Shown here: piece after piece, positions 1 through 64,000 of the stretch
How positions within the stretch are numbered: position 1 is the stretch's first letter
Layout: every line of letters starts with the position of its first letter
Origin: Candidatus Shapirobacteria bacterium
GTDB lineage: Bacteria > Patescibacteriota > Microgenomatia > UBA12405
NCBI GenBank assembly: GCA_022837635.1
Contig: JALHFY010000001.1
Coordinates: forward strand, 381,693-445,692
DNA length: 64,000 bases
Reading direction: 5' to 3'
The notes under the pieces: model-generated
What the model was told of the DNA's origin: nothing
The model's input: the letters and a program-made list of their open reading frames with translations, nothing else
Databases searched by the model: none
Made by a program: the position numbers and the translations under genes

Positions 1-545
1 ATACCGTCAGGATTGGTAAAATGAGTATTTTTCAGACCGTATTTTTTGGTAAGTTCATTCATATAATTAACAAAAGCTTGATAACCTTGAGAATAATGAG
101 AGGCTAGAGTAAAAGCGGCATCATTGGCAGAATAAATTAAGAGTCCGGAAATAAGAGTCTTGACAGTAACTTTGTCACCGGGATGGAGGTTCATAATTTT
201 ACCTTCTTGATAGGATTGAGTCACAGTGACAATTTCATCTAGAGGATAGGTGTTAAGGGCGGTCAAAGCAGTGGCTAATTTAGTGGTAGAGGCCGGATAA
301 ATACGCTGATGTTCATTGGCAGAAATAAGAGTTTTGTTGGTGGCCACATCAACTAAAATATAGGTGTTGGTACTTAGTTGAGGACGAGGAGCTTTGAGAA
401 CAACCGGTTGAGGAGGATGTTCAAAATCGAAAGCAATAGACTTTTGGGAAAATTTATAACTAGAAGGCCAAAGAAAAAGTAAAATAATAACAGCCAAAAA
501 TAAACCTAAATAAAAATGAGGGTTTTTAAGGATTTTGAGAATCAT
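1..545 (-). CDS. D-alanyl-D-alanine carboxypeptidase (S11 serine peptidase / PBP5-6-like), partial: the C-terminus runs off the window start
   Basis: Hand translation of the minus strand gives MILKILKNPHFYLGLFLAVIILLFLW (signal/TM), then IYPASTTKLAT (SxxK motif) and LIYSANDAAF (SxN motif). No stop within the window, which is why it is absent from the ORF track. The ATG at 543-545 overlaps the stop of the upstream synthetase gene (ATGA). Confidence 0.65.
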   Translation of the reverse strand, partial: MILKILKNPHFYLGLFLAVIILLFLWPSSYKFSQKSIAFDFEHPPQPVVLKAPRPQLSTNTYILVDVATNKTLISANEHQRIYPASTTKLATALTALNTYPLDEIVTVTQSYQEGKIMNLHPGDKVTVKTLISGLLIYSANDAAFTLASHYSQGYQAFVNYMNELTKKYGLKNTHFTNPDG

Positions 546-1876
546 TTTTTGGTCTTTTTTTCGATTTTAGGGAGTCTTTTATCGACACGTTCCATATCCC
601 GAGGGAAAAGGGAGGCTTCACGGATATTAGCTAAGTTAAGAATTTGCATAGTAACTCTTTCAGCACCAAAAGCGAAACCACCTAAAGGAGGCATACCGTA
701 ACGGAAAGCCTGAAGATATAAATCTACACTATCAGGATTGATCCCCCATTCTTTAACGTGAGCCATAATAGTATCGTAATCATGAATCCGACGACCACCA
801 GTGAGCCATTCAACTCCTCGACCAATTAAGTCGAAACCTTGATTAAATTCTGGATTGTCATCATCAGGATAAGTATAAAAAGGTCTAAATTTTGTGGGAA
901 AATGGGAGACAAAAACAAGCTCGGAACCATGTTTTTCTTCAGCCCATTTACAAATTTCCCGTTCATCTTCGGGGGCAAGATCCTTTTCTTGACGACAATC
1001 TCGACCAGTGCGTTCGTAAATAATTTGCTGAGCCTCACGAAGTTTCACACTAGGAATTTTGTCAGTATATTTAGGAACAGTGGCATTGAATAATTTAAGC
1101 TCTTCACTACAATTTTCCTGAACTTTTTCTAGTACATATTTGATAGTGTATTCGGTCATATCGCGAACTTCTTCCCAAGAATCAATTAGACCCATTTCAG
1201 CATCCAAGCTAACTACTTCTGTTAAATGACGAGTAGTAACAGAAGGTTCGGCTCGAAAAACTTTGTTAACGGAAAAAACTCTCTCAAAAGCACTAACCAA
1301 AAGGGATTTATAAAGCTGAGGGCTTTGAGATAAATAAGTCTGGTGACCAAAATAATCAACCTTAAAAACTTCAGCACCACCTTCCGGAACCGAAGGAATA
1401 ATGGTGGGAGCCTGAAATTCCATAAAATCCTTAGCCTTAAGGGCCTCCCGAAAACTATTAATGACGGTTTCTTGGACCTTAAAAATGGCCCTAACTTTGG
1501 GATGACGGAAAGAAAGAGTGCGGTAATCCAAAAGAACTGGGAGAGTAACATTCAAATCGGGTTGATGAATATCGAAAGGTAACTCTTGAGATTTGGCTAG
1601 AATCTTAAAATCATTGACAGCTAATTCGATTTTGCCCGTGATAATTTTATTATTAAAATATTTTTCAGAACGTGAATTAATAGTACCGGTAATTTCAACT
1701 ATATATTCTTCCTTGAGTTCGGATAATTTTTCGTTTCCAACAACTTGAATAATACCGCTGCGGTCGCGAATATCAGCAAAAATAAGCTTGCCGTAACTTC
1801 TGATAGAATTTACCCTACCACGAATAGTTACTGACTGATTTAATTGACTAACAGTGTCTTTGATTAAGGTTCTCAT
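542..1876 (-). CDS. Class IIb aminoacyl-tRNA synthetase, archaeal-type aspartyl- (or asparaginyl-) tRNA synthetase
   Basis: 444 aa. N-terminal OB-fold anticodon-binding region (VTIRGRVNSIRSYGKLIFADIRD). Motif 2 FRAEPSVTTRHLTEVVSLDAEM and motif 3 GGFAFGAERVTM are typical of archaeal/eukaryotic-type AspRS/AsnRS. Confidence 0.7.
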   Translation of the reverse strand: MRTLIKDTVSQLNQSVTIRGRVNSIRSYGKLIFADIRDRSGIIQVVGNEKLSELKEEYIVEITGTINSRSEKYFNNKIITGKIELAVNDFKILAKSQELPFDIHQPDLNVTLPVLLDYRTLSFRHPKVRAIFKVQETVINSFREALKAKDFMEFQAPTIIPSVPEGGAEVFKVDYFGHQTYLSQSPQLYKSLLVSAFERVFSVNKVFRAEPSVTTRHLTEVVSLDAEMGLIDSWEEVRDMTEYTIKYVLEKVQENCSEELKLFNATVPKYTDKIPSVKLREAQQIIYERTGRDCRQEKDLAPEDEREICKWAEEKHGSELVFVSHFPTKFRPFYTYPDDDNPEFNQGFDLIGRGVEWLTGGRRIHDYDTIMAHVKEWGINPDSVDLYLQAFRYGMPPLGGFAFGAERVTMQILNLANIREASLFPRDMERVDKRLPKIEKKTKK

Positions 1877-1885
1877 GGTACTATT

Positions 1886-3514
1886 TTACTTCAAAATAGT
1901 CTGAATAATAAGCTGGGGAAAAGAACGGCCTTGCCATTCATTGATATCCAATCGGGCTACAAAATCAATTGAGTCCCCTGCTTTAAGATCGGAAAAATTG
2001 GCGGCTTGTTGGAAAAAAATAGCATCCAAAGCATCAATTTTTAGCTTGAGATGATCATTGTTTTTGCCTATAGTACGGATATTATCGATGTGACAATTTT
2101 TAAATAAAAATTGAGGTTGAGGATTACCAATACCAAAGGGGGCCAGATTATTGATTAGTTTGATATTTTTCAAATTGACCGCATTTAAGTCCATTTTGGC
2201 ATCAACGGCAATGGTTTTTTGAGGTAAATAATCTTTAAGATAAGTAGATAAATAGTTAAGTAGTTTCTTTTTTAAGAGAGGGATATTTTTAGGCAGAATA
2301 GAAAAACCGGCAGCACCGGGGTGACCGCCCAAATCAACAAATAACTTTGAAAAGCGGCGGAGAGTTTGGATAATATTTAACTCTGGAATAGAGCGACAAG
2401 AACCTTTAGCAACCTCATTTTGAGTCGAAATGATAATTGAAGGCAGAGAATATTTATCAGTCAGACGGCCACTAATCAGACCAATAACACCGGGATTAAA
2501 ATCACCACTGATGAAAATAAGTTTTTGCGTCAAGTCAATATTTTTGTCGGCGATATCCAAAGATTCCCGTTGGAGTTGTTGACGAGTCTGATTGTGTGCC
2601 TCCAAAATTTTGGCATATTTGTTGGCCTGTAAATGATTTTGACTACATAAAAGTCTGAGAGAATCGGTGGCGTTAGCCAGGCGACCAGTGGCGTTAAGGC
2701 GAGGACCAATGATAAAACCTAACTCGTAAACACCAACATTTTCTGCCTTGATAGAAGCTAAATTCAGAATTTTTTTAAGGCCAGGAGAGGGGTTAACTTT
2801 GAGCTCATGAAGTCCGTGAACTACCAAAGAACGATTCACATCAACTAAGGGTTGACAGTCGGCAACAACCCCTAAAGCGGCTAATGCTAGAGAGGGGTGA
2901 GGAGTAAATTCTCGGCAAAAAAACCAGGAAAGAGCAGCGGCACAGGTTTGGGTGGAATGATAAATAAAATTGGCGTGAGGGAGTTTGCCGTCGGCTAAAT
3001 GATGATCGATGACAATAATTTTTAGTTTGGGAAATTTAGCCTTAACTTTAGCAAATTCTTTGTCGGCGACAATACCATTGTCGACAGTGATTAATAAATC
3101 AAAATTAGTTTTTTTTGTTTTTTGAAGATTAAAAAAAGTCTGGGCTCTAAAACCATAACCATCAATTTCTCGATGAGGAATAAAGGGGAAAACTTTAGAG
3201 GAAAGAGGATATAAGGTCTGCCAGAGAAGAGCGGTGGAAGTCAAACCGTCAACGTCGTAATCACCATAAATTAAGATATTTTTTTTCTCTTTAAGATATT
3301 TTTTAACCAAATCAATTAATTTTTTGGAAGGTGGTTTGAACTCAGGAAAAGGAGGTTTAAGAAAAGTTTGAGGGTCATCAATATGACGGTTTTTTAAAAG
3401 CAGTTTGATAATAGATTTTGATGAAGTCTTCCGAGTAATCAGACTGTGGTTGAGGATAGATATCCGGACTTGCATAAGCCTATTGTATGCTATAATTTGG
3501 AGATCAGAAAGCAT
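1886..3514 (-). CDS. recJ: Single-stranded-DNA-specific exonuclease RecJ (DHH/DHHA1)
   Basis: 542 aa. DHH motif IVIDHHLADG, DHHA1 motif GGHPGAAGF, and an ITVDNGI block. Confidence 0.85.
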   Translation of the reverse strand: MLSDLQIIAYNRLMQVRISILNHSLITRKTSSKSIIKLLLKNRHIDDPQTFLKPPFPEFKPPSKKLIDLVKKYLKEKKNILIYGDYDVDGLTSTALLWQTLYPLSSKVFPFIPHREIDGYGFRAQTFFNLQKTKKTNFDLLITVDNGIVADKEFAKVKAKFPKLKIIVIDHHLADGKLPHANFIYHSTQTCAAALSWFFCREFTPHPSLALAALGVVADCQPLVDVNRSLVVHGLHELKVNPSPGLKKILNLASIKAENVGVYELGFIIGPRLNATGRLANATDSLRLLCSQNHLQANKYAKILEAHNQTRQQLQRESLDIADKNIDLTQKLIFISGDFNPGVIGLISGRLTDKYSLPSIIISTQNEVAKGSCRSIPELNIIQTLRRFSKLFVDLGGHPGAAGFSILPKNIPLLKKKLLNYLSTYLKDYLPQKTIAVDAKMDLNAVNLKNIKLINNLAPFGIGNPQPQFLFKNCHIDNIRTIGKNNDHLKLKIDALDAIFFQQAANFSDLKAGDSIDFVARLDINEWQGRSFPQLIIQTILK

Positions 3515-3570
3515 TACCTAGTCTCTGATCAGTTATTATTCAGGTTCTGAATCGAAAAGATTCAAAAAAA

Positions 3571-3837
3571 ATGGCAAAAAAGCTCTTCGTAGGAAATCTT
3601 TCCTACAACATGACAGACGAGCAACTCAAGGCGGTCTTTGCACCCTTTGGAAATATCGTCTCCGCTAATATAGTTTTCGACAAATTCTCTCACCGGAGCA
3701 AAGGTTTCGGATTTGTGGAATTTGAAACCGAGGATCAAGCCAAAGCAGCTATGGAAGCTCTTGATGGTACTGAGCAAGAAGGCAGAAATATTGCTGTCAA
3801 AGAAGCTCTACCTCGTCCCGAAAAACCCCAAATGTAA
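3571..3837 (+). CDS. RRM-domain RNA-binding protein
   Basis: 88 aa. RNP-2 LFVGNL and RNP-1 KGFGFVEF motifs. Confidence 0.8.
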   Translation: MAKKLFVGNLSYNMTDEQLKAVFAPFGNIVSANIVFDKFSHRSKGFGFVEFETEDQAKAAMEALDGTEQEGRNIAVKEALPRPEKPQM

Positions 3838-3861
3838 TTTAAGTTATTTTTGGAATATATT

Positions 3862-3888
3862 AAAACCCCCGCCACGGCGGGGGTTTTC
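3862..3888 (+). terminator. Rho-independent terminator hairpin after the RRM gene
   Basis: aaaacccccgccacggcgggggtttt: a GC stem followed by a T-run. Confidence 0.55.
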
Positions 3889-3927
3889 GGTGGAAATAAA
3901 AAAGTTACTTTTAAGGTAAAATTGGAT

Positions 3928-5256
3928 ATGAGGAAAAGAGAATTTCCGATTGAGGTGAGAAAAATAATGGAAAAAGTTTCCCAAAATAATGGGGAAATCT
4001 TTATTGTGGGAGGAGCGGTCAGAGATTGGCTTTTGAAAAGGGAAGTTAAAGATTGGGATTTTGCCACTAATTTAACTCCGGAAGAAATCAGAAAAATTTT
4101 TCCTAAAAACTCTTTTTATGAAAACGAGTTTGGAACAGTCAGTGTGGTCGGAGCCAAAAAAGATATTTATGAAATTACGACTTATCGCAGTGAAACAGAT
4201 TACGGCGATTTTCGCCATCCCCAAAAGGTAGTTTGGGGAAAAACGATTGAGGAAGACGTGAAAAGAAGAGATTTTACTATCAATGCCATGGCTATGGATA
4301 TTGACGGTCAAGTTTTAGATTTTCATCAAGGACAAGAGGACTTAAAAAACCAGTTAATAAAAACAGTTGGTAAGGCAGAAGAAAGATTTGAAGAAGATGC
4401 TCTGCGGATGATGAGGGCGATTAGAATTGCGTCTCAAATTGGTTTTTTAATTGAGGAAAAAACCTTTGAGGCGATTCAAAAAAAAGCACCCTTAATTAAC
4501 AAAATTGCCGGAGAAAGGATTCGTGACGAATTGTTCAAAATACTCTTGTCTAAAAAACCAGGAGATGGCATGAGACTGTTAAAAAACTCCGGATTATTGG
4601 CTCAAATTATGCCTGAACTTTTACCGGGGGTGGGGATGGCCCAAAAAGGTCATCATGTCTATGATGTTTGGGATCATGAGATTGAGGCCTTAAATAATTG
4701 TCAGAGCAAAAACCCGGTAACCAGGTTGGCGGTGTTATTGCATGATGTGGGTAAACCAAAAAGTTTGAAAATGATTAATGGCGAGAGAACTTTTCATAAC
4801 CATGAAGTAATAGGTTCCAGAATAGCGGTAAACATAGGTAAGAGACTAAAACTGTCAAAAAAAGAATTGGAACAATTGTTTATTTTGGTGCGATGGCATA
4901 TGTTTACCACCGAGGAAATGCAAACAGATAAAGCCATTCGTCGTTTTATTAGAAATGTCACTCCGGAATACTTGGAAGAAATGATAGCCCTGCGTAGAAG
5001 TGACAGATTGGGTAGTGGGGCCAAAGAAAGCAGTTGGCGTTGGGAATTGTTTAAGAAAAGATTAGTAGAAGTACAAAAACAACCTTTTACAGTTAAAGAT
5101 CTAAAAGTAGACGGCAATGATGTGATGACGATTTTGAAAATCAAACCAAGCCGACAAGTGGGAGAAATCTTGGATAAATTATTTGCCGAAGTTGAAGAAA
5201 ATCCGAAATTAAATAAAAGAGAATTGTTGCTGGAAAAAATAAAGGCGATGGGTTAG
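3928..5256 (+). CDS. cca: CCA-adding tRNA nucleotidyltransferase / poly(A) polymerase family protein with HD domain
   Basis: FIVGGAVRDWLL nucleotidyltransferase head, RDFTINAMA, and an HD motif LLHDVGK. The ORF-track start at 3850 overlaps the terminator, so the ATG at 3928 (MRKREF) or 3967 (MEKVSQ) is more likely. It matches the tRNA-Pro in the window, which has no encoded CCA. Confidence 0.75.
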   Translation: MRKREFPIEVRKIMEKVSQNNGEIFIVGGAVRDWLLKREVKDWDFATNLTPEEIRKIFPKNSFYENEFGTVSVVGAKKDIYEITTYRSETDYGDFRHPQKVVWGKTIEEDVKRRDFTINAMAMDIDGQVLDFHQGQEDLKNQLIKTVGKAEERFEEDALRMMRAIRIASQIGFLIEEKTFEAIQKKAPLINKIAGERIRDELFKILLSKKPGDGMRLLKNSGLLAQIMPELLPGVGMAQKGHHVYDVWDHEIEALNNCQSKNPVTRLAVLLHDVGKPKSLKMINGERTFHNHEVIGSRIAVNIGKRLKLSKKELEQLFILVRWHMFTTEEMQTDKAIRRFIRNVTPEYLEEMIALRRSDRLGSGAKESSWRWELFKKRLVEVQKQPFTVKDLKVDGNDVMTILKIKPSRQVGEILDKLFAEVEENPKLNKRELLLEKIKAMG

Positions 5257-5573
5257 GTATTATTTTTCCAACGGTCTTTATCGCGACCATAACACTTGTC
5301 CATAACTCGATCAAAATGTTTGTCTAAGTCAATATCCAAAGCATTAGCTAGACAGACTACAGTAAAAATAATGTCGGCCATTTCATCACCAAGATTATGG
5401 GGTTCTTCGGTGACTTTTTTCTTTTTGGGACCATATCGATGATTAATTTCTCGAGCCAATTCACCATTTTCTTCGGTCAGTCGAGCTAACATCTCTAAAG
5501 GTTGCCAATAGTTGATTTTATATTGACGAAACCATTCATCCACACGTTTTTGAATATTTTTCATAGAATTCAT
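5253..5573 (-). CDS. MazG-like nucleotide pyrophosphohydrolase (small NTP-PPase)
   Basis: 106 aa; an EENGELAREI ... LGDEMADII pattern of the MazG/HisE all-alpha NTP pyrophosphatase fold. Confidence 0.6.
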   Translation of the reverse strand: MNSMKNIQKRVDEWFRQYKINYWQPLEMLARLTEENGELAREINHRYGPKKKKVTEEPHNLGDEMADIIFTVVCLANALDIDLDKHFDRVMDKCYGRDKDRWKNNT

Positions 5574-5580
5574 AAAAAAT

Positions 5581-5814
5581 TTAACTTATTTTATTACGAA
5601 TTTGATAATTTTCATCAATAACTTGCTGTTGGGTTAGATAGGAACCATCTTTGAAACGCATTTGTTTTTTGGATCTTGCTGACTGTTTCTTTTTAATTTC
5701 TGCTGATTTAACAGCGGCTCGGATGCCCTCTCGAACCGGTAAGACTATACCATCTTTTACAATTTGATTGTTCTCATTAACAGTAAAATTACTAAGATTT
5801 AGCTTTTCATTCAT
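5581..5814 (-). CDS. Hypothetical small basic protein
   Basis: 77-aa ORF, co-directional and overlapping the secF start by 4 nt. No recognisable motif. Confidence 0.35.
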   Translation of the reverse strand: MNEKLNLSNFTVNENNQIVKDGIVLPVREGIRAAVKSAEIKKKQSARSKKQMRFKDGSYLTQQQVIDENYQIRNKIS

Positions 5815-6668
5815 GATTTCTTTTTTTTACTTAATAACATCAAAGGAATGGCAACGCCGACTGAGGAATAGGTGCCGGAAATAACTCCAATGAGAAGTGC
5901 GGTGGCAAACCAGCGAGTACTGGAGGCTCCCAGAACGACTAAAGCACACAACATAAAGATAATGGTCATAGAATTATTGATGGAACGGACCAAGACTTCA
6001 GAGACGGCACGATTGGCCAGTTCCACCCAGTCAAGACGTTGTTGATGAAGTTTGAGTTCACGAATACGGTCAAAGGTAACCACAGTGTCATGAGTGGAAG
6101 AGGATAAAGTGGTCAACAAAGCGGTGACAAAGAGAGCGTCAATCTCAGCCCCAAAAAAGTGACCTAAAAGCGAAAAAGAACCAACTAATATGATGGTGTC
6201 ATGGAGCATGGCCAAGACGGCGGAAAGACCAAAACTCATATCTTTGAAGCGAGTGCCGATAAAAATTAATAAGGCAGCAGCTGACAAAATTAGGGCATAG
6301 AGGGTTTTTTTGAGAAGTTCACGACCTAAAAGTGGTCCTAGGGTTTCAAATTGAAGTTCAGAAAAGTCCGGGTCCAGTTGCTTAAAAGATTGGGTAAGTT
6401 CGGCTTTTTGTTCGGTGGTAATATTTTCAAATTTAAGATGATATTTAGGTGGAGTTGAGATGATACTGGTTAAAGATAAATTGTGATCATCAAAAATTTT
6501 TTCAATTTGAGAATCTGAGGGGTTTGAAGGTAAGGAAATTTGCCAAGAGGAACCACCGGAAAAATCAATGGAATACTTAAACCTCCAAAGAGAAATGGAA
6601 ACAATTGAAGCAATGATTAAACTGAGAGAAATAAAGGCAAAGAGAGGACGAAATTTCATGATATTCAT
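5811..6668 (-). CDS. secF: Protein-export membrane protein SecF
   Basis: 285 aa, polytopic membrane protein directly downstream of and overlapping secD. SecD/F family C-terminal TM bundle. Confidence 0.8.
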   Translation of the reverse strand: MNIMKFRPLFAFISLSLIIASIVSISLWRFKYSIDFSGGSSWQISLPSNPSDSQIEKIFDDHNLSLTSIISTPPKYHLKFENITTEQKAELTQSFKQLDPDFSELQFETLGPLLGRELLKKTLYALILSAAALLIFIGTRFKDMSFGLSAVLAMLHDTIILVGSFSLLGHFFGAEIDALFVTALLTTLSSSTHDTVVTFDRIRELKLHQQRLDWVELANRAVSEVLVRSINNSMTIIFMLCALVVLGASSTRWFATALLIGVISGTYSSVGVAIPLMLLSKKKKS

Positions 6669-7960
6669 TTTCTTTTATGAGCTAAAACACGTAACAGATT
6701 GCGGGTGACAAAGACACCAGTAAAAATACCTAAAAAGACACCGATAAGTAGAGTGACGGCAAAGCCACGAACCATACCGGAACTGTTTAGAAAGGACCAA
6801 TTAAAGGGATTAAATAAAATTAAAGCAGTGATAATAGTACAAATATTGGCATCTTTAATAGAATTCCAAGCGCGATCAAAACTTAATTCCATAGCATTGT
6901 CCCAGGATTTACCGACACGGATTTCTTCTTTCATTCTTTCAAAAATTAAAATATTACTGTCAACTGCCATACCTATGGATAAAATAAAGCCAACAATACC
7001 GGGAAAAGTCAAGGTAACATGGAAAAGTCGATAAAGAGTTAAAGTAAAAAGACTGTAAATAATCAAACTGATAACGGAGATAACGCCTAAAAATCCGTAG
7101 TTGCCAATCATAAAGAGGGCGACTAGACCCAAGCCAACCAGGCCAGCCCGAACTCCTTTTTGAATAGTATCCTGTCCCAAGGTAGCACCAATATGTTGCT
7201 CCTGAATCTTTTTAATAGGTAAACGCAGGGCACCAGCATTGAGTTGAGCGGCAAAGGTCTTGGCAGTTTTAATATCGAAATTACCATTGATAACGGCCAT
7301 ACCATCGGGAATAACTGCTTCTACCCTAGGAGCCGAAATTAAATTGTCGTCAAGAAAAATAGCAATGGGTTGATTGAGAAAATCAGTAGTAGCTTTTTCA
7401 AATAATTTGGCCCCTTCGGGATTAAATTCGAGAGCTACTTCCATAACACCAGTATTGCGATTGGGTTGAGGAGTGGCTTTGACCAAATGAGAACCATTGA
7501 GACCGGTGTCAACCAAATAATCATCAATAACAGCACTATCAGAAGCTTCTTTGGGTAAATCCTTAAGTCCAAAAAATTTTAATTGAGCAGTTTGACCGAT
7601 AAGATTGACAGCATCATTAACATTGGTTAAGCCAGGTAATTCAATATGGAGGCGGTGTTGACTATCTTGTTTTGATAATTGAACATTAGCTTCAGAAACC
7701 CCAAAAAGATTGACTCGGCGCTCAATATTGCTTTTTAGAGATTCCAAAGCTTGAGGTAAATCTTCGTTTTTGGTCTGCGAAGTATCGATATCATAAAGTA
7801 AAGAAACTCCTCCAGCCAAATCCAAACCATAGCGTAACTCCAAATTTTTTGAGGATAAAAAAGAGGGTCGATGCTGTGGAGGTAAATTAACAAGAAGGCT
7901 TAAAAGAGTTAATCCTAAAATAATCCAAAAAGTGGTTAAAACCCGCTTATTTATCACCAT
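6665..7960 (-). CDS. secD: Protein-export membrane protein SecD
   Basis: Large periplasmic domain plus a C-terminal 6-TM region (LIGVFLGIFTGVFVTRNLL). Start trimmed to MVINKRVL at 7960; the ORF-track start at 8062 would overlap the upstream small gene. Confidence 0.8.
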   Translation of the reverse strand: MVINKRVLTTFWIILGLTLLSLLVNLPPQHRPSFLSSKNLELRYGLDLAGGVSLLYDIDTSQTKNEDLPQALESLKSNIERRVNLFGVSEANVQLSKQDSQHRLHIELPGLTNVNDAVNLIGQTAQLKFFGLKDLPKEASDSAVIDDYLVDTGLNGSHLVKATPQPNRNTGVMEVALEFNPEGAKLFEKATTDFLNQPIAIFLDDNLISAPRVEAVIPDGMAVINGNFDIKTAKTFAAQLNAGALRLPIKKIQEQHIGATLGQDTIQKGVRAGLVGLGLVALFMIGNYGFLGVISVISLIIYSLFTLTLYRLFHVTLTFPGIVGFILSIGMAVDSNILIFERMKEEIRVGKSWDNAMELSFDRAWNSIKDANICTIITALILFNPFNWSFLNSSGMVRGFAVTLLIGVFLGIFTGVFVTRNLLRVLAHKRK

Positions 7961-8138
7961 AACCGAGAGAAAGTTGACGGGCGTGACCGGTAAAAGTATA
8001 AGTGATGGAGGCCTGACTGCTTTTAATTTTGTATTGGGCAATATCCCCTTCTTTGATACCAAAATTTTTGATAACTTTTTTAGGTAAGGTTAGGGCCAGA
8101 CTATTGCCAGTTTTGATAACTTTTCTGACTTTGTTCAT
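7947..8138 (-). CDS. AbrB/MazE/SpoVT-family swapped-hairpin DNA-binding protein
   Basis: 63 aa; VIKTGNSLALTLPKKVIKNFGIKEGD is a classic AbrB/MazE signature. Confidence 0.5.
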   Translation of the reverse strand: MNKVRKVIKTGNSLALTLPKKVIKNFGIKEGDIAQYKIKSSQASITYTFTGHARQLSLGYGDK

Positions 8139-8141
8139 GGA

Positions 8142-8711
8142 TTAATTATCAAAAAGTACAGGATTACCTATTATAACAAGAGGGGCGGCCAGGAAAAAAT
8201 CAACAATAAAAGGATCACGCTTGCTTTGACGCATTTTTAATTCAGCTTGGTCCATAATCATATAATTAATTTCTGTACCGCGTCGTTTTTCCTCAGCAGA
8301 AACGGCAGCTTCAACCTCCCTGAGAGGCAAATTACCAATAACAATTAAATCAATAGCATCAGGTTTTTTTTGTTGCCAAAGAAGAAAAGAAACACTGGCT
8401 AAAACTGCTTTGGATTTACTTAATTTAATAGCTAAATCAGAATTTCGATAAGACATTAAAAGGAGACTATTAAATAGATGATGTTTGGGATTAACCCGAT
8501 AGTACAGCCGATTGCTTCGAGGCTCTGAAAGTAAAATATTATGTTTTTTTAAGTTGGCTAGTTCTCGACGAACTGAATTAATTTCCTCATCAACAATTCT
8601 AACTAATTGACGAACATAAAAAATGTCCTGAACATGGGTAAAAAAAACCGAAAGTAGTTTGGCTCTGGTTTTTGAGGTTAATAGAGCATTAAGAGAACTT
8701 TCAACCTTCAT
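8142..8711 (-). CDS. Hypothetical protein with N-terminal winged-helix-like region (putative regulator)
   Basis: 189 aa; the N-terminal YVRQLVRIVDEEINSVRRELANLKKHNILL resembles a wHTH recognition helix. The C-terminal half is uncharacterised. Confidence 0.35.
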   Translation of the reverse strand: MKVESSLNALLTSKTRAKLLSVFFTHVQDIFYVRQLVRIVDEEINSVRRELANLKKHNILLSEPRSNRLYYRVNPKHHLFNSLLLMSYRNSDLAIKLSKSKAVLASVSFLLWQQKKPDAIDLIVIGNLPLREVEAAVSAEEKRRGTEINYMIMDQAELKMRQSKRDPFIVDFFLAAPLVIIGNPVLFDN

Positions 8712-9936
8712 AATTAATTTGGTTACCGATAGGTAAAATCTCTACCCAAACACGTCCGGGAACCAGATTGAGTTCTTTGCCAGTAGCTTTATCCTTAAAG
8801 ATGGTTCGGGATTGTCGAGTAGATTTACTCCAAGTAATTTCTTGTTTTTGGCCGTTGCCAAAATAGAGACCGGTACCGGAACCGATGACATCATATAAGT
8901 TGTGCTTATGCTCATCAACAGAACGACTTTCTTTGGTAAATTGGATAATAATATTTTTGGCGGTCAAAGGTTGTTGATCATTAAAATCAATGGCTTTTTG
9001 GCCACCGTTGCTGCGCTCATAAGTATTGGTCGCAGAATTGTAATTCCATTTAACTGCATAGGCATTATCACCCCAAAAAGAAAAAGCAATGGTGGAAGGA
9101 CTGGAAGCTAAAGATTTATCTTCAGCGGTAAAAGACCAGCTTTTGAAATTTTTATCCCAAGAGTTCTTGTTGGCGACAGTCATATTGGTCAAACCGCGAT
9201 TTTCCGCGACATTCCAAAGTTCTTTAGTGGAACAATACATGGTGTGTTCGGTGGCGCGGGTTTCACCGACACGGTCAGGTTCGCGACGACAGGCTTTATA
9301 AGAGAGGGAAAATTGGGATAAATCACCCCAGGTACCTTTATTAGTCCAACCATAACGGGTAATTTGTTCAATTGCTTGAGCTTTAACATTGGTAGTACAG
9401 GGACCACCGGGAGTGGCGGCAGAACAGTTAGCGCCACCGACATGAGCATAAAGAGGATAATCACCATATTCAGAGGCTAAATCAAGAAAATAGGTTCGAG
9501 CAGAGCGGACTGGACCAACATCATACTTCTGACTAGCACCTTTGACGGCATTACAATAAAAAACACCCATAAAACGGGTAATACCGCCTTCAGCTACCGC
9601 TTCATAAACAATATCAGCATTGTTGAGACCAGATTGTGGCCGAGAATCGGCATGATTTTCAATCATCACCAAAAGAGGTCGACGAAGAGACCAAGCATCT
9701 TTTTCTTCTTTAGTAAATTTTTCCCCATTAATAGGACAAACTTCTGTTTTGGGACCGGTAAAAATTAAAGAGCCGGTTTGAACCGGTTGACTAGAAATTT
9801 GTTGGCTATTGTCTACTAGGTTATTTGGAGAGGCGGATTTAACCGGCAGAAAAGTATTAAACAACCAATAGGCAGCAAAAGTGCCTAAAATTAAAGTGAC
9901 GGAATAAAGAAGGGTATTAACAGTTTTAGAGTTCAT
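8701..9936 (-). CDS. DUF3048 (YerB-like) secreted/lipoprotein-type protein
   Basis: 411 aa, N-terminal TM/signal. The LLVMIENHADSRPQSGLNNADIVYEAVAEGGITRFMGVFY block is the DUF3048 signature as I recall it. Confidence 0.55.
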   Translation of the reverse strand: MNSKTVNTLLYSVTLILGTFAAYWLFNTFLPVKSASPNNLVDNSQQISSQPVQTGSLIFTGPKTEVCPINGEKFTKEEKDAWSLRRPLLVMIENHADSRPQSGLNNADIVYEAVAEGGITRFMGVFYCNAVKGASQKYDVGPVRSARTYFLDLASEYGDYPLYAHVGGANCSAATPGGPCTTNVKAQAIEQITRYGWTNKGTWGDLSQFSLSYKACRREPDRVGETRATEHTMYCSTKELWNVAENRGLTNMTVANKNSWDKNFKSWSFTAEDKSLASSPSTIAFSFWGDNAYAVKWNYNSATNTYERSNGGQKAIDFNDQQPLTAKNIIIQFTKESRSVDEHKHNLYDVIGSGTGLYFGNGQKQEITWSKSTRQSRTIFKDKATGKELNLVPGRVWVEILPIGNQINYEG

Positions 9937-9942
9937 AAAAAA

Positions 9943-10290
9943 TTAACGACTAATAGTTTTTAATATAGCGGATTTCTCCTCTTTTGACAAAGTAATATTG
10001 TCTCCCTGACCGTTTTTGATGGGTTTGGCATAAATCCGACTAAAGGAGCGGTGATGAAGGGAGGTTAAAAGCAGACCGGAATTATCTTTATCCAAAAGAA
10101 CCAGAATAAAACTTTGGTCACCACCAATATCTTCAAAAGGGTTGAATCTAATCAGATTAACTTTCTGAATACCGGAAATATTGTCATTTTTTCGAGAAGA
10201 AAGATGACGATATTTAGTGAGAATCAGATAAAGGAGATAGATCAAGCCTAAAAAATTAACAACAGTAAGAATAAGAGCAATCTGGTTCAT
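9943..10290 (-). CDS. Hypothetical membrane-anchored protein
   Basis: 115 aa with an N-terminal TM helix (LILTVVNFLGLIYLLYLIL). Confidence 0.4.
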   Translation of the reverse strand: MNQIALILTVVNFLGLIYLLYLILTKYRHLSSRKNDNISGIQKVNLIRFNPFEDIGGDQSFILVLLDKDNSGLLLTSLHHRSFSRIYAKPIKNGQGDNITLSKEEKSAILKTISR

Positions 10291-10478
10291 CCAGGATAAG
10301 TTTAACAGAGAAGCAGTGTATACTGTAGTTATGGATAATAATGCTCATTATTTACGTAAAGATTTATTAAAGAGCTTTGTTTTAAGTCTGGTAGCTATTG
10401 CAATCCTTCTAGGATTGTATTATGTTTGGAAGTGAGTTAGCTTTAATTAGGTTTATTTAAAGGAGGTGAAAAGAAATT

Positions 10479-10655
10479 ATGGCTACTATTAAATTTTATT
10501 CTGTAAAATCCAGAAAATCCGTCGAGGTTGACGTTTCCAAAGTCAAAAAAGTCACCTTGAAAAACGGAAGACCGGCAGCTGAAGCTATTGATCCAGAAAC
10601 CGGTACTAAAATGTTCAAGATTTTATCCGCTGCTGATGCAGCTATGTTGAAATAA
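10479..10655 (+). CDS. Small (58 aa) basic protein, Sso7d/Sac7d (Sul7d)-like by sequence pattern
   Basis: ATG preceded by a strong RBS (aaaggaggtg, 8 nt upstream) and followed by a strong terminator. Translation: MATIKFYSVKSRKSVEVDVSKVKKVTLKNGRPAAEAIDPETGTKMFKILSAADAAMLK. Too short for the ORF track. Confidence 0.6.
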   Translation: MATIKFYSVKSRKSVEVDVSKVKKVTLKNGRPAAEAIDPETGTKMFKILSAADAAMLK

Positions 10656-10664
10656 GTATTGTTA

Positions 10665-10697
10665 AAAATCCCCCCGCACTATACGGGGGGATTTTTT
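10665..10697 (+). terminator. Rho-independent terminator
   Basis: aaaaatccccccgcactatacggggggatttttt: a 9-bp GC stem plus a T6 run. Confidence 0.7.
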
Positions 10698-10710
10698 GTG
10701 TTAAAATAGG

Positions 10711-11027
10711 GAACTTCAGAGAAGTTGAAGGACTGTATCTGGGTCGCCGTCGCGAAAGCTATGGTGTACCAAGGTAGGAAAGTCCGGACCACAAAAAGCA
10801 AGAAATCCCGAAGGGGACGGGGTGTGAACTCCGGGTAAGGCTACAGAGACGAGTAGGTCGCCTTCGTTCCGCGATTGCGGGACTACGGTGTACCGAGGTG
10901 AAACGAGCCTCCTTTCTGTGGAAATCTCAAGATGAGGCGCCTGTATCTAGCTTTTGAGAGCCTCAGGTGGAGAGAATAGATAGATAGTCCATAAACAGAA
11001 TCCGGCTTATCTACTTCTTTGAAGTCT
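10711..11027 (+). ncRNA. rnpB: RNase P RNA (bacterial type, reduced size)
   Basis: P4 strands taggaaagtccggac (5') and acagaatccggcttatc (3') match the universally conserved GGAAAGUCCGG and ACAGAAcCCGGCUUA blocks. A ggtgaaa block is present. The ends pair as P1 (acttcagagaagt with acttctttgaagt). Confidence 0.75.
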
Positions 11028-12018
11028 GATTTTGAAAGAAACTTAAGTAAGCACTTTGGGCGACCAAATAGAGAGGAACAGCGATCAAAGCGCCGATAAC
11101 ACCACCTAATTTAGCACCGGCGGCAATCAGTAGGATGGTAATGAGAGGGTGAATACCGACAGCGTGATTCATAACTTTGGGAACTATAAAATTACCCTCT
11201 ACTTGTTGAATAACAATACCCCAAACAACAGCTAAAACAGCCGTTAATGGGGAAACAGTTAGACCGAAAATACCGGCTAAAATCGAAGCAATGGTTGGAC
11301 CAATATTGGGAATAGCTTCCAATAAACCGGCAACTATAGCCAAAGGCAAGGCATAATTAACACCGATAATCAGATAACCAACATAAGACAATAAGCCGAT
11401 AAAAAGCATTAGAAATAATTCCGCTCCCATCCAGGAACCGAGACGAGTACGAAGATTATGGACAAACTCAATAGGTTTACGGCTTTTTTGACCAAAAATT
11501 TTTTTCAGATAATTATCAAAATTTTTTCTTTCCATGAGCAGATAGAAAGTGATGACGAAAATAATGAATAAGGAAAAGAGGTTGGAAAAAAAACTTAAAG
11601 CGATGTTACTGATTCGAGCCGGTAAAGTTTCTAAAAGCCGGAGCTGAGAAGAAATATTTTGACTGTCGAGACCCATAAAATTAATATTATCCAGCATGCC
11701 GGGAAGGTTTTTAATCAGATTAGTGGTTTGCTCGACCAGAGGTGGTACAATGCCGGCCACACAGGCACTGATAAATAAAAACACTAAAATATAAACTAAA
11801 ATAATGGCGACGGGACGAGATATCTTTCTTTTTTCCAGCCAAGTAATAGCGGGGTTAATGCCTTCCATGAAGGTATAGCAGATAAAGAGGAGTAAAAAAA
11901 TACCTCTTAATTGCCAAACTAACAGGAGTGATAATAGAAAAAAAACGGTAAAAATAATAGTTTTATGAGAGATTTCAACTTTTTGAACTGAATCAGTTTT
12001 CATAGCGAATTGTACCAT
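11011..12018 (-). CDS. AI-2E family transporter (PerM/YdiK-like permease)
   Basis: 335 aa, about 8 TM segments, typical AI-2E/UPF0118 topology and motifs. Confidence 0.75.
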   Translation of the reverse strand: MVQFAMKTDSVQKVEISHKTIIFTVFFLLSLLLVWQLRGIFLLLFICYTFMEGINPAITWLEKRKISRPVAIILVYILVFLFISACVAGIVPPLVEQTTNLIKNLPGMLDNINFMGLDSQNISSQLRLLETLPARISNIALSFFSNLFSLFIIFVITFYLLMERKNFDNYLKKIFGQKSRKPIEFVHNLRTRLGSWMGAELFLMLFIGLLSYVGYLIIGVNYALPLAIVAGLLEAIPNIGPTIASILAGIFGLTVSPLTAVLAVVWGIVIQQVEGNFIVPKVMNHAVGIHPLITILLIAAGAKLGGVIGALIAVPLYLVAQSAYLSFFQNQTSKK

Positions 12019-12917
12019 TTTTTAACCAGTGAAAAAATCCGAGAAGAATATTTTGGTTGGGTAATGTCTATAAAAATGACTTCGGGACGTTTTTTAAACC
12101 AAGTAAGTTGACGCCGGGCATAGGCATGCTCGTCAAAACGCCATTTTTGTTGGGCGTCGGCCAGCGACGCCCTTACAGTAAAATAATCACGGAATTCTTT
12201 GTAAGCCAAAGTATTTAGACCAGGATCAGACCATTTATAAGTTTTGAGTAATGTTTTGATTTCATCTAAAAGACCTAAAGACAGGCGTTTTTGAATACGT
12301 TGGTCGATACGGTGATAGAGAAATGAAGTGGGGGCGGTGAGAGAGAAATGAAGGATATCATAGTTGGGGTGATTGGTAGAGACGCCCCGCGGGGCGTCTC
12401 TACTGAATAATAAAGATAATTTAATTTCGATTTTTCTAATGAGACGGTGAGGGTTGTGTTTCTCGGAGTTGTTGAGAGAATCAAAACTTTTTTTGTCTAA
12501 GATTTGATAAATTTTTTGTAAATTTTTAAGTGATAATTTATTGAGGCAGAAACGAAGACAGCGTTTGGGTTTAAGATGGTAGGTATCACGTTGAGGATTG
12601 ACGATAGCATCAATATAGTGACCGGTACCACCGACAATAATGGGTAATTGATGGTGATGATGAGCCAGGTGAATTTTTTCAAAAGCAAGTTGTTGAAATT
12701 GAGTCACCGAAAAAGATTGATCAGGAGTGAGAATGTCAATTAAATGAATTTTGATATCTGGGGGATGGTCCTTGCCGGTACCAATATCCAGGCCTTGATA
12801 AATTTGTCTGGAATCGGCGGAAATCAGTAGACCATTGTACTTTTTTGCCAATTTAATGGCTAAATCGGTTTTGCCTGTAGCCGTGGGACCGGAGATAATG
12901 AGGATTTTTTTAGACAT
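12000..12917 (-). CDS. miaA: tRNA dimethylallyltransferase MiaA
   Basis: P-loop ISGPTATGKT, DSRQIYQGLDIGTGK and IVGGTGHY blocks. Start trimmed to [10 protein letters not shown] (ATG at 12915-12917); the ORF-track start at 13085 overlaps ychF. Confidence 0.85.
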   Translation of the reverse strand: MSKKILIISGPTATGKTDLAIKLAKKYNGLLISADSRQIYQGLDIGTGKDHPPDIKIHLIDILTPDQSFSVTQFQQLAFEKIHLAHHHHQLPIIVGGTGHYIDAIVNPQRDTYHLKPKRCLRFCLNKLSLKNLQKIYQILDKKSFDSLNNSEKHNPHRLIRKIEIKLSLLFSRDAPRGVSTNHPNYDILHFSLTAPTSFLYHRIDQRIQKRLSLGLLDEIKTLLKTYKWSDPGLNTLAYKEFRDYFTVRASLADAQQKWRFDEHAYARRQLTWFKKRPEVIFIDITQPKYSSRIFSLVKKWYNSL

Positions 12918-13971
12918 TAAAACGGAATTCAACCACATCGTCAGGGCGCATTTGATAATCTTTACCCTCATGACGCAAAAGGCCCTGGGCTTTAGCGCCT
13001 TCCCAGCCCTGATGGGCGACAAAATCTTGATAGGAAACAATTTCAGCCATAATAAATCCCCTTTCAAAATCAGTATGAATGGCACCGGCAGCCTGAGGAG
13101 CGCGAGCTGACCGGGGAATGGTCCAAGCTCTCACCTCTTTGACACCGGCGGTGTAAAAAGATTGGAGACCAAGAGTTTCATAGGCTTTTTGAATGACTCT
13201 TTCCAAACCTGATTTAGTCATACCCAACTCTTTTAAGTAATTGATTTTGTCTTCAGCAGAAAGCTCGGAGAGTTCAAATTCAGTTTTAGCGCAAACTGGA
13301 ATAATATTTTCCAAAGTAGTTTGAAAATTATCTATATTTAAGTAAGTGTCTTCATCAACATTGGCGACAATAAAATATGGTTTAGCAGTCAGCAAAAAAA
13401 ATTCTTTTAATAAAACTTTCTCATCCTCGTCCAAGTCTAAATTAACAGCTAATTTACCCTGTTCTAAGGCAAGTTTTAATTTTGAAGCCAGGGCATATTT
13501 TTTGGTATTTTTTTCAGTAGCATTATTTTTATGAGCATCTAAATATTTATCGAGACTCTCCAAATCTTTGATAATCAGTTCAGCACAAATGACCTCAAAA
13601 TCCCCTTGGGGATCAACACTCCCCTCTTTGATAATACTGGGATCAGAAAAGTTTCGGACCACATGACAAATGGCATCGCAGTCGCGAATATTGGTTAAAA
13701 ATTTATTACCCAAACCCTCACCGGTAGAAGCACCTTTAACTAAACCGGCAATATCCACAAATTCAACAATAGCGGGGACAATTTTGTCAGTTTTAACGAT
13801 ATCAGCTAGGACTGGTAGTTTGTCATCAGGCACTTCAACGACACCAACATTGGGATCGATGGTACAAAAAGGATAGTTACTGGCATCGGCCACTTGACGA
13901 CCTAAAAGAGCGTTGAAAAGAGTTGATTTGCCTACATTTGGAAGCCCGACAATGGCGATTGAAAGACTCAT
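12910..13971 (-). CDS. ychF: Ribosome-binding ATPase YchF (Obg-family GTPase)
   Basis: 353 aa; [23 protein letters not shown]1 motif and a TGS domain at the C-terminus. Confidence 0.9.
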
Positions 13972-14196
13972 TTTTTAGCTTGATGATTAATATGGTCAAT
14001 TATATCGTGAATAATCATTTTTTGGTTATCTTTATCCATGTTTTCCAATACAATTGGTAGTATAGTCTAGTCACAACGATAGTTCTTGACACCCATAGAT
14101 TGACTACATAACTTTTAAAATATTGAAATAATTAACTGTTGATCAAGAATGTGATTTCACTAGAGGCTCTGGGATTAGGTTAAAAATTAGTTCAAA

Positions 14197-14799
14197 TTAT
14201 TTTACTGGGCACAAATCTTTCTTCAGTTTGATTAGATTTTCATAATCTTTACTAGTATCTCTCCATTTATCACTATGATTAATTGGAGTTACACCTTCGT
14301 AGTAAGTTATTTGTTGTTCAGGAAAAGGTAGGTATTGAACAACATCGTCAAAATCTATAAAACCAATGGTTCTTGAATCATCACTATTCTTTCTATTATC
14401 ACCAAGAACAAAAAGTTTATGTTCTGGAACTGTGACTTTTTGACACTCCTCAAGAAATAACCCTTCTAATCCATGATCTTTTGACCATTGATATTGTTCT
14501 GGAAGAGAAAAGGTTGAATTTGGTTCCATAGTGTAAGGTTCTTCAATGTATTTATCATTTATGAAGACACCACCACCTTTAATTTCAATGGTATCACCTG
14601 GTAAAGCGATAACTCTTTTGAAGAAAAAATAATTTGGTCTACTCAATTTAGTTATCATTGATCTAGTAATCTCATTTGAAAAAGCGACAGTATCACCTCT
14701 TTGAAATTGATAGGCCTTGTTTAATTTGTAGAAAATATTTTTGTAAGGGTAATATTTATGAATACTTCCGCCCGGAAATGATGGTGCCATTGAATTCAT
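14197..14799 (-). CDS. lepB: Signal peptidase I (S26) catalytic domain, with no N-terminal membrane anchor in the ORF
   Basis: Box B-like NSMAPSF (Ser), box D KRVIALPGD (Lys), box E GDNRKNSDDSRTIGFI. 200 aa with no hydrophobic N-terminus. Confidence 0.65.
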   Translation of the reverse strand: MNSMAPSFPGGSIHKYYPYKNIFYKLNKAYQFQRGDTVAFSNEITRSMITKLSRPNYFFFKRVIALPGDTIEIKGGGVFINDKYIEEPYTMEPNSTFSLPEQYQWSKDHGLEGLFLEECQKVTVPEHKLFVLGDNRKNSDDSRTIGFIDFDDVVQYLPFPEQQITYYEGVTPINHSDKWRDTSKDYENLIKLKKDLCPVK

Positions 14800-14803
14800 A
14801 TCA

Positions 14804-15283
14804 TTAAGTGGTGGTTATCTGATAACGCGTTCCTAAAAATATTTCATCTGTAGCCACATTGTAACCAACAATGTAAGCCAAAAACCAAACTGGAGCGATA
14901 ATGATTCCATCAATCAATAAAACTGACCATCGAACATCTTTTAGTTTTGGTTTTTTGTAAAAAAAAGATTTAATTAAAACAATTAAAAGGTAAAGAGGGA
15001 AAATTGGAACGATAAATAAAAAAATTAGAAATGATTTAACTTTATTTTGCTTTTTATCTTCCCTTTGACTAATACTCAATTCAACAAACTTATACATTAA
15101 AAATAAAAAAGATAAGGTACCAATTAATATACTTCCAAAGAGAGAAACAAAGGCAATATATTTGATTGATGAAAGATTTTCATTAAATGGTCCGTTTTGA
15201 ATTCTACCAACGTACAAGCTAATCAAAAAGACCACTAAACAAACAGCCCAAATTATCAATTGCTTTTTAATTTCTTTTTTCAT
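14804..15283 (-). CDS. Hypothetical polytopic membrane protein
   Basis: 159 aa with about 4 predicted TM helices. Ends 4 nt before the signal peptidase ATG, in a different frame. Confidence 0.4.
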   Translation of the reverse strand: MKKEIKKQLIIWAVCLVVFLISLYVGRIQNGPFNENLSSIKYIAFVSLFGSILIGTLSFLFLMYKFVELSISQREDKKQNKVKSFLIFLFIVPIFPLYLLIVLIKSFFYKKPKLKDVRWSVLLIDGIIIAPVWFLAYIVGYNVATDEIFLGTRYQITTT

Positions 15284-15633
15284 ATTAATGTTAAATAATT
15301 TTTCTTTCTGAAAGGTGTCATTAGAAGGTTTCCGACTATCTCTAAAACCAGGAGAACTTTTAGAATAAATCTGATAATAAAAAGTTCAAATGATGTAATT
15401 GAAGCTAATATTTCATTCATTTTTTGAATTAATTTACTAACTTACCGTTTGCAAGGTTATGTTTAGCTAAGTTGTATACTGTAAGTGTAGCACGAAGATC
15501 TCAATAAAATTATAGCGTCGAATTAGTGTTGTTAAGAGGAAGTTTATTAAAAAAAAGAAAAATTTTGTGTGATTAATCAGATAAATTAAAGTATTTTTTA
15601 TAAAAAAATCAAGGAAAAGATAAGACAGAATGT

Positions 15634-16647
15634 TTAGGAGAATTGTTGAAGTAATTGTTTTAAATTATCACGAGTACTGTCGACCAGGTATTGCGAAATT
15701 TTTATTTTAGGATCGATACTGAGGGCATCAAGATTAAGACCGGCAGCGGCTCGTTCTAAAAGGGCTAAATTCAGTAGTTTTTTTGAGGTAGAAAAAGAAT
15801 TGATATGAGACAACCAGAGTTGACGCTGTGATTCAATTTGAGCAGGAGTAATATCGGAAACTTGAGGCAGGTGATACATAAACCAATGATAGGCAAAAAC
15901 AGTATCGTAACCAGGCGGACGCCAGGACCAGTAAAGGTTGGATAAAAGAATAATTTGCCGACCAGATTGATAAAGATCGGTATAGGAAAAGTGACCATGA
16001 ACAAATTCGTAGTCGATATGTTGATACTCACGAGATAAAATTTGAACAGCCTGGTCAATAAGTTGAAAATCTTCTTTTTGTCTAAAAGGATGAGTAGGAT
16101 AAATTTTTAAACTACTTTCACGCCAACGAACAAAATTATCTTTAATTGAATCAGAGATACTTTGACTTGGTTTTTTTACCCAAGGTTGCTGTCGACAATT
16201 TTGACGATATTCATGATAAATTTCAAAAAAATTGTCAACTTGAGAGAGAGTAGTCGGAAGAGTGATTAGAGGAGAAGAGGGTATGTCTTCCATAATCAAG
16301 GCTTCGTATTCTTGATCAGAATTCCAGGCAAGGTGTTGGTAAAGATGAGGAGGGCGAATAATTAAACTATGATTATTTTTGACAAAAGATTGAATCATGG
16401 TGGCTTCACTAATATTAGGTTTGACGCCTTGAATTTTTAAAATAACATTTTTACCTTGGTAAGTACCGCGATAATGAACAGCTCCGACTTTAGATGAACC
16501 CCACCAGGAACTTCTATTAACCAAACGTTCAGGGATAAAACCTGTATTTTGGGTTATATCTTGCAAAATTTTCTTTTCCCGATCAGCCAAACTTTTAGCT
16601 CGAGTGAAAGCATGAGAAATTTCGTTTTGTTTGGGTAAATTTGTCAT
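15634..16647 (-). CDS. Phosphotransferase (APH/choline-kinase-like protein-kinase fold) family protein
   Basis: 337 aa; VILKIQG (beta-3 Lys), an HGHFSYTDL catalytic-loop variant of HGDxxxxN, and a downstream W/D-rich segment (SNLYWSWRPPGYD). Confidence 0.45.
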   Translation of the reverse strand: MTNLPKQNEISHAFTRAKSLADREKKILQDITQNTGFIPERLVNRSSWWGSSKVGAVHYRGTYQGKNVILKIQGVKPNISEATMIQSFVKNNHSLIIRPPHLYQHLAWNSDQEYEALIMEDIPSSPLITLPTTLSQVDNFFEIYHEYRQNCRQQPWVKKPSQSISDSIKDNFVRWRESSLKIYPTHPFRQKEDFQLIDQAVQILSREYQHIDYEFVHGHFSYTDLYQSGRQIILLSNLYWSWRPPGYDTVFAYHWFMYHLPQVSDITPAQIESQRQLWLSHINSFSTSKKLLNLALLERAAAGLNLDALSIDPKIKISQYLVDSTRDNLKQLLQQFS

Positions 16648-16656
16648 ATTTGATTT

Positions 16657-17361
16657 TTATAAAGCAAAAAATTTAACAGGAACAACCAAAAGAAGACGAT
16701 GAAGCATATCAATATGCTTCACGGGTTTATCAAAACCATAAATACTGAGACGGATGTCACGACTGGGTTGACCACCTATGCAGTAATATTCATTAAATTT
16801 AGGTTTCTCAGGACGAGTAACAGTAATCAAATAACCTGTTCGACAAGTATTTTCATTGGTCCATAGAGGTAAACCAGTATGTTGATAGTAATGAAAAGCT
16901 AATTCGCTATACATAGATAAATTAGCAACGATAATTTTAAGACCAGGAATCTCTCTTTTACCTAATTTGAGTTTTTTATCAGGAATAAAAAAAGAGCTGT
17001 TGGGTTGAGTTATGAGAGGAAGACTAGCAAACTGACCAATGTCTTGAAAACCAGTTTTAAGATTGAAAGCAACTTCGGTGGGGGGCAGATGCCGATTTTC
17101 ATAGTCAGATGAAAAAGGGGGTTTGATAGTTTTAATAAAATCGACTTGACGTAGGTCACTAAGTGAAGCACCTTGAAGTGAAAAGATTTGATAACCGTGT
17201 TTTTTTAAAATTTTTTTGTGTTCTTCTGAAAAACGGACAACGGCTTGGTTATCTGGAGGTACAAGTAATTCAGGGAAAGTAGGTTTTGGATTGGCATTAA
17301 TACTATAAGGAAGGCGTTCAGCCAACTCTTCACTGCTATAAGAAGAACGTCGTTCATTCAT
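16657..17361 (-). CDS. Hypothetical protein
   Basis: 234-aa ORF co-directional with the kinase-like gene, 10-nt spacer. No recognisable motif. Confidence 0.35.
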   Translation of the reverse strand: MNERRSSYSSEELAERLPYSINANPKPTFPELLVPPDNQAVVRFSEEHKKILKKHGYQIFSLQGASLSDLRQVDFIKTIKPPFSSDYENRHLPPTEVAFNLKTGFQDIGQFASLPLITQPNSSFFIPDKKLKLGKREIPGLKIIVANLSMYSELAFHYYQHTGLPLWTNENTCRTGYLITVTRPEKPKFNEYYCIGGQPSRDIRLSIYGFDKPVKHIDMLHRLLLVVPVKFFAL

Positions 17362-17383
17362 GAACCAATTTTAACATTAAAAC

Positions 17384-17409
17384 AAAACCTCCCGCCGTGG
17401 CGGGAGGTT
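17384..17409 (-). terminator. Rho-independent terminator downstream of hup
   Basis: Minus-strand reading aacctcccgccacggcgggaggtttt gtttt: a GC stem plus a T-run. Confidence 0.6.
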
Positions 17410-17428
17410 AAGAATTCAAAAAGAATTA

Positions 17429-17701
17429 TTATTTAACCATCTTTTTGATTTTGGTGCCGGGAATATAACGAGGCATTCGGCGGGCCGCAATCTTTTTAAG
17501 TTCCTTGGAATTAATAGCTTTGATGGTTTTGGGTTTGAACATTTTGGTCTTAAAAGTACCAAAACCAGAGAGTTTGACATCTTCACCCGCAGCCAGGGCT
17601 TTCATAATTTCATTTAAGAAGGTTTCAACGGAAACCTTGGCAGCTTTCTTGGGAAGTTTAGCTTTACTAGCGACGACTTCAATGAGATCTTTTTTGGTCA
17701 T
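17429..17701 (-). CDS. hup: DNA-binding protein HU
   Basis: 90 aa; a GFGTF beta-arm motif and an HU/IHF-family N-terminal helix pair. Confidence 0.9.
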   Translation of the reverse strand: MTKKDLIEVVASKAKLPKKAAKVSVETFLNEIMKALAAGEDVKLSGFGTFKTKMFKPKTIKAINSKELKKIAARRMPRYIPGTKIKKMVK

Positions 17702-17762
17702 TTGTTTTCTGAATTTATAATTCAGTTACCATTATTAGATACTTTCGGCAAAATTTCAAGTC

Positions 17763-19328
17763 TTAAGCTTCATTTTTTTCCGCATTTTTATTGACTTTAC
17801 TACCAACCACAGTCGAAGAAGTCCGTAATTCTCGAACTACAGTCACTTTAATCTGGCCGGCCCATTTAGCTTCTTCTTCGAGTTTTTCGGCAATGTTTTG
17901 ACTTAAGACGGTGGCTTCATCATCATTGACGATAGTAGGTTCAACAATAACCATAACTTCACGTCCAGCCTGATAAGCAGCCACTGAAGTGACACCAGGA
18001 AAAGCTTTGGCAATTTCTTCAATATTTTGCATTCGCTTGAGATATTCTTCGTGAACCTCATAACGGGCGCCGGGACGAGCCCCGGAAGCAGCGTCACCCA
18101 AATAGACCAAAACAGATTCTACTGAAGAAAAAGGTTTGTCCTCATGATGTTCAGCAACAGCATTAATCACCGCTTCAGGCATTTTATAGCGACGAAGCAT
18201 ATCAACACCGAGTTCAATATGAGTCCCCTCTTGATCAGCATTAACTTTACCGAGGTCATGAAACAGAGTACCTAATTTAACAGTGTTAACATCAGCTTTT
18301 AATTCATGGGCCAAGGCGGTAGCAATTTTAACAGCTTCAATAGTGTGTTTAGCTAAATTTTGACCATAGGAATAACGAAATTTGTATTTACCAATTTCTT
18401 TGAGTAAATCTACCGGTAAATTGTAAACGCCAACTTCTTGACAAATTTTTTTGCCTTCATTTAAGAGAATCTTGTCCATTTCCATCTTAGTCTGAGCGAC
18501 AGTTTGTTCAATTTTAACAGGCTGAATACGGCCATCCTTGATTAGTTTTTCCAATGATTGACGGGCAATTTCCCTGCGGGTAGAGTCAAAAGAAGAAATC
18601 CGAATGTCATTACTTTCGTCAAGTTCAATTTCGACACCGGTGGCTTTTTCAAAAGCACGAATGTTGCGACCTTCACGGCCAATAATTTTACCTTTGATTT
18701 TTTCATCAGGTAGAGTAATAGTAGAAACAGTGTATTCAGCCACATAATCAGTGACACCATGAGTCAAAGCTTGAGAGAGAATTTCTTTGGATAGTTCTTC
18801 TTGACGAGTAATTAAATCATCACGACTTTCTTCAATTTTTTTAGAAATCCAAGCAGACATTTTCTTTTCGACACTATTCATCAACAATTGTTTGGCTTGG
18901 TTGACATCCAAACCAGAGATACTTTCTAATTTTTCCAATTGTTTTTTGTAAACATCTTCGATTTGTTCAGTTTTTTTCTTCAGTTCCTGATGTTGAGAGT
19001 CAAGAGATTGCTCCCGAGAGAAAAGATATTTTTCCTTGTCATCAATAGATCTTAAGCGTTGAAGAATTTCAGCTTCCTTGTTTTTAGCTTCAGTTTCAAT
19101 TCTTTTAGCATTATCAATGATTGATTTTGCTTGGGCTTGAGCCTGAGATGTATCGACAGTCTGAGTAGCTTTTTTGGGATTAAAGACTACCCGATTGTAA
19201 TCATCACCCTCTATTTTTTTAGGTTGAGGGGTTTTAACACTCTTGGGAGTCTTTTTAGGAGACTCAGGCACATCAAAAATAACCTTAAACTTCGATAAAA
19301 ATGAGTTAAACATAGTACCTCCAAACAC
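17763..19328 (-). CDS. rny: Ribonuclease Y
   Basis: N-terminal coiled coil, KH domain (KIIGREGRNIRAFEKATGVEI), and an HD domain (LFHDLGK, HHE). Confidence 0.85.
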   Translation of the reverse strand: MFGGTMFNSFLSKFKVIFDVPESPKKTPKSVKTPQPKKIEGDDYNRVVFNPKKATQTVDTSQAQAQAKSIIDNAKRIETEAKNKEAEILQRLRSIDDKEKYLFSREQSLDSQHQELKKKTEQIEDVYKKQLEKLESISGLDVNQAKQLLMNSVEKKMSAWISKKIEESRDDLITRQEELSKEILSQALTHGVTDYVAEYTVSTITLPDEKIKGKIIGREGRNIRAFEKATGVEIELDESNDIRISSFDSTRREIARQSLEKLIKDGRIQPVKIEQTVAQTKMEMDKILLNEGKKICQEVGVYNLPVDLLKEIGKYKFRYSYGQNLAKHTIEAVKIATALAHELKADVNTVKLGTLFHDLGKVNADQEGTHIELGVDMLRRYKMPEAVINAVAEHHEDKPFSSVESVLVYLGDAASGARPGARYEVHEEYLKRMQNIEEIAKAFPGVTSVAAYQAGREVMVIVEPTIVNDDEATVLSQNIAEKLEEEAKWAGQIKVTVVRELRTSSTVVGSKVNKNAEKNEA

Positions 19329-19460
19329 CTTTTACCAGTTGAGAGAAGAATTTACTCGGCGAAGCAATGGAAAGAAAAAAAAATTAAGCCGAAATTCATT
19401 GTAAAAAAATAAAGTAAAAAGTGTAAATTTATAATTATTTGTAATTTAAGTCTTGATAGT

Positions 19461-20093
19461 TTAGCTTTTTTTCAACAATTCGTCAATTGCTATTTTAATG
19501 TCATTATAGGCAAAACCTTTTCGATACAAAGAGGCAAATACTTTATTTTTAACCTTTGGGTCCGACCAATTTAGATTTTGATATTTTTTTTGGGTTAAAA
19601 GAGTCCTAAGTAGTTGAATTTCGTCTGTTTGAAAGTCGGGTGGTAATTTAAGAGAGTAAAGGGCTAATTTTTGACGAAGAAAATTTTGAGGCTTATGGTG
19701 ATATTTTCTAATCAAATAGTCAATAAAATCATCTTCTTTTAGTAAATTGAATGTTTTGAGCTTGTCTAAAATTTGATCCAATAAAAATGAAAAATCGCCT
19801 GTAAGAGAGTATTTTTTTTGATAAAAATAGAGTTTTTGCCTTAGTTTAGGTAACAAAATTTTGTCAATCTTAGGAGAGAGAGCGATCTGGCGCAAGGAGT
19901 AGTTGTAAAGCAGAAAAAAAAGTGAAGCGGCTTTGAGATCTTCGAAGAGTGTCTCAGAAACCGATTGATTTTTTTTCAGACTAAAACGGAGATAATCATC
20001 ACTGGAAATAGGCAACTTAAGACGATTACTAAAAATCAACCAAAACTGGTTTTTAGAGCGCCGACTCGGGAGAATTTTTTGAAGAGTTAGCAT
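19461..20093 (-). CDS. recX: Regulatory protein RecX (putative)
   Basis: 210-aa helical protein immediately downstream of and overlapping recA, the classic recA-recX arrangement. Sequence similarity is weak. Confidence 0.5.
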
Positions 20094-21126
20094 CAGCAGC
20101 GTCGCTTTTAACTTTTTGCCAGATTTTTTGTTCTAAATCTTTGGCAATTTTAGGATTTTCTTTGAGATATTTCTTGGCGGCTTCGCGGCCCTGAAGATTT
20201 TGATCGCCAATTTTGAAAAAAGCACCTGATTTGACGACAAAACCATGAGTAACTCCTAAATCTACCAAAGATCCAGTATTAGAAATACCCTCAGTATTCA
20301 TGATATCAAACTCAGCTTCTTTGAAAGGTGGAGCGACTTTGTTTTTGACAATGCGGGCACGGTGTTGAGAGCCAATCGATTCGCCGGAGGAGGTTTTAAT
20401 ATTGGCAATTTTTCTGACATCAATCCGCACTGAGGAATAGAATTTAAGGGCTAAACCTCCGGGGGTGGTTTCAGGATTACCAAACATAATGCCTATTTTT
20501 TGGCGTAATTGATTGGTAAAGATAACTACTGACTTTGATTTATTGATAGCACCGGTTAATTTTCTTAGGGCTTGTGACATTAAGCGGGCCTGAACACCTA
20601 CCATCGAATCCCCCATTTCACCTTCAATTTCGGCTTTGGGAACCAAAGCAGCCACTGAATCAACAACAATCACATCGATAGCATTGGAACGGACTAAAGT
20701 TTCGACAATTTCTAAAGCCTGTTCACCGTTGTCAGGTTGGGAAATTAACAAGTTGTCCAGATTGACACCAATAGTGGCGGCCCGAGTGGGTTCCAAGGCA
20801 TGTTCAGCATCGATAAAAGCGGCAGTACCACCCATTTTTTGGACTTCAGCAATGGTGTGAAGACAAATGGTGGTTTTACCTGAAGCTTCAGGGCCAAAAA
20901 TTTCAGTAATTCGACCGCGAGGTAAACCGCCGATACCCAAGGCAATATCAAGAGGTAGAGAACCAGTGGGAACAACTTCAATGTCCATGTCAGCACGTTC
21001 GCCCATTTTCATAATGGCACCGTCACCATAGGCTTTGGTGATTTGTTCCATGGCTAGGCGAATGGCTTCATTTTTTTTGTTTTGCAAATTATCAGTTTTG
21101 GGGAGAGTAGTCTTTTTTGTTTTCAT
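20053..21126 (-). CDS. recA: Recombinase RecA
   Basis: 357 aa; Walker [24 protein letters not shown], and the L2 loop region. Confidence 0.95.
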
Positions 21127-21202
21127 AGAATTAGTAATAGCAGCCCAGACTATATCAAGTCAAGGAGTAAAACCGAAGAAAAGGCGAAGAAAATTTTGTT
21201 GG

Positions 21203-21231
21203 TTGACGAATAGTGAAAATGATTTTATAGT
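21203..21231 (+). promoter_or_regulatory. Putative sigma70-type promoter for the MBL gene
   Basis: TTGACG-N17-TATAGT in the recA/MBL divergent intergenic region. Confidence 0.3.
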
Positions 21232-21268
21232 TGGGAGGTGGTTGTAAAAATGTTATGACAAATACTTT

Positions 21269-22729
21269 ATGAGTAGATCGGCTGAATTTAGTGAAGAATT
21301 CAGCATTCAATCGTTAGGAGCGGCAGGGGGTTTGGTTACAGGGTCACTTCATAGACTGCGACATGGAGAAAGTACGATTATTGTGGATGCAGGTTTGTTT
21401 CAAGGTAAAAATGATGTGTTATTACCGAATGGAAAAAGTCGAAATGCTACAGATATAAATGCTTTAAGGGAAGTAAATACAATCTTGTTAACTCATGCCC
21501 ATGCGGACCATGTAGGCCGACTGCCTTTGTTTCATAAGCGAGGATTAAAACCGAAAACAATAACCACCACCATGACTAAAGAGTTAATGCAAGTTATATT
21601 GGATGATGCGGCAAAAATTCAAAAGAATGGGGACAAACTATATAATCGTGAAGATGTGGAGAGAATAATGAATTATGTTAAGGAAATTAATTTTGGAAAA
21701 GATGTAAAAATCGGTAATAAACATGATAACTTAAGGACTAATTTTATTTATAATGGTCATATTCCGGGTTCGGCGTCGATACTAATTCGAAAAGAAGGAG
21801 TAGTCGGAGGAATTTTATTTTCTGGAGATATTGGACAGGAAATAAATGCCATTTGTGGAGGTTGGGGTGAAGTGGTTGAGGCTAGACCAAGTGAAATGCC
21901 TATTAAAGCTTTATGGGTGGAATCAACCAGTTTTGATAGACATTCAGTTTCTTTTGATGAAAAATACGGCTTATTTATGGAGAATATTAATGAAATTTTA
22001 GGTCGTGGCGGATCGGTGATTTTGCCGATTTTATCCTTACAAAGAAATCAAGAAATAACGGAGATGATAGCTCGTGCTCAAAATCAGGGCGATATTCCCA
22101 AAGGTTGCAAAATTTATAAAGATGCGCCCTTGGCTCAAAAATTTGAAGAAATATATATTGATAAAGCGGAATTATTTATGACTAAGCGATTTGGTAACAA
22201 TGAAGATTTTTACCAGACATTAGAGCAAGCTCAATCCCGATTTAATTTAAGAAATTGCTTGCTAGTAGCTGATAACAAAGAATCTGTTAAATTAGCGGAT
22301 ATTTTGGGTAAATCCAATAAAAAATCTATTGTATTGACAGGAGGAGGGATGTGTGGTTTTGGTCGTGTCAGAAATTATATTGATGGAGCTTTTGGAAAAA
22401 ACAGAAAAAATGGGATAATTTTGACTTGTTACCAAGTGGAAGGAACTGAAGGAGAAAAGATAGTTAATCAAGGAAGATTGATTAATGCCCAGAATCAAAA
22501 AAAAGGGGCAACAGTAACTCAATTGGATGTTTTTTCAGGACATATCAGCGGAGAAAGTGACACTTTTAAGTTTTTAGAAAGATTCAATCTAAGTGAACTA
22601 GAGTTAATAGGGATTGTTCATGGTAGCAATGACAACAGAAGAAGAATGGCTGAAGCCATTAAAAGTCGAGGTTATCCCGCCAAAGTGGTACTACCAGAAA
22701 TTAATGAAGTAATTAAATTTAGCCTATAA
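21269..22729 (+). CDS. Metallo-beta-lactamase-fold hydrolase, beta-CASP RNA-metabolising nuclease-like
   Basis: 486 aa; the HAHADHVG (HxHxDH) motif with downstream His/Asp ligands. Size and layout resemble RNase J / CPSF-like enzymes. Confidence 0.65.
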   Translation: MSRSAEFSEEFSIQSLGAAGGLVTGSLHRLRHGESTIIVDAGLFQGKNDVLLPNGKSRNATDINALREVNTILLTHAHADHVGRLPLFHKRGLKPKTITTTMTKELMQVILDDAAKIQKNGDKLYNREDVERIMNYVKEINFGKDVKIGNKHDNLRTNFIYNGHIPGSASILIRKEGVVGGILFSGDIGQEINAICGGWGEVVEARPSEMPIKALWVESTSFDRHSVSFDEKYGLFMENINEILGRGGSVILPILSLQRNQEITEMIARAQNQGDIPKGCKIYKDAPLAQKFEEIYIDKAELFMTKRFGNNEDFYQTLEQAQSRFNLRNCLLVADNKESVKLADILGKSNKKSIVLTGGGMCGFGRVRNYIDGAFGKNRKNGIILTCYQVEGTEGEKIVNQGRLINAQNQKKGATVTQLDVFSGHISGESDTFKFLERFNLSELELIGIVHGSNDNRRRMAEAIKSRGYPAKVVLPEINEVIKFSL

Positions 22730-23276
22730 AATGAGGTGAGTTTTGATACAAATTCCAGGCAGCCAGAGTGATACCACATTCAATTTTACCGCTTTGCATA
22801 TATTCTTGAACTTGTTTTAAGGATAATTTAATTACTTTTTCAATCGATTCATCCCCTTCTTGATGATCTTGACTGATTTCGTCTTCATTGACTAAATCAG
22901 TGACTAAAAAGGCATGAGCACAGACATTTTCGTGTCCAGGCCCAATAAAAAAACTACCCAAAGGAAACCAAGTTTGACCTTGTAAACCAGTTTCCTCATA
23001 TAATTCTCTTTTTGCATTATCCAAATAATTTTGACTGTTAACGACTCCGGCGGGGATTTCATAGATATATTTTTGAAGTGGGTAACGATATTGTCGGAGG
23101 AAGTAAAAAGAATTATCCTGACTTCTGGCTAAAACAAAGACTCCATCCGGTTTGTCCAAATATCCATAAATCCCCTCTTGGCCATCAGGGCGAATCACTT
23201 TATCCTCATGGATTTTAATCCAAGGATTTTGATAGACAATTTTTGAGGCAAGTGTTTTCCAAGGAGATTTGGACAT
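22719..23276 (-). CDS. NUDIX hydrolase
   Basis: 185 aa; Nudix box AKRELYEETGLQG. Confidence 0.75.
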   Translation of the reverse strand: MSKSPWKTLASKIVYQNPWIKIHEDKVIRPDGQEGIYGYLDKPDGVFVLARSQDNSFYFLRQYRYPLQKYIYEIPAGVVNSQNYLDNAKRELYEETGLQGQTWFPLGSFFIGPGHENVCAHAFLVTDLVNEDEISQDHQEGDESIEKVIKLSLKQVQEYMQSGKIECGITLAAWNLYQNSPHFIG

Positions 23277-23318
23277 AGTAGATTAAGGTCGCCTACGTTG
23301 AAACTCCGGCTAACCAAG

Positions 23319-23392
23319 TCGGGAATACAGGATTCGAACCTGCAACCTCACGCACCCCATGCGTGCGCGCTAGCCAATTGCGCCAATCCCCG
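23319..23392 (-). tRNA. tRNA-Pro (anticodon GGG), no encoded 3' CCA
   Basis: Hand-folded from the minus strand: a 7-bp acceptor stem (cggggat/attcccg, one G-U), D arm gcgc-aattggcta-gcgc, anticodon stem cacgc/gcgtg with loop a-t-GGG-g-t (U33, G37), and T arm gcagg-ttcgaat-cctgt. 74 nt. Confidence 0.8.
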
Positions 23393-23420
23393 TAGTGAGG
23401 ATAGTATAAAGGAAAACTGT

Positions 23421-24260
23421 TTACTTAAAAAGTAGAAAGAACAAAATCGACCTGAGATATAGGGCAAAAGCTTTACCGGCCGGTAAATTGTAAAATGGAG
23501 CCGACCAGTGGTCATAGGCCCTTTGTAATTGATGGGCACTAGTTTTAGGATTGGTATGACGAAAATCAGAGAGCGAGTAAACAGGTGAAAATTCAATCTT
23601 AAAATCAGGCATCAGTTTGTCAACAAAAGGTAAAAGTCGCAAAAAATCAAAAGTGGAAGTACCGGAAGTATGGGCAAAAACTATTTTAGCTCGTCGATAT
23701 TTTTTAACCTGATTAACTAAATAACCGACTCCGGGCAAAAAGTCTCGACCATTGTCAGTACCTCCAGCCGGAAAAATAATCACCAGAGAGTTTTGATCAA
23801 TTTTTTTGGCGGCTAATTTGATACTGTCAATATTTTTTTGATGAGCTTCGTTTTTGGAAAAAACCGGGGAATAATGAAAAAAATTGAGAAGTTTGGTTTT
23901 CCAATCAAATTTACTTTGGGTCTCCAGACGATGGTTAATGTAAACCGGAATTAAGTGTTGATCGAGAGCGGGAATAATGCCCAATAAATTATGAATAGAA
24001 ATCATAAAAATATTTCGACGAGATGGGAGGGCTCCTAAGGTTAAAAAAACTTCAGCCTGAGAAGGGTGGTTACAAATTAAAACTAGAGGATCATTTTTAA
24101 GAGAATTCAGTGTTTCTGGGGAGGAATTGATGATAAAGCCGCGACTGTATTCGTCAGCAATACTCTTAAAAGCTTGAGAGAGACCATTTTTTTGGAGATT
24201 ATCGTTGACTTTTTTAAGAAAGTAATGAGTAATGGGATGGTGATATAGAGACCGAGGCAT
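23421..24260 (-). CDS. Putative lysophospholipid acyltransferase (PlsC family)
   Basis: 279 aa; block I-like CNHPSQAE (NHxSxxD/E) and block III-like IFPAGGT (FPEGT). Confidence 0.45.
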   Translation of the reverse strand: MPRSLYHHPITHYFLKKVNDNLQKNGLSQAFKSIADEYSRGFIINSSPETLNSLKNDPLVLICNHPSQAEVFLTLGALPSRRNIFMISIHNLLGIIPALDQHLIPVYINHRLETQSKFDWKTKLLNFFHYSPVFSKNEAHQKNIDSIKLAAKKIDQNSLVIIFPAGGTDNGRDFLPGVGYLVNQVKKYRRAKIVFAHTSGTSTFDFLRLLPFVDKLMPDFKIEFSPVYSLSDFRHTNPKTSAHQLQRAYDHWSAPFYNLPAGKAFALYLRSILFFLLFK

Positions 24261-24328
24261 GAATTATGATTATAAAGAAAAAGCTTGAAAATTGGAAAAT
24301 CAAATAAGAGGTGGTATGCTTGAATTCC

Positions 24329-24934
24329 ATGAAAAAGGAAGTTTTTTTTGATGTAGAAACTAAAAAAATCTTTGATGATATTGAAAGCTCTAATCCGGCA
24401 GATTTGGGAGTGTCAATAGTCTCGGTATACACCAGAAAACTAGATGAAAATTATCAGGAAATAGAAGGTAAAATTCAAAGTTTTTGGGAAGAAGATTTTG
24501 CTAAGATGTGGCCTTTGTTTGCAGAGACAGATAGAATCATCGGTTTTAATTCAATTCATTTTGACGTCCCAGCATTGGGACCGCAGGCACCTTATGATTT
24601 TAAGAAATTAAAGCATTTTGATATTTTGGAAAAAGTTAAAAACAGTCTCGGTTTCAGATTAAGCTTAAATGCGATTGCTAGAGAAACATTGAATCAGGAA
24701 AAAATTGATAATGGTTTGAACGCGGTCTATTACTGGCAAGAACAGACCCCGGAATCATTGGAAAAACTCAGAAAATATTGTGAAATGGATGTCATGGTCA
24801 CTAAAAAAGTCTACGACTTCGCCTTAAAAAACAAACAATTGAAATACAAAGACAAATGGAATACGCCTAGAATCATCGAAGTTGATTTTTCCTATCCCAA
24901 GGAAGAAGCAGTTCCACAAATGGGTTTGTTTTAG
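24329..24934 (+). CDS. DEDDy-type 3'-5' exonuclease (DnaQ-like fold), standalone
   Basis: Exo I VFFDVET, Exo II IIGFNSIHFDVPAL, and Exo III YCEMD (Y-x3-D). Start taken at MKKEVFF. Confidence 0.55.
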   Translation: MKKEVFFDVETKKIFDDIESSNPADLGVSIVSVYTRKLDENYQEIEGKIQSFWEEDFAKMWPLFAETDRIIGFNSIHFDVPALGPQAPYDFKKLKHFDILEKVKNSLGFRLSLNAIARETLNQEKIDNGLNAVYYWQEQTPESLEKLRKYCEMDVMVTKKVYDFALKNKQLKYKDKWNTPRIIEVDFSYPKEEAVPQMGLF

Positions 24935-25797
24935 AGAATTTTGGCATCAGGTTGAGCAGAATTTTTACTCAAAATATAGACATCGGCACCGAATTCATCT
25001 TGACCAACAAACTCCCCTTCTCCTTTTAAGATTCGTTCATAAGGGCGGCAATAGCGACAACCAGCTTCACCTTGGGGACAATCAAATTTATTAAGGCTTT
25101 TTTGCAGTTTGATTCTTTTGCCGATTTTAAGAATATCAGCTTCAGATTTGCTTAAATCAGGTAGTTTTTTAGGAGTTAGTTCGTCACTGTTTTCCAAATA
25201 CCAATAATAGGCTTTGGCAACTTCCCGATTTTGACAGTTTTTAACCAACAAATGATAAATAGGCAACTGAAGCGAATCTTTACCCTCTTCATGACGACTG
25301 GTTTTGAAATCAATAATATCGACAGTGTTAGTTTCAGGAGAATAGCGAAGCCAGTCGATTTTACCGCACAAAATAATATTGTCTTGAGGAGAAATCCAAT
25401 AGTAAGGTAAATCCATATTAATTTTGATGGCTAATTCCCCGAGTGGTCCAGGATTGTTTTGAACTCGACGAATCATGGCCTCACCTCTTTGTTTATAGGC
25501 GTATTCAGTATCTTTATCTAAAAAACCACCTTTTTTACCGGAAACTTTTTTCCAAGCTGTCTCAAATCTGTCCAAGAGAGGTTGGCGAAAACGAAGATCG
25601 GTTTTAATTTCCGAGAGAGATTCAATTACCTCATGAACCGCCTTGCCCAAACTTAAAGCCGGGGAAGTAATTTTAATTTTGTGATGAGTTTGGGGATCCT
25701 TGTAAATGTTTTTAAGATAGTAACTCCGGGGACACTCTAAAAAGGCAGAAATAGAAGAATGGGATAACCAAAGAGCAGTATATTTATCAGTTGACAT
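24931..25797 (-). CDS. Cas4-like PD-(D/E)xK nuclease with Fe-S cysteine cluster (DUF83/RecB-nuclease family)
   Basis: An N-terminal Cys (FLECPRSYY), GKIDWL ... VDIIDFKTS (D, D/E-x-K), the RecB-family QLPIYHLL motif, and a C-terminal CPQGEAGCRYC (C-x5-C-x2-C). Confidence 0.55.
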   Translation of the reverse strand: MSTDKYTALWLSHSSISAFLECPRSYYLKNIYKDPQTHHKIKITSPALSLGKAVHEVIESLSEIKTDLRFRQPLLDRFETAWKKVSGKKGGFLDKDTEYAYKQRGEAMIRRVQNNPGPLGELAIKINMDLPYYWISPQDNIILCGKIDWLRYSPETNTVDIIDFKTSRHEEGKDSLQLPIYHLLVKNCQNREVAKAYYWYLENSDELTPKKLPDLSKSEADILKIGKRIKLQKSLNKFDCPQGEAGCRYCRPYERILKGEGEFVGQDEFGADVYILSKNSAQPDAKIL

Positions 25798-25817
25798 AAA
25801 CTATTATATAGTGAGAA

Positions 25818-26465
25818 ATGAAAAGACTAAATAAGTTTTTAGCAGAATCGGGGATAGCTTCCAGGCGAGGGGCAGATAAATTAATTTTGGAAAATAAAGT
25901 GTTGATAAACGGAAAAGTGGCTAAATTGGGTGACAAAGTGAGTGACAGAGATAGGGTGGTAGTGAATAGTCAAGAAATTAACAGAGTGGAAGAAAAGGAA
26001 TATTTTGCGGTTTACAAGCCGGTGGGTTATGTATCAACAGCCAATGATGAATGGGGACGAGCCAAGGTAACTGATTTAGTCAAAAGCAAAAATCGACTTT
26101 ACCCGGTAGGAAGATTGGATAAAAATTCTGAAGGATTAATGATTTTGACCAATGACGGAGAATTGACTCTACGATTGACTCATCCCCGATATCATTTGGA
26201 AAAAGAATATGAAGTCGAGACGGATAGAAAAATTGATGTCAAAAAAATTAATACCGGTCAGAACAAAATTATTTGGAGAGATGGGAATAAAATGAAAATA
26301 ATTATGTACGAAGGCAAAAAAAGGCAAATTAGAAACATGTGCTGGGAAGCAGGTTTGAGAGTTAAAAAACTTAAAAGAGTCCGAATGGGAAGATTGATGT
26401 TGGGAGAAATGAAGGTTGGAGAAGTCAGGCGACTTGGTCAAAAGGAAATAAAAGAGTTAAGATAG
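25818..26465 (+). CDS. RsuA/RluB-family pseudouridine synthase with S4 domain
   Basis: An S4 domain (MKRLNKFLAESGIASRRGADKLI) and a catalytic Asp motif PVGRLDKNSEGLMILTNDG. Confidence 0.8.
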   Translation: MKRLNKFLAESGIASRRGADKLILENKVLINGKVAKLGDKVSDRDRVVVNSQEINRVEEKEYFAVYKPVGYVSTANDEWGRAKVTDLVKSKNRLYPVGRLDKNSEGLMILTNDGELTLRLTHPRYHLEKEYEVETDRKIDVKKINTGQNKIIWRDGNKMKIIMYEGKKRQIRNMCWEAGLRVKKLKRVRMGRLMLGEMKVGEVRRLGQKEIKELR

Positions 26466-26470
26466 TCAAC

Positions 26471-27250
26471 ATGAAAAAGAAAGGAGTATCTTTGGTATTA
26501 GGCTGTGGTGGTTCTAAAGGACCGGCACATTTGGGGGTGATTAAAGCCCTAGTTGAGGCTAATTTTGAAATAAAAGAGATTGTAGGAACTTCGGTGGGAG
26601 CTTTAATAGGAGGTTTGTATGCAGCTAATCCTAATGTAAAAGAAATAGAAAAAATATTAAATAGTTTGGATTATCGTAAATTATTCAGATTATTAGTTGG
26701 TAAACCAATTAAAAGTGGGTTGATTAACGGAGAAAAATATCGAAAATTTGTTGAAGATTGTTGTGCGGTTAAAAATATTGAAGATACAAAAATTCCTTTT
26801 AGAGCGATAAGTTGTGATTTGGTAAGAGGAAAAAAATATGTTTTTAGGACAGGTCCAATTGCCACAGCGATTTGTGCTTCAAGTGCGATTCCAGCGATTT
26901 TTGCTCCAGTTAAGTATAAAGGCAAAATTTTAATTGATGGCGGAGCTTTGGCACCAGTAGCAATAGAGGAAACTAGACCTAAACCTGGCGATAAAGTAGT
27001 GGCGGTGGCTTTATTTAAGCATTTATTTCCAAAAAGTTATCGACAATTAAGTCGAGCTAATTTAGGCAAAATTGCTTTTGTGTCAGCACAATTAGCAATC
27101 AGTAATTTATCAAAACAAGCGATTAAAAAGGCGGATGTAGCTATATTGCCAGAGGTGGAGGATATAAACGTACTAAATTTTGTTAAAAGTAAGAATTATG
27201 TAGAAATTGGTTACCAGGCGATGAAGGCAAAAATCAAAGAATTGGATTAA
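26471..27250 (+). CDS. Patatin-like phospholipase
   Basis: An oxyanion GCGGSKG motif, the GTSVG (GxSxG) nucleophile, and a DGG catalytic Asp block. Confidence 0.8.
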   Translation: MKKKGVSLVLGCGGSKGPAHLGVIKALVEANFEIKEIVGTSVGALIGGLYAANPNVKEIEKILNSLDYRKLFRLLVGKPIKSGLINGEKYRKFVEDCCAVKNIEDTKIPFRAISCDLVRGKKYVFRTGPIATAICASSAIPAIFAPVKYKGKILIDGGALAPVAIEETRPKPGDKVVAVALFKHLFPKSYRQLSRANLGKIAFVSAQLAISNLSKQAIKKADVAILPEVEDINVLNFVKSKNYVEIGYQAMKAKIKELD

Positions 27251-27252
27251 AG

Positions 27253-28596
27253 TTATCGACTCCACTCTGAGACAGTAATTTCTCGAAAATTATTTTCACT
27301 GTTTTGGGTGTAACCCAGTTCAGTTAAGATTTGGTGGTGGTTGAGGCCGTGAATTATTTCTCCGTAGGGAATCACTAAAAGATTGTTTTCAGTGGGAGTT
27401 TGGGTTTTGCTGTCAATAATATTAACCTCAGCTTGATAAAACTTAATCGGATCACTGAAAGAGGCAATCATGTAAACATTTTGTCCAGGATGGAGGGTTT
27501 GGGCTACAGCTTGCCAGTCTTCGCGGTGAAAATGTGGATTAAAAAGATAAATCAAAGTAAAAATTAAATAAATCCCGCCGATGAATATTTTGTTTCGTCT
27601 TGGGGTGACATTAATTGACAAAATAATAGTAATGATAGGCAAAAGATAAATAAAACGAAAATATTGCAATAGAGGCGATTTGAAGGAAAAGAGAGTGGCC
27701 AAAATTATCGGCAAAATTAAAATAATTTTTAACCAGTTAATTTTTTGATTACTTTTACTTAAAAAATAGGCAATGATTAAAGTCCAAATGCCAGCAATTA
27801 AATAATAGGAATATTTAGGACACCAACTGATTTTACCTAAACTAAATTTAAGCGGAATTAGGAGCAAGTTTTTAAGATTGACTTTACCTAAAACCAAGGA
27901 CCAGTTAGCAACATGGCTCAATGATAAAGTCGAATTATGGAGCTGAATTTTTAGAAGCGGCCAAATTGAAATAATGGCAATAAGAGTCCCAAGGTTAGTT
28001 AATAAAAAGGTTTTTTTATTGCTTTTGAAGAAAGAATAAATGGTCATGGCAGCCAATAAAAAAATGGAACCGTAAAAAGTGTGAAAAGCTAAACAGGCCA
28101 TTAAATTATATAAAAATAAATCGACTGAATTATGTTTACCGTCTTTGATCTTAAGGAAAAAAAAGAGAGCCAAAGTAAGCCACATGGTAGCCATGGCATA
28201 CATCCTTAATTCTTGAGAAAAATAGACAAAGAGAGGGTTGACGGCTAAAAAAATGGCCGCCCATAACCCCGTATTTTGGTTTTTGAGTCTTTTGGCGATC
28301 AAATAGACGACATAAATAGTGACCAGGGAAAACAAGACCGAACTTAAACGGAGAAAAAAGACATTTTTACCCCAAAGATTTTGCCAAAGATTAAGAAAGC
28401 AATAATATAATGGTGGGTGAAAATCATTAACGGAAAAATTGGTCACAATATCTTTGATGGGAAGAGCGGAAACATTGGCGGAAATAGCTTCATCTAGCCA
28501 TAAGGATTGATTCAGGCCAATTAATCTCAGAGCAAAAGCGATAATTAATATTAACCAGATCATTTTGATATTATATGCTAGTTTATGATAAACCAA
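27253..28596 (-). CDS. Glycosyltransferase family 39 (ArnT/PMT-like) polytopic membrane protein
   Basis: 447 aa, more than 10 TM segments. The N-terminal loop LWLDEAISANVS ... NDFHPPLYY resembles the DE/PPL motifs of GT39/GT83 enzymes. Confidence 0.65.
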   Translation of the reverse strand: MVYHKLAYNIKMIWLILIIAFALRLIGLNQSLWLDEAISANVSALPIKDIVTNFSVNDFHPPLYYCFLNLWQNLWGKNVFFLRLSSVLFSLVTIYVVYLIAKRLKNQNTGLWAAIFLAVNPLFVYFSQELRMYAMATMWLTLALFFFLKIKDGKHNSVDLFLYNLMACLAFHTFYGSIFLLAAMTIYSFFKSNKKTFLLTNLGTLIAIISIWPLLKIQLHNSTLSLSHVANWSLVLGKVNLKNLLLIPLKFSLGKISWCPKYSYYLIAGIWTLIIAYFLSKSNQKINWLKIILILPIILATLFSFKSPLLQYFRFIYLLPIITIILSINVTPRRNKIFIGGIYLIFTLIYLFNPHFHREDWQAVAQTLHPGQNVYMIASFSDPIKFYQAEVNIIDSKTQTPTENNLLVIPYGEIIHGLNHHQILTELGYTQNSENNFREITVSEWSR

Positions 28597-29748
28597 CCTT
28601 TAGCCTCATTACTACGGCCTAAGAATTTAGAGGAATTTGTAGGTCAAAGGCACTTGGTTGGCCCCGACAAACCTCTTTATTTGGCGATTAAAAATCACCA
28701 AATTTTTTCGATGATTTTTTGGGGACCTCCGGGGGTGGGTAAGACAACTTTGGCGCGAATTATCGCTAAAGAAGCCAAGGCGGAATTGTATGAATTATCG
28801 GCGGTGTCGGCCGGAAAAGATGATATTAGAAAAATTATCAACAGTCCTAATCCCGGACTAATCAAAAAGATTTTATTTTTGGATGAAATCCATAGGTTTA
28901 ATAAGGCGCAGCAAGATTATCTGTTACCTTTTGTAGAGTCGGGGGTACTGACTCTGATTGGCGCCACCACCGAAAATCCCAGTTTTGAGGTGATTGCTCC
29001 CCTGTTGTCTCGCTGTCGAGTTTTTGTTCTCAATGAATTAAGTGATGAGGAGATGGGAGAAATTATTAATCGGGCGGTAAAAGTGTTGAAAATAAAAATT
29101 GATAAAAAAGCCAAGGATTGGTTGATCAATATGGCCAATGGTGATGCTCGTCAAGCCATCACTATGATTGACAATGCCGTGACTCTGTATGGTGATTTAA
29201 GAATTGAGAGCCTAAAAAATGCTTTACAAAACTCTTATCTCCGATTTGATAAACAAGGTGAGGAGCATTACAACACTATCTCCGCTTTTATTAAAAGTAT
29301 GCGCGCCAGTAACCCTGATGCAGCGGTTTATTATTTAGCCCGAATGATTGCCGCCGGTGAAGATCCAAAATTTATTGCCAGACGGATGGTAATTTTTGCT
29401 AGTGAAGATATCGGACCGGCGAATCCCAACGCCTTGCTGTTGGCTAACGAAGTGTTTCAAGCGGTGACCACCATTGGTTATCCGGAATGTGATTTAAATT
29501 TGGCTCAGGGAGCGGTTTATCTGGCCAATTCACCTAAAGACAGGTCAATTTATAACGGTTTGAGAGCGGCTCAGGAAGATGTGAAAAAATTTGGCAATTT
29601 ACCGATTCCGATGAAAATCCGCAACGCACCCACCAAACTGATGAAAGAGGTCGGTTATGGAAAGGGATATGAAATGTATACTACAGAAGATTTATTGCCG
29701 GAAAAATTGAAGGGGAGAAAATATTTTAAAAATTTAAAGAAAAAATGA
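28585..29748 (+). CDS. rarA: Replication-associated recombination protein A (AAA+ ATPase RarA/MgsA)
   Basis: Walker [10 protein letters not shown], Walker B FLDEIH, sensor and C-terminal MgsA helical domain ([10 protein letters not shown]). Confidence 0.85.
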
Positions 29749-30212
29749 ATACAGAAAAACAGAAGGCACTCACTCAAGGATTATTAGCGGGTTATGGTGG
29801 CATATCTGAATTTACAACAGTCAACAGAGGTGGGTTTGAATTAAAATCTAGTCATTTTGAAAGTGGTGATGTTGTTTATCATGATGAATGGACTAAAAGA
29901 GGTGGACAAGAAATTGTAAAAATAGGAGATAAATTGATGACACGAGTCTATGCCGGTGGAGTCGCATCAGAAACAATCTTATCAGGCTTAGGAATCACTA
30001 AGGAAGATGTTATCGGTCACTTAAAATCTAGGATTCAAGAACTGGGTGACAAAACTAGATTATGTAAAAATTGTTTTCCAGATAAACAAGATGAATGGGG
30101 TTATCAATATGAAATCTTAGATCAAGATGCAACGATTGCTACGACTACAGGTAAAGAGACTATTACGTATAAAGACCAAACCGTATTTGTACATTGTTTT
30201 GTGATTTTCTAG
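29745..30212 (+). CDS. Hypothetical protein
   Basis: 155-aa ORF overlapping the rarA stop by 4 nt. No recognisable motif. Confidence 0.35.
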   Translation: MNTEKQKALTQGLLAGYGGISEFTTVNRGGFELKSSHFESGDVVYHDEWTKRGGQEIVKIGDKLMTRVYAGGVASETILSGLGITKEDVIGHLKSRIQELGDKTRLCKNCFPDKQDEWGYQYEILDQDATIATTTGKETITYKDQTVFVHCFVIF

Positions 30213-30279
30213 AACAGAAACAGAAATAATAGTAATGTAATAAATTTCACTGAATACTTGTGATATTAAAAGTGTCTGT

Positions 30280-30307
30280 TTGACATTGTCATCAATTATG
30301 TTACAAT
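30280..30307 (+). promoter_or_regulatory. Near-consensus sigma70 promoter upstream of the giant surface-protein gene
   Basis: TTGACA-N16-TACAAT, about 35 nt upstream of the TTG start at 30342. Confidence 0.45.
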
Positions 30308-30341
30308 TCCGGCAGTCCCATAGTTAAAGATTATTTTTCAC

Positions 30342-33300
30342 TTGAAAAATATATTCAAAAAACGAGTCTTTGACAAATTAGCGGCAATTTCCGCTGGTGT
30401 CTCGTTAATTCTCAACATCTTTTTGCCTTTATTAATAGTGATCCCTGTCCGGGCTGAAGAAATAGCAGCCTCTCCATCTGCGGAAGTAATAGAGGCTACT
30501 CCTACCCCTGAACCTACTGCCGCTCCAGAACTGACTCCCGCTCCCGAAGTTACTCCAACTCTAGAACCGTCATTAACTCCAACTGAAACTCCTGAAAATG
30601 CTGATGTTGGTGCTACTGAGGCAGCTGCTACTCCAACTGAAATTGAAGCTAAGCCTACGATTGCGAATGAGAAAAATGATGATAGTGATAAAGAAGAAGT
30701 TTCTCAAAAGTTCCGATCTACTCTTTTAAGTGCTTCTCAGTCAAGCAAGTCCGGTCAATACTCTATTTCTTCTACTAATGGTATTTGGACTAAGGTTGAG
30801 GGAACAAATAACTATGATGGTTTGAATACTGAGGAGATAAGATGGGGATCTGCCTCTTCAGGATCTTCTAGAAGTGGTTTAAGATTTGATGGTGTTGGTA
30901 CAACAACCAGTTTTAACGCCAATGAAAAGTTTTTAATAGGTGGTTTAACTCATTTTAATTGGCCTATATCGGGATCAGCAGCGAATAAAGCAACTCTAAA
31001 AATTACCCTAAATTTTTCAAATCCCTCTATTACGCCCTCGCCTACATTTACATATGATTTTGGTATTGAAGAAACAACCAATACTTACAATTTACAGGAT
31101 TGTAAATATTATGGTAAGCCTGAGCAACAAAGTCAGACTGCTTGCGATGACGTAATTACATTTCCTAATGGAGGTTATGGTGAAGAGGAATACACTATAG
31201 GGGATATGAAGTATACCCTAAAGATTGACGGTTTTCAAAATTCATATCCTGATGGTAAAACGGTTAGTAAGTTCATAACAGAAGAAAGAAAAAATAATGA
31301 GGCATTTTTAGTCGGCCATCTCAGTTCTGTCTTGGTTGAAAGCCCAAAAATCTCCATCATTAAAAAAGTGAATGGTTACGATGCAAATACTCCTGGAGAA
31401 GCAGTCCAAGTCACCGCAGGAGAAACAGTCAACTTTACATATATTGTTCAGAATACAGGTAATGTTAAATTAACAGGCATCTCAGTAACTGACAATAAAG
31501 GAGTTAATGTAAGTTGTCCTAAAACAGAATTAGATCCTGGCACGAGTATGACCTGTACTGGTAGTGCTAAAGCTATTGCGGGCAAATATACTAATATCGG
31601 TACAGTAAATACAACATCTCATCCATCAGTCACAGCTAGTGATCCTGCAAACTATGTCGGTCTTGTTCCTAAAATTAAAATTTGTCATAGAACCGCCTCA
31701 CATACAAGTCCTTATGAAGTAATTGAGCCTGATGCATCTGGAGATTTAAATGGTCATGTGGGACACACGGGGGATATTTGGTTCCCAGGTATAACAGTGG
31801 CATGGGGAGATATTATTAAACCGTTTACATATTACGAAAATGGGGAGCAAAAAGAATTTACAGGCCTCAATTGGAGTGAATATGGACAAGCGGTGTATAA
31901 CAATGACTGTAAAATTCCACAAGGTAAGATAATTATCAACAAAGTTTTAAGCCCAGCCTCTAACGACAACACAGAATTTACAATAGTAGGTAGTGGTACT
32001 CCTGCAATAACAGGTTCTCCTACTTTCTTGTATGAGAGTGGCAGTAATGTCGGAAGTATCAGTAGAAATAAATCTCATACATACAATGCCATGCCCGGTA
32101 CTTATAATATTGGAGAAACAGTTCCGGAAGGATGGAATCTAGTCAGTAATACGTGTTCAAATATCGAAATTGCGAATAACGAAACTAAAGAATGTACTAT
32201 TACTAACACACAAGATGGTTCATTAACTATTGTCAAGAAAGCATTACCATTTGGTATGGATTCATTTGGATTTACTCTGACAGGTAATGGAGTGAGTGAA
32301 CAATTCAGCTTAGTTGATAATTCAGGGACGGAAGATGCAAGCAAGACATTTAGTTTGAAAGCAGGGACATATGCAGTTGCGGAAGATAATTACGACGATT
32401 GGAAGACAACAGCTTCTTGTACAGGTGGACAGACAATAGATAATATTGTCCTAAACGCTGGCGATAGTGTAACTTGTACGTTTGCTAATACAAAATATGG
32501 GTCTATTTCAGGTCATAAATGGAATGATGCTAGTGGAAAAATAGAAGATCCAAATACAGATTTAACTCCAGTTTCTGGATGGACAATCATTCTGAAAGAT
32601 AAAAATGGAGCTGAGATTACTAGAACAACAACTGATGTAAATGGATACTATAAGTTTACCGGATTACTACCTGCAGACTACATAGTCACGGAGGGTTTGG
32701 AAGCTGGTTGGATAGTTTTGGCTGGTGATAGTAGAGATGTGGAGTTGAATGCTGGTAATAACGAGACTAATGTTGATTTCATTAATGTTAAATACGGTAG
32801 TATCAAAGTCTTAAAGAACGTTGATGTAGATGGGAACGGTCAGGTGGATACAGAAGGTGCTACAGATTGGGAATGGTTATTGGGAATGGATACAAAGGCG
32901 AGGATATATGCTACAGGAGAGACAGCTAAAAACTTATTGCCTGGAGTTTATAAAGTATCAGAAACACAGAAAAATGGCTATCATATAACGTCATTAGTAT
33001 GTACAAATAATGGTCAAGAGATTGTTAATGAGGCAAGTGAAAGTGTGAAAATTTCGTTAGAGTCGGGAGATAATGTTGTATGTACCTTTACCAATACCAG
33101 AGACACGGGTACATTAATTGTTAGAAAAGAAGTTGTTAATGATAATGGTGGTGCTCTGACAGCCAAGGACTTTTCATTTAAGATTGATACCGGTAAAGGG
33201 ATTGTTTTTGATCAAGATCCCACAAATCCTTTATTGGGTGAGAATACGTATAAGACTTTCCCAACTGGTACCTACACTATTACAGAACTAGAGGCAAATC

Positions 33301-36300
33301 AAAGAGGATATGCTACCTCATACAACAACTGTGACAAAGTAGAGGTTAAGAAAGGCGAAACAGCTGTTTGTACAATTACAAACAATGATAAAGCAGCAAA
33401 GCTAACTGTAATCAAGAAAGTCATTAATGATAATGGGGGAACAGCAAAAGTAAAAGATTTTGAAATTAAATTAAATGATAAAGACTTGGAATTTAAGTTA
33501 GATCAAGGAAGTGTAAGTAAATATATTTCTACTTATATTTCTACTCCAGAAGTCCAATCTAACACGGAGTATAAATTGACAGAAATTGATCATCCTGGTT
33601 ATAAGGAAGGAAAATGGAGTTGTAAGCCCAAAAAGGACGATGGAACTGGAGATGCAAGACCAGTACCCACCAAGGAAGGGCCGTCAACCTCTTTCACCTT
33701 ATCTCCAGGAAAGGAGATTGTTTGCACGATTACCAACGACGATATTGCCCCTTCGTTACAACTAATTAAGAAGGTCGTTAATGATAATGGTGGTACAGCA
33801 GTGGCAACCGATTGGAATCTAAAGGCAGAGGGTCTAACTCCAATTTCGGGAGATGGTAGTGCTATAAGTGGAAATAAATTCAAGGCTGGTGCATATACTT
33901 TGAGCGAAAATAGTGCTGTCACAGGATATAGTGCTAGTGATTGGAATTGTACAAATGGGATTGAGGTTGATGGCAACAACGGAATAACCCTGGGAATAGG
34001 TCAATCTACAGTCTGTACCATTACTAATGATGACGTGGCGCCAACTCTTAAACTAGTTAAGAATGTTGATAATGGCCATGGTGGTCCATCAAATGCAAAT
34101 GATTGGACATTAACTGCAAAATCAGAAACAGAAGAATTCAGTAATCTTGGTGATGCTGATACGACTCACACAGTTACGGCAGGAGTTGTCTATACATTGA
34201 GTGAGACAGGTCCAGAAAAATATGAAGCAGGAGAATGGGAGTGTACCAATAACATTGTGGTTGATAATAATAATGGAATAACTCTCGGATTGGGACAATC
34301 AACTGTTTGTACAATTACCAATACCTACTCACCTGGTTGTATTGAAGGTGAAGGTATTGGAGCTGATATAGTTGCTTCGGTTACACCAGGCACCAGATAT
34401 GACGGTAATCCTATTGTAAACTTGGGAAGTGAGGATAGAACAAAACCAGGAAATGCATTGGGTACAGCTGATGATAAATTCTACAGTTTGGGTAAAGATG
34501 GAGAGATTGAGCTGGAGTTTACCGGTTTCGTAGAAAATGTAGCCGGTAACGATTTCTCTATTCATGAGGTAACTTGGAATAGAGATAGCGACAAAGAAGA
34601 AAAGGCAGAAGTGTATGTTAAAAACAGCAATTCTGACTGGAAATATCTTGGAGAAGCCAGCAGTTTCAGTGATGGAAATAATGATGGAAAAAGAGATGGA
34701 ATCACACATTTTGATTTTGGAAACACAGGATTACCTTGGATAAATGCTATTAAACTGGTTGAGTCATCGGTGGGTCAGGATAATAACGATGACGGCTTTG
34801 ATTTGAATGCTATCGTGGCCGCCAGTCATGTTTGTAAAGAACCTTCTGTATCACAAGTAAAGATTTGTAAAGTGGATAATAAAAATAGACCATTGTCAGG
34901 CTGGGATGTGATGTTAAAAGAAAAAGTAGATGGTCCTAGTTTGATAAATGTATCCAACGATAGTGGGACTAATTCCTCTGATTTACTAGCAGGAAAATAC
35001 CTTATCAAAGTTAGTGGTACATATAGATATGGAAATTCTTCAATGAATGCTGACGCAGGCTTTTCGTACAGACCACAGGGAATACCCAGTGGTTGTGATT
35101 GTTGGTTAGATGGACACGAAATATCAGGAGGTTTAATGGCTCGGGTAAATGGAGAGGCAGTAAATTGGGGAGCTTATAATGATGGTCATGTTTACACATA
35201 TGTATATGATCATAATGGGGGAAAAATAAACATATCAATCCGGGACAATATATATATAGATAATGTAAATAATAATAATTTCCAGTTTGAAATTTTCAGA
35301 ATACCGGAAGGTTATTATGGTACTACTGGTAACGATGGGTGTGTTATCTTAAACAACGTCCTTTATGGAGATTACATTCTTGATGAAATCTTGAAAGAAG
35401 GATGGATTAATGTCTCTGGGAAAGGAAGTTCGGTGTCAGTAGATTCTTTAGAAGAAGTCTTTACATTAGTAAACAGAGAAGATGCTCCTGTAACCATAGT
35501 GGCGACCAAAATTGTCTGTAATAATGAAGCAGATTTGCCAAATTGGGGTTATGGAGCTCCTGATAATATAACCAAGGATACGGCTTCAAATTTCCTGGCT
35601 TCACGTCCCAATTGTCGTCGAGAATCTGGTTGGAGTTTCCAATGGGGAAATGATAGTTCAACTAACCCAGGAGATACGCACACAGGAGAAGCATCCGGTT
35701 GGCACACCTTTGGTCCGACTGGTTCTGACGGAGTTGCTACTGTCAATATTAACGACTTTGGCAACACTTCTCAAATTAAGGTGAGAGAGGTTTTGAAAGA
35801 AAATTATATTCCGTTTACATATTTAACCAACAAAAACAATTCCAACAATGTGTCTGCAGAAATCTATTGTCACACCGATGTTTTGAATTATGACAACGAT
35901 GATAGATTTATACCCGAATACGGAAATACCTATTATTGTGTTGCTTGGAACGTGGAAAAGAATCCATTGTTATCGATAGTGAAGAGTGGTGCTTTTGTTG
36001 ATGGAAATGCCAATGGTTTTGCAGATGTGGGAGAGACTATCAACTATAGCTTCACAGTTAAAAATGAAGGTAATGTCACTTTAACCAATGTGACTGTCAC
36101 CGATCCTAAAGTGACTGTGATTGGTGGTCCGATTACACTTAATGTGGGTCAAACTGATGCCACTACATTTACCGCTTCTTATGTGTTGACTCAGGATGAT
36201 GTTGACACTGGAAAAGTAGATAACACCGCTACTGCTGATTCAGACGAATCAGAACCAGCGTCAGATGATGAGACCGTCACTTTTAATACGAAAAAACCCA

Positions 36301-38807
36301 CATTGACTGTTGTCAAAAAAGTTGTCAATGATAACGGTGGAGATACCACTATCAATGATTTTGAGATTAAATTAAATGACGACTTAATCACATTTGAAGA
36401 CGGAGTTGTAGATGGTACCACGACTACATACACTTCTACTCCGACAGTATCTACAAAGACAGAATATACCTTATCAGAAAAAGACCTTGAAGGATACGAG
36501 GAAGGAGATTGGAGTTGTATAGATGATACAGAGGATAATATCGCCATGCCGTTTACTTTATCGGCAGGTCAAAATGTAACTTGTACTGTCACCAATGATG
36601 ATATCTTTGGTCAAATCTCGGTCATTAAATTTAACGACGTTAATGGCAATGGTCAAATGGATGCAGGTGAAGAAACCTTGCCAAATTGGCAAATAAATCT
36701 AACTTCTCAAGATTCAAAAGTGACGAATGACGAAGGTTCAGTGGTATTTGATAAATTAATTCCCCAAACTTACTATCTTAGTGAAACTCTTCAGCCTGGT
36801 TGGACTCAAACCTCTATCAACTGTGGACAAGATCAAGTTAGAATTACCGCTCCCGGTGAAGCCTATGGTCATCACGGGGTTTGTTCTGGTTGGAATGGTT
36901 GTGAAGACGCCGCCACTTGTGCCAAATGGGCTTGTGAGGCTAAAGGTTATCAAAATTTAGTTTCCTATGGTGAAGTCAAGGGTTGTACCAAGTTTAATAA
37001 GTGTAATTTATTCTGGTCTCGCAACAAGGTTGACTATAACTGGGATAATCATTGTGATGTTTTGGGAGTTACAGACATTGTCTGTAGTAATTCCAGTTCT
37101 ACTCCCAGCCTAACTCCAATGCCAACGACTCCAACTCAAGCACAAAATGATAATAACTATCAAATTGTTTTGGACAAATCTAAAACAGTTCAATGCTACA
37201 TTGGTAATCGTTATATCACTCCTAAAATAACTCTCTCTAAGAGTAACAATGTTGGTTTGACACCTCAAAAAGTTGGGAATGAAGTTGTTTATACTCTTAA
37301 ACTTAAAGTTACCGATAATTTTGTCAAAGATTTGTCAGTAATCGATTTACCGCCAACCGGTTTTGTCTATAAAGCTGGTAGTTATCAGGCCAAAGTTAAT
37401 GGTAGTCCTGTAGCTATTGCCGAACCACAGTATCACTCTCCTGGCCAATGGTTTTTAGGTGACTTAAATAAGGATGATGAAGTGGAATTAACTTATACCG
37501 CCACGATTCAAAACTCGGTGGATCCGGGAACTTATAAAGATGCCGCCTGGGCCTATGCTTGTCAAAGCAGTACTGATTGTCAAATTGATAGTAGTGATAG
37601 AGTTTTGGCTCAAGCCGTCAATCCTGGTTATCTAAATACCACCTTTGTTGGGACTCAAGTGAAATTAATTGCCGAGGCTCCAGCTCAAGAATATTCAGTA
37701 AATAGAGAAGAAATCAAAGAAGGAGAAGTTTTGGGAGCGACGACAGGTTTACCGGCCACCGGAGCTAGTAACGGATGGTTGTGGGTCATAGGTAGTTTAT
37801 TGACCAGCGGCATGGCTTTAGTATTTGCCGGGATTAAGAAAAATAAAATCATGGCAGTCATTCTGGCCCTATTTATGGTGACTCTTTTTATTCCTAAATA
37901 TACTTTAGCGGCTGATTCGGACTTATTCATTGCCTTGGAGAGTCCAGCCAGTCCTAATAACCAAAGTAAATTTAACCTAGCTTTTACAGCTTTGGATATG
38001 TTAAATCGACCCATAGTGGTCAAGTGTTTCAAAATCAATCCGGATAACAGTGAAGTGCAATTGGGAGGCAATATTAACTTGAAAGCCGGTGGTAACTCCG
38101 GTAATTGTAGTCTGGAGAGTTCACCTTTGAGTGAAAGCGGTAAAAATTACCGATTTTATGCAGTAGCTTCAAGTGGAGCTGATAGTTACAAAAGTGAAGT
38201 GGTTTCAGTGGATTACAATACTGATTTACCGGGAGTACCAACTGATTATTCTAAAGAAAAAGAAGGCAGTTGCCGCTTTAAGCTAAGCTTTAGAGCCAGT
38301 AATGACGGAAAAACTAAAGTTGTCAGAATCTATCGTTCAGAGCAAAATAAATTTAATGCCGATAGTCACACTCAAATTGGAGAGGTGGGTATTGATCCCG
38401 GTCAATGGGGTAGCTTTACCGATGTTAATGTTCCCGATTGTAACAAAACTTATTATTACGCCATTCGGGCTTTTGATGAGGCCAATAATGGCAGTGGTTT
38501 AGCCGGTGATTCAAACACAATCGTGACGACTGTTACTACTACCACTACTACTACTGTCAATGACAGTAATATTACTGACACTACTGGGGCAATCAGAGTT
38601 GCAGATAGTAATATTCCTGGCGAAGAAGAGATAGCTAATGCCGAGGAAAGTGCCGGTGAGGAAAGTGAGACAAGTGGAGAAGGTAGTGTTTTGGGAACCA
38701 CTGAGGAAGTAGGTAAAAACAATAAAATAAAGTTGCTTCTAGTAGGGGCTCTGATATTAATCGCTATAATTGTCTATGTCAGTCGCCGTTCCCGCCGTCA
38801 AAAATAA
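30342..38807 (+). CDS. Giant secreted cell-surface protein (about 2,821 aa), likely an adhesin
   Basis: TTG start and signal peptide (IVIPVRA/EE). A P/T/E-rich linker, at least 3 DUF11-like repeats, at least 3 Cna-B/SdrD-B-like modules, 5 repeats carrying V(V/I)NDNGG, and a Cys-rich module. LPATG plus hydrophobic segment plus KKNK at aa 2470-2502, then an in-frame signal peptide, FN3-like domain, Thr-rich stalk and C-terminal TM-RRSRRQK. Confidence 0.8.
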   Translation: MKNIFKKRVFDKLAAISAGVSLILNIFLPLLIVIPVRAEEIAASPSAEVIEATPTPEPTAAPELTPAPEVTPTLEPSLTPTETPENADVGATEAAATPTEIEAKPTIANEKNDDSDKEEVSQKFRSTLLSASQSSKSGQYSISSTNGIWTKVEGTNNYDGLNTEEIRWGSASSGSSRSGLRFDGVGTTTSFNANEKFLIGGLTHFNWPISGSAANKATLKITLNFSNPSITPSPTFTYDFGIEETTNTYNLQDCKYYGKPEQQSQTACDDVITFPNGGYGEEEYTIGDMKYTLKIDGFQNSYPDGKTVSKFITEERKNNEAFLVGHLSSVLVESPKISIIKKVNGYDANTPGEAVQVTAGETVNFTYIVQNTGNVKLTGISVTDNKGVNVSCPKTELDPGTSMTCTGSAKAIAGKYTNIGTVNTTSHPSVTASDPANYVGLVPKIKICHRTASHTSPYEVIEPDASGDLNGHVGHTGDIWFPGITVAWGDIIKPFTYYENGEQKEFTGLNWSEYGQAVYNNDCKIPQGKIIINKVLSPASNDNTEFTIVGSGTPAITGSPTFLYESGSNVGSISRNKSHTYNAMPGTYNIGETVPEGWNLVSNTCSNIEIANNETKECTITNTQDGSLTIVKKALPFGMDSFGFTLTGNGVSEQFSLVDNSGTEDASKTFSLKAGTYAVAEDNYDDWKTTASCTGGQTIDNIVLNAGDSVTCTFANTKYGSISGHKWNDASGKIEDPNTDLTPVSGWTIILKDKNGAEITRTTTDVNGYYKFTGLLPADYIVTEGLEAGWIVLAGDSRDVELNAGNNETNVDFINVKYGSIKVLKNVDVDGNGQVDTEGATDWEWLLGMDTKARIYATGETAKNLLPGVYKVSETQKNGYHITSLVCTNNGQEIVNEASESVKISLESGDNVVCTFTNTRDTGTLIVRKEVVNDNGGALTAKDFSFKIDTGKGIVFDQDPTNPLLGENTYKTFPTGTYTITELEANQRGYATSYNNCDKVEVKKGETAVCTITNNDKAAKLTVIKKVINDNGGTAKVKDFEIKLNDKDLEFKLDQGSVSKYISTYISTPEVQSNTEYKLTEIDHPGYKEGKWSCKPKKDDGTGDARPVPTKEGPSTSFTLSPGKEIVCTITNDDIAPSLQLIKKVVNDNGGTAVATDWNLKAEGLTPISGDGSAISGNKFKAGAYTLSENSAVTGYSASDWNCTNGIEVDGNNGITLGIGQSTVCTITNDDVAPTLKLVKNVDNGHGGPSNANDWTLTAKSETEEFSNLGDADTTHTVTAGVVYTLSETGPEKYEAGEWECTNNIVVDNNNGITLGLGQSTVCTITNTYSPGCIEGEGIGADIVASVTPGTRYDGNPIVNLGSEDRTKPGNALGTADDKFYSLGKDGEIELEFTGFVENVAGNDFSIHEVTWNRDSDKEEKAEVYVKNSNSDWKYLGEASSFSDGNNDGKRDGITHFDFGNTGLPWINAIKLVESSVGQDNNDDGFDLNAIVAASHVCKEPSVSQVKICKVDNKNRPLSGWDVMLKEKVDGPSLINVSNDSGTNSSDLLAGKYLIKVSGTYRYGNSSMNADAGFSYRPQGIPSGCDCWLDGHEISGGLMARVNGEAVNWGAYNDGHVYTYVYDHNGGKINISIRDNIYIDNVNNNNFQFEIFRIPEGYYGTTGNDGCVILNNVLYGDYILDEILKEGWINVSGKGSSVSVDSLEEVFTLVNREDAPVTIVATKIVCNNEADLPNWGYGAPDNITKDTASNFLASRPNCRRESGWSFQWGNDSSTNPGDTHTGEASGWHTFGPTGSDGVATVNINDFGNTSQIKVREVLKENYIPFTYLTNKNNSNNVSAEIYCHTDVLNYDNDDRFIPEYGNTYYCVAWNVEKNPLLSIVKSGAFVDGNANGFADVGETINYSFTVKNEGNVTLTNVTVTDPKVTVIGGPITLNVGQTDATTFTASYVLTQDDVDTGKVDNTATADSDESEPASDDETVTFNTKKPTLTVVKKVVNDNGGDTTINDFEIKLNDDLITFEDGVVDGTTTTYTSTPTVSTKTEYTLSEKDLEGYEEGDWSCIDDTEDNIAMPFTLSAGQNVTCTVTNDDIFGQISVIKFNDVNGNGQMDAGEETLPNWQINLTSQDSKVTNDEGSVVFDKLIPQTYYLSETLQPGWTQTSINCGQDQVRITAPGEAYGHHGVCSGWNGCEDAATCAKWACEAKGYQNLVSYGEVKGCTKFNKCNLFWSRNKVDYNWDNHCDVLGVTDIVCSNSSSTPSLTPMPTTPTQAQNDNNYQIVLDKSKTVQCYIGNRYITPKITLSKSNNVGLTPQKVGNEVVYTLKLKVTDNFVKDLSVIDLPPTGFVYKAGSYQAKVNGSPVAIAEPQYHSPGQWFLGDLNKDDEVELTYTATIQNSVDPGTYKDAAWAYACQSSTDCQIDSSDRVLAQAVNPGYLNTTFVGTQVKLIAEAPAQEYSVNREEIKEGEVLGATTGLPATGASNGWLWVIGSLLTSGMALVFAGIKKNKIMAVILALFMVTLFIPKYTLAADSDLFIALESPASPNNQSKFNLAFTALDMLNRPIVVKCFKINPDNSEVQLGGNINLKAGGNSGNCSLESSPLSESGKNYRFYAVASSGADSYKSEVVSVDYNTDLPGVPTDYSKEKEGSCRFKLSFRASNDGKTKVVRIYRSEQNKFNADSHTQIGEVGIDPGQWGSFTDVNVPDCNKTYYYAIRAFDEANNGSGLAGDSNTIVTTVTTTTTTTVNDSNITDTTGAIRVADSNIPGEEEIANAEESAGEESETSGEGSVLGTTEEVGKNNKIKLLLVGALILIAIIVYVSRRSRRQK
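37851..38807 (+). CDS. Possible separate gene: a signal-peptide / FN3-like / Thr-rich / C-terminal TM-anchored protein, in-frame with the giant ORF and with no stop between them
   Basis: The ATG at 37851 immediately follows the LPATG-TM-KKNK sorting signal. MAVILALFMVTLFIPKYTLAADSD is a canonical signal peptide. KTYYYAIRAFDEANNGSG is an FN3-like motif. A C-terminal TM plus RRSRRQK follows. Confidence 0.3.
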   Translation: MAVILALFMVTLFIPKYTLAADSDLFIALESPASPNNQSKFNLAFTALDMLNRPIVVKCFKINPDNSEVQLGGNINLKAGGNSGNCSLESSPLSESGKNYRFYAVASSGADSYKSEVVSVDYNTDLPGVPTDYSKEKEGSCRFKLSFRASNDGKTKVVRIYRSEQNKFNADSHTQIGEVGIDPGQWGSFTDVNVPDCNKTYYYAIRAFDEANNGSGLAGDSNTIVTTVTTTTTTTVNDSNITDTTGAIRVADSNIPGEEEIANAEESAGEESETSGEGSVLGTTEEVGKNNKIKLLLVGALILIAIIVYVSRRSRRQK

Positions 38808-39387
38808 GAAAACTAATATCTGGATTGTCTTGGGAGTAATATTGATGGCGTCAGCAATAATAATCGCCTATCTTACTTTTGCACCGGTATTGAAATCAGA
38901 AATAAAGTATCAATTGGTGGTAAAAAATAAAACAGTAGAAGAGAAGATAGTGCCGGTAGATACAGATTTTTCAGTGGTTATTCCCAAGATCAGAGCCAAT
39001 GCCCGAGTGGTAGAAAATGTCGATCCTTTTGACGCCAAAAATTACCAGTTGGCTTTGAGTCGAGGGGTAGCTCACGCCAAAGGAACATCAACTCCGGACA
39101 AAGGCAGTAATACTTTTTTATTTGCTCATTCAGCGGGTAATTGGTATCAAGCTAATCAATATAATGCTATCTTTTATCTCTTAAATAAATTGGAAAAAGG
39201 TGATGAAATTGTTCTTTATTTTAAGGATAAAGAATATGTTTATCAGGTAGAAGAACTCCAATATGTTGGAGGTGGAGAAACAAAATATATGAATGCTTCA
39301 GCGAAAAATAAATTAACTTTAATGACTTGTTGGCCACCAGGAACAACCTTGAAAAGATTGATAGTGATAGCTAAATTAAAAGATTAG
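38776..39387 (+). CDS. Sortase-family transpeptidase
   Basis: An N-terminal TM anchor, a TLMTCWP (TLxTC) catalytic Cys, a downstream conserved Arg (KRLIV), and FAHSAGN His. The ORF-track start is a TTG at 38770; the ATG at 38776 is preferred. Overlaps the end of the giant ORF. Confidence 0.7.
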   Translation: MSVAVPAVKNKKTNIWIVLGVILMASAIIIAYLTFAPVLKSEIKYQLVVKNKTVEEKIVPVDTDFSVVIPKIRANARVVENVDPFDAKNYQLALSRGVAHAKGTSTPDKGSNTFLFAHSAGNWYQANQYNAIFYLLNKLEKGDEIVLYFKDKEYVYQVEELQYVGGGETKYMNASAKNKLTLMTCWPPGTTLKRLIVIAKLKD

Positions 39388-40019
39388 TTTAAGGGTTCGG
39401 ATTGTAAGCGTAGACAACCGGAAGGATCATTTTTGGTCAAATACTGCCAGAGAGTTTTGAAAAAGTTGTGATGATTAACAGCCAAAAGGCGATTGAGACA
39501 AACAGAACTACCTTTAACAGCAGTTTTACCTAAAGATACGACTTTATCGTAATCAGCAATAGCTTGGTTACGATCTCGTTGATAGTAATAATTATAGATG
39601 TCTCCCCTATTTCTGAGGGCAGTGGCATAATCTGGGCGAAGTTCGATAGCCCGATTTAAGTCGTTTAGAGCAGACTCGTAGTTTTGTAAGCGCATATAGA
39701 CATAGCCACGATTGTTATAAGCCTCAGCATATTTGGGGTTTAAGGTAATGGCTTGATTGAGATCTTCGATAGCTTGTTGGCAATTGCCAGACTCGTAATC
39801 ATAATCACCTAGAGTTAACCAATCGGCGGCAGTCTTTAGATTGGTAGGACGAATGGTGGTGGGTACATGGGCCCGGCCACAATGAGCATCTTTTCGAATA
39901 ATTTTTCGACCAGGATTTATAAAAGTGATGTAGACAGCGCCAAGAATTACAAAGGCAGATAAAAGCAACAAGAAAGTAAGGTTGGCAGATTTTTTTTGTT
40001 TCATAAAATATGATAACAA
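39384..40019 (-). CDS. TPR-repeat protein with N-terminal TM anchor
   Basis: Three to four TPR units (AEAYNNRGYVYMRLQNYESALNDLNRAIELRPDYA). Confidence 0.7.
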   Translation of the reverse strand: MLSYFMKQKKSANLTFLLLLSAFVILGAVYITFINPGRKIIRKDAHCGRAHVPTTIRPTNLKTAADWLTLGDYDYESGNCQQAIEDLNQAITLNPKYAEAYNNRGYVYMRLQNYESALNDLNRAIELRPDYATALRNRGDIYNYYYQRDRNQAIADYDKVVSLGKTAVKGSSVCLNRLLAVNHHNFFKTLWQYLTKNDPSGCLRLQSEPLN

Positions 40020-40036
40020 AAAACTGGATGAGTGGC

Positions 40037-40660
40037 CTATTTAGTTAATTCAATTTTGGCTTGATCACGAAGTTCAGTGAACCATTTTTCAATAGCAGTA
40101 TTTTTGGCCTCGGCAGCGAGCTGCTCTTTGACATAGTTGTTTAATTCAGTGGTAGTGGAATTTTTAGGTAAATATTCTTTGTTTTCGGTGATATATTGTT
40201 TTATCTCTTCGTCGGTGACCTCAGTTGGAGCTGGACTCATTTTTTCTAAGAGTTTTTGAAGACGAACTTGAGTTTCTAGGTCAGTACGAGTTAATGATTG
40301 GGCCTCTAAAGCTTGTTCTAAGGAAAAACCCTGTTTAGTCAACTCGGCTTCATAAGTGGCAATCTGAGCGTCGATTTCTGACTGTTCAACACGAACTTTT
40401 TGCTTGGCAGCTTCCTGATCAATAAGCATTTCATTGGCCATCTGTTGGAGAGTTCTTTGGTTGTCCAAGGTCTCTAGACGTCGCCAATAGCGAAGACGAG
40501 AAATAGGTTGACCATTAACCATAGCAGCAATACCAAATTTACGGAAAGCTAAAAGAGCAATAATCAACAGTAAAACAACGATAATTGGCCGAAACGATTT
40601 TTTAATTACAGCTTGGTTGATAATAGTAGTTGTGGTTTTTTTTGGAGTGATTTTTTTCAT
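40037..40660 (-). CDS. SurA-N-terminal-domain-like periplasmic chaperone-type protein (membrane anchored)
   Basis: An N-terminal TM, a coiled/charged domain resembling the SurA/PrsA N-domain, and no PPIase domain. Start trimmed to MKKITPKK (ATG at 40658-40660). Confidence 0.4.
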   Translation of the reverse strand: MKKITPKKTTTTIINQAVIKKSFRPIIVVLLLIIALLAFRKFGIAAMVNGQPISRLRYWRRLETLDNQRTLQQMANEMLIDQEAAKQKVRVEQSEIDAQIATYEAELTKQGFSLEQALEAQSLTRTDLETQVRLQKLLEKMSPAPTEVTDEEIKQYITENKEYLPKNSTTTELNNYVKEQLAAEAKNTAIEKWFTELRDQAKIELTK

Positions 40661-40737
40661 GAAAAAGTATAACATCAATTTGAGAAAGTTAAACAAAGCA
40701 GACGACTGAAGAAAAATTGTAGTAAAATAGAATCTCA

Positions 40738-42321
40738 ATGGTAAAAGTTTGGACAATCAAAATTGCTGGACCGGCGGGAACTGGGATTAAATCAGTAGGA
40801 ACTTTGTTATCTCAGATTTTGAATCAAAGTGGTTATTTTTTGAAGGATTATTCGGAATATCCCTCACTGGTGCGAGGAGGCCATAATACTTATCAGGTAT
40901 CTTTTTCAAATGAAGCAGTGTTTGCGGTTCACAGAGAAATCGACTTAATGGTTAGTCTTCAAGCTGGACATTGGCAAGAGCACCAAAAAGAATTGAGTAA
41001 AAAAGCGATACTTTTAACCGATAATGACGGAGGATTACACTTACCTTTGGCGACCATGTGTACCCAACTGGGAGGAAAAATTTATGGAAATATTATTGCT
41101 TTGGGAGTCGTTTCTTTTCTATTGGATGTTAATAAAGAATTGGCTTTGAAAGTGGTGAAAAATCATTTTGGCCAAGACGAAATTGACCATAAAGCTTTTG
41201 AATTAGGTTGGAAATACGGAGCCGATAATTTTCAAAAATTAAAAATTGGCAAGGCAAAGAAATTTCGAAAAAAGAAAATGATAGTTGATGGTAACGAAGC
41301 AGTGGGATGGGGTTTATATAAGGCTGGGCTGAATTTATTTGCGGCTTATCCAATGACTCCAGCCACGGGATTACTCCATTTTTTGGCTAAAAATCAAGAT
41401 GAATTTAAGATTAGAGTTATTCATCCGGAAGATGAGATTGCGGCGGCCTCAATCGTCTGTGGGGCTTCAATGGTCGGGGGCAGAAGTGCTACCGGAACTT
41501 CTGGTGGAGGTTTTGCCTTAATGACGGAAAGTGTCAGTTTAGCCGGAGCGGCAGAATTGGGAGTGGTATTTTATTTGTCGCAACGACCGGGACCGGCGAC
41601 AGGCATGCCAACTTGGACCAGTCAAGGAGATTTATTATTTGCCGTTAATGCCGGACATGGTGAATTTCCAAAAATTGTCTTGGCACCGGGAGACCAAAAA
41701 GAATCTTTTGAGCTGGGGAAAAAATCACTCAATTTGGCCAATAAATTTGACGTACCAGTCATATTATTATCGGATAAGAATTTATCGGAATCAAGCGCTA
41801 ATGTTGATGATCTAGCGGCTGAAAAAATGGAAATTATCGAGAGTAAAAAAGCCATACCAGGTAAAGGACAAAAAATTAAACTTTACAATAGTTATGAACA
41901 TGATGAGGCAGGGTTTTCAGTTGAAGAAGCCAATAAAGCTAAAGCAAATGTTGAAACAAAACTAAAAAAAATAGAAAAGATTAAAAAATCTTTACCTAAA
42001 GTAAATTTTTATGCTTCGCCAAAGGCCAAGAAACTAATTGTTTGTTGGGGCTCGGTTAAAGGAGCGGTTTTGGAAGCGCTAAAGACAATGAAAAACAAGG
42101 AGGAATTCGCTGTCTTACAGATTGTATCTCTGTGGCCTTTAGAGGAAAATTTAGAAAAAATTATTAATTCTTTTTCGGAGCGAATTTTGATAGAAAATAA
42201 TGCTTTTGGACAATTAGGACAACTCTTAAAGTCAGTAATGACGATTGATTTTGAAAAAAGAATTTTAAGATATGACGGGAGACCTTTTTTCCCGGAAGAA
42301 ATTAAGGAGGCACTCAAATGA
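40738..42321 (+). CDS. 2-oxoacid:ferredoxin oxidoreductase, fused gamma-alpha subunit
   Basis: A gamma-like N-terminus (IAGPAGTGIKSVGTLLSQIL ... VRGGHNTYQV) fused to an alpha domain (VDGNEAVGWGLYKAGLNLFAAYPMTPAT). Confidence 0.8.
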   Translation: MVKVWTIKIAGPAGTGIKSVGTLLSQILNQSGYFLKDYSEYPSLVRGGHNTYQVSFSNEAVFAVHREIDLMVSLQAGHWQEHQKELSKKAILLTDNDGGLHLPLATMCTQLGGKIYGNIIALGVVSFLLDVNKELALKVVKNHFGQDEIDHKAFELGWKYGADNFQKLKIGKAKKFRKKKMIVDGNEAVGWGLYKAGLNLFAAYPMTPATGLLHFLAKNQDEFKIRVIHPEDEIAAASIVCGASMVGGRSATGTSGGGFALMTESVSLAGAAELGVVFYLSQRPGPATGMPTWTSQGDLLFAVNAGHGEFPKIVLAPGDQKESFELGKKSLNLANKFDVPVILLSDKNLSESSANVDDLAAEKMEIIESKKAIPGKGQKIKLYNSYEHDEAGFSVEEANKAKANVETKLKKIEKIKKSLPKVNFYASPKAKKLIVCWGSVKGAVLEALKTMKNKEEFAVLQIVSLWPLEENLEKIINSFSERILIENNAFGQLGQLLKSVMTIDFEKRILRYDGRPFFPEEIKEALK

Positions 42322-42938
42322 GTCAATGGTTGTCAGGCATTAAGCCAACTTGGTGCCCGGGTTGTGGCGATTATATAATTTTAGGGGCTCTAAAGACTGT
42401 CTTGGAAAAACTAAAAGTGAACCAAGATCGAACTGTAATTGTCTATGATATTGGTTGTATTGGTAATATGGCAGATTTTATCAAAGCTTGGGGTTTTCAT
42501 TCCCTACATGGGAGAAGTATTCCAACAGCTATCGGGATTAAAAATGCCAACCCAAAATTAAATGTGATTGTAGTCGGAGGTGATGGGGGAATTTATGGAG
42601 AGGGTTTGGGGCATATGATTGCGGCGGCTCGCTTAAATTTGGATATAACAGTGATAGTGGCTAATAATCAGCTTTATTCTCTAACTACAGGGCAAAGTAG
42701 TCCTACTACTCCCAAAGGGGTAAAAACTAAATCGACACCTAAAGGAGTGGAAAGTGTGCCGGTACTACCACTGGAATTGGTAAAAACAGTTAATCCTGAA
42801 GCTTTGGCACAAAGAGTTGATGGTAGTCAGCCACAAGTAGTAATGAAAGCAATAGAAGCAGCTATGAAGCATCAAGGTTTCGATCTTTTGGATATTAATC
42901 AGTTATGTGTTAGCTTTGGGAAGCAGTTGGTGCAATAA
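42318..42938 (+). CDS. 2-oxoacid:ferredoxin oxidoreductase beta (TPP-binding) subunit
   Basis: WCPGCGD, GCIGN and GGDGG ... NN TPP-binding motifs. Overlaps the alpha stop by 4 nt. Confidence 0.8.
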   Translation: MSQWLSGIKPTWCPGCGDYIILGALKTVLEKLKVNQDRTVIVYDIGCIGNMADFIKAWGFHSLHGRSIPTAIGIKNANPKLNVIVVGGDGGIYGEGLGHMIAAARLNLDITVIVANNQLYSLTTGQSSPTTPKGVKTKSTPKGVESVPVLPLELVKTVNPEALAQRVDGSQPQVVMKAIEAAMKHQGFDLLDINQLCVSFGKQLVQ

Positions 42939-43056
42939 AATGAAAAACAAACAAAGAGAAGAAATACTAATTGTTTCCCAGGTGGGTGAAGAATTTCAGG
43001 ATGTGGAGAAACGCTATAAAAGTCTCAGAAAAATTATGAAAAACCTAAAAAAATTT

Positions 43057-43794
43057 TCAGAGGTAAGTATAAAAAATCAAAGTGCCGAGGCCTAATAAAA
43101 AAGTATAGACAGCAAAATACCATAGTTTACGACGGAGGAGGAGTTTTTGAAGCAAGTTGAGAGCTAAAAAACCAACTACAAAAGTAAAGAGAAAAATGAA
43201 AAAATACTGAGAATTAAAAAAAGAGTGAAAATCACCGTCTTTTAGAGATAAAAGTAGAGCACCCAAAGAAACAGGAATAAAGAGAGAAAAAGAAAAATTA
43301 AAGGCAGTTTGAGCCGATAAACCCAAGGCTAGAGCAGCAGCAATGGTGGTCCCTGATCGAGAAATTCCCGGTAAAATAGCCACTGCTTGAGCTAAACCAA
43401 TTAGTAAAGCTTGAGTCAAAGTAATCTCTTGTTGTTGACCGGAAGCTCTTTTAGTCGAAAGTAAAATTAGGGAATTGATAAAAAAGAAAAAAGGTAAAAA
43501 ATAGGCTCGGGTGAAAATAATTTCAAATTGATCTTTGAGAAAAAAACCAACCAGGGCAGCTGGTAAAGAGGCAACAAAAATTTGAGGTAAATGAGAGAAA
43601 AAAAAGGTAATTTTTTTTCTAAAGAAAAAAATAACTGAAACCAGAGTGGCAGTATTTAAAAAAACATCTAAAGCCAAGGAAGGTTTGAGACCAAAAATAA
43701 ACTGAAACAGATTAAGATGACCGGAAGAAGAAATAGGGAGAAATTCGGTAATTCCTTGAATTAGAGCCAAGAGATAATTTTGCCAAAGAGACAT
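43057..43794 (-). CDS. uppP: Undecaprenyl-diphosphatase
   Basis: GITEFLPISSSGHL and PGISRSG motifs; 8 TM segments. Confidence 0.85.
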   Translation of the reverse strand: MSLWQNYLLALIQGITEFLPISSSGHLNLFQFIFGLKPSLALDVFLNTATLVSVIFFFRKKITFFFSHLPQIFVASLPAALVGFFLKDQFEIIFTRAYFLPFFFFINSLILLSTKRASGQQQEITLTQALLIGLAQAVAILPGISRSGTTIAAALALGLSAQTAFNFSFSLFIPVSLGALLLSLKDGDFHSFFNSQYFFIFLFTFVVGFLALNLLQKLLLRRKLWYFAVYTFLLGLGTLIFYTYL

Positions 43795-43802
43795 GAAATA
43801 TT

Positions 43803-44216
43803 TTACCGCTTTGGAGACTGTTTTTGGCGACGAGCTTTACCACCGGTACCAACCATACGTCTTTCTCTAACTCGGGAATCGACTGTAAGTAGACCAGCCT
43901 GAGATAAGAGAGAAGTATAATTGGCATCTTTTTTCTTGAGAGCACGGGCTAAAGCTAAAAGTAAAGCTTCTAATTGACCATTTTTACCACCACCAATAAT
44001 TTTGGCGGTGTAATGAAACTTGTCTTCAGTTTTAGTCACAGCAAAGGGTTGATTTAAGAGAGCAAAAGTAGTTGGAAAATAATTTTGAGGACTACGACCG
44101 TTGATAAGAGACTCCCCTTTTCGATTAAAAAGTTTGACAGTAGCTACCGCGGCTTTACGACGACCAAGAGCGTAAATATAAGTAGCAGTGGATTTAGAAG
44201 AAGGAGTTTTTGCCAT
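43803..44216 (-). CDS. rpsI: 30S ribosomal protein S9
   Basis: The C-terminal GGKARRQKQSPKR is typical of S9. Confidence 0.9.
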   Translation of the reverse strand: MAKTPSSKSTATYIYALGRRKAAVATVKLFNRKGESLINGRSPQNYFPTTFALLNQPFAVTKTEDKFHYTAKIIGGGKNGQLEALLLALARALKKKDANYTSLLSQAGLLTVDSRVRERRMVGTGGKARRQKQSPKR

Positions 44217-44218
44217 AA

Positions 44219-44641
44219 TTATTTACCTATTTTATCAGCATATTTATGATTGCTGTCTGTAAAAACACGGAGACGAGTAAGACGGGTATCTCGGAGTTTA
44301 TTTTTAGGCAACATACCATAAACTGCTAACTTAATAACTCGACGAGGATCTTTTTGCATTAATTCTTTTAAGGTTAATGATCTAAGATTACCGGCATAAC
44401 CGGTGTGACGATAATAAACTTTTTGTTTGAGTTTTTTACCAGTGACTACCAACTCAGCGGCATTGATAGCCACGACATAATCACCATCGTCGCGATGATA
44501 AGAAAAACTGGGGTTGTTTTTACCCATCAAAATAGCGGCAATTTCAGTGGCGGCACGACCGAGAGTCTTGCCAGAGAGGTCAAAAAGTATCCAATTTCTT
44601 TTGACTTGATTGCCAGTGGTAACAGTAGTTTTAGCTTTCAT
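44219..44641 (-). CDS. rplM: 50S ribosomal protein L13
   Basis: RNWILFDLSGKTLGRAATEIAAILMGK. Confidence 0.9.
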   Translation of the reverse strand: MKAKTTVTTGNQVKRNWILFDLSGKTLGRAATEIAAILMGKNNPSFSYHRDDGDYVVAINAAELVVTGKKLKQKVYYRHTGYAGNLRSLTLKELMQKDPRRVIKLAVYGMLPKNKLRDTRLTRLRVFTDSNHKYADKIGK

Positions 44642-45145
44642 TTACTTCGATTTTTTAACTGTTTTTTTAACGGTGGGTTTTTTAGGAGGAGTTTTTTTAG
44701 TAGAAGTTTTTTTGGCAGGGGTTTTGCGAATAAATTTAGAGTGAGCTGGGGTTTTTTCGGAATTATTGTCGGCTAATTTTTTGAGATCAAAAGCTTGATT
44801 AAAACTCAGTTTGACAATCAAAGCATCATCACCTTGACGAAACTTTACCTTTTGAAGACGGGTAAAGTTTTGAGTTTGTCCGGCAAACTGATTTTTAAAG
44901 ATGGAAATAGTTCGACTAACAAAATTTTTATCTTGGAAAATGTTAAATAATTCTCGATGAGCTCGAAGATCACCGACGACTGCACTGGCAGCCAGTTTTT
45001 CGGCTTGAGGAATAATAGATTTAGCTTTGGCTTGAGTAGTTTGGATAGAACCATGAGTAAATAAACTCCGAAGCAGAGTTTTGAAAAGGGCTTGACGTTG
45101 ATTGGTGTTTCGGCCTAATTTACGACCGGAAACGCGATGCTTCAT
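44642..45145 (-). CDS. rplQ: 50S ribosomal protein L17 with Lys-rich C-terminal extension
   Basis: MKHRVSGRKLGRNTNQRQALFKTLLRSLFTHG, plus a KTPAKKTSTKKTPPKKPTVKKTVKKSK tail. Confidence 0.85.
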   Translation of the reverse strand: MKHRVSGRKLGRNTNQRQALFKTLLRSLFTHGSIQTTQAKAKSIIPQAEKLAASAVVGDLRAHRELFNIFQDKNFVSRTISIFKNQFAGQTQNFTRLQKVKFRQGDDALIVKLSFNQAFDLKKLADNNSEKTPAHSKFIRKTPAKKTSTKKTPPKKPTVKKTVKKSK

Positions 45146-45151
45146 AGTAGT

Positions 45152-46105
45152 TTATTTATTCCAAGGATAACCCTTATCTTTAAGCCAAGAATCAATAATT
45201 TTTAGGGATTTTTCGCCGACATTTTTAGCCTTACTAACTTCAACTCGGCCGGCCTTAAAGAGGTGATCAATAGTCGGATAACCAGCCTTTTTCAAAGCAT
45301 TAGTAACTCTGAGAGGTAATTCAATTTCTTCGACAGAAATTTCCGCTAGTTGATTGATAGGTGAAGATTCTAAAGTAATAACTTCGTCGGTGAATTCCCG
45401 AGTATCGACAATCTGATTGAGAGCATTAATTAAATCTTTAGCAGCAAGTTTGAGAGCATCCATAGGAGCAACTGAAGCATCAGTCCAGATTTCCATGGTT
45501 AATTTGTCATAATTACTCTTTTTACCTAAGCGAGTAGGTTCAACTGTGTAGTTAGCTTTTAGAACTGGAGTAAAAGTAGCATCAAGAATAATTTCGCCAA
45601 CAACATCGGTTTTTTGCTCACGAGCCATGGTATAGCCGACTCCCCTCTCAACAGTCATTTCGATATGTAAATGGGCCTTAGGATCGGTTAAAGTAGCAAT
45701 GATTTGGTCGGGATTGGTAACTTTACAAACAGTAGAATCGGCAATATCACCGGCAGTCACTATCCCTTTACCTTTTTTATCTAAAATAAGAGTAACCGGA
45801 TCTTCTTTGGCATAATTAAATTTGATTTTTTTAAGATTAAGTGAAACTTCGATAAGATCTTCTTTAATTCCAGGTAAGGTAGTAAAAAGATGGTTGGCAC
45901 CATCGATTCTGATACGAGTAATCGCCGCACCGGGAATGGTAATTAAGAGAATCCGACGCAAACTATTGCCTAAAGTATGACCTAAACCTCCAACCAGAGG
46001 GCTGAGTTCATATTTGCCATAAGTGGCAGACTCTTTAATGGTTTTAATATGGAATCGGCTGGTGTCGATCATGTTTGTCTCCTTTTTAACGGGAATAATA
46101 TTCAA
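45152..46105 (-). CDS. rpoA: DNA-directed RNA polymerase alpha subunit
   Basis: N-terminal dimerisation domain (YGKYELSPLVGGLGHTLGNSLRRILL) and a C-terminal alpha-CTD. Confidence 0.9.
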   Translation of the reverse strand: MNIIPVKKETNMIDTSRFHIKTIKESATYGKYELSPLVGGLGHTLGNSLRRILLITIPGAAITRIRIDGANHLFTTLPGIKEDLIEVSLNLKKIKFNYAKEDPVTLILDKKGKGIVTAGDIADSTVCKVTNPDQIIATLTDPKAHLHIEMTVERGVGYTMAREQKTDVVGEIILDATFTPVLKANYTVEPTRLGKKSNYDKLTMEIWTDASVAPMDALKLAAKDLINALNQIVDTREFTDEVITLESSPINQLAEISVEEIELPLRVTNALKKAGYPTIDHLFKAGRVEVSKAKNVGEKSLKIIDSWLKDKGYPWNK

Positions 46106-46715
46106 TAATTAAATTAATATCGATTCCGTTGTGATTGGAATCAATAATGGGAAGAGCTAGTAATTTAACTGAGTATTTACCTTTGTCAAGGTCTAGCCAC
46201 TCAGGAGCTTGAAAATCTTTGTCGGCGGCCCGGAGGGTCTCACCGATATTTTTGGCAATTTTTTCTTTAAGAGAAATAACATCACCAACTTGAACAGAGT
46301 AAGAAGGGATGTTTAAGACTTTGTTGTTAACTAAAATGTTTTTATGACTCACTAAAGAGCGGGCATGACTTCGAGAAAGAGATAAACCCGATAAATAGAC
46401 AATATTATCAAGTCTTCTTTCAACCAAAATCATTAAGTTCTCACCCACTTGACCTTTTAATTTTTTAGCCTTGAGGTAATAATTTTTGAATGCAGTTTCG
46501 GTAACACCATAAATTCTTTTGGCTTTTTGCTTGGCCCGAAGCTGAAGACCATAGTCAGTCAATTTACCAGCTCTTTTTTGGCCGTGCACTCCAGGACGAA
46601 TGGCACCTTTTCTTTCAAAGGGGCATTTGGCGGAAAAACAACGATCACCTTTAAGGTAGAGTTTGACTCCCTCGGTGCGACAAAGACGACATTTTTTATC
46701 TAAAGTAGGACGCAT
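46086..46715 (-). CDS. rpsD: 30S ribosomal protein S4
   Basis: N-terminal CRLCRTEG ... CFSAKCP zinc ribbon and an S4 domain. Confidence 0.9.
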   Translation of the reverse strand: MRPTLDKKCRLCRTEGVKLYLKGDRCFSAKCPFERKGAIRPGVHGQKRAGKLTDYGLQLRAKQKAKRIYGVTETAFKNYYLKAKKLKGQVGENLMILVERRLDNIVYLSGLSLSRSHARSLVSHKNILVNNKVLNIPSYSVQVGDVISLKEKIAKNIGETLRAADKDFQAPEWLDLDKGKYSVKLLALPIIDSNHNGIDINLIIEYYSR

Positions 46716-46720
46716 ATAGT

Positions 46721-47110
46721 TTAGACCCGACGGGCTTTAGGCGGGCGAGGGCCATTGTGAGGAGTTGGGGTAAGATCGGCGATTAGGTCGACATCATAGT
46801 CTCTTTTACTGCGAAGAAACCTGAGAGCAGCATCACGGCCGGTACCCGGACCTTTGAGATAAACTGATAATTTTTTAATACCATAAGGACGAGCCGCCTC
46901 TAGAGCTTTTTCAATGGCGGTAGTGGCCGCAAAAGGAGTTGATTTACGGGAACCCTTGAAACCGCACTGACCAGAAGAGGACCAGGAAAGAGTATTACCC
47001 TTGTCATCGGTAATAGTAACAATAGTGTTGTTGAAGGTTGATTGAACGTAGAGCCGAGCATCGGCAATACTTTTAATAACTTTTTTAGTTTTGCGAGTAG
47101 TGGTAGCCAT
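46721..47110 (-). CDS. rpsK: 30S ribosomal protein S11
   Basis: Conserved S11 core (TFNNTIVTITD ... GFKGSRKSTPFAA). Confidence 0.9.
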   Translation of the reverse strand: MATTTRKTKKVIKSIADARLYVQSTFNNTIVTITDDKGNTLSWSSSGQCGFKGSRKSTPFAATTAIEKALEAARPYGIKKLSVYLKGPGTGRDAALRFLRSKRDYDVDLIADLTPTPHNGPRPPKARRV

Positions 47111-47113
47111 AGA

Positions 47114-47521
47114 TTATTTTTTGACAGCTTTTTGCTGACTTTCAATTTTTGCCCAAGCTTCCTTGGTAAGAGAGCCAACAGTTTTCTTCTTACCTTTGCG
47201 GGTACGGGCATTGGATTTGGTTCTTTGACCGCGAGTGGGTAAAGAAACCATGTGACGAACTCCGCGATAACATTTAATAGCTTTCAAACGGTCAATGTTT
47301 TCACGAATTTCTCTTTTGAGATCACCTTCGGTTTGAAAATCTTCCAAAGCTTTCATGAGATTACTGACATCATCTCTGGACAGTGATTTAATGCGAGTAT
47401 TAAGATTAATATTGGCTTTTTTAGCCAGTTGAATAACGTTTTTAGGACCAATACCGTAAAAACGGGTCAAGGCCACTTCAGCCCGCTCGTGATCTGGGAT
47501 ATCGACACCTGCAATTCTCAT
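47114..47521 (-). CDS. rpsM: 30S ribosomal protein S13
   Basis: MRIAGVDIP start; a C-terminal [10 protein letters not shown]. Confidence 0.9.
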
Positions 47522-47526
47522 GGATG

Positions 47527-47640
47527 TTACCCTTGTTTTTGGGTATGTCTTTTGGTGGAACAAATAACACGTCGAACACCCCGCCGAATGACGATTTTGC
47601 AGTTTTTACAGCGGCGTTTTACGCTCGACTTGACTTTCAT
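47527..47640 (-). CDS. rpmJ: 50S ribosomal protein L36
   Basis: Hand-translated to [37 protein letters not shown], with the C-x2-C ... C ... H zinc ribbon. Too short for the ORF track. Confidence 0.85.
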
Positions 47641-47703
47641 AGACTTTGAACTTTGGTATTTTACCCTAATCTATTCGAAATATCAAAGGGTAAATGGTAT
47701 TTT

Positions 47704-47913
47704 TTAACCCCGATAAACGATGCGACCTTTTTGACCGTCCGGAGATAAAACTAAAGAGACATTGTCGCCTGCTAGACAACGAATGTGATTGATCTTAAGT
47801 TTACCAGCCAGGTAACAAACGATTTCGCGGCCATCGTCGGCCAATTTGACTCTAAAAAGCTGGTCAGGCAGGACTTCGGTGACAACACCTTTGACTTGTG
47901 GTTCTTTTGCCAT
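47704..47913 (-). CDS. infA: Translation initiation factor IF-1
   Basis: S1-like OB fold; GVVTEVLPDQLFRVKLADDGREIVCYLAGKLK. Confidence 0.9.
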   Translation of the reverse strand: MAKEPQVKGVVTEVLPDQLFRVKLADDGREIVCYLAGKLKINHIRCLAGDNVSLVLSPDGQKGRIVYRG

Positions 47914-47934
47914 TTTTAATTAATTAATAATATT

Positions 47935-48513
47935 TTATTCTAAAGTACTAATTTTTTGATCAATATCGGCAAAAATAGGTTCGATGGGGCGGTTGCCATC
48001 AACTCTGAACAAAAGGTTTTTAGAAGCAAAATAGTTCATAATAGCATCATTGTTGTCGTCGTAGAATTTTTGACGAGCAGCCATAGCTTCGGGAGTGTTG
48101 TCGGTGCGCTCTTTATCTTGGAATTCGATACCCATTTTGGCGCGACGAGCACTGATTTCTTCAAAAGTAACATCAAGGTGAATAATCAAATCTAGGGGTT
48201 GTTTTTGTTGTTGTAAAAAATTTTCAATATATTGACCTTGACTCAGCATGCGAGGAAAACCGTCGATAATAAAATTTTGATAATTAATTTTGGCCAGATT
48301 GGTAGTTAAAATTTCATAGACAACTTCATCGGGAACCAGGTTGCCATTATCGATAAAAGATTTAGCTTTAAGACCAATGTCCGATTTAACAGCAATTTCA
48401 TTGCGCAACAATTGTCCTGTAGAAAAATGAGTTAAATTATATTTTTGAGCAATGAGTTTGGCTTGGGTTGATTTACCACAACCACTAGGACCAATAATAA
48501 AAAGATTCAACAT
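47935..48513 (-). CDS. adk: Adenylate kinase
   Basis: P-loop GPSGCGKST and a LID region. Start trimmed to MLNLFIIG. Confidence 0.9.
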   Translation of the reverse strand: MLNLFIIGPSGCGKSTQAKLIAQKYNLTHFSTGQLLRNEIAVKSDIGLKAKSFIDNGNLVPDEVVYEILTTNLAKINYQNFIIDGFPRMLSQGQYIENFLQQQKQPLDLIIHLDVTFEEISARRAKMGIEFQDKERTDNTPEAMAARQKFYDDNNDAIMNYFASKNLLFRVDGNRPIEPIFADIDQKISTLE

Positions 48514-48965
48514 GTAAAACCCTTTGTCCCTGCGGGACATTTCCCTTCAAAAGGGCAATTTTTAATCTTTATTTCTTGACAACGGAGGTTGATAGCTGAT
48601 TTTATCTCAATAGCGACTTGATTTAAATTATTCAAAACTTGGTCATTAGAAAAACGGATAGTTTTAATACCTAAAGAGCTAAGCATTAAATCACGATTAT
48701 GATCATGTTTTTGGATATCTTGATGATATTCACCATCTATTTCGATGGCCAGCAGTAGTTTGGGGGAATAAAAATCAAGAATAAATTGGGTAATTGGTTT
48801 TTGTCGTAAAAAACGAAAACCGCTTTGACGATTTTTTAAAAGTGTATTCCAGACAAGTGCTTCAGCCGGAGTAAGCCGGTTACGGTTTTGACGAGACAAC
48901 GAGGTAAGCTGGTGAAAATAAGGATTGTGACCTTTTTTAGTTAAAATTTGTTTTATATTTTTCAT
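48507..48965 (-). CDS. DUF559 (Vsr-like endonuclease fold) domain protein
   Basis: FILDFYSPKLLLAIEIDGEYH ... RDLMLSSLGIKTIRFSN matches the DUF559 signature. The C-terminal tail is encoded by hairpin sequence. Confidence 0.55.
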   Translation of the reverse strand: MKNIKQILTKKGHNPYFHQLTSLSRQNRNRLTPAEALVWNTLLKNRQSGFRFLRQKPITQFILDFYSPKLLLAIEIDGEYHQDIQKHDHNRDLMLSSLGIKTIRFSNDQVLNNLNQVAIEIKSAINLRCQEIKIKNCPFEGKCPAGTKGFTC

Positions 48966-49012
48966 AAAATTCCCCTTTTGAAGGGGAAAACCGCTGTTAA
49001 GCGGAAGGGGTT

Positions 49013-50293
49013 TTAATATGTTAGTTTATCGTAATTATACATTTGAACAGCGTTTTCAATCTTGCGGTGAAGCTCAAGAATAACCGAAACAACGATTAAA
49101 ACTGAGGTTCCGCCAATGGTTAAAGAAGAAATACCAGTAGCTTTTTGAATCAAGGCAGGTAAAACCGCAATTAGAGCCAAAAAGAAGGCGCCAATAAAAA
49201 CAACCCGATAAAGAACGTATTCCAATCTCTTTTCGGTGGCAGTACCGGGACGGATACCGGGAATAAAACCGCCAGATTTACGTAATTCTTCAGCCACATC
49301 TTTGGGTTTGAAAACAACAGTAGAATAGAAAAAAGTAAAGGCAATGACTAAGAGAAAATAACTAATCAGATAAATAAAGGAAGTACTAGCAAAGGTGGTA
49401 GTCAGCCAGCGAGCAAAAGAGGCTAAACCAGGCTTGGAAGAACGAAGTAAAGCTTGACCTATTAGTGAAGGCAATGAGACCAAAGAAACAGCAAAGATAA
49501 TCGGCATGACACCGGAAACATTAATTTTAATGGGAAGATAGGTAGTTTGGGCTCTTTTGGCATAGGAAATAGGAATACGATAAACAGCTTCTTCAACAGT
49601 CACCACTGCAAAAACAATAGCAAAAGCGACGGCCATAAAGAGAATTAAGTTAAAAAGAGTTTGAGGATTGGAAAAATCAGCTAAAACTAATGATTGATAA
49701 ACAGAAATAGGTAAACGAGAGATGATACCGGCAAAAATCATAACAGAAATACCGTTACCAATACCATAATCATTAATTAATTCCCCTAAAAAGATCATAA
49801 GCATGGTACCAGTAACCATACTGACTACAAGAGCTAAAATGGTCAGAGGAGAATTGGTCAGAATAATGTTTTGAGATTTAAGGATACCGTACATGGCAAA
49901 AGACTGTAAAATGGCCAAAGGAATGGTGATTATGAGAGTATAACGTTCTAGCTTAGCTCGACCATATTCCCCTTCTTTTTGCAGTTCTTTAAGTTCTGGA
50001 ATAACAAAGGCTAAAATTTGCAACATAATCGAGGCATTAATATAAGGATTAAGGCCCAAAGCAGCCACAGAAAAATTGGCTAAGGTACCACCGGAAAAAA
50101 TATCCAAGAGAGACAGAAGTTGATTTTGAGAAAAGAAAGATTTGAGCAGGGCAGTATTTACCCCAGGAACAGGAACGTGAGCAACGAAGCGGAAAAAAAT
50201 TAAAATAAGCAGAGTAAAGAGAATTTTTTTACGAAGATTTGAGGCTCGAACTGCTTCACGATAAAGAGATAAGGCGCGAAAAAAACGATTCAT
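49013..50293 (-). CDS. secY: Preprotein translocase SecY
   Basis: 426 aa, 10 TM, conserved SecY blocks. Confidence 0.95.
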   Translation of the reverse strand: MNRFFRALSLYREAVRASNLRKKILFTLLILIFFRFVAHVPVPGVNTALLKSFFSQNQLLSLLDIFSGGTLANFSVAALGLNPYINASIMLQILAFVIPELKELQKEGEYGRAKLERYTLIITIPLAILQSFAMYGILKSQNIILTNSPLTILALVVSMVTGTMLMIFLGELINDYGIGNGISVMIFAGIISRLPISVYQSLVLADFSNPQTLFNLILFMAVAFAIVFAVVTVEEAVYRIPISYAKRAQTTYLPIKINVSGVMPIIFAVSLVSLPSLIGQALLRSSKPGLASFARWLTTTFASTSFIYLISYFLLVIAFTFFYSTVVFKPKDVAEELRKSGGFIPGIRPGTATEKRLEYVLYRVVFIGAFFLALIAVLPALIQKATGISSLTIGGTSVLIVVSVILELHRKIENAVQMYNYDKLTY

Positions 50294-50748
50294 GATTCTA
50301 TCTTACCACCTAGAGAAAGAATTTTTTGATGAGCTGATTCAGAAAATTTAAGACCTTTGAAATTAAGTTTTTTAGTGAGAGTACCGGTAGCTAAAACTTT
50401 AATTTCTTTAGTCAAATCAACGGGAGTGTGTCGAGAAACTTTTTCAAAAATAGCTTTGGAATCAACAGTATCGCCATTTTTAAACCAACTTTCCAATTGA
50501 GTGAAAGTAACGGGATAAATTTTATTTTTAGGTAAAACACGATGTTTACCTCTCAGAAAAGGTAATCTTTTGAGCCAGGATTTTTTAATTTTAGTACCAT
50601 CAAAAGTGAGTTTGCTTTTACCGCGAGCAGTGTCTCCCTTAGCGCCACGGCCAGTAGTGTGACCACCGACTCCAGAACCAATACCCCGACCTCGACGTCT
50701 GGCCGATTTTTGGGTGGTTTTTGGAAGATTAGAAAGAATGTTGTCCAT
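50290..50748 (-). CDS. rplO: 50S ribosomal protein L15
   Basis: RRGRGIGSGVGGHTTGRGAKG. Confidence 0.9.
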   Translation of the reverse strand: MDNILSNLPKTTQKSARRRGRGIGSGVGGHTTGRGAKGDTARGKSKLTFDGTKIKKSWLKRLPFLRGKHRVLPKNKIYPVTFTQLESWFKNGDTVDSKAIFEKVSRHTPVDLTKEIKVLATGTLTKKLNFKGLKFSESAHQKILSLGGKIES

Positions 50749-51231
50749 TTATTTAAGAGTTTTAAGGGCGGCGAGAGTAGCCCAAACATTAATTGATTTG
50801 TTTTTAGAACCAATAATTTTACTAGTGATATCCTTGATACCAGCCAATTCAACCACAGCTCGGACCGGTCCACCAGCAATCAAACCACTACCTGGTTTAC
50901 CAGGGCGAAGTAAGACCAAAGCCCCTTTGAATTTAAGAGTAACTTCATCAGTAATAGTGCCGTCAACAATAGGGATTTCGACTAAGGATTTACGACCACG
51001 ATTAATGGCTTTTTGAATAGCATCAGCCACACTTTTAGCTCGACCATGACCAACGCCAACTCGACCTTTTTTGTCACCAGTAACGACCAGAGCGGTAAAG
51101 GAAACCTGATTACCACCCTTGGTTTTTTTGGAGACACGTTTGACTTGAACGACTTTATCAGTAAATTCAGGAATGATTTTTTCTTCGACTTGAGGATCCA
51201 TATTAAAATTTAAGACCAGCGGCTCTAGCAC
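50749..51231 (-). CDS. rpsE: 30S ribosomal protein S5
   Basis: [27 protein letters not shown] ... [13 protein letters not shown]. Confidence 0.9.
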
Positions 51232-51547
51232 CTTCAGCCAGGGCTTTTACCCGACCTTGGTAGCGGTAAAGACCGCGATCAAATCTAACTAAAGTAACTT
51301 TTTTATCTAAGGCTAGTTTAGCAATAGCTTCACCGACAGCTTTGGCCTGATCACTTTTGGTCCCCTTCTTTTTAAGAGTTTTACTTGAAGTAGAGGCTAA
51401 AGTTTTACCATGCTGGTCATCGATAATCTGAGCCCAAATATGACAATTGCTACGAAAAACGGAAAGACGGGGTAAGCCTAAGTTTTGAGATAGTTTACCG
51501 CGAACACGACGGAGACGACGGAGTTTGGTGTCAGTAGTGATTTTCAT
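51203..51547 (-). CDS. rplR: 50S ribosomal protein L18
   Basis: [10 protein letters not shown] ... [17 protein letters not shown]. Confidence 0.9.
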
Positions 51548-51548
51548 A

Positions 51549-52088
51549 TTAGGCTTTGGCGGTTTTACCAGCTTTTAACTTAATAAATTCATCAACATAA
51601 CGAACACCCTTGCCTTTGTATGGCTCAGGAGTGCGGATTTTTCTAATATTGCTGGCAATTTGACCAACAACTTCTTTGTCGGCACCGGAAACGGTGATTT
51701 TACTTTCTTCGGCGACAGTAATAGTAATACCGTCGGGGGCAGTAATATAAACTGGGTGAATGTAACCGGCTAAAACAGTCAGTTTATTACCATCAACACT
51801 GGCTTTGTAACCGGTACCACGAACTTCCAATTCTTTACTCCAAGGAGTTTCCACTCCGGTAATCATATTTTGAAGATGAGCCCGAGCAGAACCATGATTA
51901 GATCGGGTTTGTTTATCTTCGGACATGCGAGTAAGAATAATTTGTCCGTCATTAATTTTAGCTTCAATTTTAGGAGGCAAAGTATAAGTTAAAGTGCCTT
52001 TAGGTCCGGTGATAGTAAGTGTCTTTTTCTCAAGGGTGACAGTGACAGCTTCGGGGATAGTGATGGGGAGACGACCAATGCGAGACAT
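51549..52088 (-). CDS. rplF: 50S ribosomal protein L6
   Basis: [17 protein letters not shown] and a two-domain L6 pattern. Confidence 0.9.
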
Positions 52089-52089
52089 A

Positions 52090-52458
52090 TTACCAAATTT
52101 CGGCGATTAACTCACCACCTAGCTTTTTAGCGGCGGCTTCTTTTTGTGAAAGAAGGCCGGAAGAGCTGGAAATAATAATTAACGAGCGAGGAGTTTTTCC
52201 CCAAGGAATGGAACTAGCGGCACAGTAAAGACGACGACCGGGACGAGATAAGATACGGATATCAAAAACATGAGGATCTTTAATGGTAATTTCTCTAGTC
52301 TGATCATCAACAGAAAAATCGCTGATAAATCCGTGTTTTTTAAGTTTTTCTAAGATGGCAACGGAAAATTTAGACAAGGGGGCAGTAATACTTTTACGAC
52401 CGGCACGACTGCCGTTTTTGATTCTAGTGAGTAAATCGCAGGAAAGTGAAGTAATCAT
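52090..52458 (-). CDS. rpsH: 30S ribosomal protein S8
   Basis: Start trimmed to MITSLSCDLLTRIKNG. Confidence 0.9.
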   Translation of the reverse strand: MITSLSCDLLTRIKNGSRAGRKSITAPLSKFSVAILEKLKKHGFISDFSVDDQTREITIKDPHVFDIRILSRPGRRLYCAASSIPWGKTPRSLIIISSSSGLLSQKEAAAKKLGGELIAEIW

Positions 52459-52462
52459 ATAT

Positions 52463-52648
52463 TTACCAACTGGCCTTTTTGACTCCCGGTAAGACACCAA
52501 GGTTGGCCAATTTTCTAAAACATAAACGACATAAACCAAATTGACGAATGTAAGAACGAGGACGACCGCAAATTTGACAACGATTGCGATAACGATTCTT
52601 AAATTTAAGTTTTTTAGTTTCTCTAATAATTTTTGCGTTAGTAGCCAT
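52463..52648 (-). CDS. rpsZ: 30S ribosomal protein S14 type Z (zinc-binding)
   Basis: 61 aa; [10 protein letters not shown] ... CRLCFR. Confidence 0.9.
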
Positions 52649-52650
52649 AA

Positions 52651-53187
52651 TTAGACAGTTTTCTCAAAGGGAAAACCCAGGGTTGATAATAACATTTTTG
52701 CGTCATCAATTGAAGAGGCCGAGATGCCTAAAGTGATTTGAACAGGACGGATTTTGTTAACAGCATTTAGGTCGACTTCGGAAAAATAAGTCTGATCGTG
52801 GATAGTGAGATTGTAATTACCAGCCTGATCAAAAGCGGTTAAAGGCATACCTTTGAAATCACGGAGACGAGGTAAAACTAAGTGAAAAAGTTTTTGTATA
52901 AAATCATACATTCGTTGACCTCTAAGAGTGACTTTATAAGCCATAGGTTCACCTTGACGTAATTTGAAGGAAGAAATGGCTTTTTTAGAGCGAGTTAACA
53001 TAGGTTTTTGGCCGGTAATAGCGATAATTTCTTTTTCAGCAGCTTCTAAAGCCTCTCTGGAATCACGACCTTGGGTTACCCGATAATTAATGACGACCTT
53101 GGTCATTTTGGGTAAAGCATTGGGGTTTTTATTGTCCAAAGCTTTGGCTAATTTAGTATTGATTTCTTTTAAGAAGGTTGAGTTCAT
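52651..53187 (-). CDS. rplE: 50S ribosomal protein L5
   Basis: Conserved L5 blocks ([14 protein letters not shown] ... [15 protein letters not shown]). Confidence 0.9.
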
Positions 53188-53489
53188 AGTTGACTACCGC
53201 ATTTTTTACAAAGGCGGGATTTTTGACCGTTTTTGTCAATTGAATAAGCAACTCGAGTTTTTTTCTGACATTTAGGACATAAAAGCATAACTTTGGAGAC
53301 AGCTAATTTGCCTTCTTTTTCAATAATTTGGCCCTTTTGGCCTTGAGAGGGTTTCAGGTGTTTTTTGAAGATATTAAGACCTTGAACAATCACAGTTTTA
53401 GTCTTAGGGAAAACCTTAAGAACTTGGCCACTACGACCACGATCTTTACCTAAAATAACTTGGACTTTATCGCCTTTTTTGATTTTCAT
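53184..53489 (-). CDS. rplX: 50S ribosomal protein L24 with C-terminal C4 zinc-ribbon extension
   Basis: KOW motif MKIKKGDKVQVILGKDRGRSGQV, then CPKCQKK ... CKKCGSQL. Confidence 0.85.
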   Translation of the reverse strand: MKIKKGDKVQVILGKDRGRSGQVLKVFPKTKTVIVQGLNIFKKHLKPSQGQKGQIIEKEGKLAVSKVMLLCPKCQKKTRVAYSIDKNGQKSRLCKKCGSQL

Positions 53490-53490
53490 G

Positions 53491-53859
53491 TTAATAAACC
53501 TCCTTGGCCATGGAAGCAATTTTATTAAAACCGGCTTCCTTTATTTCCCGAGCGATTGGTCCAAAAATACGGGTACCACGGGGATTTTTTTGAGAATCAA
53601 TAATCACGGCAGCATTGTCTGAAAAGCGGATATAAGAACCATCTGGTCGACCGGTTTCTTTTTTGGTACGAACAATAACAGCTCTGACTTTTTCTTTCTT
53701 TTTAACCAAAGAATTGGGTAAAGCTTCTTTAACCACCGCTAGAACTGTATCACCTAACTTGGCTTGCTTGTGACGGAAACCAACATAAACATGGATAATC
53801 TCCAAAGATTTGGCTCCACAATTGTCAGCAGGATTGAGTCGAGATCGAAGTTGAAGCAT
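53491..53859 (-). CDS. rplN: 50S ribosomal protein L14
   Basis: [17 protein letters not shown]. Confidence 0.9.
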
Positions 53860-53863
53860 ATGT

Positions 53864-54136
53864 TTAAGGACTAGCCTGTTTGATAATTTCTAAAGTAGTA
53901 AATCTTTTAAGTTTGGAAAGGGGGCGAGTTTCTCTGACCTTGACAGTATCACCGATCTTAGCGTTTAAGTTATTTTCAGCATAGATTTTTTTGCGTTTTT
54001 TGACAATTTTCTGATAGAGAGGATGGCGCATGGTATAGCTCATTAAGACAGTGATAGTGTTGGTCATTTTGTCAGAGACAACGACGCCGGTAAAAACTTT
54101 GCCACTAATAGTAGATTTATTGCTTTGAGTTTTCAT
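53864..54136 (-). CDS. rpsQ: 30S ribosomal protein S17
   Basis: OB-fold S17 pattern ([21 protein letters not shown]). Confidence 0.9.
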
Positions 54137-54323
54137 GTTTTTTGAGAAGAGTGGCGATTAAAGCCATTTCATATCTCATTTTTTTAAAAACTGAGGTATC
54201 TTTTTGGTTGCCTAAATATTGTTTACTTTTGGTTTCCAGATACTTTTTCTTCAAATCAGCTAAAGCAGTTTTGAGTTCTGCAGGGCTTTTTTGATGGTAG
54301 GAAATTTTATCAGTTTTTTTCAT
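54117..54323 (-). CDS. rpmC: 50S ribosomal protein L29
   Basis: 68-aa helical protein between L16 and S17; L29-like LKxxLxxLKK pattern. Confidence 0.85.
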   Translation of the reverse strand: MKKTDKISYHQKSPAELKTALADLKKKYLETKSKQYLGNQKDTSVFKKMRYEMALIATLLKKHENSKQ

Positions 54324-54334
54324 ATTTTGGGCAA

Positions 54335-54739
54335 TTACTTTCTTTTAACAATTTTGGTAACCATAGGAATCTTGGCAGCGGCCAGTTTCAGAGCTCGATA
54401 AGATTCGGATTCAGATACACCGGCGATTTCAAAAAGAATACGACCGGGACGAACCACGGCTACATAGCCTTTGACGTCACCTTTACCGGCACCTAAAGGA
54501 GCACCGGCACCTTTTTCAGTGACGGGCTTATCAGGAAAGATTCTAATCCAAGTACGACCATTTCTTTTGGTAGCATTGGCAATAGCTCGACGAGCGGCTT
54601 CGATTTGATTAGCTGTCACCCAACCGCAAGCCATGGCTTTAAGGCCATATTCACCAAAAGCAACAAGATTACCCTTAGAGTGGCCGCGCATACGGCCACG
54701 GAATTGTTTTCGGTATTTAGTGCGGGAAGGTTGTAACAT
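54335..54739 (-). CDS. rplP: 50S ribosomal protein L16
   Basis: MLQPSRTKYRKQFRGRMRG. Confidence 0.9.
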   Translation of the reverse strand: MLQPSRTKYRKQFRGRMRGHSKGNLVAFGEYGLKAMACGWVTANQIEAARRAIANATKRNGRTWIRIFPDKPVTEKGAGAPLGAGKGDVKGYVAVVRPGRILFEIAGVSESESYRALKLAAAKIPMVTKIVKRK

Positions 54740-54745
54740 AATATT

Positions 54746-55390
54746 TTAAGAAGTTAAACAAAGGTAAACTTTAACACCGATATAACCGGAACGAGTTAAG
54801 CAAGGGACTTCGGCGTAATCAATACGAGCTTTAATAGTAGAGAGAGGGACCTGACCTTGGTGAAATTTTTCGCGACGACTGATTTCAGCACCATTAATAC
54901 GTCCGGAAAGGATTACCTTAATCCCTTTAACACCGGCAGCCATAGCTTTTTCGATAGCATTGAGAACCACTCGTCGATAAGGCATACGCTTGGCCAGTTG
55001 GTAAGAAATTTTTTCAGCAATTAGTTTGGCGGATAAATCGGTGTTTTTGAACTCTTCAACCTGGATATCAATATTGGTTTTAGTACCTTTTTTGTGAATA
55101 ATTTTTTGGACCTCGTTTTTAAGATTCTCTAATTCTTTACCACCGCGACCAATAACTAGACCAGGGCGAGAGACAACCAGAATTAACTTTATTTTTTTAG
55201 CGGAACGCTCAATGCGAATAGAGACGACTCCGGCGGAGTTGAGTCTTTTTTGAAGCATTTCACGAAGTTTATGATCTTCTAAGAGAAGTCTTTTGTATTT
55301 ATCTTTAGAAGCATACCAAGAAGAGAGCCACTCTTGAGAGTGAGGATGAGTTTTTAGTCTAAATGAAATTGGATTAATTTTTTGGCCCAT
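54746..55390 (-). CDS. rpsC: 30S ribosomal protein S3
   Basis: MGQKINPISFRL and a KH domain. Confidence 0.9.
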   Translation of the reverse strand: MGQKINPISFRLKTHPHSQEWLSSWYASKDKYKRLLLEDHKLREMLQKRLNSAGVVSIRIERSAKKIKLILVVSRPGLVIGRGGKELENLKNEVQKIIHKKGTKTNIDIQVEEFKNTDLSAKLIAEKISYQLAKRMPYRRVVLNAIEKAMAAGVKGIKVILSGRINGAEISRREKFHQGQVPLSTIKARIDYAEVPCLTRSGYIGVKVYLCLTS

Positions 55391-55392
55391 AT

Positions 55393-55827
55393 TTAAGATT
55401 TAACCTCGCCTTTGAGGACAATTAACAAACGACTATGACGCTTAATGATAATCCCACGAGAGAAACGAGAACCGTGAGATTTATCCATGCGTTTGATTTT
55501 CTGACCCTCATTGACAATAATGCTGTCAAATTTAAGACTGGTTTCGGAGAGATTATAATTGTTTTTGGCTACAGATACAACTGTTTTAATAGCTCGACTG
55601 AGAGCTCGGGCAGCAGAAGTGTTGGTAAAGGAGAGTTCTAGAGCTGCCTGTTGAGGTGACATTTTCTTGATAGAATTGGCCAAAAGTCGAAGTTTTCGGG
55701 GAGAAACTTTAAGATTTTTATCTTGATAACGACAGGTTTTAAATTCTTTTTTGACCACCACTGGTGCCTCCTTGAGAGGAGTGGTTTTTTTAGCGGTAGT
55801 GGTAGTTTTTTTGATAGTTTTTGCCAT
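55393..55827 (-). CDS. rplV: 50S ribosomal protein L22 (with N-terminal basic extension)
   Basis: LSPRKLRLLANSIKK ... GSRFSRGIIIKRHSRLLIVLK. Confidence 0.85.
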   Translation of the reverse strand: MAKTIKKTTTTAKKTTPLKEAPVVVKKEFKTCRYQDKNLKVSPRKLRLLANSIKKMSPQQAALELSFTNTSAARALSRAIKTVVSVAKNNYNLSETSLKFDSIIVNEGQKIKRMDKSHGSRFSRGIIIKRHSRLLIVLKGEVKS

Positions 55828-55830
55828 AAA

Positions 55831-56106
55831 TTAGGTCTTTTCAATAACACGTTTAACAACACGACCATGACCTTTGAAGGTACGAGTAAGGGCAAATTCG
55901 CCAAAACGGTGACCAACCATATCTTCGGTAACGTAAACCTCGATAAATCGGCGACCATTGTGAACAGCATAGTGATGGCCAACAAAATCGGGAGAGATTT
56001 GACTGCCTCGGGCATAGGTTTTAATAGGTTCAGAACCTTTAGCAGCGGCGGTTTTTTTGATTAGTTTAGCGTCAATATAGGGACCTTTTTTAGATGATCT
56101 GGACAT
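55831..56106 (-). CDS. rpsS: 30S ribosomal protein S19
   Basis: [12 protein letters not shown] ... [11 protein letters not shown]. Confidence 0.9.
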
Positions 56107-56108
56107 AA

Positions 56109-56852
56109 TTATTTACCACGTCGTTTAACAATTAAGCGATTGGAAGCTTTTTTAAGTTTTCGGGTTTTTTTGCCTTGAGCAGTCTTGCCCCAAGGAGTCT
56201 TGGGATGCATACCGATTGAGGAACGACCTTCACCACCACCATGAGGATGAGAACTAGGATTTTGAGCCACACCGCGAACGGAGGGACGGATACCGCGACG
56301 GCGAGAATCGCCAGCTTTTCTTAGCTTTTGGTTAAAGTGATCACTATTACCAACCTGGCCAATAGTAGCACAGGCGGTAGCTGGGAAAATACGCAGTTCC
56401 CCAGAGGGTAGTTTGACAGTGGCTTTGTCACCATCAATTGATTGAATAAAGGCGGCAGAACCGGCAGATTTAATCATTTGAGCACCACGACCAAGATGGA
56501 ATTCCAAAGCATGAATTGGAGTACCGATAGGAATATTTTTTAAGGGTAGTTTATTACCGTCTTTGATAGGAGCCTTTTCTGAATAGATAACCTTGTCGTT
56601 AACTTTAAGGCCTGCGGGGGCTAAAATGTAGGCTTTGGTACCGTCAGTGTAGACTAAAAGAGCTAAGTTGGCAGTGCGATTGGGATCGTACTCAATAGCA
56701 ACTACTTTAGCTTCAATATCAAGCTTATTTCTCTTAAAATCAACTAAACGAAGGAAGCGTTTGTGTTCACCACCGCGATGACGGACGGAAATCCGACCGC
56801 GAGCATCTCGGCCGCTGCTTTTCTTTTTAATAGTTAATAATTTATTTTTCAT
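56109..56852 (-). CDS. rplB: 50S ribosomal protein L2
   Basis: [20 protein letters not shown] ... GGGEGR. Confidence 0.9.
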
Positions 56853-57129
56853 AGTTTAAGCTCAAAATATCAATTTTTTGATCTTTTTTAACAGTAATAA
56901 TAGCTTTTTTTAAGTCGGATTTGAAAATAGGAGTCCGGGTTTTCCAATTAGATTTAACTTTACCTTTAGTGATAAAAATGTTGACCGATAAAGGTTTAAT
57001 ATTAAAAATTCTGAAAAATTCAGCCGCTATTTGAGAACGAGTCGCTTTTTTATCGACAATAAAGCTATATTTACCCTGTGCTTGGGCAGCGATAGCTTTT
57101 TCGGTGACTAAAGGTCTTTTAATAAGCAT
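56842..57129 (-). CDS. rplW: 50S ribosomal protein L23
   Basis: Its position between L4 and L2 and an L23-like sequence (IKRPLVTEKA). Confidence 0.85.
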   Translation of the reverse strand: MLIKRPLVTEKAIAAQAQGKYSFIVDKKATRSQIAAEFFRIFNIKPLSVNIFITKGKVKSNWKTRTPIFKSDLKKAIITVKKDQKIDILSLNYEK

Positions 57130-57130
57130 A

Positions 57131-57766
57131 TTATTTTTGAAGTTGTTTTAGGGCGGCAGGAGTAAAAATTAAGAAGGACTGCCGACTCAATTCATAACTA
57201 TTGAGGGAATTAGTCGATAACAGACTCACCTCAGGCAGATTGCCAAAAGCTTTTTTAACATTTTTGGGTTGACGACTGGTTATGATAGCAAAACGACGAC
57301 TTTTTGCCAAGGAGCTTTCGGCTTTTTTAAGCTCAGCAATGAGCTTAACAGCAGCCTTGGTCTTGGCTTCAATGGTAGAAATTTTGTCAATTAAAATAAT
57401 GGCTTTGTTTTTAGCAAATTTAGTTAATAGAGAGCGCAGAGCGGCTTGGCGGAGTTTTTGGGACATTTTTAATTTAGGAAATTGCTTACCGGTAGGAGCA
57501 TGAGCGGAACCACCACCGACAAATTGGGGTGCTTTGGCAGTACTGTGACGGGCTCGACCAGTCCCTTTTTGGGCGTACATTTTTTTAGTGGTACCAGCAA
57601 CTTCACCGCGATGTTTAACTTTGGCATGAGCAGAACGTTGGTTATTGAGATAAACACGAATAGATTGAGCAATCAATTGGTCATTAACCTTGGCATCAAA
57701 AATAGCCTTGGGTAAGGTGATTTCTTTGATGACTTTACCGGAGAGATTGTAGAGACTAGTTTTCAT
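57131..57766 (-). CDS. rplD: 50S ribosomal protein L4
   Basis: Start trimmed to MKTSLYNLSGK; conserved L4 core. Confidence 0.85.
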   Translation of the reverse strand: MKTSLYNLSGKVIKEITLPKAIFDAKVNDQLIAQSIRVYLNNQRSAHAKVKHRGEVAGTTKKMYAQKGTGRARHSTAKAPQFVGGGSAHAPTGKQFPKLKMSQKLRQAALRSLLTKFAKNKAIILIDKISTIEAKTKAAVKLIAELKKAESSLAKSRRFAIITSRQPKNVKKAFGNLPEVSLLSTNSLNSYELSRQSFLIFTPAALKQLQK

Positions 57767-57767
57767 G

Positions 57768-58322
57768 TTATTTTTTGAATAGAGTAAGCCAAGAATTGTA
57801 ATGACCGGGAACGGCACCGGAAACGTAAATTAGATTATTTTCCGGATCAATTTTAACTATTTTGAGATTTAAGATGGTGGCAGTAGCGTTGCCGTAATGT
57901 CCGGGCATTTTCTTACCTTTAATGACTTTACCGGGGGTTTGAGCACCAATGGAACCAGGGGCGCGAGTGCGATCAGATTGACCGCGGGTAACAGGTTGAC
58001 GACGGAAATTGTGGCGTTTAATCACACCAGCAAAACCACGACCTTTACTGGTACCAGTAACAGCAATATTATCGCCTTCAGCAAAAATAGAGTCAACTTT
58101 AATTTCAGACTTAAGTTCGGGTAATTCTTCTCCAATGGTAGCAAATTCGATTAATTTATTACCCAATTGAAGTTGAAGAGCAGAATAACCGTGTTTTTCA
58201 GGAGTTCTAATCTCTTTGACAGTTAAAGGTTTGGCTTCTAGAACAGTAACTGCCAAACGTCGACCTTTATCGTCAAAAAGGCTGGTCATAGTTTTTTTTC
58301 TAGCGAGAAATCCGGATATCAT
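57768..58322 (-). CDS. rplC: 50S ribosomal protein L3
   Basis: MISGFLARKKTMTSLF resembles the E. coli L3 start MIGLVGKKVGMTRIF. Confidence 0.9.
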   Translation of the reverse strand: MISGFLARKKTMTSLFDDKGRRLAVTVLEAKPLTVKEIRTPEKHGYSALQLQLGNKLIEFATIGEELPELKSEIKVDSIFAEGDNIAVTGTSKGRGFAGVIKRHNFRRQPVTRGQSDRTRAPGSIGAQTPGKVIKGKKMPGHYGNATATILNLKIVKIDPENNLIYVSGAVPGHYNSWLTLFKK

Positions 58323-58331
58323 AGGAAGAAT

Positions 58332-58640
58332 TTACATTTTAACTTCAACTTCAACTCCAGAAGGAAGGTCGAGATGCTGTAAACTATCAACAGTACGCAG
58401 ACTAGTACTAAAAATATCAATTAATCTTTTGTGAGTCAAAATTTGGTAGTGATCTCGGGCATTTTTGTCAGTGTGAGGACTAGTGAGAACAGTAAAAATT
58501 TTTCGGGCAGTGGGTAAAGGAATCGGACCTTGGACAGTGGCGCCAGCAGTAACGGCGGCTTCGACAATCTTGACCGCCGCCTCGTCGATGAGGCGGTGGT
58601 CAAAAGATTTCAATCTAATCCGAATCCGATTACCTTTCAT
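58332..58640 (-). CDS. rpsJ: 30S ribosomal protein S10
   Basis: IRIRLKSFDHRLID ... GPIPLPT. Confidence 0.9.
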   Translation of the reverse strand: MKGNRIRIRLKSFDHRLIDEAAVKIVEAAVTAGATVQGPIPLPTARKIFTVLTSPHTDKNARDHYQILTHKRLIDIFSTSLRTVDSLQHLDLPSGVEVEVKM

Positions 58641-58643
58641 GGT

Positions 58644-59816
58644 TTATTTGATAACTTCAGTGATAGCACCGGCACCGACAGTCAAGCCACCTTCGCGGAT
58701 AGCGAAACGGAAACCTTTTTCCATAGCCACCGGTTTAATCAATTTGATAGTAACGTTGGCATTGTCACCAGGCATAATCATTTCGACACCATCGGGAAGA
58801 GTAACTTCACCGGTAACATCGGCAACACCGATAAAGACTTGAGGTCGATAACCAGCAAAGATGGGAGTATGACGACCACCTTCTTCTTTTTTCAGAAGAA
58901 CAACTTCGGCTTTGAACTCAGTGTTAGGAGTAATGGTGCCAGGCTTAGCCAAAACTTGACCACGCTCGATATCGTCTTTTTCTACTCCACGCAGAAGTAA
59001 ACCGACGTTATCGCCAGCTTGACCTTGATCGAGTTGTTTATGGAACATTTCGACTCCGGTAACCACAGCTTTGCGGGTATCACGCAGACCGACAATTTCA
59101 ACTTCGTCATTGACTTTGACAACACCACGCTCAATTCTACCGGTAGCAACAGTACCTCGACCTTTAATGGAGAAGACGTCCTCAATCGGCATCATGAAGG
59201 GTTTATCCAACTCGCGAGTAGGCTCAGGAATATAAGTATCCAAAGCTTCCATTAATTTTTTGATAGATTCAACGCCTTCGGCATCACCTTCGAGAGCTTT
59301 GAGAGCAGAGCCACGGATGATAGGAGTTTCATCACCAGGAAAGCCGTATTTAGTTAAAAGATCACGGATTTCCATTTCGACTAAGTCTAAGAATTCAGGA
59401 TCAGAAACTAAATCGACTTTGTTTAAGAAAACGACAATTGCGGGAACATTAACTTGTTTAGCTAACAAAACGTGTTCACGAGTCTGAGGCATGGGACCAT
59501 CAGGAGCAGAAACGACCAAGATAGCACCATCCATTTGAGCAGCACCAGTAATCATGTTTTTGACGTAGTCAGCATGTCCGGGACAGTCAATATGGGCGTA
59601 ATGTCTCTTGTCAGTTTCATATTCGACGTGAGAGATAGCGATAGTAACGATTTTGCTAGAATCACGAACAGTACCGCCTTTAGCGATATCGGCGTAAGAC
59701 TTAGCATTGCCTTGAACTTTGGTAATAGCCGCAGTCAAGGTAGTTTTACCATGGTCAACGTGACCAATAGTACCGACGTTGACATGGGGTTTGTTTCTTT
59801 GAAAGACATCTGCCAT
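58644..59816 (-). CDS. tuf: Elongation factor Tu
   Basis: [23 protein letters not shown] and NKVD motifs; 390 aa. Confidence 0.95.
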
Positions 59817-59934
59817 ATGTTTTTATTTTTTTAAAAAATACTCCCGCTTTCGCGGAAAATTAATAACAATTAATTATAGCGGAAAACGCTTTAGAATTGT
59901 ATCAATAAGTTGCTAGCTTCGCAAGAAGGAAAAG

Positions 59935-62040
59935 TTACTTACCCTCAGGTTTGATGGTGAGTTTTTCTTGAATATCGCGTGGAACCGGGTCATAGTGACT
60001 GGGTTCCATGTAAAATGAACCTCGACCTTGAGTCAGAGAGCGGATAACAGTAGCATAACCACGAACAGCTTCTAAAGGAACACTAGCGTTAATGGTAGTG
60101 AAACCGAAAGATTCAGTGGTACCACCAATTTGACCTCGACGGGAAGAAAGGTCACCAATGACTGTACCTAAAAACTCAGAAGGAGTGGCTACTTCAAATT
60201 TCATGATTGGTTCCAGAATTAATGGTTGGGCAGCCATAACAGCATCCTTGATGGCATAGGCACCGGCTAATTTGAAGGCAGCCTCGGAAGAATCAACATC
60301 ATGGTAAGAACCGTCATAAACGGAAACTTTGAGGTCGGTACAAGGATAACCGGCGATAATCCCCTTTTGGAGAGTTTCGCGAACACCTTTTTCGATAGCG
60401 GGAATGAAGTTTGAAGGAATAACACCACCTTTAATTTCATTGACAAATTCAATACCTTCACCACGATTTTTAGGTTCAATGCGGATTTTACAGTGACCAT
60501 ATTGACCATGACCACCGGATTGGTGAATGTATTTTCCTTCACCTTCGGCGTTAGCAGAAATAGTTTCCCTGTAAGCTACTTGAGGAGCACCGGTTTTAAC
60601 ATTGACACCAAATTCCCGCTTGAGACGATCAACGATAACTTCCAGATAAAGTTCACCCATACCGGCAATAATGGTTTGGCCGGTTTCCTGATTGTAGGAA
60701 ACCTTAAAAGTAGGATCTTCTGAAGACAGACGATTAAGAGCAGCACCCATTTTTTCCTGATCATCGGCAGTTTCTGGTTCAATAGAGAGGGAAATAACGG
60801 GATCGGAAAAATGAATTGGGGATAAAGAAATTGGGTGATTTTTATCACAAAGAGTGTCACCGGTGACTGAGTCTTTAAGACCAATACAGGCAATAATTTC
60901 TCCGGCAAAACCTTCTTCAATACCTTCACGTTTATCGGCGTGCATGAGCAGTAAACGACCAACTCTTTCAGTTTTTTTCTCAGTCGCATTAAGCACCTCT
61001 TGACCGGTTTTAATGGTACCCGAATAAACACGAACATAAGACAGGGTACCGACATGGGGATCGGATTGAACTTTGAACAAAAGACCGGAAAAAGGTTCGG
61101 CATTGTCAGCTTTTCGAGTGAGAACTTCACCAGTATCGACATCAAAGCCCTCCACCGGAGGTAAATCTAAAGGTGAGGGTAAATAGTCAACAATGGCATC
61201 CAAAATAGGGTGAATACCTTTGTTTCTCCAGGAAGCACCACAATAAACAGGGAAAAGTTTACGAGCAATAGTAGCTTGTCTGAGAGCAGCTTTGAGCTCT
61301 GGTACAGAAATTTCTTCATCATTTAAGAATTTTTCCATTAAAGTTTCATCTTCACCGGCAATTGTTTCGACCATGGCGGCTCGGGCAGTTTTAGCTTTTT
61401 CCAAATAATCATCAGTGACATCTTTAATGGTAAATTCCAAACCTTCTTCATCTTTATCGTAAACAATCATTTTCATTTCCATGAGATCGATAACACCAAT
61501 AAAATCATGTTCTTGTCCGATGGGTAAAACTACCGGCACCACCGGAGCGTGTAATTTTTGTTTGATAGATTCCAGAGTATTTTCAAAAGAAGCACCGATT
61601 TTATCCATTTTATTGACGTAAGCGATACGGGGAACTTGATATTTGTCGGCCTGACGCCAAACAGTTTCAGATTGAGCTTGAACCCCAGCATTAGCATCAA
61701 AAATCATAATGGCACCATCTAAAACACGGAGGGAACGCTCAACTTCGGCGGTAAAATCGACGTGTCCGGGAGTATCGATAATATTAATACGATGATCTTT
61801 CCAAAAAGTAGTTACACAAGCAGATTGAATGGTAATCCCCCGCTCTCTTTCCTGGGCCATGGAATCAGTGGTAGTAGTACCGGCGTCAACTGAACCAATT
61901 TTGTGAATGTTACCAGTGTAGAACAAAAGTCTTTCAGTAGTAGTGGTTTTACCTCCATCGATATGGGCGATAATACCAATGTTTCTAACTTTGTCCATGG
62001 GGACGGTTCGGTTTTTAGTGACTTGAATAGCTTCCGCCAT
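59935..62040 (-). CDS. fusA: Elongation factor G
   Basis: AHIDGGKTTTTER, DTPGHVDF and NKMD motifs; 701 aa. Confidence 0.95.
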   Translation of the reverse strand: MAEAIQVTKNRTVPMDKVRNIGIIAHIDGGKTTTTERLLFYTGNIHKIGSVDAGTTTTDSMAQERERGITIQSACVTTFWKDHRINIIDTPGHVDFTAEVERSLRVLDGAIMIFDANAGVQAQSETVWRQADKYQVPRIAYVNKMDKIGASFENTLESIKQKLHAPVVPVVLPIGQEHDFIGVIDLMEMKMIVYDKDEEGLEFTIKDVTDDYLEKAKTARAAMVETIAGEDETLMEKFLNDEEISVPELKAALRQATIARKLFPVYCGASWRNKGIHPILDAIVDYLPSPLDLPPVEGFDVDTGEVLTRKADNAEPFSGLLFKVQSDPHVGTLSYVRVYSGTIKTGQEVLNATEKKTERVGRLLLMHADKREGIEEGFAGEIIACIGLKDSVTGDTLCDKNHPISLSPIHFSDPVISLSIEPETADDQEKMGAALNRLSSEDPTFKVSYNQETGQTIIAGMGELYLEVIVDRLKREFGVNVKTGAPQVAYRETISANAEGEGKYIHQSGGHGQYGHCKIRIEPKNRGEGIEFVNEIKGGVIPSNFIPAIEKGVRETLQKGIIAGYPCTDLKVSVYDGSYHDVDSSEAAFKLAGAYAIKDAVMAAQPLILEPIMKFEVATPSEFLGTVIGDLSSRRGQIGGTTESFGFTTINASVPLEAVRGYATVIRSLTQGRGSFYMEPSHYDPVPRDIQEKLTIKPEGK

Positions 62041-62148
62041 TTTAGATTTGAGATAATAACTAGATAATTAGATAACTAGATAATTAGTTAATAGTTATTA
62101 GTTGAGAGTTAATGGTTAATAGATTTCAAACATAGTATCATAGCATAA

Positions 62149-63357
62149 ATGAAGACGAAAATATTAGTGGTTGGGGGTGGAATTGGCGGAATGACTGTAG
62201 CTTATCGTTTGCTACAAAAAGGTTATCAAGTGACTGTAGTAGAAAAAGACAGGGATTTAGGTGGACTTTTGGGAGGATTTTCAATGTATAGCACGAATTT
62301 AGAAAAAGCCTACCATCATATCTTTAAAACTGATAAGTATATTATTGATTTAATTAAGGAATTGGGTTTGGAGAAAAAATTAAAATGGTATGAAAGTAAA
62401 ACAGGATTGTATTATGAGGGAAAAATGTATCCCTTTGCCGGAGCCTTGGATTTATTAAGATTTAAGCCTTTGGGTTTTATGGATAAAGTTCGCCTAGGGT
62501 TAATGAAGATTTATTTGGAAAAAGAAAATAATTGGCAAAAATTTGAAAATGTTTTGGCTTATAAATGGCTGGAAAATTGGTGTGGCAAGAGAGCTTATAA
62601 GGTAGTCTGGGAACCACTGCTGAAAGGAAAGTTTTCGGATAGATACAAGGATATTTCAATGGCCTGGATGTGGGCTCGAATTAACACTCGAGGAAATTCC
62701 AGCGAGGCTGGGAAGGAACTGTTGGGATACATGCAAGGAGGTTTTGATCAGATTACACAAGAATTGGCAAAAAGAATTAAAAAGATGGGTGGAGTCATTA
62801 AATCTAATTCAGAAGTGAAGATTAATTTGATTAAAAATAAATATGATTTTATTATTACCAGCCAAAATTTGAAAAATGTCGATTATTTAGGGGCAATAAC
62901 AGTTGTTTTTAGTTCGAAGCAAAAACTTAGTCCTTATTATTGGCACAATATCAATGATACCAACTCCCCTTTTCTGGCTTTTATTGAACATACTAATTTG
63001 GTCGGGACTAAAAATTATCAAGGGCGACACATTTATTACATGGGAACATATTTGCCCCAAAATCATCACTATTTTACGGATGCGAATAAAAAAATATATG
63101 ATGATTTTTTTGAATATTTAGGGAAGATTTTTCCAAATTTTGAGAGAAAACAGGTGGAAAAGAAATGGATTTTTAAGTTTAAGAATGCGCAACATATAGT
63201 AACAAAAGGATATAAACCCTCCCCTAACCCCTCCCTTGACAGGGCGGGGAAAAAGCCAGTAGTCTTAAACATTAATTTTGCGAATATTTATCCGGAAGAC
63301 AGGGGAATTAATTTTGCGGTGCGAGAAGCTCTAAAGACTGTTCAAAAGTTCTCATAG
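62149..63357 (+). CDS. FAD-dependent oxidoreductase, UDP-galactopyranose mutase-like
   Basis: A Rossmann motif VVGGGIGG ... VVEKDRDLGG, and AYHHIFKTDKYIIDLIKELGL, which resembles the Glf HIFHTN(D/N)K(Y/E)VWDYV block. Confidence 0.5.
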   Translation: MKTKILVVGGGIGGMTVAYRLLQKGYQVTVVEKDRDLGGLLGGFSMYSTNLEKAYHHIFKTDKYIIDLIKELGLEKKLKWYESKTGLYYEGKMYPFAGALDLLRFKPLGFMDKVRLGLMKIYLEKENNWQKFENVLAYKWLENWCGKRAYKVVWEPLLKGKFSDRYKDISMAWMWARINTRGNSSEAGKELLGYMQGGFDQITQELAKRIKKMGGVIKSNSEVKINLIKNKYDFIITSQNLKNVDYLGAITVVFSSKQKLSPYYWHNINDTNSPFLAFIEHTNLVGTKNYQGRHIYYMGTYLPQNHHYFTDANKKIYDDFFEYLGKIFPNFERKQVEKKWIFKFKNAQHIVTKGYKPSPNPSLDRAGKKPVVLNINFANIYPEDRGINFAVREALKTVQKFS

Positions 63358-64000
63358 TCACACCCAAATCTTGTTGTAATTTTTGATTACTGATGGCTTG
63401 ATTTTTACCGAAAGGACGGGCTAAAGGATTATCCTTCAGATATTGTGACAAGGAAGACTCGTAAATTAAAGAAGCATCTAACTTAAAAGCAGTGGCAACT
63501 TTGTGAGCCACTTCAAAAGGAGAATGGAAACTGGAACCGACAACATGATAAATACCCTCAGGATGACGTTGAATCATGACATCAAAAGCCGTGGCCATAT
63601 CATCAATAAAAGTGGGAGTAATGGTTTGATCGGTGAAAAGATAGAGAGGTTCTCCAGCTTTTAGTTTATTGATATAACCTCGAAGAAAATCGACTTTAAC
63701 GGCAAAATTTTGGCGGAAAGGAAAACAAATCCGAGCTACAGTAGCACCGGCATCTAAAGCAATTTTTTCAGCCATAGCTTTGGTTTGGCCGTACCACTCG
63801 AGCGAATTGACAGGATCATCTTCGGTATAAGGAGTTTCTTTTTGACCATTAAAGACATAATCGGTGGAAATGTGAATGAGATGTTTTTGGTATTTTTGAC
63901 ATAAATTAACTATGTTTTGAGTACCTACAACATTAATTTGAAAACAGGGACCGGTTAAATCGAATCTTTGTTCCCAGGCGGATTTAGTATCGGTGAAAGC
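63308..64000 (-). CDS. rfbD: dTDP-4-dehydrorhamnose reductase (RfbD-like), partial: the N-terminus runs off the window end
   Basis: The ORF continues in-frame upstream of the listed M to the window edge. Hand translation gives HISTDYVFNGQKETPYTEDDPVNSLEWYGQTKAMAE, an RfbD signature with the catalytic Y-x3-K. Overlaps the 3' end of the Glf-like gene convergently by 50 nt. Confidence 0.6.
   Translation of the reverse strand, partial: AFTDTKSAWEQRFDLTGPCFQINVVGTQNIVNLCQKYQKHLIHISTDYVFNGQKETPYTEDDPVNSLEWYGQTKAMAEKIALDAGATVARICFPFRQNFAVKVDFLRGYINKLKAGEPLYLFTDQTITPTFIDDMATAFDVMIQRHPEGIYHVVGSSFHSPFEVAHKVATAFKLDASLIYESSLSQYLKDNPLARPFGKNQAISNQKLQQDLGVTMRTFEQSLELLAPQN

Follow-up and report, generated by a model that had tools for sequence, protein, structure and literature searches.

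A probable cysteine-less descendant of the DUF5679 zinc ribbon, with a predicted Cren7/Sul7d-like fold, in a Candidatus Shapirobacteria genome

The locus and its 58-residue protein

The window, which is the whole stretch of 64,000 nucleotides analyzed here, carries a short open reading frame that translates to 58 amino acids and a stop codon, exactly as the first-pass annotation had given it (Table 1). The encoded protein is basic, with 12 lysine or arginine residues vs 6 aspartate or glutamate residues (net charge of +6 by residue count), and the existing annotation calls it simply a hypothetical protein. The Shine-Dalgarno sequence AAAGGAGGTGA is an 11-nt match, and no other candidate start in the window is preceded by one of more than 8 nt, in agreement with the earlier description of this ribosome-binding site as the strongest in the window. 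Matches of 8 to 11 nt are kept ahead of the gene in most related loci. The gene is monocistronic and has its own terminator, whose strength had also been pointed out: the hairpin has a folding energy of −21.1 kcal/mol (z = −3.7), which none of 200 shuffled sequences equaled. Part of the T-run lies within the stem, which is why a simple pattern scan did not pick up the hairpin. The gene for RNase P RNA, rnpB, lies 65 nt downstream of the open reading frame on the same strand, and an HU gene is found at 17429–17701, both as had been claimed.

Table 1. Positions in the window of the 58-residue gene, its flanking signals and its main protein features
Feature	Position	Strand	Basis
Shine-Dalgarno sequence AAAGGAGGTGA	10459..10469	+	11-nt canonical match, 9 nt before ATG
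CDS, basic 58-aa cysteine-less protein, DUF5679 zinc-ribbon member	10479..10655	+	translation, family profiles, purifying selection, model
Putative former first zinc knuckle S8-V-K-S11 (canonical CxxC), beta1/beta2 turn	10500..10511	+	alignments A1, A2
K28-N-G-R-P-A33 hairpin, beta3-beta4, proposed ligand-contact site	10560..10577	+	superfamily's most conserved motif (A1, A2)
Putative former second knuckle D38-P-E-T41-G-T (canonical CPxCGT), beta4/beta5 turn	10590..10607	+	ortholog alignment, model
Predicted C-terminal amphipathic helix, residues 51-56 (AADAAM)	10629..10646	+	DSSP on model
Intrinsic terminator, G+C-rich 13-bp stem, 7-nt loop, T-tract	about 10664..10697	+	folding energy vs shuffles
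rnpB, RNase P RNA, neighbor of the 58-aa gene	10720..11018	+	Rfam RF00373, 95.4 bits

The gene is real and is under strong purifying selection. When the gene was compared pairwise with related loci (80 comparisons), the first, second and third codon positions differed 604, 256 and 2033 times, respectively. The median identity to orthologs is 88% for the 58-residue protein and lower for all six flanking genes compared, at 78% for YchF and 49–63% for the other five. The Shine-Dalgarno match, the terminator, the charge and the conservation, all of them signals read from sequence, suggest that the protein is abundant and highly expressed. The gene occupies a syntenic slot in which DUF3048 and DUF4446 genes precede it and rnpB, a gene for an AI-2E transporter, miaA and ychF follow, with HU and RNase Y genes further on.

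Relationship to DUF5679 and the loss of cysteines

A profile built from 38 sequences of the protein's family retrieved 636 cluster representatives from a library of 1.84 billion (E-values of 1e-12 to 1e-6). The distant matches are canonical YCVKCR...KNGRPA...CPxCGTKMF proteins, and five of the hits that were tested (four canonical, one CECC) passed the Pfam model DUF5679 (PF18930) with 42–63 bits. The window protein itself stays below the gathering threshold of this model (14.7 bits vs 27, E = 0.034), with a sub-threshold alignment that spans the whole model (1–40 of 40). When the alignment of the window protein's own subfamily (A1) was compared with that of the canonical four-cysteine proteins (A3), hhalign matched them over their full length (99.6%, E = 1.5e-23, 58 columns). 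The broad alignment (A2) shows no variation at Y7 and G30 and next to none at N29, A1 shows none at N29, G30, R31, A33 and G42, and the window protein has the conserved core Y-x-x-K ... K-N-G-R-P-A ... G-T-K-x-F. With DUF5679, an uncharacterized domain of 40 residues, it has Y7, the KNGRPA hairpin and the GTKMFKI strand in common. In contrast to the four zinc cysteines of canonical members, it has S8, S11, D38 and T41, and it is extended by a strand at the N-terminus and by a helix at the C-terminus. Profile and orthology evidence together place the protein in DUF5679, and we consider it probable that it is a cysteine-less descendant of this type-2 zinc ribbon.

The orthology is positional. 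In sister Microgenomates, four-cysteine proteins that are 61–65% identical to the window protein (P0259–P0264 and genes at loci L078 and L079) are flagged as PF18930 and have rnpB downstream, in the same gene order as in the window. Their second knuckle reads CPDCGT, whereas that of the window protein reads DPETGT. Among 298 proteins (297 family members and the window protein), a census of the ligand columns counted 98 with four cysteines, 36 with three, 6 with two, 7 with one and 150 with none. Intermediate ligand sets exist (CCDT, CTCT, CSDT and CTDT), several of them within the window protein's own subfamily, and the relatives P0107, P0081 and P0089 retain C8 and/or C11. The 58-residue protein is a positional ortholog of four-cysteine proteins at one end of a graded series of cysteine loss.

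DUF5679 is a large family, of which about 8,000 sequences were recovered. It is common in bacteria and also has members in giant viruses and polintovirus-like elements, and some members bear protamine-like K/R/S tails. Published work places the domain frequently in polintoviruses and mavirus-like elements, and in our literature search it was named only as an unknown domain of these elements. For no member did the literature or profile searches of the PDB turn up a solved structure or a function established by experiment, and a PHROGs search gave nothing meaningful. In the PDB, searched both by sequence and by profile, no solved chain, ribosomes included, truly matched the family profile. The hits that did appear, namely a hantavirus nucleoprotein coiled coil (2k48; E = 0.006, spurious), segments of PCNA and light-harvesting proteins sharing the string KNGRLA, were dismissed as short matches to unrelated folds.

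Predicted fold and comparison with Cren7 and Sul7d

The first-pass annotation likened the protein to Sso7d and its relatives (Sul7d), for which an SH3-like barrel with a C-terminal helix would be expected, and an AF2 model (pLDDT 88.1) agrees with this expectation. The model has strands at residues 3–8, 13–18, 23–26, 32–37 and 44–48 and a helix at residues 51–56. The strands beta1 and beta2 make a hairpin and the other three a sheet, giving a barrel of five strands with the helix at the C-terminus. The residues equivalent to the zinc ligands, 8/11 and 38/41, lie at the ends of the strand pairs 3–8/13–18 and 32–37/44–48, respectively. The C-terminal helix is missing from the model of a canonical member of 46 residues (P0225), and its sequence is already found in four-cysteine orthologs from Patescibacteria.

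The closest structures found by Foldseek were Cren7 and Sac7d/Sso7d (overall TM of 0.55–0.60, E of 0.05–0.15). Cren7 ranked at the top of the PDB matches (6a2i_A, probability 0.99, TM 0.57). It was followed by Sac7d (1xyi_A) and Sso7d (1bf4_A), with probabilities of 0.97–0.98, TM of 0.55–0.56 and identities of 29–32%; with 1bnz_A included, the probabilities are 0.94–0.98 and the E-values only 0.08–0.14. The model of a canonical four-cysteine protein matched the zinc ribbons of A12.2, Rpp21 and NrdR and, alike, Cren7. We predict on the basis of these models that the 58-residue protein folds like Cren7 and Sul7d.

Cren7 and Sul7 arose from type-2 zinc ribbons by the loss of chelation; their former knuckles are at the beta1/beta2 and beta4/beta5 turns, and their nucleic-acid interface is the beta3-beta5 sheet (Kaur, Iyer, Subramanian, Aravind 2018, PMC5906684). 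The pan-crenarchaeal Cren7 (PF11520; 3KXT, 6A2I) is the best structural match of the window protein (probability 0.99, TM 0.57–0.60), and a type-2 zinc ribbon whose ligands were lost at these same two turns is a history that the two would share. Both have a DPETG turn at beta4/beta5, and the beta3/beta4 loop reads K-G-R in Cren7 vs K-N-G-R in the window protein. Cren7, however, is archaeal while the window protein is bacterial, and Cren7 has a long flexible beta3-beta4 loop with the intercalating residues L28 and W26, and no C-terminal helix. In hhalign comparisons with an alignment of 34 Cren7 relatives gathered from metagenomes, which include CPKCG...CPNGH forms, A1, A2 and A3 reached 3.6%, 0.1% and 0.2%, respectively. 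Because the Cren7-Sul7d control was also negative (0.9%), this test has low power and is uninformative about deep homology.

The resemblance to Sul7d raises the alternative that the protein is a true Sul7d homolog, acquired horizontally from Sulfolobales-type archaea. Size, basic charge and the order of predicted secondary-structure elements, including the C-terminal helix, are common to the window protein and Sul7d, Sso7d and Sac7d, and structural alignments give TM of 0.55–0.58 at 29–32% identity, with Sac7d and Sso7d among the top fold matches. The Sso7d sequence quoted in the first-pass annotation is exact, and 14 of the first 25 residues are identical to it, whereas the other shared motifs listed there were recovered by no alignment tool. 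Sul7d is the only NCBIfam match of the window protein, 10 of the 38 family members match it as well (best E = 0.013), and hhalign of A1 against Sso7d gave 61.6%. The NCBIfam match (NF045555) nonetheless covers residues 1–25 only and scores 12.2 bits (E = 0.13), far short of the cut-off of 100, and no match of the window protein to PF02294 was reported at E-values up to 10. The likeness does not extend beyond the first hairpin: a 27-sequence Sul7d alignment matched A1 at 40.6% along just 24 N-terminal columns, and the value falls to 0.4–0.6% with the broad DUF5679-family profile, vs the full-length match of 99.6% to DUF5679.

Residues that define Sul7d are also missing. The Sul7d alignment has W24 and V26 in every sequence and M29 in nearly all. 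T26 of the window protein stands opposite W24 in the hhalign register, and the region of V26 and M29 corresponds to L27-K28-N29-G30-R31-P32 (by our own count); the window protein has neither an aromatic residue nor a Val/Met pair at these positions. Its predicted strand beta4 (PAAEAI) consists of small residues, and the Sul7d invariants W24, V26 and F32 are not conserved in its family. A search with Sso7d retrieved 79 proteins, all of PF02294, which were Sulfolobales-type sequences, derivatives of Sso7d made by engineering and a few entries labelled as contaminants; the window protein's family was not among them, and Sul7d was in turn absent from the results of the searches with that family. 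Sul7d is restricted to Sulfolobales in this search, while the window protein would derive from a bacterial zinc ribbon, and not from Cren7. Together with the four-cysteine orthologs at the same locus, which point to vertical descent from such a ribbon, these observations make descent from Sul7d extremely improbable and speak against the archaeal gene exchange that had been suggested. The Sul7d-like reading is borne out for the predicted fold and its nearest structures but not for family membership, for which the profile matches are not significant. The resemblance is best read as convergence following the loss of the zinc site.

Proposed transition and function

We propose that the clade of the 58-residue protein most likely parallels, in bacteria, the transition from zinc ribbon to Cren7/Sul7. 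In the window protein's clade, the ligands would have been replaced by S or N at C8, S at C11, D at C38 and T at C41. The second knuckle would have changed from CPDCGT to DPETGT, a turn sequence that folds unaided and forms the core of chignolin, a designed mini-hairpin. Hydrophobic packing from the N-terminal strand extension and the C-terminal helix would stand in for the metal, and the outcome would be a five-stranded 7-kDa barrel with a helix, like Cren7 and Sul7d.

By analogy, we hypothesize that the protein is most likely an abundant binder of nucleic acid, either DNA or structured RNA. Its contacts may be made by the beta3-beta4-beta5 sheet together with the invariant K-N-G-R-P-A hairpin, the way in which type-2 zinc ribbons, Cren7 and Sul7d bind. 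The assignment of nucleic-acid binding is purely inferential.

The position of the gene suggests a more specific role, as a protein cofactor of RNase P or an rnpB-specific RNA chaperone comparable to Rpp21, which is a zinc-ribbon subunit of RNase P in archaea; its gene would then stand beside that of an unusually small, archaeal-looking RNase P RNA. On the same strand, rnpB lies directly downstream in 77 of the 80 related loci and also beside the four-cysteine orthologs, and it passes only Rfam's archaeal model. The model of canonical DUF5679 has the ribbon of Rpp21 among its top matches (6k0a_G, 2zae and 1x0t; E-values of 0.8–2), and ribbons of this type touch RNA through the equivalent sheet (PMC5906684). 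The adjacency is, however, explained by the synteny of an eight-gene block, most of which is conserved in 59–74 of the 80 loci (a 39-residue open reading frame in just 19). Because most of the surrounding genes are equally syntenic, the proximity of rnpB has no independent functional weight. Members outside Microgenomates lack it, and rnpB adjoins neither the DUF5679 genes of Chloroflexi nor the cysteine-less copies at two other loci (L016 and L045); we therefore dropped it as functional evidence. Moreover, a strong terminator separates the open reading frame from rnpB, and the similarity to Rpp21 is generic to zinc ribbons, with poor E-values. Rpp21 has a two-helix domain N-terminal to its ribbon, and this helical half is missing from the window protein. 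A literature search on RNase P RNA in Patescibacteria found no link. We regard a dedicated role in RNase P as very unlikely.

The protein could also be a structural or adaptor protein that binds a protein or the ribosome, for instance as a lineage-specific ribosome-associated factor, and not free nucleic acid. Its extreme conservation, strong Shine-Dalgarno sequence, small size, basic charge and monocistronic gene are all typical of ribosomal proteins. The ribosomal proteins L31, L33, L36, S14 and S18, with their C+ and C− forms, are small basic ribbons in which the CxxC motifs were repeatedly lost while function was kept, and the recurrent loss of zinc-ribbon cysteines is reportedly a classic feature of bacterial ribosomal proteins. 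The window protein's family is not known to be ribosomal, and unlike in these ribbons, the loss of cysteines in the window protein is accompanied by extra secondary structure, from ribbon to barrel-like. The absence of ribosomal chains among solved structures matching the family profile and the location of the gene outside the window's clusters of ribosomal protein genes argue against the ribosome, and DNA binding better fits the presence of members in eukaryotic DNA viruses and mobile elements and the protamine-like tails found in the family. We judge a ribosomal or adaptor function to be unlikely, and consider it plausible that the protein is a small, abundant binder of nucleic acid.

A broader reading, which we offer as a tentative possibility and hold to be somewhat doubtful, is that DUF5679, and its cysteine-less clade in particular, is the bacterial and viral counterpart of Cren7/Sul7 and provides Patescibacteria with an abundant architectural DNA binder alongside HU. 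The counterpart would have arisen either by an independent transition from zinc ribbon to barrel or from an ancient type-2 ancestor shared with Cren7 and beyond detection by sequence. If so, the positional orthologs at this locus would preserve every step of the transition, with four, three, two, one and no cysteines.

Cren7 and Sul7d are textbook chromatin proteins of archaea, and Sso7d is a widely used scaffold in protein engineering. The origin of such proteins from zinc ribbons by the loss of metal binding has hitherto been described only in archaea, and the locus would represent a bacterial replay, with four-cysteine, partly decayed and cysteine-less orthologs in one conserved slot. These natural intermediates make the route from a metal-stabilized ribbon to a self-stabilized barrel directly testable. 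Binding of nucleic acid by the KNGRPA hairpin would be the first functional hypothesis for DUF5679, and the 58-residue protein is flagged as a candidate abundant chromatin or RNA-binding protein for the poorly understood CPR bacteria.

A cysteine-less member of the DUF5679 family

On its own, the window protein had just two matches in the family libraries, both weak: Pfam DUF5679 (PF18930, a zinc-ribbon family) at 14.7 bits (cut-off 27), in an alignment that spans the complete 40-residue model, and NCBIfam Sul7d at 12.2 bits (cut-off 100), which covers residues 1–25 only. A first search returned 110 close relatives, which come from Woesebacteria, Shapirobacteria and other Patescibacteria. All are hypothetical proteins, and a few carry a cysteine at position 8, 11 or 38. 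When the profile of this narrow alignment was searched against 1.84 billion cluster representatives (E up to 0.001), 636 proteins were recovered, and those past the close relatives follow the pattern YCVKCRKKVEMKDAKxVTMKNGRPAxQGVCPxCGTKMFRIGK, whose four cysteines fall exactly on positions 8, 11, 38 and 41 of the window protein. The five profile matches tested pass Pfam DUF5679 (42–63 bits), and when the window family was compared profile to profile with 30 canonical members, which have four zinc-ligand cysteines (4-Cys), all 58 residues aligned (99.6% probability, E = 1.5e−23). A further search, word-indexed and run with the broad alignment, yielded at least 7,982 proteins, among them 4-Cys proteins of Patescibacteria that are 61–65% identical to the window protein (e.g., MATITFYCVKCRASKTVDKKDTEKTTLKNGRPAAKAVCPDCGTGMFKILSAKDAAED). 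The window protein is an unannotated, barrel-like derivative of the DUF5679 zinc ribbon that lacks the ligand cysteines.

The window locus shares its gene order with the 4-Cys genes of P0259, P0270 and two further loci (L078 and L079): DUF3048, DUF4446, the window gene or its 4-Cys counterpart, rnpB (the RNase P RNA gene), an AI-2E transporter gene, miaA and ychF, with HU and RNase Y further along in loci that are long enough. Therefore, the window gene is the ortholog of a zinc-ribbon gene and not an insertion. Across the four ligand columns of 298 proteins (297 family members and the window protein), four cysteines are found in 98, three (mostly CECC) in 36, two in 6, one in 7 and none in 150. 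Intermediates include CCDT, CTCT, CSDT and CTDT, several of them within the window protein's own subfamily. The window protein itself has S8, S11, D38 and T41, and its second knuckle reads DPETGT where the 4-Cys orthologs have CPDCGT. This hexapeptide is the central part of chignolin (GYDPETGTWG), a mini-hairpin that folds autonomously, and fits a turn independent of metal. Because the N-terminal strand MATI(K/T)F and the C-terminal sequence FKILSA-DAA already occur in the 4-Cys Patescibacteria orthologs, these extra packing elements seem to be older than the loss of the metal site; neither sequence is present in P0225, a modelled 46-residue canonical member.

Two Longilinea sp. MAG contigs, L045 and L046 (GC of 0.584 in the latter's contig name), have a cysteine-less copy (MPTIKFYSVVKRQSVEIDVSKVELVTMKNGRPAAQALDPETGTKLFKILGAADKALIEQAK) that shares 72% identity with the window protein. 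The context of this copy is of Chloroflexi type, adjoining genes for ComM/YifB Mg-chelatase-like and zinc-ribbon proteins with no rnpB near, and it may represent horizontal transfer between Patescibacteria and Chloroflexi. Many contigs among L001–L080 that have the full Microgenomates synteny block bear implausible organism names (e.g., 'Candidatus Methanoperedens' for L047 and, for many, 'uncultured Gammaproteobacteria'), which suggest mis-binning or the use of placeholder labels. The block is wholly missing from L016, a locus labelled 'Bacillota'.

Expression signals and the rnpB neighbourhood

The translation in the first-pass annotation was reproduced exactly, and the window gene does have, as claimed there, the strongest ribosome-binding site in the window: its Shine-Dalgarno match is the longest at any candidate start codon (runner-up, 8 nt). 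The reported intrinsic terminator is likewise present (−21.1 kcal/mol, z = −3.7, 0 of 200 shuffles equally stable), and a simple pattern scan does not see it because the T-run lies partly within the stem. Pairwise comparison of the window ORF with 80 related loci gave 604, 256 and 2,033 differences at codon positions 1, 2 and 3, and the median identity of the window protein is 88%, above that of YchF (78%) and of five other genes that flank it (49–63%). The window gene is a real gene. The HU gene named alongside it was confirmed. The 39-aa ORF on its 5′ side (MYTVVMDNNAHYLRKDLLKSFVLSLVAIAILLGLYYVWK), with a hydrophobic C-terminal helix, was detected by tblastn in 19 of the 80 related loci (42–81% identity) and had no Pfam match; it may encode a small membrane protein.

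Coordinates of features in the window and in loci of relatives
Feature	Location	Strand	Details
39-aa ORF	10316–10435	+	immediately 5′ of window gene
Shine-Dalgarno AAAGGAGGTGA	10459–10469	+	11-nt canonical match, 9-nt spacer to window ORF
Window gene	10479–10655	+	58 aa
Terminator hairpin	10664–10696	+	13-bp G+C-rich stem, 7-nt loop, into T-tract
Extended −10-like box TGtTAAAAT	10699–10707	+	3′ edge of T-tract, ~12 nt 5′ of rnpB (by eye)
rnpB	10720–11018	+	Rfam RNase P RNA
HU gene	17429–17701		
Biggest ORF of window	30342–38807	+	2,821 aa
rnpB in relatives	L001 4241–4481; L078 4192–4451; L083 4227–4434; L081 4206–4486		RF00373
Cysteine-less Longilinea copy	L045 2803–3000; L046 4001–4174		
Gap 3′ of Chloroflexi DUF5679 gene	L087–L090, about 4145–4445		~300 nt, gene-free in 3/4
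Cren7 relatives	L134–L138, match 301–420		hot-spring metagenome contigs

As annotated, rnpB lies beside the window gene on the same strand, and this adjacency is kept: rnpB follows in 77 of the 80 related loci and also adjoins 4-Cys orthologs. The window protein could be an RNase P cofactor similar to Rpp21, given that Rpp21 is also a type-2 zinc ribbon and that the rnpB of this lineage passes only the archaeal Rfam model (RF00373; 84–120 bits, gathering score 84). We consider such a role improbable, given that the synteny (59–74 of 80 loci) extends to seven of eight tested neighbour genes, that a strong terminator separates the window gene from rnpB, and that rnpB is absent near the DUF5679 genes of Chloroflexi and the cysteine-less copies in L016 and L045. 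For the same reasons, we regard the adjacency as a trait of the lineage that provides no independent evidence. The rnpB of the lineage is short (about 210–300 nt). In other respects the genome is that of a bacterium, with HU, miaA and RNase Y encoded in the window and SecDF in related loci. The extended −10-like box hints that rnpB is transcribed from a promoter of its own, separately from the window ORF. A gap follows the DUF5679 gene in the Chloroflexi loci, as in the window; that of L090 differs in having a called 57-aa ORF inside. The gaps of L087, L088 and L090 had no Rfam match at gathering score.

Predicted fold and resemblance to Sul7d and Cren7

The AlphaFold2 model built on the family alignment (pLDDT 88.1) has strands at residues 3–8, 13–18, 23–26, 32–37 and 44–48 and a helix at 51–56, with the former ligand positions at the β1/β2 and β4/β5 turns. 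Foldseek against the PDB ranked Cren7 first (6a2i_A; E = 0.054, probability 0.99, TM 0.57), followed by Sac7d/Sso7d (1xyi_A, 1bf4_A, 1bnz_A; probability 0.94–0.98, TM 0.55–0.56, 29–32% identity), with no match at E < 0.001. When a canonical 4-Cys member was modelled (pLDDT 87.6), the model had five strands and no helix, and resembled both zinc ribbons (among them A12.2 of Pol I, Rpp21 of RNase P, and NrdR) and Cren7 (E of 0.7–4). Against predicted viral structures, the top matches (TM 0.65–0.73, E of 0.004–0.02) were uncharacterised proteins of giant viruses, together with zinc ribbons of phages.

The first-pass annotation had read the window protein as Sul7d-like, possibly through archaeal gene exchange. 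This reading stands for the predicted fold, in which a barrel precedes a C-terminal helix and Cren7, Sac7d and Sso7d are the closest PDB structures, and for the likely type of function, but not for family or origin. The Sso7d sequence given there is exact, a Cren7 sequence was likewise confirmed, and BLASTP of the window protein against Sso7d aligns residues 1–25 only (14 of 25 identical). In hhalign comparisons, the narrow alignment that includes the window protein (A1) reached 61.6% probability against Sso7d as a single sequence (37 columns) and 40.6% against a 27-sequence Sul7d profile (24 columns), while the broad DUF5679 alignment (A2) reached 0.4% and 0.6%, respectively (12 and 13 columns). 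This fall in signal with fuller representation of both families points to a local, subfamily-specific resemblance and argues against shared ancestry. The invariant W24 and V26 and nearly invariant M29 of Sul7d have no equivalent in the window protein. Sso7d as a query retrieved 79 proteins, all PF02294 (Sulfolobales-type sequences, derivatives engineered from Sso7d, and a small number of entries with contaminant labels), with no member of the window protein's family among them. On these results, the window protein does not belong to the Sul7d family, and there is no sign of archaeal gene exchange.

Against a 34-sequence Cren7 alignment, built from metagenomes and including forms with CPKCG...CPNGH knuckles, DUF5679 reached 3.6% (A1), 0.1% (A2) and 0.2% (A3, canonical members); because the control comparison of Cren7 with Sul7d gave just 0.9%, hhalign is not decisive on deep homology between DUF5679 and Cren7. 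In the Cren7 relatives on L134–L138 (MPKCPKCGAEV...FKCPNGHYFRAKVE), the first knuckle is still CPxCG and the second is of C/H type, comparable to the cysteine-retaining Cren7 forms of Kaur et al. (2018).

Putative function and a bacterial parallel

Whether cysteine-bearing or cysteine-less, members of the superfamily are most conserved in the K-N-G-R-P-A hairpin between β3 and β4. In Sul7d and Cren7, the side chains inserted into DNA come from this hairpin position. Because the window protein is basic (12 Lys/Arg versus 6 Asp/Glu), extremely conserved and equipped with strong expression signals, and because the family includes protamine-like tails and occurs in DNA viruses, we infer a putative abundant nucleic-acid-binding protein, whose ligand may be DNA or RNA. 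Such tails, long, protamine-/SR-like and rich in Lys/Arg/Ser (up to 58% K+R), are fused to DUF5679 in P0137, P0218 and P0220 (also P0149 and P0154), whose probable source is eukaryotic DNA viruses or mobile elements. No characterised DUF5679 protein turned up in the literature searched, and two papers list DUF5679 only as an unknown domain that is common in polintoviruses and mavirus-like elements (PMC11131425, PMC13215967).

Type-2 zinc ribbons have a topology similar to that of SH3-like barrels, and Cren7 and Sul7 have been traced to a zinc ribbon that lost chelation and gained hydrophobic packing (Kaur, Iyer, Subramanian and Aravind 2018, PMC5906684). In that account, the knuckles are the β1/β2 and β4/β5 turns of Cren7, the nucleic-acid interface common to type-2 zinc ribbons and Cren7/Sul7 is the β3–β5 sheet, and Cren7/Sul7 are stated to occur exclusively in Crenarchaeota and Bathyarchaeota (PMC5906684). 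The window protein has undergone the same zinc-ribbon transition, yet within a bacterial family, which is why a reading of the sequence alone perceived Sul7d; its history parallels, in bacteria, the way in which Cren7 and Sul7 arose.

What the first reader, a model, noticed from the sequence alone, without database searches (positions are those of the whole stretch)
30342..39387. Adhesin-sortase cassette: a roughly 2,800-aa multi-repeat surface protein with its own near-consensus promoter and an overlapping dedicated sortase
The ORF makes up about 13% of the window. It has a TTG start and a TTGACA-N16-TACAAT promoter. Its product begins with a signal peptide and a Pro/Thr/Glu-rich spacer. It contains DUF11-like repeats (for example IIKKVNGYDANTPGEAVQVTAGETVNFTYIVQNTGNVKLTGISVTD) and Cna-B/SdrD-B-like modules (for example ISGHKWNDASGKIEDPNTDL ... 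VNGYYKFTGLLPADYIVTE). Five copies of a roughly 95-aa module start with L(T/I/K)(V/L)(I/V)KKVxNDNGG(T/D) at about 33100-34320 and 36300-36600. There is also a 10-Cys module (CSGWNGCEDAATCAKWACEAKGYQ ... CDVLGVTDIVCS). The sortase gene overlaps its 3' end (TLMTCWP). Such giant LPXTG proteins with a private sortase are the expected host- or cell-attachment machinery of an episymbiotic CPR-type cell. The repeat families and the H-rich segment (CHRTASH ... NGHVGHTGD) are not obviously assignable.
Basis: partly seen in the sequence, partly recalled or inferred. Interest (0 to 1): 0.6.

Follow-up and report, generated by a model that had tools for sequence, protein, structure and literature searches.

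The report
Adhesin, FN3 partner and sortase cassette
The giant gene is a real surface adhesin with its own sortase in a CPR (Shapirobacteria-like) bacterium, but its wall-anchoring signal is internal: it is followed in the same reading frame by a conserved, undescribed membrane protein that many relatives encode as a separate gene.

Summary
ORF 30342-38807 (2821 aa, TTG start) has a signal peptide, a Pro/Thr-rich spacer and SpaA/SdrD-B/CLIPPER stalk domains. A sortase gene overlaps its 3' end and keeps the His/Cys/Arg triad.

The LPATG sorting signal is at aa 2470, 348 aa before the stop. After LPATG, a hydrophobic helix and KKNK, the frame continues into a second signal-peptide-like segment, two FN3-like domains, a disordered linker and a C-terminal membrane helix.

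This 318-aa module belongs to a CPR-wide family with no Pfam or NCBIfam model (528 clusters at E<=1e-30). It always lies between an LPxTG adhesin and a sortase. It is fused in frame in about 60% of cases and is a separate, abutting gene in the rest, with at least about 25 switches between the two states.

Best reading: a three-part cassette whose fused precursor is resolved by sortase and signal peptidase into adhesin, hairpin remnant and FN3 protein. The processing is inferred, not shown, and the module's role is unknown. The adhesin tip resembles the peptide-binding domains of the RTX adhesins MpIBP and FrhA.

It is a new variant of a known kind and moderately interesting.

The parts
30280..30307 (+). 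Promoter-like site TTGACA-N16-TACAAT with an extended -10 TG
   Evidence: 11/12 match, the best in the 10.5-kb scan. This is a consensus match only.
30342..38807 (+). The 2821-aa ORF: adhesin and FN3 membrane module in one reading frame
   Evidence: The same 2821-aa gene is called in NCBI contig JBJSVZ010029731.
30342..30455 (+). N-terminal signal peptide (aa 1-38, predicted cleavage VRA|EE)
   Evidence: hydropathy 2.19 at aa 13-35. The cleavage site is inferred from the -3/-1 rule.
30456..30770 (+). Pro/Thr/Glu-rich spacer (aa 39-143)
   Evidence: read directly from the sequence.
30771..31328 (+). THxN-type domain, the candidate ligand-binding tip (THFNWPISG at 30948-30974)
   Evidence: NCBIfam NF038125 E 1e-21. 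phmmer against PDB: FrhA PBD 9Y9W E 7.5e-6; MpIBP 6X6Q/5K8G E 4e-5.
31341..31619 (+). CLIPPER_2 (DUF7507) domain 1
   Evidence: E 4.5e-13.
31680..31775 (+). His-rich segment ICHRTASH...NGHVGHTGD, unassigned
   Evidence: No Pfam, NCBIfam or PDB match.
32019..34331 (+). Stalk of SpaA_4 / SdrD_B / SpaA_2 prealbumin-like domains. Four tandem SpaA_2 units start at 33114, 33402, 33756 and 34047.
34323..36092 (+). Lineage-specific insertion of about 590 aa (aa 1328-1917), absent from the closest ortholog
   Evidence: P0014 and L003 lack it. Partial similarity to P0171, named a discoidin-domain protein, and to a 157-aa Cys domain in P0165-P0170. No PDB match.
35964..36851 (+). CLIPPER_2 domain 2, the fifth SpaA_2 unit (starts at 36303) and the second SdrD_B domain
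36882..37088 (+). Cys-rich module (8 Cys in the quoted span), unassigned
   Evidence: no family match.
37182..37748 (+). Conserved C-terminal core of the adhesin: a DUF11/CLIPPER-like domain, FVGTQV, and GEVLGATTG (37722-37748)
   Evidence: This is the only part of the adhesin shared with 45-49 of the related loci. DUF11 E 2.8e-5. A G-x-V-L-G pre-motif occurs in 122/129 relatives.
37749..37850 (+). Internal sorting signal: LPATG (37749-37763), hydrophobic helix aa 2478-2497, and the basic loop IKKNKI
   Evidence: TIGR01167 LPXTG_anchor 17.2 bits against a cut-off of 15.9.
37851..37910 (+). Second, internal signal-peptide-like segment MAVILALFMVTLFIPKYTLA|A
   Evidence: A -3/-1 small-residue site is kept in 106/107 fused and 69/71 standalone forms.
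37914..38528 (+). Two FN3-like beta-sandwich domains of the conserved module, each with a conserved Cys pair
   Evidence: AF2 model pLDDT 80-95. Foldseek finds tandem FN3 structures. Conservation.
38529..38804 (+). Thr-rich/acidic disordered linker with TGAIRV and GSVLG (38682-38696), C-terminal helix (38727-38780) and SRRSRRQK tail
38776..39387 (+). Sortase (203 aa from the ATG; an alternative TTG lies at 38770). N-terminal membrane helix; H118 (39127), C185 (39328), R194 (39355).
   Evidence: AF2 pLDDT 81.6 and Foldseek hits to sortases of classes C, A, D and E.

Best explanation
This is a three-part, CPR-specific sortase cassette. Its parts are: (1) a variable giant fibrillar adhesin with a conserved C-terminal domain and a G-x-VLGAST-x-LPxTG sorting signal; (2) a conserved membrane-anchored protein of about 320 aa, made of a signal peptide, two FN3-like domains, a disordered linker and a C-terminal helix; and (3) a small, N-terminally anchored sortase. 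In this genome, parts 1 and 2 are one reading frame.

Proposed path:
1. The N-terminal signal peptide starts Sec export.
2. The sorting-signal helix stops transfer, and KKNK stays in the cytoplasm.
3. The next hydrophobic segment restarts export as an internal signal peptide, and the last helix anchors the FN3 module.
4. Sortase cuts LPAT|G and transfers the adhesin to the wall precursor.
5. Signal peptidase I cuts after TLA.

The fused precursor would then give the same mature products as the two-gene arrangement, plus a hairpin remnant of about 50 aa. That would explain why fusion and fission switch so freely.

The adhesin's N-terminal THxN domain is the probable ligand-binding tip. The FN3 module is probably a one-to-one partner of the adhesin-sortase pair, but its role is unknown.

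Shown: the anatomy, the conservation, the gene linkage and the sortase catalytic triad. Inferred: the topology, both cleavages, the wall acceptor and the partner role.
For: The fusion is real:
- The junction is identical in two assemblies of this genome, and the same junction (KKNKIMAVIL) is present in UBA1420.

The module is a family of its own:
- Standalone homologs of 315-335 aa exist.
- 528 representative clusters match at E<=1e-30. Of the top 150, 99 carry the module at the extreme C-terminus of proteins of 410-3052 aa, and 51 are standalone.

Linkage in species-representative genomes:
- 32 of 55 loci are fused. In the other 23, most with enough upstream sequence have an LPxTG giant gene ending about -10 to +23 nt from the estimated module start.
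- A sortase gene lies immediately downstream (within about 240 nt, usually overlapping) in 47 of the 54 related loci; in 4 of the other 7 the contig ends at the module. No other neighbouring gene is co-conserved.

The junction is conserved:
- 128 of 130 fused forms have LPxTG followed by a hydrophobic stretch just upstream of the module.
- 45 of 129 have no Met at the junction, so separate initiation at an ATG cannot be general.
- Signal-peptidase-type -3/-1 sites are kept equally in fused forms (106/107) and standalone forms (69/71).

Other points:
- A rough NJ tree needs at least about 25 fusion/fission changes.
- The sortase triad is conserved and the sortase fold is supported.
- TIGR01167 is passed by the internal signal.
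- There is one sorting signal in the window and one per related locus.
- The tip domain resembles PBD/THxN domains. The function of MpPBD comes from bioRxiv 10.1101/2020.11.18.389114.
- BacA, which recycles the wall lipid carrier, is encoded nearby.
Against: - No experimental data exist for any step.
- Cleavage of an internal signal peptide is assumed from sequence rules only. My site-finder is a heuristic.
- The wall acceptor is unknown in CPR.
- The sortase falls below every NCBIfam class cut-off, so its substrate and nucleophile preferences cannot be read from class.
- The module's role is undefined. Its fold is a generic FN3 tandem.
- A shared G-x-VLG motif in both the adhesin and the module is not explained by this model.
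- The locus scan used a single peptide pattern, so the frequencies are a sample.
Confidence: 0.6

Rival explanations
1. There is no signal-peptidase step. After sortase cuts LPAT|G, the remnant (aa 2474-2821) persists as one three-helix membrane protein carrying the FN3 ectodomain. In this view fusion changes the product and has a function of its own, for example keeping the module beside the sorting-signal helix and the sortase.
For: The topology is self-consistent: helix, basic loop, helix, ectodomain, helix, basic tail. The fused state is the majority, 99 of the top 150.
Against: Fused forms keep short cleavable-type hydrophobic cores and -3/-1 small residues as strictly as standalone forms do. 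Frequent switching between states argues that the mature products are equivalent.
Confidence: 0.2
2. The FN3 module is the covalent acceptor, like a basal pilin. The sortase would join the adhesin's Thr to a conserved Lys of the module, so the adhesin would be held on a membrane-anchored stalk rather than on peptidoglycan.
For: A Lys in PTDYSK (ORF aa 2638) is 95% conserved. The genes are coupled one to one. The sortase's best sequence and fold matches are pilin-type class C enzymes.
Against: That Lys is Arg in 10 and His in 1 of 216 sequences, which conserves charge rather than an amine. No other Lys exceeds 81%. The sortase has no class C lid (1/46) and no C-terminal helix (0/46). Foldseek does not separate the sortase classes.
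Confidence: 0.1
3. The module is a pseudo-substrate or second, non-canonical client of the sortase. It would bind through the shared G-x-VLG motif and act as a scaffold or regulator of sorting.
For: G-x-(V/I)-L-G lies 4 aa before LPxTG in 122/129 adhesins. It also occurs in 164/213 module linkers, upstream of a hydrophobic helix and basic tail.
Against: The module has no LPxTG-like motif. The distance from the motif to the helix is variable (median 21 aa). There is no evidence that sortases read positions upstream of LPxTG.
Confidence: 0.15
4. The long ORF is an artefact or a recent pseudogene-like accident: a lost stop codon or a 1-nt slip in the A-rich junction AAGAAAAATAAAATC.
For: Adding one A would create a TAA stop right after the basic tail (read from the sequence). 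Many relatives have two genes.
Against: The junction is identical in two assemblies of this genome, and the same residues are found in UBA1420. More than 130 independent fused sequences exist with diverse junctions.
Confidence: 0.02

Closest known systems
Sortase-anchored fibrillar adhesins of Gram-positive bacteria (Cna, SdrD, SpaA-type proteins with CnaB/SpaA/CLIPPER stalk domains)
   Same: Signal peptide, N-terminal binding region, a stalk of SpaA_2/SpaA_4/SdrD_B/CLIPPER_2 domains, and LPxTG followed by a helix and a basic tail. The CLIPPER naming and isopeptide role come from PMC12617251.
   Different: The sorting signal is internal and is followed by another exported protein. The substrate is encoded with its own sortase. 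The host is a CPR bacterium. A strict G-x-VLGAST pre-motif is present.
Dedicated sortase with a single adjacent substrate (for example SrtB-IsdC, or the class GN 'marine' sortase with its one target; from my own knowledge of NCBIfam/TIGRFAM descriptions)
   Same: One sortase gene sits beside one sorting-signal protein. Only one signal is found per locus.
   Different: A third conserved partner (the FN3 module) lies between them. The sortase meets none of the class cut-offs (marine sortase 28.6 against 158 bits).
Peptide-binding domains of the RTX adhesins MpIBP (5K8G, 6X6Q) and V. cholerae FrhA (9Y9W)
   Same: Sequence similarity over about 105-170 aa, including the TH(Y/F)N(Y/W)P motif. In those proteins the domain binds short peptides on partner cells (PMC12970687 abstract).
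   Different: E-values are modest. The Ca2+ and peptide-contact residues were not mapped. The anchoring is entirely different (type I secretion and the outer membrane, against sortase).
One gene giving two exported proteins through an internal signal peptide, as in Bradyrhizobium FbcH (cytochrome b-c1 precursor; Thony-Meyer et al. 1991, recalled from memory)
   Same: A membrane segment is followed by an internal signal peptide whose cleavage would separate two mature proteins.
   Different: Here the upstream cut would be made by a sortase. Cleavage is untested. The fused and split states alternate among close relatives.
Pam pili of CPR bacteria (bioRxiv 10.64898/2026.03.03.709456)
   Same: A CPR-restricted surface system built from Ig-like domains, with accessory proteins that have a signal peptide and a C-terminal membrane helix.
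   Different: Pam assembly uses donor-strand exchange with PapD-like chaperones and involves no sortase. The module's top 50 fold matches are FN3 tandems and transglutaminase/protein 4.2 beta-sandwich domains; no PapD or FimC appears.

Membership tests
Sortase superfamily (PF04203, peptidase C60) | Profile match above the curated cut-off | tested here: met
   79.1 bits against 26.6, E 3e-22. TIGR01076 46.7 bits against 39.35.
Sortase superfamily (PF04203, peptidase C60) | Catalytic His, Cys (TLxTC) and Arg | tested here: met
   H118, C185 and R194 are invariant in 69 sequences. They are present in 46/46, 44/46 and 45/46 cassette sortases.
Sortase superfamily (PF04203, peptidase C60) | Sortase beta-barrel fold | tested here: met
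   AF2 pLDDT 81.6 and pTM 0.73. Foldseek E 6e-11 to 5e-9 against solved sortases.
Class C (pilin-polymerising) sortase | NCBIfam class C score cut-off | tested here: not met
   60.7 bits against 160. Classes D, E and F and the class GN (marine) model also fall below their cut-offs.
Class C (pilin-polymerising) sortase | Lid with DP(W/F/Y) before beta1, and a C-terminal membrane helix | tested here: not met
   Lid motif in 1/46 and C-terminal helix in 0/46 cassette sortases. Only 15-31 residues follow the TC motif.
LPXTG cell-wall sorting signal (TIGR01167 / PF00746) | LPxTG, then a hydrophobic stretch, then basic residues | tested here: met
   LPATG, aa 2478-2497, then KKNK. TIGR01167 17.2 bits against 15.9. 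PF00746 reaches only 13.6 against 20.
LPXTG cell-wall sorting signal (TIGR01167 / PF00746) | The signal lies at the C-terminus of the polypeptide | tested here: not met
   A further 320 residues follow the basic tail in frame. The same holds in 128/130 fused relatives.
LPXTG cell-wall sorting signal (TIGR01167 / PF00746) | Cleavage between T and G, and linkage to peptidoglycan | not testable with these tools
   Needs biochemistry.
Fibrillar adhesin with isopeptide-type stalk domains | Tandem SpaA/CnaB/CLIPPER-family domains above the Pfam cut-offs | tested here: met
   SpaA_2 239 bits, DUF7507 98.6, SpaA_4 66.4, SdrD_B 51.4.
Fibrillar adhesin with isopeptide-type stalk domains | Intramolecular isopeptide bonds actually present | not tested
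   No coordinates were available to check Lys-Asn/Asp geometry.
Sortase-assembled pilus | Several LPxTG pilins, and an invariant nucleophile Lys in the acceptor subunit | tested here: not met
   One sorting signal per locus. The best-conserved Lys of the module is Arg or His in 11/216 sequences.
THxN family PEP-CTERM protein (NF038125) | Full-length score cut-off and a PEP-CTERM anchor | tested here: not met
   77.4 bits against 85. Only the domain matches (profile positions 29-219). The anchor here is LPxTG.
RTX-adhesin peptide-binding domain (MpPBD / FrhA PBD) | Sequence homology to the solved domains | tested here: met
   E 7.5e-6 (9Y9W) and 4e-5 (6X6Q, 5K8G).
RTX-adhesin peptide-binding domain (MpPBD / FrhA PBD) | Conserved Ca2+- and peptide-binding loops | not tested
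   The residue numbering could not be mapped reliably from the alignment.
Fibronectin type III tandem | Fold-level match for the module | tested here: met
   Foldseek E 5e-7, probability 1.0, to CNTN1, gp130 and Tie2 FN3 pairs. There is no Pfam fn3 sequence match.

The most novel reading that the evidence does not exclude
CPR bacteria would use a sortase system of their own. A previously undescribed FN3 membrane protein would be an obligatory third component: an anchor, scaffold or pseudo-substrate recognised through the shared G-x-VLG motif. Adhesin and partner would routinely be made as one polyprotein, which sortase and signal peptidase cut into three pieces, including a free membrane hairpin peptide.
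Probability: 0.3. Interest if true: 0.75.

Novelty: new variant of a known kind. Interest (0 to 1): 0.6.

Why it matters
Sortases are near-ubiquitous in Microgenomates (PMC6744442), yet how CPR cells display the giant proteins they are thought to use for attaching to other cells is unknown.

This cassette gives a defined, widely conserved unit to test. It consists of one variable adhesin, one sortase and one unnamed partner family with at least 528 sequence clusters. It also carries an unusual feature: an LPxTG signal that is internal in most members.

For annotation:
- Predictors that require a C-terminal LPxTG will miss these substrates.
- Gene callers merge two proteins into one.

For biology:
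- It offers a natural case in which sortase cleavage and signal-peptidase cleavage may together resolve a polyprotein.
- It points to a possible peptide-binding tip that could define partner-cell specificity.

Tried and rejected
Dead ends:
- Self-BLAST of the whole ORF returned only the self-hit, so I used 100-aa tiles instead.
- An exact look-up of the sortase from the TTG start found nothing. The ATG start at 38776 is the called gene.
- The H-rich segment, the Cys-rich module and most of the aa 1328-1917 insertion gave no Pfam, NCBIfam or PDB match.
- Cluster look-up gave no source names for the module, adhesin or sortase clusters.
- Literature searches for CPR sortase cassettes and internal LPXTG signals found no description of this arrangement.

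Ideas rejected:
- Assembly slip at the A-rich junction.
- The module's conserved Lys as an obligatory sortase nucleophile.
- Class C sortase membership.
- Other neighbouring genes as cassette members.
- Recent tandem duplication or slippage-prone repeats: the DNA copies are only 60-74% identical.
- LPPTG at aa 2336 as a sorting signal: it lies inside the DUF11-like domain and no hydrophobic stretch follows it.
- The weak GG_III-CTERM hit (16.7 bits against 22), which matches only the membrane helix.
Full report
**1. The observation**

The ORF at 30342..38807 on the + strand is real. It is 2821 codons long with a TTG start, spans 13.2% of the window, and sits in DNA of about 38% G+C. An independent gene call in NCBI contig JBJSVZ010029731 gives the same 2821-aa product. 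The ortholog P0014 begins with the same MKNIFKKRVF.

- The promoter-like site TTGACA-N16-TACAAT is at 30280-30307. It scores 11/12 with a TG, the best in a 10.5-kb scan. Such sites are not enriched overall (41 against 34 in shuffles), so this is a consensus match only.
- The N-terminus has a hydrophobic core (aa 13-35), then VRA|EE, followed by a Pro/Thr/Glu-rich stretch to about aa 143.
- Pfam confirms the repeat families: SpaA_2 (7 stretches, E 4e-72), DUF7507 (now CLIPPER_2) x2, SpaA_4 x2, SdrD_B x2, and a weak DUF11 match.
- The five L..KKV.NDNGG units start at nt 33114, 33402, 33756, 34047 and 36303. They are old copies (60-74% DNA identity), not a slippage-prone array.
- The sortase ORF (called from ATG 38776, alternative TTG 38770, ending at 39387) overlaps the big ORF by 32-38 nt. 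It passes the Pfam cut-off (79 bits against 26.6). H118, C185 and R194 are invariant in 69 homologs. Its predicted fold matches solved sortases.

**2.

LPATG is at aa 2470-2474 (nt 37749-37763). It is followed by a hydrophobic helix (aa 2478-2497) and KKNK. This passes the TIGR01167 LPXTG-anchor model (17.2 bits against 15.9).

There is no stop codon there. The frame runs on into:

- MAVILALFMVTLFIPKYTLA|A, which has the look of a cleavable signal peptide;
- about 205 aa of folded domain;
- a 60-aa Thr-rich and acidic linker;
- a C-terminal helix and the tail SRRSRRQK.

**3. The C-terminal 318 aa are a protein family of their own**

- A search with aa 2504-2821 found mostly standalone proteins of 315-335 aa that start with their own Met and signal peptide.
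- A profile search of 1.84 billion representatives found 528 clusters at E<=1e-30. Among the best 150, 51 are standalone. The other 99 carry the module at the extreme C-terminus of proteins of 410-3052 aa.
- The family has no Pfam or NCBIfam model and no source name.
- AlphaFold2 on the 13-sequence alignment gives two confident beta-sandwich domains (pLDDT 80-95), a disordered linker and a terminal helix. Foldseek matches tandem FN3 pairs. Each domain has a conserved Cys pair.

**4. A conserved three-part cassette**

A scan of species-representative genomes returned 54 CPR loci. They come from Shapirobacteria, Daviesbacteria, Collierbacteria, Levybacteria, Gottesmanbacteria, WS6/Dojkabacteria, Moranbacteria and Parcubacteria, plus some records with doubtful taxon labels. 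The nearest locus is Ca. Shapirobacteria UBA1420, 91% identical in the module.

- In my six-frame analysis, 32 of 55 loci (counting the window) have the module fused in frame behind an LPxTG signal.
- The other 23 have it as a separate ORF. Where enough upstream sequence was held, most have an LPxTG giant gene ending about -10 to +23 nt from the estimated module start.
- A sortase ORF lies immediately downstream (within about 240 nt, usually overlapping by 34-55 nt) in 47 of the 54 related loci; in 4 of the other 7 the contig ends at the module.
- No other neighbouring gene is co-conserved.
- Only one sorting signal is present in the window and in each locus.

**5. The fusion is not an artefact**

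- The junction is identical in two assemblies of this genome.
- The same junction residues (KKNKIMAVIL) occur in UBA1420.
- Of 130 fused sequences, 128 have LPxTG followed by a hydrophobic stretch directly upstream of the module. Their junctions are diverse, and 45 of 129 have no Met there.
- A rough NJ tree with Fitch parsimony on 207 non-redundant modules needs at least 25 fusion/fission changes, against about 63 when the states are shuffled. The state is heritable but has switched many times.

**6. How it probably works**

The topology is self-consistent: out-to-in helix, basic loop, in-to-out segment, ectodomain, helix, basic tail. Fused forms keep a short hydrophobic core and a -3/-1 small-residue site as strictly as standalone forms do (106/107 against 69/71 by my heuristic).

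I therefore infer that signal peptidase I frees the module and sortase frees the adhesin. Both gene arrangements would then give the same mature proteins, and the fused one would leave an extra hairpin peptide of about 50 aa. This would make fusion nearly neutral and would explain the frequent switching.

By analogy with other sortases, the adhesin is passed to a wall precursor. BacA is encoded 3.7 kb away, but the acceptor is unknown. None of these steps has been shown.

**7. The adhesin itself**

- Only aa 2281-2500 are conserved across distant loci (45-49 loci). The remainder is a mosaic.
- Against the closest ortholog, the N-terminal 1327 aa are about 50% identical and the C-terminal part is 87% identical. 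That ortholog lacks a 590-aa block (aa 1328-1917).
- The block has partial similarity to a protein named as discoidin-domain-containing, and to a 157-aa Cys domain found in other surface proteins.
- The N-terminal domain (aa 144-329, with THFNWPISG) matches NCBIfam THxN (E 1e-21, below the full-length cut-off). It also matches the solved peptide-binding domains of FrhA (9Y9W, E 7.5e-6) and MpIBP (6X6Q/5K8G, E 4e-5).
- In MpIBP that domain binds short peptides in a Ca2+-dependent way and mediates binding to diatom cells (bioRxiv 10.1101/2020.11.18.389114). This makes it the likely binding tip. The ligand-contact residues were not checked.

**8. The module's role**

- I tested the idea that it is a pilin-like acceptor. 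The best-conserved Lys (ORF aa 2638, 95%) is Arg in 10 and His in 1 of 216 sequences, and no other Lys exceeds 81%. An obligatory amine nucleophile is therefore unlikely.
- The sortase is closest to class C enzymes by sequence and fold. However, it lacks the lid and the C-terminal helix, falls below all class cut-offs, and Foldseek does not separate the classes.
- One unexplained clue remains. G-x-(V/I)-L-G lies 4 aa before LPxTG in 122/129 adhesins, and it also occurs in 164/213 module linkers, with a median of 21 aa before the helix.
- I take the module to be a one-to-one partner of the adhesin-sortase pair, with its mechanism open.

**9. Comparison and novelty**

- Known already: sortase-anchored adhesins with SpaA/CLIPPER stalks (PMC12617251), and the abundance of sortases in CPR (PMC6744442).
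- I found no description of the FN3 partner family, the internal LPxTG, or the fused/split alternation.
- The recently described Pam pili of CPR are a different, sortase-free system.
- I rate this a new variant of a known kind, with interest 0.6.

**10. Limits**

- The locus scan used a single peptide pattern.
- The ORFs in my scripts are stop-to-stop, so start positions and gaps are approximate.
- The tree is crude.
- Structural evidence rests on AF2 summaries, without coordinates.

Noticed in passing
window 10720-11018 (+): Full-length match to the Rfam archaeal-type RNase P RNA (RF00373, 95.4 bits against a gathering score of 84). The window is otherwise bacterial, with a ribosomal-protein operon and EF-Tu/EF-G. 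A bacterial-type model did not win the clan competition.
   Followed up: partly
window 37722-37748 and 38682-38696: A shared short motif, G-x-(V/I)-L-G, lies just before LPATG in the adhesin and again in the disordered linker of the FN3 module. It is conserved in 122/129 adhesins and 164/213 modules. Its function is unknown.
   Followed up: partly
window 34323-36092: An insertion of about 590 aa in the adhesin is absent from the closest ortholog (P0014 / L003). The adhesin's N-terminal two-thirds is about 50% identical to that ortholog, against 87% for the C-terminal core. This points to fast turnover of the exposed part.
   Followed up: partly
window 31680-31775: The Cys/His-rich segment ICHRTASHTSPYEVIEPDASGDLNGHVGHTGD has no family or PDB match. 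The spacing suggests a possible metal site, which is speculation.
   Followed up: partly
P0003 (432 aa, JGI contig of 2.8 kb): A radical-SAM N-terminal half (PF04055) is joined in frame to the module from mid-domain 1 onward. This is probably a chimeric contig or a rearrangement.
   Followed up: no
window 39384-40019 (-) and 40738-43794: A TPR protein converges on the sortase stop. Further on lie a 2-oxoacid:ferredoxin oxidoreductase pair and BacA (undecaprenyl-diphosphatase), then the ribosomal-protein cluster. Among the related loci, these neighbours recur in only 1-4 (L003 and a few others).
   Followed up: partly
L021 8801-9598: In one Patescibacteria locus, the ORF upstream of the standalone module is only 266 aa. 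It ends with a YAATG-type signal preceded by two VLGAS motifs. This looks like a minimal or degenerate substrate.
   Followed up: no
L055 and L056: In two distant loci the sortase gene lies upstream of the adhesin rather than downstream of the module, so the gene order of the cassette is not absolute.
   Followed up: no

Follow-up and report, generated by a model that had tools for sequence, protein, structure and literature searches.

The locus and its reading frame

The window (the whole 64,000-nucleotide stretch of DNA analysed here) carries on its forward strand an ORF of 2,821 codons, which begins at a TTG and on translation meets no stop until its end, so that an adhesin, an internal sorting signal, an internal signal peptide and a membrane-anchored module follow one another in a single frame (Table 1). 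A Kyte-Doolittle scan of the whole protein finds four hydrophobic segments only, namely the N-terminal signal peptide (with its hydrophobic segment centred on residues 18-35), the segment after LPATG (TM1), the internal signal-like segment (TM2) and the C-terminal anchor (TM3), and the charges flanking all four agree with the positive-inside rule. The topology proposed below draws on hydropathy and charge together with the -3/-1 rule, by which the putative cleavage site of the N-terminal signal peptide was placed.

Table 1. Features of the precursor ORF and the adjoining sortase gene (positions in the window; a slash marks a predicted cleavage site)
Feature	Position	Strand	Basis or remark
Whole precursor ORF	30342..38807	+	Adhesin, internal sorting signal, internal signal peptide, membrane-anchored module
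N-terminal Sec-type signal peptide, aa 1-38, MKNIFKKR...LIVIPVRA/EE	30342..30455	+	Translation, hydropathy
Adhesin body, ~2,430 aa, prealbumin-like/SpaA-type and DUF11-type repeats	30456..37748	+	Pfam
LPATG sortase recognition motif, aa 2470-2474	37749..37763	+	Translation
TM1, hydrophobic segment of the sorting signal, ASNGWLWVIGSLLTSGMALVFAGI	37764..37835	+	Hydropathy
Basic loop KKNK	37836..37847	+	Holds A5 run 37839-37843
TM2, internal signal-peptide-like segment, I-MAVILALFMVTLFIPKYTLA/ADSD	37848..37910	+	Translation, hydropathy
Module domain 1, beta-sandwich, Ig/FN3-like	37923..38216	+	AlphaFold2; invariant C59, C86 (module numbering)
Module domain 2, FN3; invariant C141, C197	38241..38507	+	YYYAIRAFDEANNGSG signature
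Thr-rich and acidic linker (stalk), disordered	38514..38720	+	pLDDT <50, module residues 228-289
TM3 IKLLLVGALILIAIIVYV, basic tail SRRSRRQK and stop codon; module anchor	38721..38807	+	Translation, hydropathy, AlphaFold2
Sortase gene	38776..39387	+	Start ATG 38776 or TTG 38770; PF04203, E=3e-22

The adhesin part matches SpaA_2 seven times, as well as DUF7507, SpaA_4 and SdrD_B, with DUF11 matching weakly. Its body evolves fast, differing by 622 non-synonymous and 377 synonymous codon changes from that of L001 (Ca. Shapirobacteria UBA1420), which together with L059 (JGI Ga0116172) represents the close relatives of this locus, both being independent assemblies from other samples. The LPATG is preceded by a family-wide motif, GEVLGA(T/S)T, and the sorting signal (residues 2460-2503) scores 18.2 bits with the Pfam model Gram_pos_anchor, the cut-off of which is 20. 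TM1, found at the same position in every homologue, fused or split, is predicted to be a stop-transfer helix, and the KKNK that follows is proposed to do two jobs, giving the sorting signal its charged tail and the following signal peptide its n-region. The predicted signal peptidase I site of TM2 falls after TLA, between 37910 and 37911, with some 295 residues beyond it that end in a TM segment and RRSRRQK.

AlphaFold2 gives module residues 25-122 block-mean pLDDT values that are mostly above 90, with a single block at 73, and places a helix at module residues 291-317, which corresponds to TM3; YYYAIRAFDEANNGSG in the second domain is the classical FN3 signature of the F-strand and FG-loop. 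The stalk contains an SVLG motif, and the same motif precedes the LPXTG in the adhesin. With 18 non-synonymous versus 52 synonymous changes relative to L001, the module is the best conserved part of the precursor. A sequence-only reading of this DNA had claimed both an internal sorting signal at codons 2470-2502 and a second exported unit after it in the same frame, and both are borne out: LPATG, the TM segment and KKNK are present, as are the signal-like segment, two FN3-like domains, the Thr-rich and acidic linker and the TM anchor. Recurrence in hundreds of homologues puts the architecture far beyond chance.

The sortase gene starts inside the 3' end of the precursor ORF. Its product has an N-terminal TM segment, His (FLFAHS), Cys (TLMTC) and Arg (LKRLIV); TIGR01076 matches it above cut-off, and no curated sortase class model (classes A-F) reaches cut-off. 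In 48 of 52 loci the module is followed directly by a sortase gene, and the cassette of adhesin, module and sortase is conserved across Patescibacteria.

The junction in close relatives

The junction reads att aag aaa aat aaa atc atg, and L001 and L059 have the same in-frame fused junction, also with A5, there being no indels among the three. The loop of both relatives reads AAG AAA AAC AAA, with AAC where the window has AAT, so that no TAA lies one base away there. Across codons 2470-2526, the window and L001 share 42 identical codons, while 12 differ synonymously and 3 non-synonymously, a pattern that shows purifying selection across the junction in the fused frame.

It had also been claimed that the A5 run is one base short of a TAA. 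The sequence is as described, since one added A yields aag aaa aaa TAA, but the significance attached to it does not hold, the near-stop being at chance level: a +1 insertion brings a stop within two codons at 25% of all ORF positions, and 4 of the 29 scored runs of A>=5 in the ORF behave in the same way as the junction run. Such runs number 31 in the ORF, those in its last 300 bases being unscored, and 345 on the + strand of the window.

Fused and split forms across Patescibacteria

Comparison of orthologous loci, which the sequence-only reading had suggested, found the fused arrangement in dozens of species. Among species-representative genome loci, 24 of 52 are fused; so are 10 of about 19 informative loci from metagenomes and at least 10 of 42 word-index protein matches. 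Of 143 additional library representatives from an exhaustive profile search, in which the family numbers 553 at E<=1e-30, 93 combine fusion with an LPxTG-like motif. This motif stands in the same place in all 24 fused genome loci, all but one of which fit LPxTG, as do 88 of the 93 library representatives. The fused junctions share a layout (LPxTG, about 20-30 hydrophobic residues, a K/R-rich loop of 4-14 residues in the 24 loci, a second hydrophobic segment and AxA), and their sequences are unrelated, many having no homopolymer. Ala occupies position -1 of the predicted signal peptidase site in 30 of 31 fused and 57 of 57 split homologues, and a small residue is found at -3 in most. In about half of the fused loci the loop neither contains nor adjoins a Met codon, and there the module is translatable only within the fusion.

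The split loci are overlapping, translationally coupled gene pairs of the ATGnnTAA or ATGA kind. The ATGnnTAA overlaps form one clade, in which an AAGGAG Shine-Dalgarno sequence is encoded in the tail codons, and the ATGA overlaps are the split loci of the window's own clade. The module of split relatives starts with a basic n-region (MKK.., MRK..), and what separates the two forms is a change of frame within the Lys/Arg-coding tail. In a neighbour-joining tree of the module with midpoint rooting, fused and split forms are interleaved, with at least 7 state changes among 91 taxa, and the fused state may tentatively be taken as ancestral.

A proposed maturation route and its alternatives

In the model favoured here, the ORF is probably a real, inherited polyprotein gene of a Shapirobacteria-like patescibacterium (Microgenomates), the product of which is cut by the adjacent sortase and signal peptidase; membrane topology, both cleavages, the acceptor and the function of the module are those that we infer from sequence. 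A single ribosome would make a single 2,821-residue precursor, the N-terminal signal peptide of which would route the adhesin of about 2,430 residues through Sec until TM1, after LPATG, halts transfer. The four-residue KKNK loop would stay cytoplasmic and TM2 would re-start export, now of the tandem FN3-like module, so that TM1 and TM2 would make up a hairpin joined by this common basic loop, while TM3 with RRSRRQK would anchor the module in the membrane. The sortase encoded downstream would cut between T and G of LPATG (predicted substrate region ...GATTGLPATGASNG...) and pass the adhesin to an acceptor, presumably a cell-wall precursor, and signal peptidase I would probably cut at the conserved AxA site (TLA/A), freeing the module as a type-I membrane protein and leaving a TM hairpin of about 50 residues to be degraded. 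Our best guess for the module is a membrane-anchored partner that is needed 1:1 with the adhesin and sortase. As the halves would be cut apart anyway, it would matter little whether they are encoded in one ORF or in two overlapping genes, which would explain why both layouts occur and interconvert among relatives.

A true polyprotein was one of three options in the sequence-only reading, and it is the one favoured by the comparative evidence, the cleavage itself being predicted. Another option, that a homopolymer error at the A5 run merged two ordinary genes, a true A6 giving ...GIKKK-TAA and then the ATG, draws on where that TAA would fall, immediately behind an intact sorting signal and a few bases ahead of an ATG, and on the existence of split relatives. 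It is contradicted by the shared frame and A5 of the independent assemblies L001 and L059, where AAC means that an added A would give no stop, by the mostly synonymous substitutions at the junction, and by fusion in dozens of species, including at homopolymer-free junctions; moreover, true split loci overlap and have a basic n-region, whereas the hypothetical MAVILALF... product would have none, and the near-stop is at chance level, which together make an assembly error extremely improbable. Slipped-strand mispairing at the tract, toggling between the fused protein and two proteins, was the remaining option. The tract does sit exactly at the junction, and several interconversions have taken place over evolution via frame changes in the Lys/Arg-coding stretch, so that part of the proposal stands on an evolutionary timescale; as a population switch, it is not supported, the tract length being identical in three related lineages. 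Tracts known to slip at useful rates are longer than A5, an A6 in L001 or L059 would give neither an immediate stop nor a neat two-gene layout, and the ORF holds 31 such runs. Changes of state are rare, about 7 among 91 taxa, and clade-inherited, with no strain-to-strain variation, and an exact-pattern scan of JGI metagenome contigs found no variants of A-run length, all of which leaves phase variation highly improbable.

Two further readings accept the fused frame. The module could be made mostly from a nested in-frame gene starting at ATG 37851, which would reduce the fusion to a by-product of little or no importance. In favour of this, the loop is followed by an ATG in about half of fused loci, as it is in the window, L001 and L059, the sequence upstream of ATG 37851 is A-rich, and most genes of the window start without a Shine-Dalgarno sequence, so that its absence here is uninformative. 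However, the fusion is necessarily made, as the 2,503 upstream codons hold no stop, a module made on its own would start without a basic n-region, and the module is conserved in the fused loci in which the loop has no Met codon in or beside it; the strong AAGGAG of split relatives is, in addition, absent from fused ones. We hold this to be unlikely; some additional module may be made from that ATG alongside the precursor. Slightly less probable still is a fusion that is real but uncut or cut only once, an adhesin-module protein with three TM segments in which LPATG may go unused. It gains from the fact that both cleavages are deduced here from sequence, from a sortase that fits no curated class, and from the viability of a helical hairpin plus a third TM as a membrane protein; against it, LPxTG and AxA are kept as strictly in fused forms as in split forms, which need both, the sortase gene is retained beside fused genes, and the free interconversion of the two layouts is most easily explained if their end products are the same.

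Comparison with known systems

No earlier description of such an arrangement was found in the literature. The proposed polyprotein resembles the canonical LPXTG systems of Gram-positives in that a SpaA/DUF11-type adhesin lies upstream, a sortase gene adjoins, and the signal has the makeup of a canonical C-terminal one (PF00746, PF04203), with LPATG, about 24 hydrophobic residues and a basic tail. It differs in that 319 in-frame residues follow the signal, the basic tail is common to a second export signal, and the sortase scores under the cut-offs for classes A-F.

The Staphylococcus aureus hybrids of Seb, a sorting signal and MalE or BlaZ, attributed to Navarre and Schneewind (1994 and later), likewise have further polypeptide behind an internal LPXTG signal and are reportedly still cleaved at LPXTG; the C-terminal fragment is said to have stayed with the cell, with the downstream protein being cytoplasmic. 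These hybrids are artificial, whereas the present arrangement occurs naturally and is conserved, with a second signal sequence that is predicted to re-export the downstream part. Among natural proteins, pneumococcal zinc metalloproteases reportedly carry LPXTG at their N-terminus. Motifs away from the C-terminus are also noted in streptococcal proteins: in a survey of the domain architectures of YSIRK-G/S and LPxTG proteins, about 8.6% had one or the other motif away from its terminus (PMC7644249). Such proteins share with the precursor a motif away from the extreme C-terminus, but they are heterogeneous, with no conserved, separately exported partner after the motif and no fixed gene cassette.

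Two other kinds of system may also be compared. Membrane polyproteins of flaviviruses and allied viruses alternate stop-transfer and internal signals and are cut by host signal peptidase. As in these, a single ORF here strings together a helix predicted to stop transfer, a short loop in the cytoplasm and an internal signal with an AxA-type site, and the proposed outcome is a fixed 1:1 ratio of separate membrane or surface proteins; the present case differs in being bacterial and chromosomal, with no homology, and in that one cut is proposed to be made by a sortase, a transpeptidase that also attaches the upstream product. The split relatives, for their part, are coupled overlapping gene pairs (ATGA or ATGnnTAA), of which the fused form is a frame change away, and, unlike in ordinary gene fusions, the hairpin of sorting signal and signal peptide would still let both products be released.

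An internal sorting signal in the precursor

The precursor ORF runs without a stop through its LPATG sorting signal into a second module, as the sequence-only reading had described from the translation, and its large N-terminal part is, according to Pfam, a SpaA/SdrD/DUF11-type repeat adhesin. Definitions of sortase sorting signals, and searches for them, place these at the C-terminus. Judged from the sequence and its hydropathy, the signal of the precursor has the LPXTG pentapeptide, the hydrophobic segment of about 20 aa and the positively charged tail of the canonical LPXTG signal (PF00746/TIGR01167 type), but not its C-terminal position, with 319 in-frame residues between KKNK and the stop. 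On aa 2460-2503, PF00746 scores 18.2 bits (E=0.0025, cut-off 20); it is absent from the Pfam scan of the whole precursor, and NCBIfam gave no match to the sorting signal.

A hydropathy scan of the whole precursor yields only four hydrophobic segments, namely the N-terminal signal peptide, the one following LPATG, the internal signal-like segment and the C-terminal anchor. The third of these had been taken for a textbook N-terminal signal peptide, and in a rule-based test it does conform to the signal peptidase I rule at its n-region (KKNK), its h-region (IMAVILALFMVTLFIPKY) and its -3/-1 residues (TLA, predicted cut before A), but not in its location, as it begins at residue 2503 of 2,821; in the split homologues, in which adhesin and module are separate overlapping genes, it is N-terminal. 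The C-terminal hydrophobic helix with its RRSRRQK tail is present as claimed.

Features of the precursor, its C-terminal module and the adjoining sortase gene
Feature	Position	Strand	Details	Basis
Precursor ORF	30342 (TTG start)-38807	+	2,821 codons; stop 38805-38807	translation
LPATG	37749-37763, aa/codons 2470-2474	+		sequence
Predicted sortase substrate stretch with LPATG			EVLGATTGLPATGASNG	
Hydrophobic segment after LPATG	hydropathy peak aa 2487-2489		ASNGWLWVIGSLLTSGMALVFAGI, then KKNK	
Internal signal-like segment	in frame after KKNK		I-MAVILALFMVTLFIPKYTLA, then predicted cut, ADSD	
Remainder after ADSD			about 295 more residues, ending in hydrophobic helix and RRSRRQK	
Two beta-sandwich domains	module residues 25-122 and 131-219			AlphaFold2
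Disordered Thr-rich/acidic stretch	module residues 228-289			AlphaFold2
Terminal helix	module residues 291-317			AlphaFold2
Sortase ORF	38770/38776-39387	+	directly after precursor	PF04203, E=3e-22

Occurrence of the fused layout and the conserved cassette

Comparison with orthologous loci, which had been proposed as a check, demonstrates that the fused layout recurs. A word-index protein search with a junction-spanning query returned 42 homologues, most of them stand-alone proteins of 306-335 aa with an MKK-type signal peptide, and at least 10 of the 42 extend upstream via a basic loop and a hydrophobic segment to LPxTG. The scan of species-representative genomes gave 52 true loci, all in Patescibacteria MAGs, and in 24 of these, which have the non-terminal sorting signal in common, a long ORF of up to 3,288 aa ends in the module and carries an LPxTG-like motif (fitting LPxTG in 23) some 35-80 residues upstream of the start of the module match. 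Fusion was likewise found in 10 of about 19 informative metagenome-contig loci. A profile search of 1.84 billion cluster representatives identified 553 family members at E<=1e-30; among its best 150 were 143 new proteins, 94 of which are long proteins that close with the module (median length 1,714 aa, maximum 2,789 aa) and 49 of stand-alone size, the fused share being inflated by the clustering at 50% identity because the adhesin parts diverge fast. An LPxTG-like motif precedes the module in 93 of these 94 (88 fit LPxTG), so that the layout recurs in 93 of the 143. The majority of inspected family members are fused.

The fused junctions have no common sequence, and many are without a homopolymer (e.g. 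cgtaagcgtcgccaaggaaaggtg in the fused locus L046), yet all of them are built in the same way from LPxTG, about 20-30 hydrophobic residues, a K/R-rich loop of 4-14 residues, a second hydrophobic segment and AxA. Some fused members are publicly annotated as 'LPXTG-motif cell wall-anchored protein' or 'hypothetical protein'. One homologous protein of 432 aa (P0005, JGI), in which a radical-SAM N-terminal half (PF04055) is joined directly to the middle of the module on a 2.8-kb contig, probably reflects chimeric assembly or else a pseudogene that has been rearranged.

The product of the gene following the precursor is predicted to be a bona fide sortase that lies outside every curated class: it scores 46.7 against TIGR01076 (cut-off 39.35), and the catalytic His (FLFAHS), Cys (TLMTC) and Arg (LKRLIV) are readable in its translation, while the NCBIfam models of classes A-F all remain far below threshold (best class C, 60.7 bits, cut-off 160). 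Its gene lies directly 3' of the module in 48 of the 52 loci, and in the other four either the contig ends less than 250 bases from the module or, in L042, the module ORF is broken in the stored sequence. Gene order thus points to a conserved unit of adhesin, module and sortase, the first two of which are fused or translationally coupled, implying a requirement for the two at a set ratio. The 3' end of the precursor ORF and the sortase ORF overlap by about 32-38 nt (38770-38807), and in about a dozen related loci tblastn sortase matches start before the end of the module ORF, which suggests translational linkage of all three products. Sortase has been reported to be near-ubiquitous in Microgenomates (PMC6744442). 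A PMT_2/dolichyl-phosphate-mannose-type glycosyltransferase gene (27253-28596, minus strand, E=8.5e-17) is located upstream of the precursor gene at a distance of about 1.7 kb, and the module stalk, TTVTTTTTTTV, is a plausible candidate target of O-glycosylation. The G+C content falls to 0.306 at 14001-16000; elsewhere in the window it is about 0.37-0.40.

The A5 run and the reading frame at the junction

Three explanations had been offered for the fusion: a homopolymer assembly error, phase variation, or a true polyprotein. The first two arose from the junction DNA (att aag aaa aat aaa atc atg), in which one A added to the A5 run at 37839-37843 creates a TAA. That near-stop is real in the sequence, but it is a coincidence at chance level and incidental, as 25% of the positions in the ORF, which is AT-rich and Lys-rich, yield a stop no more than two codons on after a +1 insertion; runs of at least five A number 31 in the precursor ORF and 345 on the plus strand of the window. 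Two relatives assembled independently of the window, from other samples, carry the same in-frame junction with A5: L001 (Ca. Shapirobacteria UBA1420), whose module has 91% amino-acid identity to that of the window, and L059 (JGI contig Ga0116172_10002078, found by a protein-level scan), with 95% identity over the junction and the first 220 module residues. Both read AAG AAA AAC AAA ATC ATG, and because of the AAC an added A gives no stop there. Over codons 2470-2526, which comprise the sorting signal, the loop and the internal signal peptide, window and L001 have 42 identical codons, 12 synonymous and 3 non-synonymous changes and no indel; the junction is thus under purifying selection in its fused frame. 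The window itself belongs to a Shapirobacteria-like lineage within the Microgenomates/Patescibacteria.

The notion that an assembly error in the A5 run merged two genes is therefore extremely improbable, the independent assemblies and the preponderance of synonymous changes both standing against it, and a recent disabling frameshift can be set aside on the same grounds. Phase variation at the tract did not hold up either and is very improbable: the features of a phase-variable locus are lacking, since the tract is no longer than A5 and identical in length in all three lineages, six A would produce no neat stop in L001 or L059, and whether a locus is fused or split is passed down within clades, with slow change between the two. 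JGI metagenome contigs, scanned with an exact pattern for variants in A-run length (GCCGGRATYAAG N{3,9} AAAATCATGGCAGT), returned no matches; L059, the closer of the two relatives, came to light only through the protein-level scan.

Split relatives and the evolution of the two states

A giant LPxTG adhesin gene lies directly upstream of the module in all but two of the 28 split genome loci (26). Within a large Daviesbacteria/Levybacteria/Gottesmanbacteria-type clade, the adhesin TAA overlaps the module start in a strictly conserved ATGnnTAA (8-nt overlap), and an AAGGAG Shine-Dalgarno (SD) sequence is encoded by Arg/Lys codons of the adhesin's charged tail. In the split loci L006-L041, with junctions near locus position 10000, one DNA stretch serves three purposes. 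Programmed +1 frameshifting at split loci, for which the SD-like AAGGAG upstream of the overlap made a candidate, was set aside, the spacing fitting ordinary re-initiation. In the window's own clade the nearest split relatives, P0004/L057 and P0001/L058 (about 50% identity), have an ATGA overlap, with the junctions ...SKKIKL* / MIKKLK... and ...LKKGKKI* / MKKII..., and in L029 adhesin and module lie in the same frame, separated by a stop codon only (RRKK*FMKRIF). Fused and split states thus differ by a frame change or a single stop within a Lys/Arg-coding stretch.

Neighbour-joining trees of the module show each state passing down within clades, yet fused and split clades are interleaved. The window and L001, both fused, are sister to a group that includes the split P0003, P0004 and P0001 together with the fused L002; and P0002 and L003, which lie outside both groups, are fused. 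At least 3 state changes are required by parsimony for 50 taxa and at least 7 for 91, these counts being point estimates from two such trees. Under midpoint rooting the fused state is tentatively ancestral. The trees thus speak for interconversion as slow evolutionary toggling, not phase variation.

Fold and divergence of module and adhesin

The module (318 aa) belongs to no Pfam or NCBIfam family, its sole family match being a sub-threshold one of the last TM segment to GG_III-CTERM (Pfam and NCBIfam). The earlier description of it as FN3-like is upheld for the predicted fold and not for the profile: an AlphaFold2 model built from 29 homologues (mean pLDDT 79, above 90 for 183 residues) has the FN3 beta-sandwich fold, while neither domain matches Pfam fn3, even at E<=10. 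Between window and L001 the module is strongly conserved (18 non-synonymous against 52 synonymous changes), whereas the adhesin body (30456-37748) has 622 non-synonymous against 377 synonymous changes and 50 alignment blocks with indels, a divergence that fits a host-binding surface under diversifying or relaxed selection. Host attachment has a central place in Microgenomates biology and, to our knowledge, has hardly been studied.

An (E/Q)VLG motif occurs within 14 aa before the adhesin LPXTG in 23 of the 24 fused loci (window, 37719-37748). A [VIL]LG motif is present within the last 95 aa of 50 of 50 modules (window copy, 38670-38700), against a background of about 9% of 95-aa windows elsewhere in adhesins, and in one species (L012) the module carries its own LPQTG ahead of the C-terminal TM. 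Given these two observations, the module C-terminus resembles a sorting signal from which LPXTG has been lost.

Proposed processing and alternatives

Of the three original explanations, the polyprotein is the one that the conserved fused frame, the motifs and the family-wide layout support. In the most likely model, which is shown only as regards sequence, conservation and fold and otherwise follows from what is established about Sec-dependent insertion and about sortases, the N-terminal signal peptide would bring the precursor into Sec, and the hydrophobic part of the sorting signal would stop transfer. The basic loop would be kept inside, acting both as the charged tail of the sorting signal and as the n-region of the next signal sequence, following which the second hydrophobic segment would restart export and the last helix would anchor the module. 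Sortase would then cut LPAT/G and move the adhesin, presumably onto a wall precursor, and signal peptidase I would cut after AxA. Sortase reportedly still cuts engineered staphylococcal hybrids in which another protein follows the sorting signal. Three observations support processing: the cleavage motifs are as strictly conserved in fused homologues as in split ones, where they are indispensable (Ala at -1 in 30 of 31 fused and 57 of 57 split, a fit to LPxTG in 88 of 93 fused representatives); roughly half of the fused loci lack a Met codon both in the loop and next to it, so that their conserved module can be made only within the fusion; and the two states interconvert freely, as would be expected if the mature products were the same.

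Internal initiation at the ATG at 37851 as an additional source of module is unlikely, as the fusion must be translated regardless and the free product would have no basic n-region. The missing SD at this ATG is uninformative: most of the window genes checked, those for ribosomal proteins included, have none within 25 nt, AGGAGG preceding 1 of the 12 gene starts checked (e.g. 44216, 44641 and 45145 on the minus strand, 40738 and 28585 on the plus strand), and SD comparison is informative only between fused and split loci of other species. That the precursor persists as an unprocessed three-TM fusion protein is quite improbable, since the retained cleavage motifs would be left unexplained. A different use of the same cuts, to which we likewise assign a small probability, is that sortase may join LPAT- to the module itself, not (or not only) the adhesin to the wall. 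The acceptor would be the Ala that signal peptidase leaves at the new N-terminus, or the invariant Lys135; sortase and signal peptidase would together excise the TM hairpin and re-ligate the halves in a manner resembling protein splicing, leaving the adhesin on top of a membrane-anchored FN3/Thr-rich stalk. If true, this would explain the constant 1:1 output of adhesin and module from a fusion or from translationally coupled genes, the standing of the module as the most conserved part of the cassette, and its C-terminus resembling a sorting signal minus LPXTG.

Implications and comparison with known systems

A complete sorting signal some 320 residues before the protein end, followed by a second exported protein, occurs in a large family, in the majority of the members inspected. 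Literature searches on internal LPXTG signals, sortase polyproteins and CPR/Patescibacteria sortases, with most subscription journals outside their reach, found no description of the arrangement, and non-C-terminal LPxTG motifs have been tabulated without explanation in a survey of YSIRK-G/S and LPxTG proteins (PMC7644249). A predicted sortase substrate with an internal sorting signal that shares its loop with a second exported protein is widespread and apparently undescribed. For annotation, this means that fused ORFs should not be 'repaired' as frameshifts, and that prediction of sortase substrates should not require a C-terminal position. The sortase/adhesin pair, near-universal in Microgenomates (PMC6744442), also gains an obligate companion in an uncharacterised, highly conserved tandem-FN3 membrane protein.

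If processing of the precursor by sortase and signal peptidase does occur, sortase would also be a polyprotein-processing enzyme, a single basic loop would serve two targeting signals at once, and the free interconversion of split and fused states would provide a natural control experiment. The closest functional analogy is the viral membrane polyprotein, with its alternating stop-transfer and signal sequences, from which the present arrangement differs in that one of the predicted cuts would be made by a transpeptidase.
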